The translations under genes and the position numbers were made by a program. DNA of 32,000 nt, taken from NCBI GenBank assembly GCA_024275415.1, contig JAJRZD010000064.1, positions 30,001 through 62,000 on the forward strand. Direction: 5' to 3'. Shown one piece after another: positions 1 to 32,000 of this stretch. A model generated the notes under the pieces. It ran no database searches. It was not told the DNA's origin and saw only the letters and a list, made by a program, of their open reading frames with translations. Within the stretch, counting starts at the first letter, position 1; every line of letters starts with the position of its first letter. The stretch comes from an archaeon. Its GTDB lineage: Archaea; Asgardarchaeota; Thorarchaeia; Thorarchaeales; Thorarchaeaceae.

Positions 1-298
1 TTTCAAGTATCAAGAACTCGTCGTCTAATGTTATGGATGGACTAAGGTTATTGACTCGTGCATATGCTAATGTTGTCCCAGATGACACCAGCAATATGCA
101 TAGAATTGATTCTATGAAGAATCTGTTAGTTACAATTGAATAAGGGTAAACCCCTAGGAAGGGCAAGAAATATACTCCACCGAGATAGAACGCAGATATT
201 ACTATCACCACCGCCCAAAAGAAAATTAAAAGCGTCAAGAGGGATGGTAATCGTTGTGCAAGTTTTCTTGCATACAATTCAGGATTGATTTTCAACAT
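1..298 (-). CDS. Membrane protein, runs off the left edge (N-terminal 99 aa visible)
   Basis: Not in the ORF track. Manual translation from ATG at 298 gives MLKINPELYARKLAQRLPSLLTLLIFFWAVVIVISAFYLGGVYFLPFLGVY...FFIESILCILLVSSGTTLAYARVNNLSPSITLDDEFLILE, open to the edge, with 2-3 hydrophobic segments. A GGAGGA Shine-Dalgarno lies at 308-313. Confidence 0.7.
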   Translation of the reverse strand, partial: MLKINPELYARKLAQRLPSLLTLLIFFWAVVIVISAFYLGGVYFLPFLGVYPYSIVTNRFFIESILCILLVSSGTTLAYARVNNLSPSITLDDEFLILE

Positions 299-566
299 CT
301 TGTTTGTTCCTCCTTTGAAGATGAATTGTTTAGAGTGTGCTAATGGGCAGTCTTATTCAAAAAAGAGTTCATCACTATGCCATAAGAACTACTAGATAAC
401 TGCTCCCTATCTACTATCGCCGATTGCAGAAAGTAAAAAACCTGCCAATCTTGTCATCAGGTATGTCAAGCCAGAACCGAGATTATGGCAAACAGTTTCG
501 AAGTATTTCATTCATTGAAGAAACAGAAGTTGGGATGTTTCACAGTGCGGGTTTTTTGATTGGAGA

Positions 567-573
567 TTATATA
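567..573 (+). promoter_or_regulatory. Putative TATA box upstream of Ig-repeat protein 1
   Basis: TTATATA, followed 21 nt later by GAGGTT, similar to the TATA-to-GAGGT spacing at the two leader copies. Confidence 0.4.
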
Positions 574-737
574 CCCGGATAAGAGAAAATGACTGAGGTT
601 GATTCGGATAAACACACAATCCCTGAACTCCTCCTAGTTCCATTTCTGGAAGAACAGCACTCTACCTAGGGCCGTCCAAATAATGAATCGTAACCCTATC
701 GAATCCCCTGTCAATAATAGAATAAGAGGTTGATCCT

Positions 738-2735
738 GTGCCAAATAGACTGTCGTCCCATCAATCAAGGTTTCCCCTGATCCGATGCTTTCTCTTTGTT
801 ATCCTCGGATTAAGCATTGTTCTCTTTCTAATACCCATACCAGCATCAGCCACGAGCTCTACCCTAGTTTCTCGAGGCGAGCCATTTCAAATCTCTGTAA
901 CCCTTTTGACAAATACAACAGATGGTGAGCTGTTGTCGAATCAGGTAGTTGAGTTCTATGACGAAACATACGATACCTTTCTTGGCGAGGCTGTCACTAA
1001 CGAACTGGGTATTGCCACCCTTGATTATGCATTCCCTCTCACACATCCAAAAGGGTACACACTGGTCAATGCAACATTTAGAGGGAATGAGTCCCAATCT
1101 CTCGCTCCCTCTTATCAATGGATTCTTTTTCTTGTAACGTCTCTCACTTCAATGGAATTAAATTATTCTAGCACCCTTCTTGCTCCAAATGACGATTTGA
1201 TCATATCAGTATCTCTCACTGACGACTTGGAGAATCCACTTCCCAATGAAAAAATAAGCATCTACTGTGATGGGACGTTGCTTACGACATCTCGTACGAA
1301 TATATCCGGATACGCCTTGGTAGATATCAATCTAGAAAACGCATCGATTGGTGTTGGACACCATTCTATTTTAGTTGTCTATGAAGGCAATAGTACTAGT
1401 TTTGACAGAGGTGTTTCGAATACTTTCGATTTTGAGGTTCGGAAGATTACGACGAGCATCAATCCCCTAGAACCAATTAATGAGTCACTTGAATTAAACC
1501 AGACTATTGGGGTCGATGTTGAGGTAATCTCAAACGAAGGTCCTCTTAGTGATGTGCCCTTGTCTATCCTGATAGATGGCACTGTTATTGGCAAATCATC
1601 AACAGACTCGATAGGTCGAGCATATTTCACCATCTGGCTAAATGAGTCATACTCTTTAGGCTTTCACATATTAGAAATCCAATATTCTGGTGACATCCGG
1701 CATGATTCAAGTGCATTACAGGTTGAAGTCAAGATTATCACGGATCTCCTGTTGGGCATTACACATGACCCTATCGCTACAATAAATTCTACCATTGGCA
1801 TTGATTTGGAAGTACTTGACATTCTTGCACGACCTCTTCCTCATGTATTTGTCACATTGTCTGATACCACTGCAAATCGAACCGTGTTCTTCGAGTATGT
1901 ATATCAATCTGAAATAACACTAGAATTCGCAATTACTGGGACATTGGGAATGCACAAGTTCTACCTAACCGCAGAGAGCGGGTTTGCCAAATCCAATGAC
2001 ACCGAAACTTTTCTCATAGAAGTTTGGATAATGCCTTCTTTCCGTATCATCTCATCGAATATATTTGGCTATGCAACCCCCGAACAAACAATTCAGTTAA
2101 CAGCCCGTTTGAGTGATAATCTCGGTAACCTATCACACAAGTCTGTTACAGCACTCTTCTCATGGAACGCAGATAATCTATATATGACTAGTGATCAATT
2201 TGGCATCATCCGATTGACAATCACAAGCCCCGCTCTCCTTGGAATTCATAGTATTCTTCTCAACTTCAATGGAAGTCCTTCTGATTTTGAGTTTCCCTCC
2301 ACATATCAGTATTTCTTCAACGTAAGCACAAGCATCCCTGTGAGAATAACCGATTTCGTCTTCGATATCGATTACATAACGCGTTCAATATCTCTGAGAT
2401 TGCAGATATACATCCTCAATGTAACCCCCTTAAGTAGGGTTCCTGTTGAAATACGCTGGCATATCTCCCCACCTATCTCTATAATGCCTTCTCCCGAAGG
2501 GAGATTGTTTCTATCTCTGTCTTTACCACTAAACCCCGGACTATATGAATTTGGTTGCCATATCCCCACGGGAAAGGGTATTGGGGCACATTCAGAAACA
2601 CTCTACATTGTCATAAACCCTACAGACTCGAATGTTTCTGAGGGTATAGGATTCTACCCCTTAGCACTCGGCATCTTAGGCTCTTTTTTGCTTCCAGTTC
2701 TACCGAAGATACGAAAGAAATCAATCACAAGATGA
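738..2735 (+). CDS. Secreted, C-terminally membrane-anchored protein with about 5 Ig-like (Big-type) repeats
   Basis: N-terminal signal peptide (FLFVILGLSIVLFLIPIPASA). About 100-aa repeats of the pattern V.L.D..G.PL.N..V.I..DG..L....TN..G.A.......G.H.I...Y.G. C-terminal TM (FYPLALGILGSFLLPVL) plus a basic tail (KIRKK). Confidence 0.75.
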   Translation: MPNRLSSHQSRFPLIRCFLFVILGLSIVLFLIPIPASATSSTLVSRGEPFQISVTLLTNTTDGELLSNQVVEFYDETYDTFLGEAVTNELGIATLDYAFPLTHPKGYTLVNATFRGNESQSLAPSYQWILFLVTSLTSMELNYSSTLLAPNDDLIISVSLTDDLENPLPNEKISIYCDGTLLTTSRTNISGYALVDINLENASIGVGHHSILVVYEGNSTSFDRGVSNTFDFEVRKITTSINPLEPINESLELNQTIGVDVEVISNEGPLSDVPLSILIDGTVIGKSSTDSIGRAYFTIWLNESYSLGFHILEIQYSGDIRHDSSALQVEVKIITDLLLGITHDPIATINSTIGIDLEVLDILARPLPHVFVTLSDTTANRTVFFEYVYQSEITLEFAITGTLGMHKFYLTAESGFAKSNDTETFLIEVWIMPSFRIISSNIFGYATPEQTIQLTARLSDNLGNLSHKSVTALFSWNADNLYMTSDQFGIIRLTITSPALLGIHSILLNFNGSPSDFEFPSTYQYFFNVSTSIPVRITDFVFDIDYITRSISLRLQIYILNVTPLSRVPVEIRWHISPPISIMPSPEGRLFLSLSLPLNPGLYEFGCHIPTGKGIGAHSETLYIVINPTDSNVSEGIGFYPLALGILGSFLLPVLPKIRKKSITR

Positions 2736-2745
2736 TATACCTGAA

Positions 2746-2855
2746 TGGTGCTCCGGCCGGGATTCGAACCCGGGTCGGGGGATCGAGAGTCCCCCATGCT
2801 GGGCCGGACTACACTCGGCTACCTGAATTACATCATTCCAAGTATCTACCGGAGC
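2746..2855 (-). tRNA. tRNA-Glu(CTC) with a 32-nt non-canonical intron at position 10/11 (intron 2814-2845); CCA encoded
   Basis: Exon 1 GCTCCGGTAG (2855-2846) plus exon 2 TGTAGTCCGGCCCAGCATGGGGGA-CTCTCGA-TCCCCCGACCCGGGTTCGAATCCCGGCCGGAGCACCA gives a complete cloverleaf. A BHB motif (helix CGGT/GCCG, bulges AG^A and AG^T) cuts exactly at 10/11. Confidence 0.93.
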
Positions 2856-2967
2856 GAAGCAATAACCAGTCCGGAGCACCACTGCACCAATTAACCCGCC
2901 AAATAAGGTTTTCTCACTGCACCAAGAAAAATCTTGGGAGGGCTTGCGAAAATTATTTCCAACAAAC

Positions 2968-3177
2968 TTATCCTGATGGCCATAAATCTGTCAATCCGGT
3001 CCAACTATCCTCAAGAATTTGAAGAAGACCAGCTATCACCTCCTGTGCCCACCCTGTCGCTTGTAAGATGACCGCAATCACAATAGAAATTGTGATTACT
3101 GCAAGCCCGAGCAGCAGACTCTCCTCAACCAGAGGCCCTCCTGTATCTTCTTCTATGATTGTGGGAATTCTTGCCAT
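2968..3177 (-). CDS. Flp/Fap-like type IV pilin (69 aa)
   Basis: EEDTG|GPLVEE: Gly at -1 and Glu at +5, then a ~20-aa hydrophobic helix. Small size, AGGTG SD upstream, adjacent to a secretion ATPase. Confidence 0.7.
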   Translation of the reverse strand: MARIPTIIEEDTGGPLVEESLLLGLAVITISIVIAVILQATGWAQEVIAGLLQILEDSWTGLTDLWPSG

Positions 3178-3207
3178 GATATGTCACACCTTTATGTTGA
3201 TTTGACC

Positions 3208-3311
3208 GTTCATTGTAAGTTGCACGAACTTTATACACCAGAGTGAAGTGCTCTCAGATAACGGCACTGAGTGGACTCTGTGAGGTCAAAGAGTGTGTAT
3301 GGGCAACCTCA
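3208..3311 (-). promoter_or_regulatory. Conserved structured leader, copy 1 (upstream of pilin)
   Basis: Shares identical 15-nt (3274-3288) and 26-nt (3220-3245) blocks with 7253-7351. Stems TGAGGTT/GACCTCA and CAGAGT/ACTCTG. Begins about 25 nt after TTTATAT (3336-3342). Confidence 0.75.
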
Positions 3312-3335
3312 TACTTTTCTTTCATGGAACCGGAC

Positions 3336-3342
3336 ATATAAA
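3336..3342 (-). promoter_or_regulatory. TATA box for pilin leader
   Basis: CTTTATATG on the minus strand, at archaeal TATA-to-TSS spacing from the start of leader copy 1. Confidence 0.55.
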
Positions 3343-3474
3343 GTCCTATACGCCCTTGTCATTTGAACCTCAAAGTAATGCACACTCCCTCTCAGGTTTT
3401 GTGCAGTTGCTGGCCCAGTGCCTTTAATCTTGCCAAAGACAGAAGTCCGATCCATTCATCGCATCGGCTAACAG

Positions 3475-5172
3475 TTACATGTTAACAGACTCCACGATTT
3501 TTGACAAACTAATCTGGTCATATCTGTCCTTTTCTGACACAGCCTTTAACTTGACTACTATTTTTTCAATAATCTCCAGAAATCTTGATGAAACAAACAC
3601 ACCATTTTCGCATGGCTTTCCAAGTCCATCGGGAGTGACAGCAGTATATATGGTGTTGAGTCCATTATATCTCATCAATCCTGAATCGACCTTCTTACAC
3701 ACTTCAGCTATCTCGTTTACATACCGCCTTGAATCCCCGGGAGTTGGCCGTTTCATTGACACAATTATGTCCATTAATGCTAAACTTGCCAAGCTAATAT
3801 TGTGTTCATCCACCCAACGAGTAATCAAGCTTAAGGGCGACCCACTATGACATGTCTGGATTGACCTAAGCCCTGCAGAAATTGACTGGAACAGAGCTTG
3901 ACTATGATCCGCCGTTTGAATCTCTCCCAGTATTAGATAATCGGGCGAACGATGCAGACACTTTATAATCTCAATAGACTTGTCAATGGAACGCGTTTTT
4001 TCCTCTATTGGGTCTACCTTAAACCTAATCTGATGTTGATTCTTTACGACTCTACTTTCAAGAGCATCCTCGATGTATATTTTGCGCCAATGATTTGGCG
4101 TGGTGAAATCTAATGCGTTCATGAGAGTAGTCTTTCCCGTGCCCGGCTCTCCCGTGATTGTGATATTGAATCTCGAGTTTATCGAGAATATGAGAACTGC
4201 TGCCGCCTCGTATGTTAAGGTACCATTTTTTATAAGATCAAAGATTGTGAACGGACGAATCCGTGCTCTACGAATTTCTATACTTGCACCATCAGGTGAA
4301 AGTGGAGGAATACTTATTGACACTCGAAGCAGTATGTCATACACCAACAACTCTGTCTTCAATGATGGGCTTTTTCTATCCAAATGTAAATTGCTTTCTG
4401 CACGAAGAAATGTGCTCAGAACTGCTGTTTCCTTTTTATTCAAACAGACATCAGTTTGCACTCTGCCAAAAATCGAGTGGTCGAAATATACGTTGTCCCC
4501 TGGGAAATCCGAGTAAATCTCTTCAACGTGATCATCCAATATTAGCGGCATTATTTTACCTAACGGATTGTTTTCATTAGCAACTACCTCAGAAATGATT
4601 TCTCTTGTGATTATATTTACTTCGGGAAGTGCCATTGAAATTCTATGATTTACCCATTCACGGGTAGTATCTAATCTCTCCTGAAAGATAACCCTTCTGT
4701 GATTTTCTATCCTGTATCTTTTTAGAAATTCGCTATTCATCTGCTCAAGCAGGGATTTTTCGAGGATACTTTTTACTCTTGGAAAGCTTGCATATCTGAT
4801 TCCCTTATCTTGGCTTGCAAAGAAGAGTGTCAGGTAAGGGCCAATTAGAAATATACCCACTGCATTGATCCAAATCGACAAATCCAATTCTCCAACGAAA
4901 ACGGACTCCCAATGCGTTTCTGCTCCTTTGTACGTTCGCGGACTATCTGACCCCATTTTAATGTGTACGATTTTCCTGCCTGGGTCTACAATAGCAACCG
5001 TATTGTCGGCATCTTCTAGCCGAACCCATATACACTGATCTAATACTGGCTGGCCAGTGCATCCGTTGCATTTATCATTAGGACATTTGATTACGACAGG
5101 TTCATTCCTTTTCATAATGGATTCTAGCATACCTTTCTCCTCACGCTCCGTTTTGTTGGATTGCACCATCAC
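3475..5172 (-). CDS. Type II/IV secretion (VirB11/TadA/CpaF-like) ATPase
   Basis: Walker A GEPGTGKTT, Asp box IEDALE, Walker B YLILGEIQ, His box TCHSGS; RVSISIPPLSPDGASIEIRR motif typical of the family. Confidence 0.9.
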   Translation of the reverse strand: MMVQSNKTEREEKGMLESIMKRNEPVVIKCPNDKCNGCTGQPVLDQCIWVRLEDADNTVAIVDPGRKIVHIKMGSDSPRTYKGAETHWESVFVGELDLSIWINAVGIFLIGPYLTLFFASQDKGIRYASFPRVKSILEKSLLEQMNSEFLKRYRIENHRRVIFQERLDTTREWVNHRISMALPEVNIITREIISEVVANENNPLGKIMPLILDDHVEEIYSDFPGDNVYFDHSIFGRVQTDVCLNKKETAVLSTFLRAESNLHLDRKSPSLKTELLVYDILLRVSISIPPLSPDGASIEIRRARIRPFTIFDLIKNGTLTYEAAAVLIFSINSRFNITITGEPGTGKTTLMNALDFTTPNHWRKIYIEDALESRVVKNQHQIRFKVDPIEEKTRSIDKSIEIIKCLHRSPDYLILGEIQTADHSQALFQSISAGLRSIQTCHSGSPLSLITRWVDEHNISLASLALMDIIVSMKRPTPGDSRRYVNEIAEVCKKVDSGLMRYNGLNTIYTAVTPDGLGKPCENGVFVSSRFLEIIEKIVVKLKAVSEKDRYDQISLSKIVESVNM

Positions 5173-5213
5173 AGTCTATGTACCTTATCGCATAATTCCC
5201 GAACCCTCGGAAT

Positions 5214-6257
5214 TCAGGCTCTAACTGGAATACATCCTGCTTTTTCAATGACACTCTTTATCATACTGTAGTGATCTCGAATACTATACTCTGCAACCTC
5301 CGTTGCTTGTGCTGTAAGTTTCTGGGTCAAGACCGATTTCCTTCCGTGCTCGACAGCTACAAGTCGATCGCTTGCATAGGCCGCAGAAACTGTGAAGATG
5401 AACGGATTTCTTCCTCCTCGCCGTGATGCAGGAATCAATTGAAGAACATCTTGGAGTTTGTCCTTGAGGAAGTTCTCATACTCCGAGGGAGCCCATCCGC
5501 GAGAGCGAATCTTTGCCATGACCCTCTGACTATTCATTAACATGGATATGACTCTGGGAATATAATCTTCAGGCCTGCGTATCTGTGGTACTTGCCCGGT
5601 AACCGCTCGTAATTCGAGGGCTCGTCTAACGATAGTTCGTACGTTCACACGATGTCCACATTTTTCAAAGACTGTCGCAATTTCATCCAAAGTGACAGGT
5701 GCACTTTCTCCAAATTCACGTACAGCGGTCAATAGACATACTGCCATCAACAGTATGTTGTTTGTCACTTTATCAGGCACTTCGGCAAGCATTTTTTTAT
5801 ACAAGTATGCGGTTCGATCCCGCACTTGCTCGTTTAACATCAACAATTTCGAAACATGGTTCAGCGTTCGTAATGCTCTATACTTCGCCTCGTTCTTTCC
5901 AATGCGGATTCTAGCACTATATATTTCCTTTAATCTCTTGAACTTCTTTTGCATATTACTTGGAAGAGATTGCCCACTAGCATCCCTAAAGAATCGATCT
6001 TTATGATAGCCAATATAACTCCCCAAGCCATCCACTATATGCATCCGGTTACCAAGAGACCCAAAGACACTTGCTTCTGGAAGATTCTGGCCGAATTCCT
6101 CTCCCATCTGATATGTAGGGGCAACATACTCTCGCGAGATGACGCGACCACAATCGGAGCAGACGATGAAACCCCTGCTAGCAATGACCGTACCCATACA
6201 ATCAGGGCATTGAAACACAGAATGTTCTAGAACTGATACATCAACCAATGACCACAC
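5214..6257 (-). CDS. Divergent TFIIB/TFB paralog (Zn ribbon + cyclin-fold repeats)
   Basis: CPDC-x15-CSDCG ribbon; degenerate B-reader/linker (FGSLGNRMHIVDGLGSYIG); helical repeats (L.L...V.DRTAYLYKK, PVTLDEIA, GRNPFIFTVSAAY, TQK..AQATEVAEYSIRDHY). Confidence 0.8.
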   Translation of the reverse strand: MWSLVDVSVLEHSVFQCPDCMGTVIASRGFIVCSDCGRVISREYVAPTYQMGEEFGQNLPEASVFGSLGNRMHIVDGLGSYIGYHKDRFFRDASGQSLPSNMQKKFKRLKEIYSARIRIGKNEAKYRALRTLNHVSKLLMLNEQVRDRTAYLYKKMLAEVPDKVTNNILLMAVCLLTAVREFGESAPVTLDEIATVFEKCGHRVNVRTIVRRALELRAVTGQVPQIRRPEDYIPRVISMLMNSQRVMAKIRSRGWAPSEYENFLKDKLQDVLQLIPASRRGGRNPFIFTVSAAYASDRLVAVEHGRKSVLTQKLTAQATEVAEYSIRDHYSMIKSVIEKAGCIPVRA

Positions 6258-6514
6258 CCAGTTTGGCCTACCACAAACTTCCCTAACTAACTTTCAGCAG
6301 GCTGTTATGTGCTAAACCTCCATGCGAATATTACCCGGCGGATAGACAAGGCCATACAAAGAACAAACGGGGCTTGGTGAGATAGAGATGACCGAAAGTA
6401 TTACCAATGCTTGATGCTGGATTCAATGCAACCCATGTAACATCATCAGCCGTGTTATCTCGATATTGCTGTCAGAATCACACAGTATCCCTATAATTAC
6501 ACTCTCATTTCATC

Positions 6515-6532
6515 GTTCATTGTAACTTGGAC
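6515..6532 (-). promoter_or_regulatory. Short motif shared with the 3' end of the two leader copies
   Basis: GTCCAAGTTACAATGAAC; 6514-6532 matches 3207-3225 at 17 of 19 positions. Confidence 0.45.
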
Positions 6533-6710
6533 ATCGAGCAGTGCGTTCAGGCGATGTTCTCTGCTAATCTGTCTTTTTCGAGGTGTTTTGATGAGTTCTT
6601 TATGATATCCCGAGGAACCTGTTGACTTCGGAGAGAGGATCACATTCTGTGGTTCCCGGGTGTCCGATAGCTCTGGGCGAGTCCAACCTTCTCATCGGGT
6701 CATTCGATTC

Positions 6711-7076
6711 TTAAACTATAGCAAGGAATATGTTTTTCGAATCGAATATCTTTCTATGTGATGGTTTTGGAGATGGAAGCGTAAGCATCAATCGAAGACC
6801 ACCAAAGGTGATTGTCACAGACAAACCCGATGAGTCATCTATCTTAAACACAGTTCCCTCCGCGTACAATTTCGCTCCTTCACCCTTTGTCAGCTCCTCT
6901 GAATCAATTATAACCGAAACCATGTCCTTGACATGGAACGGGCCACAAAGAGCTTCTGGCAACTCGATCGATAAGGCAATCCCCTCTTCTTTCGATGTCA
7001 TCCTTAGAACTCTTAGTTTCTTGGTTTCCGTATTCTCGATATCAGTAATCATCGCATCCTTGACACGCAGGGGCAT
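6711..7076 (-). CDS. rpoG: RNA polymerase subunit Rpo8/RpoG (RPB8 homolog)
   Basis: 121-aa beta-rich protein with TFGGLRLML, matching the RPB8/RpoG (S/T)FGGLLM signature. Confidence 0.75.
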   Translation of the reverse strand: MPLRVKDAMITDIENTETKKLRVLRMTSKEEGIALSIELPEALCGPFHVKDMVSVIIDSEELTKGEGAKLYAEGTVFKIDDSSGLSVTITFGGLRLMLTLPSPKPSHRKIFDSKNIFLAIV

Positions 7077-7222
7077 CTTCTATTCTCCAATCTATGGTGA
7101 ATTGCATAATCGAATTAAAGATACCGATAACGTTGTGAATCTAAAGTAGTTACTAACCAGCTGCATGAAACCACACGAAGTTACACATCTCTTGGACTAC
7201 CTTCTGAAACGTCTTGTGGGGC

Positions 7223-7229
7223 TTAAATA
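7223..7229 (+). promoter_or_regulatory. TATA box for Ig-repeat protein 2 leader
   Basis: TTAAATA, 23 nt upstream of the first base of leader copy 2. Confidence 0.55.
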
Positions 7230-7252
7230 GGGACATGGTGAACCTAGAACCA

Positions 7253-7351
7253 GAGGTCTTCGTTGACACAGCTCTGACCTCACAGAGTCACTCAATCGTA
7301 TTGTGGAGCACGACACTCTGGTGTATAAAGTTCGTGCAAGAATCAATGAAC
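7253..7351 (+). promoter_or_regulatory. Conserved structured leader, copy 2 (upstream of Ig-repeat protein 2)
   Basis: GAGGTC-17nt-GACCTC, A, CAGAGT...AGCAC-GAC-ACTCTG, GTGTATAAAGTTCGTGCAA, CAATGAAC; colinear with 3311-3208. Confidence 0.75.
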
Positions 7352-7378
7352 AGTGCTTTCTAGGCACTGGTAGATACA

Positions 7379-10033
7379 GTGTTGGTGATTTCAGTGAAAG
7401 TAAAATCTTCTATCGTTGGGCTTCTATCAATATTGATCATCCTAGGACTCACTACACCAGTTTCTGCACTACAATTAGAAGTACTTTATTTCACAACTGA
7501 TCAGCTCGCGTATGAAGTGGGTGAAACTATTAACATGACCGCTAATTTGATCGCAGACTATAATGACGGGGGCTGGTGCCATATTGTATTCTCAATCATC
7601 ACGGGACAAGGGTCACTATTCAACGATGGCTTTTATATATCGCCTTCACCAAACGCACGACTTTTCTCTTCTACATATACAATTCTCCCCGAAGATGTTT
7701 CACCATACCCTGACCCAATTGTTGCTGAAGTCGCGTTCGAAGTAGAAATACTAGATGGTGAATCGTATCAAACGACAAAACAAATAGTATATGTCAATAT
7801 CACACGAGGTCATCTAAAGGTTCGACCTAGGACAAATCTTTCAGTTCAAGCTAATAGCAATGCCTCGGTTGTTTTGAGTGTGGCCAGCATATTCAACGAA
7901 AGCATACCTCTTTCTGAAACAGATGTGTTGGTAGAACTTATCAGCCCATCAAATGAAACTGTTTTTTCAAATATCACCACCACCTCAACAATCGGCGAGG
8001 TGTCTTTACATTGGGATCGAGTCCCTTTTTCACCTGGGGCTTACTCGCTTCGAGTCAGTGGAAATGGCACCAATGCGTTCCTCCCATTTTCTGAATCACT
8101 ACCGTTATCCATCGAGCCTGAACCATCAACTCTTATACGGATTGAGGCCGTTGAAGAGGTATATGGCCCTACTCCAACTGGCCAGTATTATGAGAACGCC
8201 ACTATTATCGTCAAACACGTTGACATTAATCTTGATGCAATTACCAATAGCACTCTAAGGTGGGCCACATCTTTTGCCAATGGGATTATGCAACCTATCT
8301 CTAATGGGCAATACGAAGCAACTATTCCCTTTAACACTACTCCTGGGCAATATCAAATCAATGTGATCAGTTCCAATGCCAACTATCAAGATGCTGCAGA
8401 ATATCTACCTATCAATGTATTGCCGCGAAGTCTTGATGTTTCTATAATCACCAAGCAGATGCTTCCCACCAATACACTGTCTGTTGATGTGACTTTAAGA
8501 GACTGGATGGAGTTTGAGGAAATCGCCTCCATTCCAGTGAACATCTCCGTTTCCCTAAATAGTTGGAACTTCACTTCCTCAGGCATAAGCAATTCTACTG
8601 GGCAGGTTTCATGTAGCATCAATGTCCCCTTCAATGTATGGGGTGACGGCATCATTACAGTATCGACCGAATCATCGACCTATTACACAATATCCAGTAC
8701 GACCCTCCCCGTTGAGTTATTATATGAACCATCGATCGTATTCAATAAAGAACCCGTTTTCGTCAGGGGCTATCAGACGACCTTGAACATCACTCTATTG
8801 AATCCCTTAAATGAAGCCCTAACCAATATCTCAATTACCATGCTTGATATGAACGGCGATTTAATCGCTTCAGGCTCTTCAGGCCCGCTGACTTTTGTCC
8901 TGATTAAATGGTCAGTTCCCACTGATATTAGTCTGGGCAATTATATCTTTACTATCTGCATACTACCGAACCCCCATTATGCCTCTGAAAAAGTTTCAAG
9001 TTTTAATGCATACATCACCGCGCCTCTTTGGATAGTCTATAATGAACTTGATTGGGTATTCACACGAGGGAGATACTCGAATGTAAGCATTACTCCCCTT
9101 TCCGAATCTAATCTAACTGACACCATTCCACTCACTCTTCAACTGAACGTTGGAACCATTCTTTTTCAAGGTCAAGTGACATTAAGGAGCGAGAGCAATC
9201 TATCGATATTTATCTCCTCAAACACCTCAAAGGGCATATATCTATCAGAAATAGTCGTCGTACATGAGAACTATACTCTGATGCATTCCCCTTTTATTGA
9301 AACCACAATTCTAACAGCGATTACGCCACTCATTTACAACACGAGCGCATACTACCAAGAGCATCTCATTTTTGAAATGACTGTTCTAGATGACGAATCA
9401 ACAGCTCTATCCTACGTTCAGGTTGAAATCTCAGACAATGAAACAGATCGACTGATATCCCAATTCGTAGTCACAGATACCAGTAGTCCTCAAACTGTCC
9501 CGCTGCCACACTGGCTATCTCCTGGACATCATGTGTTTCATGTGACCTTTGATGGGAACTATACACAACCTGGACATCTTAGTATTGAACTAATAGTTTG
9601 GATTCGAACCGCAATCCACATATCAGTAACCCCAATTCTTGACAATCAGGCAATTCTATTGAGCAACAAAAGCTTGGGATCCTTTCAAGATCTACAGATT
9701 GCTTCGACTATCTCATCTGGTTCTATCAGTAGTCCCCCACCGATTTTATTCAATGGTACAACCTCTGTCCTATCATCAGAAGTTCGAACGACCTCGTTGA
9801 ATAGTTGGCCCAGATTCAATTCTGGAACAAGCAACCTGTCAACTGTATCTGCGAACTTTTTAATTATCTCATCAGGAAACGGCCACACAGTCCGCAATCT
9901 AAGAGATTTGAACTCCTTTTTGCTCTCATTCATGGCCTGCTCTACAGACCTCGAAGTACTGCCAAACGATATCACACCCCACTCAGCCCTCTCAGGTCCT
10001 TGGATCACCACATCAGAAAGGAAGCCTTCATGA
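7379..10033 (+). CDS. Large secreted Ig-like repeat protein (likely start GTG 7394); last ~116 codons overlap korA antisense
   Basis: GGTGAT SD before GTG 7394; signal peptide IVGLLSILIILGLTTPVSA; repeated beta-sandwich segments (TTTSTIGEV, ISNSTGQVS, G.Y.L.V). No C-terminal TM is visible. Confidence 0.7.
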   Translation: MLVISVKVKSSIVGLLSILIILGLTTPVSALQLEVLYFTTDQLAYEVGETINMTANLIADYNDGGWCHIVFSIITGQGSLFNDGFYISPSPNARLFSSTYTILPEDVSPYPDPIVAEVAFEVEILDGESYQTTKQIVYVNITRGHLKVRPRTNLSVQANSNASVVLSVASIFNESIPLSETDVLVELISPSNETVFSNITTTSTIGEVSLHWDRVPFSPGAYSLRVSGNGTNAFLPFSESLPLSIEPEPSTLIRIEAVEEVYGPTPTGQYYENATIIVKHVDINLDAITNSTLRWATSFANGIMQPISNGQYEATIPFNTTPGQYQINVISSNANYQDAAEYLPINVLPRSLDVSIITKQMLPTNTLSVDVTLRDWMEFEEIASIPVNISVSLNSWNFTSSGISNSTGQVSCSINVPFNVWGDGIITVSTESSTYYTISSTTLPVELLYEPSIVFNKEPVFVRGYQTTLNITLLNPLNEALTNISITMLDMNGDLIASGSSGPLTFVLIKWSVPTDISLGNYIFTICILPNPHYASEKVSSFNAYITAPLWIVYNELDWVFTRGRYSNVSITPLSESNLTDTIPLTLQLNVGTILFQGQVTLRSESNLSIFISSNTSKGIYLSEIVVVHENYTLMHSPFIETTILTAITPLIYNTSAYYQEHLIFEMTVLDDESTALSYVQVEISDNETDRLISQFVVTDTSSPQTVPLPHWLSPGHHVFHVTFDGNYTQPGHLSIELIVWIRTAIHISVTPILDNQAILLSNKSLGSFQDLQIASTISSGSISSPPPILFNGTTSVLSSEVRTTSLNSWPRFNSGTSNLSTVSANFLIISSGNGHTVRNLRDLNSFLLSFMACSTDLEVLPNDITPHSALSGPWITTSERKPS

Positions 10034-10812
10034 TTTACTATCTTATCCTTCAGCCTTCTTACAAGAAGGTTATGCGTTTTCGGATCTGAAGTTCGTCTGA
10101 ACCCTCTGTTATCATGCGTAGAACCGGTGACTAACAGCCTGTGCCCATCCCCAAACTTTGGCATCAACGATCTTCCTTCAGAGTCCCATCCACCATAAGG
10201 AGGATTACTTGTTTGTGCATAAGATCTGGTCACAGCCAAACCTGCTTCTCTTATTACTACCCGCTCTCGTGAATGTGCGACAATCTCATCAGACAGAATG
10301 ATCACAGGATGCCTTAGACGCTCAGATATGTCAAAGGCACGCATCGTCAACTCGTAGGACTCTTGGGATGAATTCGGCGCTAAAACAATGCTCTCATGAT
10401 CTCCATGGGTTCCCCATCTAGATTGCATTAGGTCTCCTTGAGCCACTTTCGTTGCCTGTCCAGTACTTGGCCCCGCACGTTGCACATCTACAATCACGCA
10501 AGGCGTTTCTGTCATAACTGCATAACCGATGCTTTCTTGCATCAAGCTGAAACCTGGCCCTGATGTGGCCGTCATTGAAAGAAGCCCTCCCCACGATGCC
10601 CCGATTATGGCTGAAATTGCTGCAATTTCATCTTCCATCTGCAGATAAATTCCCCCTCGTTTTGGGAGTTCCTGGGACATGGCCTCTGCAATCTCAGACG
10701 CAGGAGTAATCGGATACCCCGCAAAGAATCTACATCCTGCTGCAATAGCACCTTCTGCAATAGCCCGATTTCCCTGCCAGAAAACGACGTTCCAATCCAT
10801 TGAATTGCTCAT
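9685..10812 (-). CDS. korA: 2-oxoacid:ferredoxin oxidoreductase alpha subunit (short form)
   Basis: QGNRAIAEGAIAAGCRFFAGYPITPASEIAE, QMEDEIAA, TATSGPGFSLMQE, VQRAGPSTGQAT, LVPELNLGQL motifs. Confidence 0.92.
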   Translation of the reverse strand: MSNSMDWNVVFWQGNRAIAEGAIAAGCRFFAGYPITPASEIAEAMSQELPKRGGIYLQMEDEIAAISAIIGASWGGLLSMTATSGPGFSLMQESIGYAVMTETPCVIVDVQRAGPSTGQATKVAQGDLMQSRWGTHGDHESIVLAPNSSQESYELTMRAFDISERLRHPVIILSDEIVAHSRERVVIREAGLAVTRSYAQTSNPPYGGWDSEGRSLMPKFGDGHRLLVTGSTHDNRGFRRTSDPKTHNLLVRRLKDKIVNHEGFLSDVVIQGPERAEWGVISFGSTSRSVEQAMNESKKEFKSLRLRTVWPFPDEIIKKFADTVDRLLVPELNLGQLFNEVVRTSDDRTEVVPLNKIGGGLLIEPDEIVEAICRS

Positions 10813-10921
10813 ATGTTACTCGTCTATACAGCCATTCGACCCCAAGATAAAACTTGAGTTTCAACAAAAAAGCACAATGATAACAGATAGTCTTTTATCA
10901 ATTTCTGGATTCGCATATGCA

Positions 10922-11026
10922 GCGGCCATAGTCTAGTCTGGTTAGGACGGAAGCTTCCCAAGCTTTTGACCCGGGTCGAGTTTCCATTATGAACTCGCGG
11001 GACTTCAAATCCCGGTGGCCGCACCA
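10922..11026 (+). tRNA. tRNA-Gly(CCC) with a 28-nt non-canonical intron at 53/54 (10976-11003); CCA encoded
   Basis: Acceptor stem GCGGCCA/TGGCCGC; anticodon arm GAAGC-TTCCCAA-GCTTT. Strict BHB: TTTGA-CCCG-GG^T-CGAGTT / AACTCG-CGGG-AC^T-TCAAA. TATA-like TTTTATC about 23 nt upstream. Confidence 0.95.
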
Positions 11027-11066
11027 TATATTGCTAGGACATTTAAGAAAAGATTCTCTTTCATCC

Positions 11067-11181
11067 ATTGGCGAGCAATGAATGTCATGACCCCGATGAG
11101 TCTCGCTGACGATGACTTGGATCTTGAGTTATGAGCTCGCCAATAATACTTTCGGCAACCTCTGAAACCAAATGTTTTTTT
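11067..11181 (+). ncRNA. Candidate K-turn-containing small RNA
   Basis: TTTAAG at 11042-11047; 10-bp perfect stem ATTGGCGAGC/GCTCGCCAAT; 3-nt bulge AAT, tandem GA/GA and a further stem; T7 tract at 11175-11181. Confidence 0.5.
11175..11181 (+). terminator. Oligo-T tract (archaeal-type terminator candidate)
   Basis: TTTTTTT downstream of tRNA-Gly and the candidate sRNA, upstream of the cdc6 TATA (11202-11208). Confidence 0.4.
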
Positions 11182-11234
11182 AATCGAACAGTTCACAACA
11201 CTTTTAAGCTTGGTAATACTTACCGTAGTTTGGG

Positions 11235-12452
11235 ATGCCACACGATTACATAGAGGACGAGCTTGGAAGAAAAAGTGTATTCAAGTCCGAGCAGTATTTG
11301 TCAATTGATTATGTTCCTGAGAGCCTCCCTCATAGAGAAAACGAACTAAGAATACTTGCTCAGAGTTTCAAATCACTAATAGCCACACCTGGACGAACGA
11401 GTCAAAAATTCCTTATTGAGGGGCCGGTTGGTACAGGTAAGACGGCTGTTGCAAAACGCTTCGCTGAACAGATGGAAATGGCAGCAAGGCGACCTGGTAG
11501 AAATTTACGATTTCATAAACTCCATATCAACTGCAGAGTAAACAAGAGTGCATATCTAGTGTACCTAAAAATCCTCCGCACCTTCAGACCAGAGTTTCCT
11601 CGAAGGGGACACTCGCCTGAAGAGATACTACAGATGATAGTAGAAGTGTTAGAATCTGAAGACAGATATCTTCTTCTCATCCTTGATGAACTCGACTACT
11701 TCATAAAACAAAAAGGTGGGGACATTCTTTACAATCTTACCCGCCTCATGGACGATCAGCTTAATGCACAGCAACGACTTTCAATCATCGGAGTTGGGAG
11801 GAGAATTCCTCTCGATCAGGGTCTGTTCGATTCCAGTACACTAAGCACCCTCCAAAGAAACATCCTTCGCTTCAAACCGTATAACGCAATCCAACTCCAA
11901 GATATCCTGAATGAACGCGTCAGGATGGCATTTGAGAAAGGAGCTATTATGAAGGAGGCACTCCAAATGATTTGTGAGATTGCTGCAGAGAGAGGTGATG
12001 CCAGATACGCTATCGAACTTCTATGGAGGGCTGGCAAACAGGCCGATAGTCTAGAATCGCCTGTCATTATCCCTGATTATGTTAGAAAAGCCAAAGCAGA
12101 TACACATCCTGAGCTGAGAGTTGAGGTGTTGAGTACTCTGCCCAAACAAACTCAGCTTCTTCTACTGGCTACTGCTCGAAAACTTAAGGAGGGTCGTAGC
12201 GCCTATGTCACCATTGGGGAAGTCGAAGAGATGTACCGATCTGTTTGTGAAGAATATGGCACAGAGGCAAGAGCACATACACAGATCTAGGAATGGGTTC
12301 AAGACTTGCAGGCACATGGCGTCATCGATACGAAACGCTCAAGCATCGGGCATCGGGGCCAAACAACATTGATAGGGCTTTCTGATGTACCTGCATATCT
12401 TTTAGAGCAGCACCTATTGGATGTACTAAATACTGAGGGAAAAGCTGAATGA
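11235..12452 (+). CDS. cdc6: Orc1/Cdc6 replication initiator with one in-frame TAG at 12288-12290 (405 aa if read through)
   Basis: LPHRENEL, Walker A GPVGTGKT, Walker B ILDELD, GDARYAIELL. After the TAG the same frame continues EWVQDLQAHGVIDTKRSSIGHRGQTTLIGL..., completing the winged helix, and ends at TGA 12450-12452 overlapping the next ATG. Confidence 0.9.
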
Positions 12453-12733
12453 ATCGCGAGATACGGCAAAGAATACCTATCGAAGACCTTTTTTCCTCAA
12501 AAGGCAGGGTAAAGATACTCAAAGAGCTAGTGGATTCAGCAGAGTTGAACATCTCCGAACTATGCCGACGTGTTGGATTGAACCACACTACCACAAAATC
12601 CCATTTGAGAGTGCTCATCGCCTCTGGATTGATTGAAGAGAAAACCTTCGGACGAATCAAAATATATCGATATCGTATTGAGGATTTAAGAGCAAGGTCT
12701 CTCAAGAATTTCTTTGAACTATGGAGCTCGTGA
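12449..12733 (+). CDS. ArsR-like winged-helix protein
   Basis: LFSSKGRVKILKEL...ELNISELCRRVGLNHTTTKSHLRVL...GLIEEK; translationally coupled to read-through cdc6. Confidence 0.8.
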   Translation: MNREIRQRIPIEDLFSSKGRVKILKELVDSAELNISELCRRVGLNHTTTKSHLRVLIASGLIEEKTFGRIKIYRYRIEDLRARSLKNFFELWSS

Positions 12734-13580
12734 GAAAGGGGAACTCTATTTGACAAATTACCTTGCCCGCATTTTCTATCTTGGCATGAACTATCACGGT
12801 TCTCAATGGCAACCCAATGTTCGCACAGTACAGGGTGCGGTCGTAGATGCCCTTGCAAAATGGTGCAGAAATCAGTACCCTTTGGAAAAACTATCTTTTT
12901 CTGGGAGAACCGACAAAGGCGTAACAAGCATAGGACAGATAATCTGTTTTGAATCTGATACTATACCCAATATCGATAAAATAAATTCATACCTCCCTGA
13001 AGATATCGTCTTGTGGGCGATCACTACAGCACCTCCAAGGTTCTCACCACGTTACAGTGTTCTCTCAAGACACTATCGCTATTTCTTGGACACCGATGGT
13101 TCCAACTTGAATCTTGACGACATCCGAAAGGCAGCCAAACATCTAATCGGCACTCACAATTATGCACTCCTATCAAAACCTGATAATAACCGTAATACCC
13201 TCGCAACCATACTTAATATCGCAATCAAAATATCTGGTACGAAACTTGTGATTGATGTGTATGGAACAAGATTCTTATGGAAGCTTGTCAGAAAGATAGT
13301 GAGTCTTCTGAAACTGATTGGTGAGAACCACTATCCTCCTGATGTCGTTCTACAGCTCCTTGAAGGGCGCCCCGCGATTGTAGGAGGAATCAGACCTGCT
13401 CCTGCAGAAGGACTTGTTCTTGTTGAAGCTGTAACACCACTTAGAATGAAAGTAAGTAAAAATGCTGTTGCTGCTATTCGAAAAAAAATCTTTCAGGATT
13501 TGTTATTTCACAAAAATACCATTACGACTTTGGACGGCATCGCCAACAATTTGACACTTAACGGAAGATTGACTCTCTGA
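12714..13580 (+). CDS. truA: tRNA pseudouridine(38-40) synthase (likely start TTG 12750)
   Basis: Y.G..YHGSQWQP, GRTDKGV catalytic motif, RHYRY, FLWKLVRKIV, PAPAEGLVL. Confidence 0.9.
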   Translation: MNYGAREKGELYLTNYLARIFYLGMNYHGSQWQPNVRTVQGAVVDALAKWCRNQYPLEKLSFSGRTDKGVTSIGQIICFESDTIPNIDKINSYLPEDIVLWAITTAPPRFSPRYSVLSRHYRYFLDTDGSNLNLDDIRKAAKHLIGTHNYALLSKPDNNRNTLATILNIAIKISGTKLVIDVYGTRFLWKLVRKIVSLLKLIGENHYPPDVVLQLLEGRPAIVGGIRPAPAEGLVLVEAVTPLRMKVSKNAVAAIRKKIFQDLLFHKNTITTLDGIANNLTLNGRLTL

Positions 13581-14760
13581 TTCCCAGCCATTGAGTGATG
13601 TCCTTTTTCACCTTTGGATTGGCCTTGATAAGCACCTCAATAACCCTAATGTATTCATCATATGCCCGTGATTTTGAAATATTTGCTATGTTTGATATGC
13701 GTCGAATCAGTTCATCTCCTTTTCCTCGCTTTCTCTGACCCTTCCATACTAGCAAAGGCCAAAGAGGTTCTGAATAGGTAACTCGTCTGTAAGGCGTACT
13801 AGTTCGACTGGCTGCAATAAATGACGAAAGAAAATCGTATGCATATGCTAGAAGCTTCCAATTCTGCTGCCTCATGATTCTTCCAAGATATAGATCCGCA
13901 ATGGAAAGAGAATTGAGTCCATGTGCAAGTTCAGAACTAGTTCCCAAATGTAGGTGAATGTTTTCTTCAAACCAGAGAACTAGACTATCATGATTAACAT
14001 CGGTTTGATTAATAATCAACCTCGCCATTGCGGGTTCAGTCGTCATAAACAGCCTTTTCAATGTCTGCTCAACCGAAGTTCTAGTATCCCTTGCTTCTAG
14101 TTCATCTTCAGAAATCTTCCCTTCAATAATGGATTCTAAGTCTGAAATGGCTGCACGCAAATCGCCTCTAGAAATACTCGCAACTCTCTCAATGGTTTCT
14201 TGTGACACAATAACAGAGTTCTCTTTCACCAACCGTCTTAGGACTTTCACTACTATCTCATTATCAAGCAAAGAGAACTGTATTACAATGCATCGTTTCA
14301 GTAACTCTTTGAGTCTAGGACTATTAGGATCATTTGCTGTCATGACGATTGGATGAACTGAAGATTCGATTACCTTCAATATTGCAGCAACTCCCCCTCT
14401 ATCTCCCGTGCCAGAGAGTCCATCTACCTCGTCAAGTAATATTACCCGACGGCTTCCATCAAGGGTATCCTGACCTGCAGAACGTAAAACAAGCTTCTCG
14501 ATGCTGTCCTTGTTCCGCTTGTCGCTTGCATTGAACTCTACCAGTTCATAGCCCAAATCGTTTGCTAATGCACCAATCGATGATGTCTTTCCGGTTCCTG
14601 GAGGACCAATTAGCAATGCAGCTCGTTTGTTTGGATATCCGTTTTTCCATGAGAGTAGCCATTCAAGTAATCCATCAATTCCTGCAGAGTTTCCCACCAG
14701 CTCCTTTCTAGTAGTTGGTCTATACCTCTCAATCCATGGAAGGTGGGCATCGTCCATCAT
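13558..14760 (-). CDS. rfcL: Replication factor C large subunit
   Basis: PWIERYRP, GPPGTGKTS, EFNASDKR, ILLDEVDG, GDLRAAISDL. Confidence 0.92.
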   Translation of the reverse strand: MMDDAHLPWIERYRPTTRKELVGNSAGIDGLLEWLLSWKNGYPNKRAALLIGPPGTGKTSSIGALANDLGYELVEFNASDKRNKDSIEKLVLRSAGQDTLDGSRRVILLDEVDGLSGTGDRGGVAAILKVIESSVHPIVMTANDPNSPRLKELLKRCIVIQFSLLDNEIVVKVLRRLVKENSVIVSQETIERVASISRGDLRAAISDLESIIEGKISEDELEARDTRTSVEQTLKRLFMTTEPAMARLIINQTDVNHDSLVLWFEENIHLHLGTSSELAHGLNSLSIADLYLGRIMRQQNWKLLAYAYDFLSSFIAASRTSTPYRRVTYSEPLWPLLVWKGQRKRGKGDELIRRISNIANISKSRAYDEYIRVIEVLIKANPKVKKDITQWLGIRESIFR

Positions 14761-15710
14761 TCATCGTTCCTATAAGAGATGTGCGCTAGAAGAGCTGATA
14801 TCTGAATCTCCCCATTTGCCCCTTCAGCAATGCGAAACTCTGCTTCAGCCGCTTTCTCAAGGGCAGAGCGTTTTGAGTCAACCGAGATATCTATCTTTTG
14901 AAGTTCTCTGTGAATCTGCCTGATGAGATCCAAAGGAGAAATTCCCCATTGTAGAATCAACTCTCTTAGATGCTGAAGTGACTGCTCGAACCGTCCTTCA
15001 TGTGCCTCTTTTATGAGGTTCCGTATCTTTATAGGATCCGCTTGACCTGAGATGGTGAATACACTAGTGTTTGTAACTTCCCCCGTAGATGCGGCTGCCT
15101 GTAGAAGATTGATCGCGCCTCGCATATCGCCGTCTGCCAAATACAGGATTGCTTCTTTGCCTTCCGGTGTCATTGACACGTTCTCAGCTTTTGAGATGAA
15201 ATCCAATCTACTCTCGATGAATTCCTTCTTCAATCTATTGAATTTGAAAATAGCACAGCGTGATTGTATCGGTGGTATTATTCGGCTCGAATAATTGCAT
15301 ATGAGAATCATTCTACATGACGATGCATATGATTCCATAGTCCTTCGAAGCGCATGCTGGGCATCGCTTGTGAGATGGTCGGCCTCATCAAGAACCAGAA
15401 TCTTAAATGGAGCATCACCGGCAGGCAACGAGCGCGCAAAGGTCTTGATCTGGTTTCTTACAACGTCGATTCCTCTCTCATCGCTCGCATTCAACTCCAT
15501 GAAGTTCCTTTCATACGACTCCCCGAATAGATCCCTTGCTAGCGCAATCGCAGCCGTGGTCTTCGCAGTGCCAGGAGGTCCTGAAAAAAGACAATGGGGA
15601 AGTGTTCTGTTCTCAACAAATTTGGAAAGACGATTAATAATAGCATCCTGTCCAACTATCTCGCTTAGAGTACTGGGTCTATGCTTTTCAGTCCACAAAT
15701 CAATTTTCAT
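14757..15710 (-). CDS. rfcS: Replication factor C small subunit
   Basis: WTEKHRP, GPPGTAKTT, ELNASDERGI, LDEADHLT, SRC motif, GDMRGAINLLQ. Confidence 0.95.
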   Translation of the reverse strand: MKIDLWTEKHRPSTLSEIVGQDAIINRLSKFVENRTLPHCLFSGPPGTAKTTAAIALARDLFGESYERNFMELNASDERGIDVVRNQIKTFARSLPAGDAPFKILVLDEADHLTSDAQHALRRTMESYASSCRMILICNYSSRIIPPIQSRCAIFKFNRLKKEFIESRLDFISKAENVSMTPEGKEAILYLADGDMRGAINLLQAAASTGEVTNTSVFTISGQADPIKIRNLIKEAHEGRFEQSLQHLRELILQWGISPLDLIRQIHRELQKIDISVDSKRSALEKAAEAEFRIAEGANGEIQISALLAHISYRNDE

Positions 15711-15859
15711 ATCAGTAATTCACCAGCACAAAATAATGCTATAACCCGAATCTCTTCTCATCTGTCTTGGATGCAATTAATCTAAAAAGGTTGCCTGAAA
15801 AATCCAAGTCAGCTCTTCCTAACAATGCCTTTATCACATTTCCAAGCATTTGAATAACC

Positions 15860-16423
15860 ATGATCTATCTAAGGCAGTCCATCGACAACATCATTGAACG
15901 AGCCCAAATGGATTTCGCAAATGATACTCGGTCATGCATCACCATCCGTGATATTCCTGAATTATTGATTGCAGGAAAAAAAGTAGGACCATTTCCCAAA
16001 TCCACCCAAATCGAGTTACCTAACTGGGCTATAGAGCCATTGACAAATCATGGGTATGTCAAACTGGATCCAGATTCAGATTATTCATCGTTGCAAGGCG
16101 TTCAAAATGTGCACAGCGTTGAAAAAGATAGCCCCCATAAAGGACTACAACCTATCCATCCATTGCTATACTCGGCAATAAATAAGAAGTTGATTAAGAT
16201 TCGTAGAGAAAAAGGAACCTTGGATCCGAAGGAGTTTGATGAGCTGGAGCGATTACGTCTGCTAATTAGTATCATTTCCCAAAAACGGCTCTCGAAAATA
16301 CTGCGAGTGGCAAAATCGGGGGCATGCTCCGAGAAGCGTAAGGCCATGACACTTGAAGAACGTTGGCTATGTGAAGAGATAAGCATCTTGGCCACTGAAT
16401 GGAGGGATCATCTTCTCCTTTAG
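15860..16423 (+). CDS. gins23: GINS subunit, Gins23 type
   Basis: N-terminal beta (B) domain GPF......ELPNWAI..L...G.V followed by a helical A domain (RL.KILR, MTLEE); directly upstream of mcm. Confidence 0.75.
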   Translation: MIYLRQSIDNIIERAQMDFANDTRSCITIRDIPELLIAGKKVGPFPKSTQIELPNWAIEPLTNHGYVKLDPDSDYSSLQGVQNVHSVEKDSPHKGLQPIHPLLYSAINKKLIKIRREKGTLDPKEFDELERLRLLISIISQKRLSKILRVAKSGACSEKRKAMTLEERWLCEEISILATEWRDHLLL

Positions 16424-16513
16424 TGATACAGGAGCTTAAATATCTAATGACAGTACTAACAATTCGGACAAATGCAGATATTCCACTGATTATCCCATTG
16501 ACCAGAACAATAT

Positions 16514-18604
16514 TTGAGGCAGATGCTCATGTCAGGCTATGAGGGAGGCCCTCAGGAGCGATTCGAAGAGTTCCTGCGGACTTACAAAGATGATCAAGGC
16601 AACCTACCCTATTGGACAAAGATACAACGGTTCTCAATCGATGAAGCCACCTCCTTGATTGTAGATTTCCAAGATTTGACTTCTTTTGATAATGTGGTAT
16701 TCAGCACTTTGGCAAAGGAAAACCCTCTACAATTCATGAATACGCTTAATGTTGTATTACGTTCGGTTCTTCGGGCTGAGGATCCGGATTATCTGGATAC
16801 AGTTGACGAATGACTGATTAAGGTTCGGATAATCAATCATCCAAACTACGTATCTTTGCGGGCTATTCGATCTAGACATATTGGTATGCTCATCACCATC
16901 AGCGGTGTGATGATGCGCGCGAGTGAAGTGAAGCCCCTGCTTGTTGATGCGACGTTCAAATGCAGACGATGTGGTGAGGAGCTCTATCAACCTCAAGAAG
17001 ACGGACGTTATATGGAACCAGACCAGTGCACCGTTTGTGGGAAAAAGACCCCTGTCAGACTAATCCCAGAAAAATCAATCTTTCGAGATTGGCAAAAGGT
17101 GAGAATTCAGGAATCGCCCGAGGAACTGCCCCCTGGTCAAATGCCTCGGTCAATCGATGTGGTACTTGAAGGCGACATAGTGGATATCTCTAGACCTGGT
17201 GATTTGGTTAAGATTACAGGCCTTCTCCTAACCACCCCCGATTTCTCAAGGCGAGGCGGTAAACTAGCAACATTCAATGTTTTTCTTCAAGCCAATGGCG
17301 TTGAAATTGGAGATATGGAATACGAACAGGTTGAGCTATCTGAGGAGGATGAAGAAAAAATACGAGAGATGGCCGAGGATCCCTATATTCATGAACGAAT
17401 CTATGCATCAATAGCCCCTTCTATCCAAGGCCATGAACGTATCAAGGAGTCTATTGCATTACTTCTTTTTGGAGGTGTGGCAAAGACGCTCCCCGATGGG
17501 ACGCGCCTCAGAGGCCGGTCTAACATCCTGATGGTCGGAGACCCTGGTACTGGGAAAAGCCAAATCCTGAAATTTGTTTCCAAGCTCGCCTCGCGGAGCA
17601 TATACACATCTGGAAAGGGAACTTCCGCAGCCGGTCTGACGGCCGCCGTAATGCACGATACTGAAACAGGTTCTATGACACTTGAAGCTGGTGCACTAGT
17701 ATTAGCAGATCAGGGAATCGCTTGTATCGATGAGTTTGATAAGATGGATCCAAATGACCGGACTGCAATCCACGAAGCAATGGAACAGCATACTGTCAGT
17801 ATCGCAAAGGCAGGTATAGTTGCTACACTCAATGCAAGAACATCGATTCTAGCCGCCGCAAACCCCACACTGGGTCGATACGAGTCCTCTTTGTCCGTTC
17901 AGGATAATATCAAACTTCCGTTCACAATCCTTTCACGCTTTGATCTCCTCTGGATTTTGGTTGATACTGTTGAGCCGAAGAAAGATAGGGAACTGGCTCA
18001 ATTCATTCTTGGAATGCATCGAACTCAAAAGACCCCTCAACAGCCAGCTACCCCCCCGATCCCTCCAGATTTTCTGAAGAAGTATATTGGCTATGCCAAT
18101 CGATATGTCATTCCGCAGCTGAGTTCTGAGGCAGCAGAGGAGATAGAGAATTACTATGTTAACCTTCGGAAAAGCGCTGAAGGTGGTGCCGCACCCGTTC
18201 CGATTACTGCCCGTCAGCTTGAGGCATTAGTACGATTGTCTGAAGCCCGTGCCAGAATGGCCCTTCGGTCAAAAGTCACCAAGGAAGATGCGCAGGCTGC
18301 TATTCGGCTAATGGAAGAATCGTTGAGGATGGTTGCCTTTGATCATGTGACTGGAAAGATTGACATCGACCGTCTGGTTTCGAAAATGAGCACATCCCAG
18401 AGGAAATCAGCTGATGTGATAATCAAAGTAATGAAAGACATGGAGGCTGAAGGCTCATCGGTCATTAGTGAAGAAGAACTGATAACACGAGTCGAAGCGC
18501 TGGGCATATCACGTGAAAGGGCTGAAAATGCCATCAAAAAACTACTTGCTGATGGAATGCTTTTCAATCCATCTCATGGGAAACTCAAGCGAACACAGAG
18601 TTAG
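16514..18604 (+). CDS. mcm: MCM replicative helicase with one in-frame TGA at 16811-16813 (likely start ATG 16523/16529)
   Basis: ORFs 16514-16813 and 16856-18604 are in the same frame, separated only by the TGA. Zn finger CRRC/CTVC, Walker A GDPGTGKSQ, IDEFDKM, SRFD arginine finger, C-terminal WH. Confidence 0.92.
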
Positions 18605-18629
18605 TAATCATAATATCCGATACTTGGAG

Positions 18630-20864
18630 ATGAACATAACGAATATTGACGAGATTCCGCTCAACAAAAAGATCCTCACTTTGTTACAGCAATCTGGAAT
18701 AACCAAATTGTTCCCACCTCAAACTGAGGTATTTCGGACACCTGTCCTTGAAGGGAAAAACCTTGTATTAGCCATCCCCACAAGTTCTGGAAAGACTCTT
18801 GTTGCAGAAATATGCATGTTAAAAGCAATATCAGAAGGAAAAGGCAAAGCACTCTATCTCGTCCCTCTAAGATCGCTAGCACAAGAAAAGCACACCGAGT
18901 TCAAGAAATACGAGCGTTTGGGAATTATCACCGCCATGTCAATTGGGGATTTCGATTCTAAAGGTTCTCAGTTGAGTGATGCAGATATCATTGTCTTGAC
19001 TACCGAACGAGCGGACTCCATCATTCGCCATCAACCTGAATGGATGAATGACATTGGCATCATTGTCATCGATGAAGTTCATCTGGTTAATGATTTCAAT
19101 CGAGGACCTACATTGGAAATGGTGATAGCAAAGTTGAAGCATCTGCTCCCAGCTGCACAGATTATCGCTCTCAGTGCAACGATTTCCAATGCAGATGAAA
19201 TCGCCGGATGGCTGGAAGGAGAACTTGTTCGGAGTGTTTGGCGACCCGTTGATTTGAAAGAAGGGGTTTACCATGATGGAACAATAAGATTCGAAGACAC
19301 CTCTGAGAGAGCAATACCACGTAGGCGTAATGATACACTTGCAAATCTAGTCTGTGACATCATAGATGAAGATGGTCAAGTGTTGATTTTTGTATCCTCG
19401 CGACGATCGACCGTATCAGTCTGCAGGAACCTCTCAAAGGCAATACGTCCCCTCTTGAGTCCCGAGGTTGCCAATCAACTACATCGCATCGCCACTACAC
19501 TGAACATTGGGCCCTCAACCCCCGCTGCTACTAAAGACCTTGCTTCACTGATGACTAGTGGCATCGCATTTCATCATGCTGGACTTTCCAATACCGAACG
19601 TGCGCTTGTTGAGGATGGTTTTAGAATGAATCTCTTGAAGGCAGTAGTTGCAACTCCTACATTGGCAGCTGGGGTTAATCTTCCTGCAAGGCGCGTCATT
19701 ATCCGTGACTACCGGCGATTTGAGCAAAGCCGTGGTAGCTATCCCATCCCAATTCTAGAATACAAACAGATGGCCGGCCGAGCAGGTAGGCCAAAGTATG
19801 ATCAGTATGGTGAATCCGTTTTAATTGCAAAAACCGAATCCGAACAAGACTTTTTGTTCGAACACTATCTTCAGTCCGAACCCGAACCGATTTCCTCTAA
19901 ACTTGCATCTCAACGAGCTTTGCAGTTCCATCTTCTTTCTGCCATAGCGACACAAATGACTCAAAGCCGCACAGACATCGATGCTCTTCTCGATGGCACC
20001 TTCTATTCCTTCCAATTGGAACGATGGCGGATAACTCATTATGTTGAGCTGGCACTTGATTATCTAGTTCATGGAGGTCTGGTTCAGGTCGACAAGGCTG
20101 GCAATTTCTATGCCACAGCTTTAGGTCAAAGAGCTTCCGAACTGTATATTGACCCCTCAACAGCCATATTATTTCGAGATGCACTGGCCGAAGCTGATGA
20201 ACTTTCGGAAATTGGACTACTCCATCTGATGTGTCATAGTGACTACCAACCCGTATCCTATGTTGCACGAACCGAAGTTGAAGAGATTGATTCCATCAAA
20301 AACGCCAGTGAAGATTACTTCTTGGTGCCTGTACCTGATGGCTGGGATAATCCCGAAGGATACACCCGATTTCTTGCAGAGTTGAAAACAGCACTCGTCC
20401 TACTTGACTGGATTAATGAGATACCCGAGAATACTCTCACTGATAGGTTCAATGTAGGCATGGGTGATGTTCATCGGTACGTCCAATCTGCTGAATGGCT
20501 TCTATATTCGGCATCTGAGATTGCACGAGTATCGAACCTCTCACATCTCATATCCCCCATACAGAATCTCCGCTCACGCATTAAACATGGTGTACGGAGC
20601 GAACTTCTTGAACTTGTGACCCTAAAGGGTATTGGGAGGATTCGTGCAAGAATGCTGTATAATCATGGTGTCAAAGGTTTGATTGATGTACATCATGTTG
20701 CCCAGAGTGAAATTGCAAGGATTCCCAGCATTGGAAACACCCTTGCCGTATCCATCAAGAAGCAGGTCGGAGCAGAAGTAGAGCCCGAACCCTCAAGAAG
20801 TCCCTCTCGACAACTCAGTAAGACCCACTCTGACATCCAACAAAAGATTTCAGACGATTACTAG
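18630..20864 (+). CDS. hel308: Ski2-like SF2 helicase Hel308/Hjm
   Basis: Q motif LFPPQ, PTSSGKT, DEVH, SAT, ATPTLAAGVNLPA, QMAGRAGRP, HhH GIGRIRAR. ATG 18630 follows a GGAG SD. Confidence 0.92.
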   Translation: MNITNIDEIPLNKKILTLLQQSGITKLFPPQTEVFRTPVLEGKNLVLAIPTSSGKTLVAEICMLKAISEGKGKALYLVPLRSLAQEKHTEFKKYERLGIITAMSIGDFDSKGSQLSDADIIVLTTERADSIIRHQPEWMNDIGIIVIDEVHLVNDFNRGPTLEMVIAKLKHLLPAAQIIALSATISNADEIAGWLEGELVRSVWRPVDLKEGVYHDGTIRFEDTSERAIPRRRNDTLANLVCDIIDEDGQVLIFVSSRRSTVSVCRNLSKAIRPLLSPEVANQLHRIATTLNIGPSTPAATKDLASLMTSGIAFHHAGLSNTERALVEDGFRMNLLKAVVATPTLAAGVNLPARRVIIRDYRRFEQSRGSYPIPILEYKQMAGRAGRPKYDQYGESVLIAKTESEQDFLFEHYLQSEPEPISSKLASQRALQFHLLSAIATQMTQSRTDIDALLDGTFYSFQLERWRITHYVELALDYLVHGGLVQVDKAGNFYATALGQRASELYIDPSTAILFRDALAEADELSEIGLLHLMCHSDYQPVSYVARTEVEEIDSIKNASEDYFLVPVPDGWDNPEGYTRFLAELKTALVLLDWINEIPENTLTDRFNVGMGDVHRYVQSAEWLLYSASEIARVSNLSHLISPIQNLRSRIKHGVRSELLELVTLKGIGRIRARMLYNHGVKGLIDVHHVAQSEIARIPSIGNTLAVSIKKQVGAEVEPEPSRSPSRQLSKTHSDIQQKISDDY

Positions 20865-21920
20865 TTAGAAGTGAATTCCCTTTAGCTCTGTTTTCAGCAG
20901 CTCGATGACTCTTCTTGTATGAGCCATACTGGTATCACTCTCCGAATATGAATCAGCAAACAAAGTTATAGGTCGTCCAGATAACTCTTCAATTAGGTTC
21001 AATGACTCCTTTTGCATGACCTCAATATTATAACCTCCTTCGAGGAAATATACAAGACGACCTTGTGAGGATCTCTTTGCCATCTCATGGATTCTTGAGT
21101 TCATCATCGCAAAACCGCTCGTAGTCAATCCTAGGGTTGTTAGTGGATCCATAAAATGGGCATCAAATCCCGATGAAATTAAAATAAATTCAGGCTTGAA
21201 CGATTCAACAACGGGAGCAATGATTTCATCAAAGGCAAGAGCATATGATTCATCACCTGCTCCAGGATACATTGCGATATTGATATTGTATCCCCTACCA
21301 TCACCAGACCCAACCTCCGAAGGTTTCCCCGATCCTGGAAAAAGAGTCCGGCCATCCTGATGCAATCCCACGTACAGGACATCTGAACGCTCATAAAACG
21401 CATTCTGAGTTCCATTCCCGTGATGAGCATCATAATCGATTATCATTACTCTATCAACTCCTCTAATAGAAATCAAATGCTGAGCAGCAACAGCTATGTT
21501 GTTTATGAAACAGAAACCAAAAGCGCGATCTCTCTCAGCATGGTGTCCAGGCGGACGGCATAATACGAACGCGTTTTTTGTTTCTCCGTCCATCACATGG
21601 TCGACAGCCATTATCCCTGCCCCAGCCGCATGGAGTGCTGCATCATAGGTGTACGAATTCACCGATGTGTCTAAAGTGAAATATCCACCCCCACCCTCTG
21701 ATTTTCTTTTCACCTGTTCAATATACTCAATGTCATGCAAAGGACTTATCTCATCAATACTGGCAGGCGTCGGGGTGACAAGAGACACCATATCTTCATC
21801 GATGTTTCCCTCTTTCTTGATGAATTCGAGAGACGCTGTAAGGCGTTCAGGGGATTCTGGGTGGCTAGGTGACAGAATGTGTTTTGTGAAAATATCATGA
21901 AAGAATATCTCAGTGTTCAT
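20865..21920 (-). CDS. Histone deacetylase / acetylpolyamine amidohydrolase family
   Basis: HPESPERL, RPPGHHA, GFCFINN, DYDAHHGNGTQ, GFDAH..DPL, LEGGY. Confidence 0.92.
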   Translation of the reverse strand: MNTEIFFHDIFTKHILSPSHPESPERLTASLEFIKKEGNIDEDMVSLVTPTPASIDEISPLHDIEYIEQVKRKSEGGGGYFTLDTSVNSYTYDAALHAAGAGIMAVDHVMDGETKNAFVLCRPPGHHAERDRAFGFCFINNIAVAAQHLISIRGVDRVMIIDYDAHHGNGTQNAFYERSDVLYVGLHQDGRTLFPGSGKPSEVGSGDGRGYNINIAMYPGAGDESYALAFDEIIAPVVESFKPEFILISSGFDAHFMDPLTTLGLTTSGFAMMNSRIHEMAKRSSQGRLVYFLEGGYNIEVMQKESLNLIEELSGRPITLFADSYSESDTSMAHTRRVIELLKTELKGIHF

Positions 21921-22111
21921 GCAAGATTGCTCCGTTCTTTCTCATCACATGTACAAGCTTTTCCCCGTATATGTTTTGATGCAAAGGGATGCACAACATC
22001 CTTCGAAACAAACCATATTTCTTACCTTGTAGGTGACCATGTGGCAATGTTTATCTTCAAATCGTAATAGGCATTTCCTTGCTTGTGCATTCAATACAAG
22101 CCATTTTGAAT

Positions 22112-22220
22112 GGGCAGGTGGTCTAGATTGGTATGATTCTTGCTTGGGGTTCACCAAGGTGCCATACCTTGGCGAACAATTTGCAAGAGGTCGGGAGTTC
22201 AAATCTCCCCTTGCCCACCA
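22112..22220 (+). tRNA. tRNA-Pro(GGG) with a 32-nt canonical intron at 37/38 (22150-22181); CCA encoded
   Basis: Acceptor stem GGGCAGG/CTTGCCC; anticodon arm CTTGC-TTGGGG^T-GCAAG; intron hairpin CCAAGGT/ACCTTGG; T arm GGGAG-TTCAAAT-CTCCC. Confidence 0.92.
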
Positions 22221-22230
22221 TTTTACTATC

Positions 22231-22800
22231 TCATCGCTCTAGGGGAATCTCCCATAACGTTTCATAAATTGGGCCAGTAGGTGTCAGCGTGCTTTTTTTA
22301 ATTCGAATATTATCTACCCTCATAGTTCCGACCCTGACATCTCTGGTGGATTCCAAATTATCGACAAATCTTTGTCTGTCCCTCACAAATTTGACCCGAG
22401 CAATTGTTGCATGAGGCGTGAACTTCCTCCTTTCTTTCTTATATCCGATGTTTGACAGTAAACTATCTGTCTTGGACTTGAGCTGCTCCATCATTTCGCT
22501 GTTCTCAGCAACTCCGACCCAAACAACACGAGGTTTCTGTATTCTGGGAAACACACCCACCCCTTGTATCAAAATCTCAAATGGTGCGAAGTTAATTGTA
22601 GACAGCTCTAATCTAATTTTCTCAATAGCATCTACTGACAGGTTTCCAAAGAACCGCCATGTGAAATGGATATTGTGGATCTCAACGAATTTCATTTTGG
22701 CAGCGTCGCGATCCAACCTTGATTGAATCTCTCTGATTACAGAAAGTATTAGCTCGTCCTCAATGTCAATGCTAAGAAAGACACGAAGTAGTTCGCTCAA
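22231..22800 (-). CDS. thpR: RNA 2',3'-cyclic phosphodiesterase (2H family)
   Basis: Two HxT motifs (HFTWRF, PHATIAR), RVVWVGV, LKKSTLTPTGPIY-like end. Likely start TTG 22800; the ORF track starts at 22833. Confidence 0.88.
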   Translation of the reverse strand: MSELLRVFLSIDIEDELILSVIREIQSRLDRDAAKMKFVEIHNIHFTWRFFGNLSVDAIEKIRLELSTINFAPFEILIQGVGVFPRIQKPRVVWVGVAENSEMMEQLKSKTDSLLSNIGYKKERRKFTPHATIARVKFVRDRQRFVDNLESTRDVRVGTMRVDNIRIKKSTLTPTGPIYETLWEIPLER

Positions 22801-22913
22801 TCTCAGGTATCTCCTTTTCAATCCGTAATTCAAGCAGCTACATTAGGCTACTGGTCAATGCACCTTAAGATAAGTCTTAAAGCACATGGAGAAAAAGTCG
22901 ATGTGGTGAAAGA

Positions 22914-24047
22914 GTGCAATTGAAAAAGCGCAAGGACTCAGGATTGGACTTACCTACAACATCACGCGAATCGACCAAAAAAGCCGAAAAAAAGAGAAGT
23001 CTTGAGGTTCCTGAGGCAAAAAGGGTAGTCATTCACGATATCGGATATCCCTTTAGATTACGAGGAGATCCCAAACCATCCGGTTTGGAGATTGACAATG
23101 AACAACTCTTTGCAGACTATGCAAGGGAACAATGGGCTGGAAGCATCGTAAAAAAGGGAATGTATCTCTTTGACCGGTATGTCATGCCTGATTTTGCTTT
23201 TCAGGTTATAGAAATCGATCCCCCTGAATCAATAATCACTAGAGATACAGAGATTATTCTGCAATCACAATCAAGGGAATCGAATATTCAAGGGCCAAAA
23301 GTTGAGTTCGATGACATCATCGGCCACGAACCGATAAAACAGAAATGTCGTGTGATATTGAAGTATCTTAGCAATCCCATGGCATTTGGCGAATGGGCGC
23401 CTCGTGCAGTCTTGTTTCATGGTTCTCCCGGTACCGGCAAAACTTTGATGGCACGCGCTCTTGCACACGAGGCCAATGCAGGTATCCTCACCACGAAAGC
23501 ATCAGATTTGATTGGTACACATGTAGGTGATGGAGGACGTCGAATTAGTGCGTTGTTTGAGGACGCTCGAAAGATTGCCCCATCAATCTTATTCATCGAC
23601 GAACTGGACGCGATTGGTCTGGCAAGATCCTTTCAATCAATACGTGGTGATGTTTCTGAAGTTGTAACCGCGCTTCTAGCAGAACTTGATCGAACTGATG
23701 AAGGATCAGGTGTTATAGTGATTGGAGCAACGAATGCTCCCCACCTTATTGATACAGCGATACGAAGCAGGTTCGACTCATCCTTTGAATTCCCACTACC
23801 GAATGCTGAAGAACGGGAATGCATTCTTGAATTGTATGCAAGGAAACTACCCATACCTCTTGTGTGTGACACCCATTATCTGGCTAGGCTAACTGATGGG
23901 TTCTCAGGGCGTGATTTGAGGGACAGAGTCCTTAAAGAAGCATTGCACAATGCCATTGCAACAGGGGCTTCAAAAATCACACTCGACGATATACTCAAGA
24001 CGATTGAATCGGTAAGAACAAGAAAGTCCCCAGAATACACAATCTAA
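22914..24047 (+). CDS. Archaeal AAA+ ATPase (COG1223 type)
   Basis: N-terminal HDIGYPF...YAREQW.G...GMYLFD domain; WAPRAVLFHGSPGTGKT, FIDELD, ATN...D.AIRSRF. Confidence 0.85.
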   Translation: MQLKKRKDSGLDLPTTSRESTKKAEKKRSLEVPEAKRVVIHDIGYPFRLRGDPKPSGLEIDNEQLFADYAREQWAGSIVKKGMYLFDRYVMPDFAFQVIEIDPPESIITRDTEIILQSQSRESNIQGPKVEFDDIIGHEPIKQKCRVILKYLSNPMAFGEWAPRAVLFHGSPGTGKTLMARALAHEANAGILTTKASDLIGTHVGDGGRRISALFEDARKIAPSILFIDELDAIGLARSFQSIRGDVSEVVTALLAELDRTDEGSGVIVIGATNAPHLIDTAIRSRFDSSFEFPLPNAEERECILELYARKLPIPLVCDTHYLARLTDGFSGRDLRDRVLKEALHNAIATGASKITLDDILKTIESVRTRKSPEYTI

Positions 24048-24094
24048 CTCGACAATTAGTCGTCTAGATAACACAGCTGAACGAGAATAGAACG

Positions 24095-24634
24095 ATGGAT
24101 TTAGTAATCATTACAGGTATGCCTGGTGCTGGAAAAGGTTTGTTGGCTGATGCGTTTCGTGTAGCTGGAATTCCAGTAATCGTCATGGGTAATGTTATCC
24201 GGTCTGAAACTAAACGAAGAGGATTAGAACCTAACCCTGCAAATACTAAACAGGTAATGCTAGAGCTAAGACAAAAAGAAGGGCCAGGCGCTGTTGCGAA
24301 GTATTGTATTTCAGAATTAGAACAATACCACTCGCCTACGACTGTAATTGAAGGTTGCAGGAGTCTTGCAGAAATCGATGTATTTGATGACTACGCCGAG
24401 AAGATGACTATAATTGGGGTTCATGCATCTCCTCTCATACGGTTCAAACGATTGATGGAACGTGCTCGACCAGATGCCCCCCCAAATTGGGATGTTTTCA
24501 GGGAACGTGATTTAAGGGAACTATCCGTAGGCTTAGGAGCTGTGATTGCACTAAGCGATATTATGATCATAAATGAATCGAGCATTGAAAAAATGCAAAA
24601 GAACTCGGCTGAGATTGTACAGAGGTTCCTTTGA
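24095..24634 (+). CDS. UPF0200 / dephospho-CoA-kinase-like P-loop protein
   Basis: ITGMPGAGK, MG.VIR.E, IEGCRS..E, RDLRELSVGLG.VIALSD. Confidence 0.8.
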   Translation: MDLVIITGMPGAGKGLLADAFRVAGIPVIVMGNVIRSETKRRGLEPNPANTKQVMLELRQKEGPGAVAKYCISELEQYHSPTTVIEGCRSLAEIDVFDDYAEKMTIIGVHASPLIRFKRLMERARPDAPPNWDVFRERDLRELSVGLGAVIALSDIMIINESSIEKMQKNSAEIVQRFL

Positions 24635-24635
24635 G

Positions 24636-25058
24636 ATGAATACCACGATACGCTGTCCTGTATTTCCAACTGAGGATTTCGATATAATCCTAAACGCACT
24701 GAGAAATCTTTTTCCTACAGAGTTGTTCACACGTCGGAGTGGCGAGCGTGAAACTTGGATTGAAGCAAAATTCTCAAAGCGCCAATCACTTGATACTGTA
24801 AGAACCGCTATCCAAGAGCACAGGATCATTGACGCCGTTAAGCGAGTAATAATGTCCACTTGGACTGGAACCGCTTTCATTCTCAAATTTGACAAACAAG
24901 CTGCTGTTAGAGGAAAAATCAGTATCGTAGACGAGGACGAAGATCCTCCTCTGGGAGCCATTGAACTGTACGTCTATGTGCCCACAGATGAGGACTTTGA
25001 ATACTTTCTTGACTGGTTCACACCTGCAACAAAGGATGGCAGAATCATTCGCAACTAG
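24636..25058 (+). CDS. UPF0201 (DUF54) putative RNA-binding protein
   Basis: VFPTED...I..AL.NLFP, I.E..IIDAV, FDKQAA..GKI, PLG.I; the usual partner of UPF0200. Confidence 0.8.
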   Translation: MNTTIRCPVFPTEDFDIILNALRNLFPTELFTRRSGERETWIEAKFSKRQSLDTVRTAIQEHRIIDAVKRVIMSTWTGTAFILKFDKQAAVRGKISIVDEDEDPPLGAIELYVYVPTDEDFEYFLDWFTPATKDGRIIRN

Positions 25059-26134
25059 AATGATACACAGAATATCTCCCTTATCAACCCACGATGCACG
25101 CGAATCCGGATTTGGTGATGGATATACCCACCCATCTGAAGAAAGAGCGAACCGAGGTTCATTCTGCTATCCCCACACATACAAATCATAGGATTCCCTC
25201 CCACTCTTTCTAGACCTGTAAGAAATGAACTTATCACCTCTACAATCCTTGAGCCATGGGTCGAGCTACTTCGTCCATAAGGCGGATCAGTTACTATACA
25301 CTCGACTTCAAAGAGTGGGGGTGACTGGGCATCACCCTTGATCAAACAGAAGTCTGAATGCTGCAGTGTGTGTAGATTAACTTTTGCACCATTGAGAAGA
25401 CGCCAGTCCAAATCCATCCCTATCACCCTTGAACCTATCCTTGCTGCCTCAATTAGAATGCCCCCCGCTCCGCAGAAAGGATCCAGAACTATCTGTCCTG
25501 GCATAACCCCTGCAAGATTGCACATGACACTTGCGAGAGATACGTTCATCATACTTGGATGGAAAAAAGGCCTGCTCCTATGGGCTAGACTCGTGATATT
25601 TCTATACACCCGTGAAAAAGCAGCTTCACACAAATGTGAACCATCCTTCGTCACATATAGCACAAAAGTCACATCAGGATTAGACAGCGAAACAGGCCAC
25701 TTTGTCACATCTCCAATTTTTTTCCCAATCATTGATGCAATCCGCCCCCTCTCTCCTGCGTCCAACAGAGAATCAAAATCCAACACTCTCACAGCGAATC
25801 GTATATTCTGATTATCGAACTTTGCAAAAGTTAAATCATGAATATTCTGTTCTATATCATAATGGCTCTTGGTCGAGAATAGGAGTTTCCCTCCCATCCT
25901 CATGAGAACCATTCTATCCATCAGAAGATTGAAAGTACTTTCATTGCATTTGACTTTCCCAAACCGATTGTCCCAAACAAATGTAGCTGTTTCTCCGATA
26001 GAACGAGTGAATGATTCGAGTTCGGCCTGTCCAAGGGGAATGTTATCACCACGCAAATAAACACAGTACTCCTGCAATGTCATATCACTCGTAGAGATTA
26101 TCTCCCCCAAGCAATATCCTCTGGAATTCACCAT
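25055..26134 (-). CDS. trm11: tRNA (guanine10-N2)-methyltransferase (likely start ATG 26083)
   Basis: THUMP-like N-terminal region, RPFFHPS, DPFCGAGGILIEA, TDPPYGR. Confidence 0.85.
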   Translation of the reverse strand: MVNSRGYCLGEIISTSDMTLQEYCVYLRGDNIPLGQAELESFTRSIGETATFVWDNRFGKVKCNESTFNLLMDRMVLMRMGGKLLFSTKSHYDIEQNIHDLTFAKFDNQNIRFAVRVLDFDSLLDAGERGRIASMIGKKIGDVTKWPVSLSNPDVTFVLYVTKDGSHLCEAAFSRVYRNITSLAHRSRPFFHPSMMNVSLASVMCNLAGVMPGQIVLDPFCGAGGILIEAARIGSRVIGMDLDWRLLNGAKVNLHTLQHSDFCLIKGDAQSPPLFEVECIVTDPPYGRSSSTHGSRIVEVISSFLTGLERVGGNPMICMCGDSRMNLGSLFLQMGGYIHHQIRIRVHRGLIREIFCVSF

Positions 26135-26849
26135 ACAGAGTTTCGAATCCTATAACTTGTTTGGCTGAAATCGGGATAACTCCTGGGCCACTTCCTATTT
26201 CCCTTATCACTCTCAATATGGCGATGGAATATTCGCGAATCAGTCCCTGTGAGGAATCATCGAGAGCATCCTCAAGCAGATAGGGATCCATCGACCAGCC
26301 GATTATCTCTTCAACTAGTTCATCAGACAGGATATCGGTCTTACTGAGTAGGTTTAACTGAGGCAATCCAAACCGAATATTGATAGACAATCCTAGCAAC
26401 AACGATGATAGGAATCCTGATGGCAACCGGGCAATGTTCGAATCAAGCAGATACAATGAAAGAGCAGAATCCTGTTCTTTGACCCCTGAAACCATAAGCG
26501 GTCCAGAGCTGCGGTATGCGAACAGTTCCATCTGCCCTGGGCAATCCACTAAGACATAATCCCGTCCTAGGTCGACTACTTCTTCTCGGATCTCGTTCAC
26601 ATGTCCCACTCCCATATCGAGCGATGCTACAAGCGCACCATTCGGTCCCAGTCCAAACTGTTGCATTATCTCTCCATAATTGACATAATCACGAATATCA
26701 ACATCTGATGTGTATGGGGGGGATTCGACTCCTGGATCTAGATTCACCACTGCTACACTGATTTCGGAAGAGGCTAGCCATTCCTCTAGAGCTGCAGTAA
26801 GCAATGATTTTCCTGAGCCTGCGGTACCCACGATAAACATGAAGAACAT
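26085..26849 (-). CDS. GPN-loop GTPase
   Basis: GTAGSGKS, VNLDPG, LGPNGAL, DCPGQMELF, SKTD, ISA. Confidence 0.92.
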   Translation of the reverse strand: MFFMFIVGTAGSGKSLLTAALEEWLASSEISVAVVNLDPGVESPPYTSDVDIRDYVNYGEIMQQFGLGPNGALVASLDMGVGHVNEIREEVVDLGRDYVLVDCPGQMELFAYRSSGPLMVSGVKEQDSALSLYLLDSNIARLPSGFLSSLLLGLSINIRFGLPQLNLLSKTDILSDELVEEIIGWSMDPYLLEDALDDSSQGLIREYSIAILRVIREIGSGPGVIPISAKQVIGFETLYGEFQRILLGGDNLYE

Positions 26850-26978
26850 AAAGCATTACAGATTATCAAGTGCTTTGAGTTCTTTGGTTCTTCTATAATC
26901 CTGTATTTTCGTCACTTGACGAAGTTACATGTCTGTTTTGCAATAACTCTTATCTGGACAACCACCTTGTTTCGCGTC

Positions 26979-27719
26979 ATGGATCAGAGTGAGGCGCTGC
27001 AGAAACTGGCAGAAACCATGGCCGGAGAAATATGCCTTTCAGAGAACGACCCCGGTGCTGTGATGAAACGATGGCGTGAGCGATTTCAAATTTCACAGAA
27101 AGATTTGGCAAAACATCTTGATGTTTCTCCATCCGTGATAAGCGACTATGAGAGTGGAAGACGTAAATCTCCACGAGTCGAAACCATCAAACGATTTGTA
27201 GAAGGTCTCATTGACATGGATGCAGCAAACGGCGGAAGGATTGCAATGGCACTAGAGAAGCTTGTCAGTCCAGAAATTGCCTCTGATGCTATTCTAGATA
27301 GTCGTGAATTTGGTGTTCCAATCCCATCGCGACTCCTTGTTGAAAAGTTAGATTGTAAGGTTCTCACACACAAAAGTCTGTTAGACCGCGATATTTATGG
27401 TTATACTGCCTTGGATAGCGTAAAGGCAATAGTGAATCTTACTCCCCAACAACTACTTCGATTGTATGGTGGGACTACACAGAGGGCTGCGATTCTTACA
27501 AATGTGAAGACCGGCAGGTCTCCTATGGTAGCTATAAAAGCAAGCCAGATTGGCACATCCGTAGCAGTCAAGCCTGCCGTTGTAATATTACAAGGTGTAA
27601 AAGAGCTGGATCCATTGGCAGTACGCATTGCAGACAGCATTCATATTCCTCTCTGTGTATCAAGCATACAAACCCAAGACCGACTGACAAAGGAGCTACG
27701 CTCATTCGAGCCTCCATAA
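26979..27719 (+). CDS. XRE-type HTH transcriptional regulator (COG1709-like)
   Basis: MAGEI..S..PGAVMKRWRERF.ISQ..LA..L.VSPSVISDYESGRRKSP, GRSPMVAI, KPAVV.L. The ORF track starts at 26916. Confidence 0.82.
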   Translation: MDQSEALQKLAETMAGEICLSENDPGAVMKRWRERFQISQKDLAKHLDVSPSVISDYESGRRKSPRVETIKRFVEGLIDMDAANGGRIAMALEKLVSPEIASDAILDSREFGVPIPSRLLVEKLDCKVLTHKSLLDRDIYGYTALDSVKAIVNLTPQQLLRLYGGTTQRAAILTNVKTGRSPMVAIKASQIGTSVAVKPAVVILQGVKELDPLAVRIADSIHIPLCVSSIQTQDRLTKELRSFEPP

Positions 27720-27741
27720 AAACTCCAAACGGTGATTAATA

Positions 27742-29037
27742 ATGGACTTTAACATTGAGATTAACGACCCTATCCATGGCTTCATCGGTCTGACAGATCT
27801 AGAAGCAAAAATAGTCAACTCCGAGCCCTACCAACGCTTAAGACGAATCAAACAACTATCAGGTGCACATTATGTATACCCGACAGCTGAACACACACGG
27901 TTCGGGCATTGTATAGGTGCTATGTATCTGGCAGGACTAGTAGGAAGGCGACTCCTTGGACAAATAGGGTTTGGAGATGATGTACTACAAGAAGTGCGAC
28001 TTGCAGGATTACTTCATGATCTTGGACACGGTCCATTCAGCCATGTATTTGAGGAACCCTTGATCGAACGACAAGGACGAAATCATGAAGATGTGACAGA
28101 GTGGATAATTAAAGAAAGTGTAGTCGGTGATATCATCGAGGATGGAGGCTTTCGGAAAGCGCGCATTGCTGATTTAGTGAGGGGACGTAGAACCAAGAAA
28201 AAAGATGGTGTGGTAAGTGGGATTGTTGCAGGCCAGGTAGACTCTGACAAGATGGACTACCTGATACGTGATTCTTTCTACTGTGGTGTGAACTATGGAT
28301 TAGTTGATATCTATCGGCTGATGGCAAGTGTTGAAATAACCAATGAATTTGAACTACAATTCGACCTAGCAGCCAGAGGTGCATTAGAATCATTCCTTGT
28401 TGCGCGATACGAAATGTTTCTGAATGTATATTATCACAAGACCGTCCGCAGTGTGGAAGTTATGCTAATCAGGCTCATTACTGCAGCCGATAGGGTATTA
28501 GACCTAACTAAATTCTCTACCACTGATGAATTTCTTGCGCTTGATGACATGTCCTTGGTATCTCGCATCCGGCGCATCGAACCTACAGAATCCGATTATG
28601 CGCGTGAGGCGTCAGAGATGATGAATATGCTTGATTCTAGAATTTTGTACAAGTCAGCTTTCGAGAAAGTGCTACATACTGAGGATCGATTTGTATCTAA
28701 AATCCTCACAAAGAAAAAAGTTCGTGAGAGTATACAGGATGAAATTGCGGAAATTGCTAAGGTTCCATCAGAAGATGTGATAGTAGATGTTCCGACATTA
28801 CCTTCTGTACCATACAATCCCCATCAGATTGACCCTATGGAGATTCACATCTTTGAAACCATTGAAGGGAAACGAATCCCTAGAAAGCTGTCCGAGTTTT
28901 CAAATATTGCACAGATGATGAAAGTCTATCTCGATGTCATCAGAGTGTATACGTTTGACCATCATAGGGCAAAAGTAGGACGTGCCGCCAGAGAGATATT
29001 CCAAGAGGTACCAGATGCCGCACTGATTCATATGTGA
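27742..29037 (+). CDS. HD-domain phosphohydrolase (COG1078 / SAMHD1-like)
   Basis: DPIHG, QRLRRIKQL, HTRFGHCIG, LHDLGHGPFSH, D.DKMDYLIRD, VYYHKT. Confidence 0.88.
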   Translation: MDFNIEINDPIHGFIGLTDLEAKIVNSEPYQRLRRIKQLSGAHYVYPTAEHTRFGHCIGAMYLAGLVGRRLLGQIGFGDDVLQEVRLAGLLHDLGHGPFSHVFEEPLIERQGRNHEDVTEWIIKESVVGDIIEDGGFRKARIADLVRGRRTKKKDGVVSGIVAGQVDSDKMDYLIRDSFYCGVNYGLVDIYRLMASVEITNEFELQFDLAARGALESFLVARYEMFLNVYYHKTVRSVEVMLIRLITAADRVLDLTKFSTTDEFLALDDMSLVSRIRRIEPTESDYAREASEMMNMLDSRILYKSAFEKVLHTEDRFVSKILTKKKVRESIQDEIAEIAKVPSEDVIVDVPTLPSVPYNPHQIDPMEIHIFETIEGKRIPRKLSEFSNIAQMMKVYLDVIRVYTFDHHRAKVGRAAREIFQEVPDAALIHM

Positions 29038-29213
29038 TGTGTTCGTAGTTTCACATCTCAGTTGAAAACGGTATGAATTGGCTTCTCAACTAACATGAAG
29101 TCAACTCTCGCGTCCTTCCAAAACTTGGTTTCTCTCTTAGAGAATAAGGAGGTTATATACTCAAGTCGGCGATTTATCATTGGAATGCCAATGATGATAT
29201 TGGAGCTGAGCTT

Positions 29214-30161
29214 GTGACTGATGAACTCAATGAAGCCTTGCAGAACATAAAGACGATTCCCGGAGTAGAAAATATTGTCTTGATCCAAAAGGATGGTCTA
29301 CCTATCGCAAGTGCTGGTGTCTGGTTTAGTAAGGAGGAGATTTTTGCTGTTGCATCTTCCACGTGTGCGATTTTCGGTGTTGCACGACTGATTCATGGGG
29401 AATTTAAGTATCTGTTGATGGAGTCTGAAACTTCAAAGGTATTTCTTGCATCTCTCCCCAACAATCCTGACTATTTTCTTGCAATTACAACGGCACCACG
29501 AGTTAACTTGGCAGCATTATTCATCGAAATGCGTGACAGCCTGAAACGTGTTTCCTTCCTACTTCGACAGCATATGGAAGGACGATTACCTCCTCTTCGT
29601 TCATATAGCTCGGAGGAAACACGGAGGATTCTTAGTGGCTTCGCAGTTGTCGACGGGAGCGAAGCGAGCTACTCAACCTCCCGATCGATGCTTTCTCTTG
29701 ATCGATCACAAGCACTTGCATTGCGGTCAATATTGCGACAAATACATGATAGCATTCCAAACATACAATCGGTTTTCCTCTCGCTCAGCGGTGGAGTGCG
29801 TGTTTCTTTGGAGGGCTTCGCAAATGACCGCTTGGCAGCAATGTCTTTTGCTTTGCATGATGCTTCTGAAAGAGTTGTGCGAACATTGCGGAATAGCTCC
29901 CTTCAGACAGTTCTGTGCGAAACCAATGCGACCCGGCATTTCATCTACAGCGTACCGAATGGTGTTTTCAGCCTGTGGGTACGAAAGGACGCACAGAAGC
30001 TGGGACTAATGCGTCTGTTATTAAGGCATTACCTGATGGAAGCCCAAAGAATCCTGAGTACTGCTACCCTTGAGAAACCAGTTCTTCCTCAAGATTTACG
30101 GAAACTAATACTTTCCGAACAAACCACAAAGGACATCATTCTAGCGAGGCGAAACCCATGA
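29214..30161 (+). CDS. Protein with two tandem Roadblock/LC7 domains
   Basis: Domain 1: L..IKTIPGVENIVLIQKDGLPIAS...LLMESE..KVFL...LAI....NLAALFIEM. Domain 2: LRQIH..IPNIQSVFLSLSGG...LAAMSFAL...LQTVLCET....FIY...LGLMRL. Confidence 0.72.
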   Translation: MTDELNEALQNIKTIPGVENIVLIQKDGLPIASAGVWFSKEEIFAVASSTCAIFGVARLIHGEFKYLLMESETSKVFLASLPNNPDYFLAITTAPRVNLAALFIEMRDSLKRVSFLLRQHMEGRLPPLRSYSSEETRRILSGFAVVDGSEASYSTSRSMLSLDRSQALALRSILRQIHDSIPNIQSVFLSLSGGVRVSLEGFANDRLAAMSFALHDASERVVRTLRNSSLQTVLCETNATRHFIYSVPNGVFSLWVRKDAQKLGLMRLLLRHYLMEAQRILSTATLEKPVLPQDLRKLILSEQTTKDIILARRNP

Positions 30162-31078
30162 GCTATTCAATTCTGCGTTTCATCGAATTGCTTGATGAGG
30201 CGTTCCCCCAGTTATTTAACTCCGTTATGAAACGCATCCCTATACTCGTAACCGGAAGTGATATCGAACTTGTCGACGATCTGGTCGAAAGTGTCACCCA
30301 TCTAGCCCCACACCGCCACAGACTTGTGTTTTGGAGGGACTTCACATCCGAGCATGAAATACTATCAGTCTGGGAGGAGGAGCGACATAATTATGAGGTC
30401 AACAGGACTATTGTTTACAGCCTGGCATCAAATCTTAGATTAGCTCTAGAGCGCAATCGTAACTTCTCCGGATGGATTATTGGGGTCGCACTCTCAAACA
30501 AGTCAGAAGGTTCCTACGTCAGTAGGCCTGAATTAGAAGAAGTCATCACCTATATCACACAGACCTCAAAATCATATGGCCATCTTGAACTGGTCGCTCC
30601 TTCATCAATGAAATTCACCCTTTTTAGTGAAAACGAAAGCAATCTAAATGTCGAAAAGAAGATAGTAAACAAGATTCTTACACGAAAGACGCAGTCATTA
30701 GAACGAATTCGTCGTCTTTTAGGTAAATCCCTGAAAGGCACCCTAATATCACATGATACGGTTTATGCAGTATTGAACATTGATGATGAAGCAGAAACGA
30801 TTACTCAAGATATGTTTGAAGAAGAGGTGAACAACTTTGTACATGCTGCAAGACGAGCAGTGACTCTTCTTTCAAGGATTCGGCTGGCAAGGGAGTTGGG
30901 CGCTTCTACCGTTCTTACAGAGCGTAATCTATGTGAAGCTATTGGATGGGATGGTGGAGGGCTTGAGGATTTGATCAGGTTCATTCACGCCGAATGGCAT
31001 GAGGACTTTTCAGACTGCGTGAAGACCGGGGCACTCTCTGGTTTGGGAGCTTGGGTCGATAGTATGTGGGGTGGATAG
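30158..31078 (+). CDS. Hypothetical protein with cDENN-like N-terminal motifs
   Basis: Coupled to the roadblock gene. LFNSVMKRIPILVTGSDIELVDDLVESVTHLAP and WIIGV resemble cDENN consensus elements (by eye only). Confidence 0.45.
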   Translation: MSYSILRFIELLDEAFPQLFNSVMKRIPILVTGSDIELVDDLVESVTHLAPHRHRLVFWRDFTSEHEILSVWEEERHNYEVNRTIVYSLASNLRLALERNRNFSGWIIGVALSNKSEGSYVSRPELEEVITYITQTSKSYGHLELVAPSSMKFTLFSENESNLNVEKKIVNKILTRKTQSLERIRRLLGKSLKGTLISHDTVYAVLNIDDEAETITQDMFEEEVNNFVHAARRAVTLLSRIRLARELGASTVLTERNLCEAIGWDGGGLEDLIRFIHAEWHEDFSDCVKTGALSGLGAWVDSMWGG

Positions 31079-31090
31079 GAGGTAGAGATT

Positions 31091-31672
31091 TTGATTGTTG
31101 ATTATGGAACTCGAACTATTGGACTAAAAATCGTATTCTTCGGACCCGCAATGAGTGGAAAAACCACATCCATAAAATGGCTTTTCAAAAGCTTGGACTG
31201 TGCAGACAGATTGACCTCGATTGAGAACACTGTCGGCCGAACGATGTTTTGCGATTTTGGATCCATTCCTTTTACTTTGGGTGACAGCTGGACAATTAAT
31301 ACACATGTCTGGTCTGCCACAGGTCAAGACTTCTACCGTTCAACACGAGAAGTGGTTCTAGTCGGGTCTGACGGAATAATTTTTGTTGCCGACTCACAAA
31401 AATCACTGTTGGATGAGAACCTTGCAAGTTGGAACGAACTAATGGATCTAATGCCTAAAGACGAACATCCTCTACCTGTTGTGGTCTGTTTAAACAAACA
31501 GGATTTACCCGATGCAATCGATGAAGATAGGTTTAGAAGACATCTCAAGATACCTCCCTCAATACCCATCATCCGAAGTGTAGCAATGAATGGTATTAAT
31601 GTGGTGGAAGCATTCGAAAGACTATTTCATGCTGCCATGAAATCGAATGCCATGATGTCCTCAGCGCGATAA
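31091..31672 (+). CDS. MglA-like small GTPase
   Basis: [31 protein letters not shown] (non-DxxG G3 as in MglA TVPGQ), [18 protein letters not shown]. Confidence 0.88.
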
Positions 31673-31776
31673 TTTCGCTCTCAGCGATTACTTTATACGA
31701 ATCGAATCATGCCGCTGGACTGAATTCACCCATTCAAATGAATGGCAACATCTCTGAGGTATTATTCTTGGAGTCC

Positions 31777-32000
31777 TTGAAAAATCACGCAAGATTCATC
31801 TTCGTCACCGGAGGAGTTCTGTCCGGAATAGGGAAAGGAGTCACAACTGCCTCGATTGCAAAACTGTTACAATTCAGAGGATATAAAATTAGGATTCTCA
31901 AGATTGACCCCTACTTGAATATAGATCCAGGCACAATGAATCCCATCGAACATGGCGAGGTATTCGTTACCGATCAGACATGGGTGTTCAAACCTGTTGA
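31777..32000 (+). CDS. pyrG: CTP synthase, 5' part (runs off the right edge)
   Basis: Manual translation from TTG 31777: ..[50 protein letters not shown]; GGAG SD. Confidence 0.95.

Follow-up and report, generated by a model that had tools for sequence, protein, structure and literature searches.

In the current view, an archaeal tRNA intron can persist only at a site where the tRNA around it permits the BHB splice motif to form, and we know of no explanation so far for introns whose BHB conflicts with the tRNA's own stems. The tRNA-Glu(CUC) gene described here raises exactly this question. It lies on the minus strand (2855-2746) of a 32,000-nucleotide stretch of Thorarchaeaceae DNA (GenBank assembly GCA_024275415.1, contig JAJRZD010000064.1), called the window throughout, and it is interrupted by one 32-nt intron at position 10/11. 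Cutting at this position would require tRNA bases 5-8 to pair with the end of the intron in a 4-bp BHB helix, and this pairing would compete with the acceptor stem. How, then, might such a precursor come to be spliced? An earlier reading, made from the sequence alone, noticed that the leader repeats the acceptor 5' strand and proposed that this copy acts as a decoy. Having weighed this idea against orthologs, intronless relatives and folding predictions, we consider it reasonably probable that a stand-in strand, acting in cis from the 5' leader, lets exon 1 form the BHB in the intron-bearing tRNA-Glu(CUC) precursor.

The tRNA-Glu(CUC) gene and its intron

Exon 1 (GCTCCGGTAG, 2855-2846) supplies tRNA positions 1-10 and is followed by the 32-nt BHB intron (2845-2814) and by exon 2 (2813-2746), which supplies positions 11-76, contains the anticodon CTC at 2787-2785, has the CCA encoded and ends CCGGAGC-A-CCA. 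Excision of the intron restores a tRNA-Glu: once it was removed in silico, ARAGORN identified the resulting 78-nt sequence as tRNA-Glu(ctc), in support of both exons. The intact gene is far less visible. The Rfam tRNA model (RF00005) matched it over model positions 9-63 only, with 32.2 bits (gathering score 29), and ARAGORN run on the intact window called none of its three tRNA genes, the intact tRNA-Glu(CUC) included. The two further genes that it missed, at 10922-11023 and 22112-22217 on the plus strand, also bear introns; the T arm of one is interrupted by 34 nt and the anticodon loop of the other by 35 nt. A 96-aa open reading frame on the plus strand (2732-3022) runs antisense to the entire tRNA-Glu gene and its leader; judged by the variation of the flanks among orthologs, it is most likely spurious.

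The splice motif draws on the acceptor stem

The conflict with the acceptor stem depends on where the central helix of the BHB lies. The sequence-only reading had placed it on tRNA positions 5-8, and the orthologs bear this out. In the window C5, G6, G7 and U8 (2851-2848) pair with intron GCCG (2819-2816), and across 53 distinct orthologs C5-U8 and intron RYCG form standard pairs in 100% of alignment cells, giving the full 4 bp with alternating pairs (U-A in 36 and U-G in 17; G-C in 51 and G-U in 2). This exon 1 strand is thus shared between the BHB and the acceptor stem. Both flanking bulges are of 3 nt, the 5' bulge reading A9 G10|A and the 3' bulge N N|U11 (A G|U11 in the window). The two intron bases of the 3' bulge are free to vary among orthologs (AG, AU, UA, UG, AC, AA and CC), and the window itself has a competing fold in which the 3' bulge is base-paired. 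On the intron side, helix h' consists of 8 bp (2844-2837 with 2827-2820), and the ortholog alignment has double changes at six of six counted pairs. On the exon side we found no helix h of at least 2 bp; G12-C4 is the sole pair next to the 3' bulge, with U13 opposite U3, so that the motif, classified by its sequence, is of the HBh' class and not a strict hBHBh'. The genome encodes two open reading frames with the EndA-family domain PF01974 (101.6 and 70.1 bits), and it also encodes an archaeal RNase P RNA.

A conserved copy of the acceptor 5' strand in the leader

The observation that had first drawn attention to the leader, a perfect 11-nt complement of the tRNA 3' end in the 5' flank, is correct: TGGTGCTCCGG at 2881-2871 (minus strand) complements the 3' end CCGGAGCACCA base for base. 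A search of the window that tolerated up to one mismatch recovered nothing besides the 11-mer and its reverse complement, where shuffled sequences lead one to expect 0.28. Within this complement lies GCTCCGG (2877-2871), a copy of the acceptor 5' strand and the candidate stand-in.

Orthologs were collected with a pattern that fixed the exon-intron junctions and left the leader free, which gave 54 distinct intron-bearing sequences from species-representative genomes and 16 more from metagenomes. The intron-bearing gene occurs in 57 of 87 genomes and in 13 of the 17 genera of the class. If the leader copy serves the 10/11 intron, orthologous genes should keep it, and they do: the 12-nt motif GCUCCGGACUGG is present in all 70 distinct intron-bearing orthologs, sitting in the form GCTCCGGACTGG 19-25 nt before exon 1 in every sequence. 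Among the 54 orthologs each of its twelve positions carries 1.4-2.0 bits; GCU and C5 of the stand-in are invariant, positions 4, 6 and 7 are at least 93% conserved, and the second module of the leader, ACTGG (2870-2866), has 1.4-1.9 bits per position. The surroundings are of another kind. The spacer between stand-in and exon 1 (2865-2856 in the window) measures 7-13 nt among the orthologs and shows little conservation; like most positions from the TATA box down to the motif, it carries 0.05-0.9 bits, while position -10 reaches 1.19. Such a pattern supports strong constraint on the leader copy.

The copy also occupies a telling place with respect to the promoter. A BRE/TATA-like element, GAGAAAACCTTATTTG, lies at 2915-2900 on the minus strand and is the putative promoter. 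TTATTT (2906-2901), already suspected of being a BRE/TATA-like box, proved to be part of a motif, GGAAAGCCTTATTTG, that is common to all orthologs including the intronless CUC genes; the box of the tRNA-Glu(UUC) genes differs from this CUC type. The leader motif begins 21-25 nt past the last base of the TATA 8-mer CTTATTTG (22 nt separate the 8-mer from G2877 in the window) and has C directly before it in 87% of cases. Archaeal transcripts are expected to start at an established distance from the TATA box, which the motif start matches, and promoter spacing hence suggests that the transcript probably starts at G2877, the first base of the stand-in.

This refines the earlier placement of the start near 2877-2881 in that the stand-in does lie at the predicted start, G2877, while TGGT (2881-2878) falls just upstream of it. 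TGGT is the complement of A73-CCA, and the proposal that the leader sequesters the CCA as well finds no support in the orthologs, most of which have C at -1 and, upstream of it, unrelated bases. Being unconserved and on the promoter side of the predicted start, TGGT appears specific to this window and is probably not transcribed, so the conserved element amounts to 7 + 5 nt and not 11, and is confined to GCTCCGG and ACTGG (2877-2866).

Many orthologs (e.g., L003, L002 and L014) have GGAGCAC or TGGTGC(T) between the TATA box and the predicted start, at 2881-2876 in the window. The former has the same sense as the tRNA 3' end and the latter is its complement. They could be duplication relics, or they could be used by read-through from an upstream small open reading frame (3177-2968, minus strand). 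An alternative promoter at TTAATT (2894-2889) was considered and discarded, being conserved in no ortholog. A scan for bacterial promoters and terminators gave no matches and is not applicable to archaea.

Public transcript data touch the locus through relatives. Four metatranscriptome runs contained only assembled contigs of relatives, none of them with a start, end or splice junction of this gene; contig X11 covers the leader, intron and TATA box and may be DNA or read-through, and contigs X16 and X18 derive from an intronless ortholog. In a search of sequencing runs the best share of the sampled sequence words was 0.13, and no run contained half of them or more; shares of this size probably reflect conserved tRNA parts of relatives.

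Folding of precursors with and without the leader motif

What would the leader motif do to the fold of the precursor? The sequence-only reading had it take the acceptor 3' strand (CCGGAGC, 2756-2750), which is contested by the stand-in and exon 1, and so free exon 1 for the BHB. Nearest-neighbor folding of 54 precursors, each from the first G of the motif, predicts just this. With the motif present, the median probability of the helix between stand-in and 3' strand is 1.0, that of the true acceptor stem 0 and that of the BHB central helix 0.88. Deletion of the first 12 nt turns the prediction around (medians of 0.86 for the true acceptor stem and 0.06 for the central helix), and scrambling of the motif leaves it in between (0.38 and 0.45). 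In unspliced precursors the stand-in fold is favored by a median of 7.0 kcal/mol. The window precursor follows the same pattern: with the leader its minimum free energy is -64 kcal/mol (z = -3.85) and the leader is paired with the 3' end, and without the leader a normal acceptor stem is predicted. In thermodynamic terms the proposed fold is plausible.

The alignment is largely consistent with this helix. The stand-in and the 3' strand are pairable in 98.4% of alignment cells, and at stand-in positions 1-5 all changes are C to U opposite G, so that pairing is retained; at positions 6-7, G to A changes break pairs in six sequences. In L017 and L179 exon 1 has become GCCCCGG along with the 3' strand and the stand-in is still GCUCCGG, which leaves a U-G wobble only. 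No compensatory double changes were seen in this helix in the ortholog alignment, a test made uninformative by the invariance of the pairing partners, i.e., the 3' strand and the D arm. RNAalifold on a MAFFT alignment recovered the pairing of stand-in and 3' strand; it chose exon 1 with the D arm and missed the BHB because the intron columns are misaligned.

Splicing in silico does not reverse the preference. The stand-in fold is still ahead by a median of 6.3 kcal/mol in spliced sequences, hence secondary-structure energies predict no automatic hand-over to RNase P and do not account for release of the stand-in. In the spliced form exon 1, once freed, has the D arm as a possible partner. With its sequence CCGG-CCC-AGC, the D arm (2807-2798) repeats the acceptor 3' strand CCGGAGC with an interruption, and owing to this resemblance exon 1 and the stand-in are both able to pair with it.

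The same region offers the leader a second partner. Alignment and nascent-prefix folding mark the D-loop/D-arm stretch AGTCCGGCCCAG (2810-2799) as an alternative, either through AGUCCGG or through CCAG. It might thus be asked whether the leader acts mainly by pairing with the D arm (GCU-CCGGACU with AGUCCGG-ccc-AGC), thereby guiding co-transcriptional folding or holding exon 2. The match is a good one: apart from a 3-nt bulge, leader bases 1-10 are fully complementary to D-arm bases 14-23, and leader CCGGACU pairs with D-loop AGUCCGG in nascent prefixes with a probability of 0.97. Moreover, the ACU behind the copy is conserved, and all seven of seven A-to-G changes at leader position 8 retain a G-U pair with U16. 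Prefixes that end before the 3' strand, however, form the BHB helix about equally well with the stand-in (0.88) or without it (0.80), so that the stand-in matters only for the finished transcript, and mispairing of exon 1 with the D arm is rare (0.01-0.07). In full-length RNA the probability of CCGGACU with AGUCCGG is about 0, and the minimum free energy fold instead pairs leader CUGG with D-arm CCAG. An A8 to U change in L187 breaks the D-loop pairing but keeps UUGG:CCAG, and the tRNA-Thr and tRNA-Arg genes described below share the complementarity to the 3' end without a conserved D-loop complement. We regard the D arm as an unlikely main target. ACUGG fits two mutually exclusive pairings, and the prefix folds suggest that the leader may switch partners, pairing with the D loop first and then with the 3' strand.

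The leader motif follows the intron

Relatives that lack the intron provide a natural comparison. The class also contains intronless tRNA-Glu(UUC) genes with a nearly identical tRNA body, and the 20 distinct ones compared have no leader copy; the best 12-mer in their leaders differs from the motif at 4-7 positions, versus 0-3 in the intron-bearing genes. Intronless CUC orthologs have kept the CUC-type promoter and show the motif with 2-7 differences. Genus g4 has 2-3 of them, g16 has 4 and g11 has 7; within g1, the genus of the window, one subclade has 3-5. The motif of g11 and of part of g1 is near the null level. That these lineages keep the promoter while the motif decays argues for a constraint tied to the intron and against a purely promoter-level one, on the strength of only about four independent losses.

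Genus g4 (7 genomes) has lost the intron and retained a copy competent to pair. In its intronless genes L005, L006, L125 and L127 the copy stands at an unchanged distance as GCTTCGGACTCG or GTTTCGGACTCG, and the changes keep G-U wobble. The retention could reflect recent loss of the intron or a role independent of it.

In the window's own genome, no other tRNA has two nearby copies of its 5' strand. A signature scan, for two 5'-strand copies upstream of the T arm plus a matching 3' strand, covered this genome and the fetched loci and found the layout at no tRNA besides Glu. The other 5'-half introns seen in the genome lie inside the D loop and use no acceptor bases.

These comparisons bear on a reading in which the helix between leader and 3' strand serves end processing or quality control apart from splicing, whether by keeping RNase P, nucleases or the synthetase away from the encoded CCA end or the acceptor, or by mimicking the mature blunt end. 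With the copy at the predicted +1, the helix would indeed resemble a mature acceptor end; in the window and in the tRNA-Arg of the other family the complement reaches base 73 and CC; and the intronless g4 copy, with its pairing-preserving C to U changes, fits such a role. On the other side, the 20 tRNA-Glu(UUC) genes with their near-identical bodies do without the copy, it is absent or decayed in the other intronless CUC lineages, and within the window's genome it is found solely at the tRNA whose BHB invades the acceptor strand. We give this reading a small chance.

Similar leaders in another Asgard family

Is the arrangement peculiar to tRNA-Glu? Three intron-rich genomes were searched, and from one of them partial tRNA matches starting at model position 8-10, plus two others, were fetched. 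In another Asgard family, tRNA-Thr(GGU) (L146:1501-1651; L147-L150) has an 8/9 intron whose central helix pairs C3-G6 with intron CGGG. Its leader repeats the 5' strand of this tRNA, GCCCCGG, about 25 nt past the TATA box, with a variable spacer of 4-6 nt to exon 1. The copy is intact in four of five genomes, which represent two genera, and is disrupted in L149. Folding gives 0.94-0.99 for the pairing of stand-in and 3' strand in the four intact cases, and the BHB helix is predicted in one of the five. If leaders of this kind are provisionally grouped as a class, defined by a 5'-strand copy close to the start of genes in which the BHB of the first intron draws on acceptor bases, a copy of the tRNA's own 5' strand is found in 70/70 intron-bearing tRNA-Glu genes, 4/5 tRNA-Thr genes with the 8/9 intron and 0/20 intronless UUC genes.

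The tRNA-Arg(UCG) genes of the same family's genomes (L151:1501-1663; L152-L155) begin with GGCGGGTY, which a spacer separates from the true exon 1, GGGTCTGTA. All 8 nt of GGCGGGTY are complementary to the 3' end, with base 73 and CC among the bases covered. In the outgroup, L155, GGC adjoins the 5' strand and there is no duplication; in the ingroup, GGC and the first five bases are duplicated upstream, which suggests that the tRNA-Arg stand-in arose by tandem duplication. For the first intron of this tRNA (L151-L154) we could place no convincing BHB central helix.

An origin by duplication invites the view that the copy is a functionless relic of a duplication at intron gain, kept only through its overlap with the transcription start region. 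The tRNA-Arg pattern of outgroup and ingroup does resemble a tandem duplication, and in tRNA-Glu the motif lies at the predicted start with C-1 and G+1 conserved. The twelve positions of the motif near 2 bits, however, go far beyond what archaeal initiators are known to need, and flanks and spacer are scrambled over 13 genera. The decay of the motif where the intron is lost and the promoter retained tells against it as well, as does the recurrence, in an unrelated tRNA, of a seven-base identity with the tRNA's own start. We think a mere relic very improbable. A further suggestion, which would make the upstream GCTCCGG the genuine 5' exon and treat everything from there to the second copy as another intron, has next to no chance and is rejected: the identical 7-mers lie 22 nt apart and removal of 22 nt would yield the same product, but no register of the repeat offers a 4-bp central helix, two 3-nt bulges and the right product, CCGG, the sole palindromic 4-mer, yields the wrong junction, the downstream copy fits the changed 3' strand of L017 and L179 when the upstream copy does not, and it is the downstream copy that is then followed by the correct U8 A9 G10.

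Discussion

The stand-in reading of the leader, to which we return, can be set out as a sequence of events. Transcription would begin at G2877 with GCUCCGGACUGG, the first seven bases of which repeat the acceptor 5' strand. Once the precursor is complete, the stand-in would pair with the acceptor 3' strand over 7 bp and CUGG with D-arm CCAG. With the 3' strand so occupied, the true exon 1 would stay in the BHB fold and lie open to the splicing endonuclease. As the BHB fold has no acceptor helix ending at the -1/+1 junction, RNase P should wait, and it would act only after the real acceptor stem has formed. The leader might in this manner enforce splicing before 5' maturation, as the sequence-only reading had it. 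Considering the preference for the stand-in fold after splicing, strand exchange would need a driver, such as tertiary structure, modification or the binding of RNase P.

Neither the Asgard intron census nor the openly searchable reviews and papers on non-canonical, split and permuted tRNAs yielded a description of an acceptor-strand copy in a leader. The word "leader" is absent from the census (bioRxiv 10.64898/2026.10.13.758758), and in the reviews leaders come up only in connection with split or permuted tRNAs (PMC4090602, PMC4033280). The intron itself has company among the non-canonical archaeal BHB introns (Thermoproteales; bioRxiv 10.64898/2026.10.13.758758; PMC4090602), which likewise lie outside 37/38, combine exon and intron in a 4-bp helix with 3-nt bulges, depend on EndA and are also missed by standard tRNA finders. 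Their descriptions cover the exon-intron junction only, whereas tRNA-Glu adds a conserved leader strand that would replace the acceptor 5' strand. In the acceptor-stem introns of Thermoproteales, at 3/4, the splice motif also conflicts with the acceptor stem and the leader is needed during splicing, but the leader bases are themselves a strand of the BHB; in tRNA-Glu the BHB is made of exon 1 and intron, and the leader would compete for the other acceptor strand.

In split tRNAs (Nanoarchaeum equitans, Caldivirga) and permuted tRNAs, a complementary leader and trailer likewise organize the precursor for EndA (PMC4090602, PMC4033280). Leader and trailer there form the BHB and are cut by EndA, while the predicted tRNA-Glu leader helix is outside the BHB and has no bulges. 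An uninterrupted helix of 7 bp (11 in the window), away from the splice sites, does not place the gene with the split and permuted tRNAs. The tRNA-Glu leader would instead pair with part of the mature tRNA, the acceptor 3' strand, and would presumably be removed by RNase P. Leaders that block RNase P, known as eukaryotic leader-trailer helices and as engineered riboswitch leaders (PMC8925977), similarly pair with the acceptor 3' region and prevent the precursor from being a substrate. They are about the control of RNase P alone and have no coupling to an intron, unlike the tRNA-Glu leader, which is an exact copy of the 5' strand and whose conservation tracks the intron.

It is tempting to generalize, and we do so tentatively, in a proposal that we hold with some doubt: stand-in strands may form a general, repeatedly evolved class of leaders, derived from tandem duplication, which opened the otherwise closed junction of acceptor and D arm to BHB introns, with a leader that switches from the D arm to the 3' strand and a fixed order of splicing, strand exchange and RNase P cleavage.

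Several consequences would follow if the stand-in reading is true. The signature of the leader could be used by tRNA finders, which is of practical value as ARAGORN misses the gene and the Rfam model matches positions 9-63 only. The tRNA-Arg duplication would be a lead on the origin of these introns and of their helpers, the origin of the introns having been left open by the Asgard census (bioRxiv 10.64898/2026.10.13.758758). A stand-in would also account for the unusually long leaders of such genes, and it predicts an obligatory order of processing. Finally, a conserved leader strand that temporarily stands in for the acceptor 5' strand would resolve the conflict between the BHB and the tRNA's own stem simply and by RNA alone.

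Follow-up and report, generated by a model that had tools for sequence, protein, structure and literature searches.

A ~210-nt Thorarchaeota repeat with an omega-RNA-like scaffold, probably derived from a TnpB-type transposon, upstream of pilin-like and Ig-protein genes

MITEs and the Correia elements of Neisseria are short, non-coding, multi-copy and intergenic, and can bring a promoter and a structured 5' UTR to their neighbours. The guide RNAs of TldR, a nuclease-dead TnpB, reportedly repress flagellin genes. In the TnpB systems of the IS200/IS605 and IS607 families, the omega RNA (reRNA; OMEGA) has its guide directly outside the transposon end (PMC10691335), and gene-less PATE-like elements of IS200/IS605, such as those of Geobacillus stearothermophilus, 'often encode omega RNAs' that are acted on in trans (Meers et al., PMC10055086).

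The 32,000-nt stretch of Thorarchaeota DNA analysed here (the window) carries two structured 'leaders' in front of a pilin-like and an Ig-protein gene, which are very probably insertions of a non-autonomous, protein-less, PATE/MITE-like element of ~210 nt that descends from a TnpB-type transposon. As occurs with the omega RNAs, its scaffold maps to the 3' end of a TnpB-type gene, overlapping the last codons, has several hairpins and a pseudoknot, and stops exactly at the right end of the transposon, where a variable flank begins. Unlike them, it has no sequence or structure match in Rfam, its partner protein has 711 aa instead of ~400 aa, no TAM-like motif is present at the left end, and the short copies would start their RNA at a promoter rather than obtain it by mRNA processing. 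With the PATE-like elements (PMC10055086) it shares the protein-less combination of left and right ends, the many copies, the retained omega-type RNA and, presumably, the dependence on a TnpB and a transposase from elsewhere. It differs from them in that (i) it is archaeal, and no Y1 TnpA was found in its genome; (ii) conserved target or cleavage motifs are absent from its flanks; (iii) its ends form a subterminal inverted repeat, in which a 7-bp motif is doubled; and (iv) a TATA-like box appears to set the scaffold start at ~+1. Like the MITEs and Correia elements it is short, non-coding, multi-copy and intergenic and could supply a promoter and a structured 5' UTR, but it lacks terminal inverted repeats and target-site duplications, and its parent encodes an RNA-guided nuclease, not a DDE transposase. 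The resemblance to TldR is that a TnpB-type guide RNA, here putative, adjoins a surface-appendage gene; in contrast to TldR, the RuvC residues look intact in the protein P0001 (GADRG, FFEDL, HADINAARNI), the scaffold RNA is not beside a nuclease gene, and the would-be guide matches its own flank only, with other genomic matches at chance level.

The copies in the window and the repeat family

Copy 1 (minus strand, 3205-3416, full length at 212 nt; nhmmer model positions 6-212) comprises a left-end part, a TATA-like box and the omega-RNA-like scaffold, and CM R1 scores 110.5 bits over 3205-3331. It lies between the stop of a T2SSE-type secretion/pilus ATPase gene (3475-5172, minus; Pfam PF00437, 57.8 bits) and the start, at 3177, of the ORF for a 69-aa small hydrophobic protein (2968-3177, minus), which begins 27 nt past the end of the copy. 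This is the 'pilin' of the original prediction, a putative label, as the protein has no Pfam or NCBIfam match; in four same-genus genomes, the gene that follows the ATPase gene encodes a product 75-79% identical to it. Copy 2 (plus strand, ~7147-7354, ~208 nt; nhmmer model positions 8-212 at 7155-7354; CM R1 72.9 bits over 7232-7354) separates a divergent RpbG-like ORF (6711-7076, minus) from the called ORF of an 884-aa secreted, Ig-like repeat protein (7379-10033, plus), which has no Pfam match and has orthologs of 883-894 aa in four same-genus genomes.

The original prediction had described the structured parts of these copies, at 3310/3311-3205 (minus; placed by sequence and covariation) and 7253-7354 (plus), as a leader of ~105 nt present twice, and its sequence details were borne out. 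A 20-nt stretch, GGTGTATAAAGTTCGTGCAA, is identical in both copies and occurs nowhere else in the window (0/100 shuffles matched), AGCAC and CAATGAAC are present, and TATA-like boxes, read from the sequence, stand ~25-30 nt 5' of the helix P1: CTTTATATG at 3343-3335 (minus), ~25 nt before P1, and CTTAAATA at 7222-7229 (plus). The box of copy 1 shares its alignment column with the TTTATAG, TGTATAG or ATATATAC of other copies, all sub-families of the repeat keep such a box at a fixed distance before P1, and ATTATAG is found at a comparable left-end position, 5' of the ORF, in a protein-coding element.

The unit is, by contrast, about twice as long as predicted and far more numerous: conservation covers ~210 nt, reaching ~105 nt further 5' of the TATA box, and the genome holds 73 nhmmer matches, ~55 of them near full length. 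Two more copies, both degenerate, are in the window itself. The third, a scaffold part (578-691, plus; CM R1 24 bits, E 4.5e-4; also matched by nhmmer at 560-686, E 2e-4), ends 47 nt 5' of the ORF for a 665-aa Ig-domain protein (738-2735); the fourth, a right-end fragment with the end …TGTCCAAGTTACAATGAACGAT and no internal part (6512-6573, minus; CM R1 21 bits, E 2e-3), lies 255 nt 5' of a TFB-like ORF (5214-6257, minus).

The repeat measures ~190-212 nt and has sharp ends, 5' GGGTTGC... and 3' ...CAATRAACGGT (in copy 1, CAATGAACGGT, last base 3205): across 63 copies, information content rises from 0.15 to 1.55 bits at GGGTTG and, past AACGGT, drops from 1.31 bits to 0.04. Among the copies compared there are no terminal inverted repeats at the extreme ends and no target-site duplication, and in the flanks of the 63 copies we found neither a conserved motif on the left (maximum 0.15 bits) nor a conserved cleavage motif beside the repeat. 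The sequences flanking copy 1 bear no relation to the flanks of other copies. With blastn, the repeat gave at least 14 scored matches in this genome, was detected in 20/36 family genomes and had no match outside the Candidatus Thorarchaeota family, while CM R1 was positive in 50/85 family genomes and 13/17 genera, with up to at least 40 candidates per genome and a patchy presence inside genera (3/6, 15/28 and 6/17 genomes).

At the orthologous loci of same-genus genomes the element is absent. The pilin-like gene still follows the ATPase gene in G005, G001, G006 and G003, and no element was detected there even with the CM filters off; the spacer has 88 nt in G005 vs 297 nt in our genome, where the element accounts for 212 nt. 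The loci of the Ig-protein orthologs in four same-genus genomes are likewise free of it (spacer of 107 nt in G005 vs 302 nt). The element-free spacers are thus shorter by about the length of the element, and, as judged from these sequences, the insertions before the pilin-like and Ig-protein genes are confined to this species.

A conserved structure and a nuclease-coding parent

The structure into which both copies fold covaries across 67 relatives. In the covariation counts, 88.4% of cells are paired vs 30-44% with the partners slid, and 71 cells changed on both sides vs 24.8 in shuffles (0/500 as high), counts that overstate the independent events, the copies being related by descent. Covariation is seen in each of the helices P1, P2 and P3. 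P1 reads GAGGTT/GACCTC in copy 1 (3310-3305 with 3287-3282, minus) and GAGGTC/GACCTC in copy 2, with loops of 17 nt each; P2, CAGAGT/ACTCTG in both (copy 1, 3280-3275 with 3244-3239, minus), changes in the family from CAGAGU/ACUCUG to AGGAGU/ACUCCU and GGGAGU/ACUCCC; and the inner hairpin P3 is CTCAG/CTGAG in copy 1 (3271-3267 with 3257-3253, minus) and CAAT/ATTG in copy 2. The long-range pairing proposed between GCAC and GTGC holds the best-covarying pair overall (U-A 33, G-C 15, C-G 7) and forms a pseudoknot (copy 1, GCAC 3251-3248 with GUGC 3225-3222, minus). Single-sequence folding energies are no better than those of shuffles (z -0.2 to -0.9), so support for the structure comes from the covariation across the 67 copies. 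As the original prediction anticipated, the structured part matches no Rfam family by sequence or structure, and the omega-RNA-like scaffold is new in the sense that it lies outside these families.

The two ends of the repeat match both ends of a 2.3-kb element of relatives that codes for a TnpB/Cas12f-like nuclease of 711 aa; the structured part corresponds to the last ~125 nt of this element. At locus L163, repeat positions 1-65 match 99-164 and positions 146-211 match 2370-2431, bracketing a single ORF of 711 aa. In our genome, the TnpB-type ORF of contig C120 (PF07282, 58.8 bits) ends in ...HADVNAARNIIHVQDTKSSAVAGRTA*, and repeat positions 147-212 align to the final 27 nt of this ORF together with the 44 nt that follow it. 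CM R1 matches the 3' end of the nuclease gene at 20/20 scanned loci (22-68 bits), with P1 and P2 paired only in part in the protein-coding elements. The protein combines a Cas12f1-like TNB domain with a guided_TnpB-type C-terminal half; it scores 60.7 bits against an NCBIfam TnpB cut-off of 100 bits, and its AlphaFold model resembles the structures of Cas12f, TnpB and Fanzor (E as low as 4e-10). Homologs are present in 24/40 family genomes, mostly as frames of 710-735 aa and with up to 15 matches in one genome. The L163 element also has the subterminal inverted repeat, TTGGACAGACTTGGACA (123-139) vs TGTCCAAGTTTGTCCAA (2401-2417), 94% complementary and carrying a doubled TTGGACA motif.

In the genome of the window, an assembly 92.9% complete that breaks at repeats, no intact cognate nuclease was found, only a truncated copy (equivalent to residues 413-711) and a fragment, and its repeat copies may be orphans. 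A search for transposases identified none for the repeat, and the sole serine-recombinase/TnpB pair of this genome has ends unrelated to it.

Origin of the repeat and alternative readings

We propose that a ~2.3-kb Thorarchaeota element lost its 711-aa nuclease gene and so gave rise to the ~210-nt family. The copies would have retained the left end with its TATA-like box, found 5' of the nuclease gene in the parent, and ~105-125 nt from the right end. In the parent this right-end part overlaps the final codons of the nuclease, and it is there that TnpB systems have the scaffold of their omega (guide) RNA. Transcription would begin ~25 nt past the TATA-like box, exactly at P1, and the scaffold RNA may well start at this predicted +1; the transcript would fold into P1, P2, P3 and the pseudoknot and then leave the element, the DNA beyond its end providing a variable 'guide'. 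A TnpB-like nuclease from elsewhere could be loaded with this RNA and cleave empty sites, which would help the element to persist. The absence of a left-end motif makes a simple homing model incomplete, as characterised TnpB systems depend on a transposon-adjacent motif (TAM) at that position. Placement before the pilin-like and Ig-protein genes would be a by-product of insertion into short promoter regions. At both genes the element now separates the native upstream DNA from the start codon, so that its own promoter, or read-through, would put the scaffold in their 5' UTRs, with a possible effect on these surface genes.

Such an effect could also have been selected: transposon-derived copies might be retained here as a promoter plus structured 5' UTR, bound or cut by a TnpB-like protein or by RNases, that tunes pilin-like and Ig-protein expression. 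Each of the four copies, fragments included, that lie within 7.4 kb faces the start of the gene it precedes (578-691 the ORF at 738, copy 1 the pilin-like ORF, 6512-6573 the TFB-like ORF and copy 2 the ORF at 7379); copies 1 and 2 are unusually alike, with GTATAAAGTTCGTGCAA common to both; and copy 1 has come between a native TATA-like sequence, GATTAAAGG, and the start codon of the pilin-like gene, which means that transcription of this gene must pass through the element or begin in it. We consider this co-option unlikely, however: four co-oriented copies are a ~1-in-16 coincidence in a genome where orientation is random, the insertions are missing from four same-genus genomes that otherwise conserve the genes, and this genome yielded no intact cognate nuclease.

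It is more doubtful still that the conserved pairing acts in single-stranded DNA, recognised by a transposase in the 'peel-and-paste' style of IS200/IS605, with no functional RNA. Covariation is blind to the difference between RNA and single-stranded DNA, and the subterminal inverted repeat with its doubled TTGGACA, which overlaps the 3' strand of the pseudoknot, resembles a protein-binding site. Against this, the TATA-like box keeps its distance to P1 in all sub-families, the structured region lies where TnpB genes have their omega RNA, the wobble pairs (129 G·U cells vs 67 A·C) favour the nuclease-sense strand, and neither a Y1 transposase in this genome nor a conserved cleavage motif beside the element was found.

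Of the original prediction, the structured, RNA-like element stands; its role as a riboswitch- or ribozyme-like, ligand-sensing leader controlling cell-surface genes deserves almost no credence, since, although the element is structured, covarying, outside Rfam and, in the window, 24-47 nt 5' of three surface-related ORFs, it is absent at the orthologous loci of four same-genus genomes, has ends in common with a mobile element that codes for a nuclease, has ~105 conserved nt 5' of the promoter that a leader would not need, and is distributed in a way that contradicts this role, as ~55 dispersed copies beside unrelated genes. The orientation of these copies relative to adjoining genes is random (21 co-oriented and 29 convergent downstream neighbours, by crude ORF calls in this genome), and many point into the 3' ends of convergent genes. 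Their neighbours include a GAPDH-like ORF and a TPR protein, and the named records that carry the repeat are Candidatus Thorarchaeota MAGs.

Extent, ends and distribution of the repeat

The two leader copies with common motifs described in the original prediction are both present in the window: a 20-nt core, GGTGTATAAAGTTCGTGCAA, occurs exactly in copies 1 and 2 and nowhere else in the window (0 of 100 shuffles matched), and stems P1 and P2, the variable inner hairpin, the AGCAC motif and CAATGAAC agree in sequence with that description, a TATA-like box lying ~25-30 nt upstream of P1 in both copies. However, neither the proposed length of ~105 nt nor the proposed two-copy duplication held: the conserved unit measures 190-212 nt, and nhmmer gives 73 matches in G000, the genome carrying the window, ~55 of them near full length; the G000 copies form at least three sub-families. 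Full copy 1 (3205-3416, minus strand) lies upstream of the 69-aa pilin-like ORF and full copy 2 (~7147-7354, plus strand) upstream of the 884-aa Ig-protein ORF, and a covariance model of the repeat (R1) adds a degenerate copy at 578-691 (plus strand) and a right-end fragment at 6512-6573 (minus strand).

The repeat starts with GGGTTGCNAACAGCTG, carries a TATA-like box ~105 nt in, continues with the structured part and stops sharply at CAATRAACGGT. Over 63 copies from several genomes both edges are abrupt: on entering the repeat at its 5' end the information content goes from 0.15 up to 1.55 bits, and on leaving it at the 3' end from 1.31 down to 0.04 bits. Past AACGGT, the flank varies fully from its very first base. 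The copies are dispersed, with identical sharp ends and with flanks unrelated to one another. At the termini we found neither a target-site duplication nor terminal inverted repeats, only a subterminal inverted repeat, and beside the left end of the 63 copies there was no TAM-like conserved motif (maximum relative entropy 0.15 bits over 12 flanking positions, with mild C depletion only). In G000, the members of the contig pairs C62/C67, C110/C102 and C37/C60 terminate in one and the same repeat copy with identical flanks, and in relatives, too, many copies are found at the ends of contigs. These assemblies are evidently interrupted by the repeat, so that copy numbers are lower bounds.

Searched with blastn, copy 1 gave many matches in G000, matches in 20 of 36 same-family genomes and none outside the family. 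The R1 scan placed the repeat in 50 of 85 family genomes and 13 of 17 genera, patchily inside genera (3/6, 15/28 and 6/17 genomes), and did not find it in the one sampled genome of another family; the named records that carry it are Candidatus Thorarchaeota MAGs. A pattern scan of viral contigs returned 12 exact matches, which we take as chance since none fits the covariance model, and the bacterial matches of the genome-contig scan were rejected, their count being the chance expectation for 17 specified bases.

The original prediction read the element as a riboswitch-like cis-regulatory leader of surface genes. This reading is not supported: the repeat keeps neither to orthologous genes nor to one gene class, and has no fixed orientation. 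The copies of G000 are intergenic, with downstream neighbours co-oriented in 21 cases versus convergent in 29 (crude ORF calls); several stop 0-50 nt from the 3' end of a convergent gene, and the co-oriented neighbours include unrelated genes, such as a GAPDH-like ORF and a TPR protein. A false riboswitch lead is thereby removed, and a conspicuous conserved 'leader' is accounted for as mobile DNA.

A pseudoknotted fold supported by covariation

Single-sequence folding of copy 1 or copy 2 did no better than shuffles. Covariation, counted over P1, P2, stem P3, the pseudoknot and a candidate loop pairing in 67 copies from 21 genomes, supports a conserved multi-stem fold: 88.4% of the cells are paired versus 30-44% with the partners slid, and 71 cells are changed on both sides versus 24.8 in shuffles, none of 500 shuffles reaching 71, although these counts overstate the independent events because the copies descend from few master copies. 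P2 shows compensatory double switches (CAGAGU/ACUCUG to AGGAGU/ACUCCU, GGGAGU/ACUCCC and CGGAGU/ACUUCG), and P3 has both-side changes in all five of its pairs. The long-range GCAC/GUGC pairing, originally put forward as possible, is also supported, its central pair being U-A in 33 copies, G-C in 15 and C-G in 7, that is, three Watson-Crick types; as this pairing crosses P2, it forms a pseudoknot. A second candidate long-range pairing, of GACAC in the P1 loop with GUGUC (91.5% paired), is compatible but nearly invariant. Wobble cells (129 G·U versus 67 A·C) favour the nuclease-sense strand. The structure first drawn by eye was largely right. Rfam gave no match to it at gathering thresholds, nor did a search of 3100-7500 with E values up to 10.

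A nuclease-coding element with the same ends

A Pfam scan of G000 for the TnpB zinc-ribbon domain returned a TnpB-type ORF on contig C120, with a partial repeat copy directly at its 3' end. The ORF ends in …HADVNAARNIIHVQDTKSSAVAGRTA and its stop falls inside the repeat match: the final 27 nt of the ORF and the following 44 nt align to repeat positions 147-212, taking in the P3 hairpin, the GGAC…GUCC pairing and the CAATCAACGGT end, with a weaker match at the left end (E 0.012). Among the partial repeat copies of G000 this one alone qualified as having a protein-coding partner next to it, the others being truncated or degenerate. Of 40 family genomes, 24 have homologs of the C120-type protein, most of them frames of 710-735 aa, with up to 15 matches per genome, and R1 matches the 3' end of the gene at all 20 scanned loci of this nuclease family (22-68 bits); at nuclease loci, P1 corresponds to a hairpin within the codons for HADVNAARNIIHV, GUGAAUG…CAUUCAC.

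A single locus (n = 1), L163 from genome G009, gives a complete protein-coding example with both ends. The left end of the repeat lies at 99-164 and the right end at 2370-2431, and the two bracket a single 711-aa ORF (265-2397) that ends at 2400, inside the right-end match. A TATA-like box lies ~55 nt upstream of the ORF, and in the subterminal inverted repeat of this element the motif TTGGACA is doubled. The protein combines a Cas12f1-like TNB domain with a C-terminal half of TnpB type, scoring below the NCBIfam cut-off, and RuvC-like D/E/D motifs can be read in it. Modelled with AlphaFold (mean pLDDT 74.7), it has structural matches among Cas12f, TnpB, Fanzor and other Cas12 proteins, with ~500-550 columns aligned, and no transposase-like domain was noticed. 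Together with 13 homologs (alignment A4), the L163 protein makes up a 710-760-aa TnpB/Cas12f-like family, multi-copy in Thorarchaeota, in which the N-terminal ~480 residues are largely helical and lack a Pfam assignment. Scoring below the TnpB cut-off of NCBIfam, the family could be a separate branch of large TnpB proteins for which the scaffold RNA is defined.

Of this nuclease family, G000 has only a truncated copy (~residues 413-711) and a fragment, and no intact cognate nuclease was found in this genome. On contig C117 of G000 (34563-34693, minus strand), the last ~32 codons of a TnpB-like gene and the right end are left, with the upstream 30 nt in common with the C120 copy; this remnant adjoins an unrelated gene and is thus a decayed insertion. 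In another genome, G016, contig C81 carries at ~1442-2013 a derivative of ~570 nt (L176) that has matches to both ends but retains only 62 aa of the nuclease frame, an intermediate which suggests that the short elements arise repeatedly by internal deletion. As to the enzyme that moves the repeat, none was identified among the Y1 TnpA, serine recombinase and Cas1 genes of G000: Y1 TnpA was not found, and the one serine recombinase, which accompanies an unrelated IS607-type TnpB, and the two Cas1 genes are not linked to the repeat. The recombinase belongs to a canonical IS607-type pair on contig C57 (14460-15961; L149, L222), in which a 192-aa open frame is directly followed by a 411-aa TnpB; the ends of this pair have no similarity to the repeat.

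In TnpB systems the omega RNA scaffold shares sequence with the last part of the nuclease gene and stops at the transposon right end, the guide being taken from the flanking DNA (PMC10691335). The repeat has in common with this RNA (i) the location where a tnpB-type gene ends, (ii) the overlap with its last codons, (iii) the stop at the transposon right end and (iv) a conserved multi-stem structure with covariation; it differs in having no TAM beside the left end. In bacteria, PATE-like elements are protein-less derivatives made up of left and right ends, which retain the omega RNA but need TnpB in trans (PMC10055086). The repeat is likewise multi-copy and protein-less and has both ends in common with a longer protein-coding element, and, like PATE- and MITE-like elements, is present or absent at orthologous sites; in contrast to a classical MITE, it has neither terminal inverted repeats nor a target-site duplication. 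Readings as CRISPR repeats, a spliced leader, a C/D-box sRNA or an IS110 bridge RNA were dropped, there being no arrays, fixed partner gene or matching architecture. By analogy, the anatomy of the repeat is that of the omega (guide) RNA of a TnpB element, and we regard the Thorarchaeota repeat as an omega-RNA-bearing, non-autonomous, PATE-like transposon derivative. The TATA-like box of the left end is kept in the repeat, at a spacing that would start transcription at P1, and we infer that the repeat is transcribed, uses a guide and homes. A search of G000 for trans targets of 57 would-be 20-nt guides gave, besides contig-end duplicates, matches of 16-19 nt at chance level.

The omega-RNA-like family, which matches nothing in Rfam, was previously uncatalogued, and it joins a covariation-supported, pseudoknotted fold to an unusually large nuclease partner. 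Thorarchaeota are Asgard archaea, the prokaryotes held to be closest to eukaryotes. The family is relevant to how RNA-guided nucleases evolved, and also as a candidate compact editor whose scaffold is known. The repeat is also a clear example, from archaea, of a mini-transposon that bears a guide RNA and inserts into promoters, and bears on the annotation of Asgard genomes, whose assemblies such repeats also break, and on the rewiring of neighbouring genes by insertions.

Insertions before the pilin-like and Ig-protein genes

In four same-genus genomes (G005, G001, G006 and G003) the pilin-like gene (75-79% identical) is still downstream of the pilus ATPase gene, and the repeat was not found at this locus in any of them, even with filters off; the Ig-protein orthologs are syntenic on the same contigs, and no repeat was found at their loci either. 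The spacers at both orthologous loci are shorter by about the length of the element: the ATPase-to-pilin spacer measures 88 nt in G005 versus 297 nt in G000, where the element takes up 212 nt, and the spacer upstream of the Ig-protein gene 107 nt versus 302 nt. The position of the repeat before these two genes is a species-specific insertion. The flanks of G000 and G005 are too diverged for base-level alignment (the neighbouring ATPase has 47-58% protein identity), and an alignment of the filled (G000) with the empty (G005) spacer fixed neither the insertion point nor a duplication; no relative turned up in a metagenome scan made with the ATPase to look for closely related strains whose site is empty.

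By eye, the sequence downstream of copy 1, …ACATAAAGGTGTGACATATCATG, resembles that right before the start codon in G005, …AATACAAGGTGTGGTATAGTG, and a TATA-like GATTAAAGG stands directly upstream of copy 1. From this likeness after the element and the TATA-like motif before it, the insertion appears to have split the native promoter from the pilin-like gene, a reading made by eye, the alignment itself being too diverged to rely on. The insertions probably alter the promoters and 5' UTRs of both genes. A look-up of public sequencing runs for positions 2900-7700 of the window listed none. A more far-reaching model, which we consider improbable, is that the short elements are self-expressing guide-RNA genes, in which the transposon promoter would start transcription at the scaffold, the insertion flank would serve as guide and the 711-aa Asgard TnpB-like nuclease would act in trans without a conventional TAM; in the 5' UTRs of the pilin-like and Ig-protein genes, binding or processing by the nuclease would then couple surface-gene expression to transposon activity.

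Other features of the window lie near these insertions or farther along it. Two Rfam tRNA matches of 102 and 106 nt, at 10922-11023 and 22112-22217 (both plus strand), are probably intron-containing tRNA genes, and a weaker partial tRNA match lies just downstream of the pilin-like ORF (2757-2815, minus strand), a similar stretch following the pilin-like gene of G005. Between the pilus ATPase and the Ig-protein gene (5214-7076, minus strand) there are a TFIIB/TFB-like ORF of 347 aa, both of whose Pfam matches are below cut-offs, and an ORF of 121 aa that weakly matches RNA-polymerase subunit G (RpbG); TFB-like and RpbG-like ORFs are found in the same arrangement between these genes in G001 and G005.
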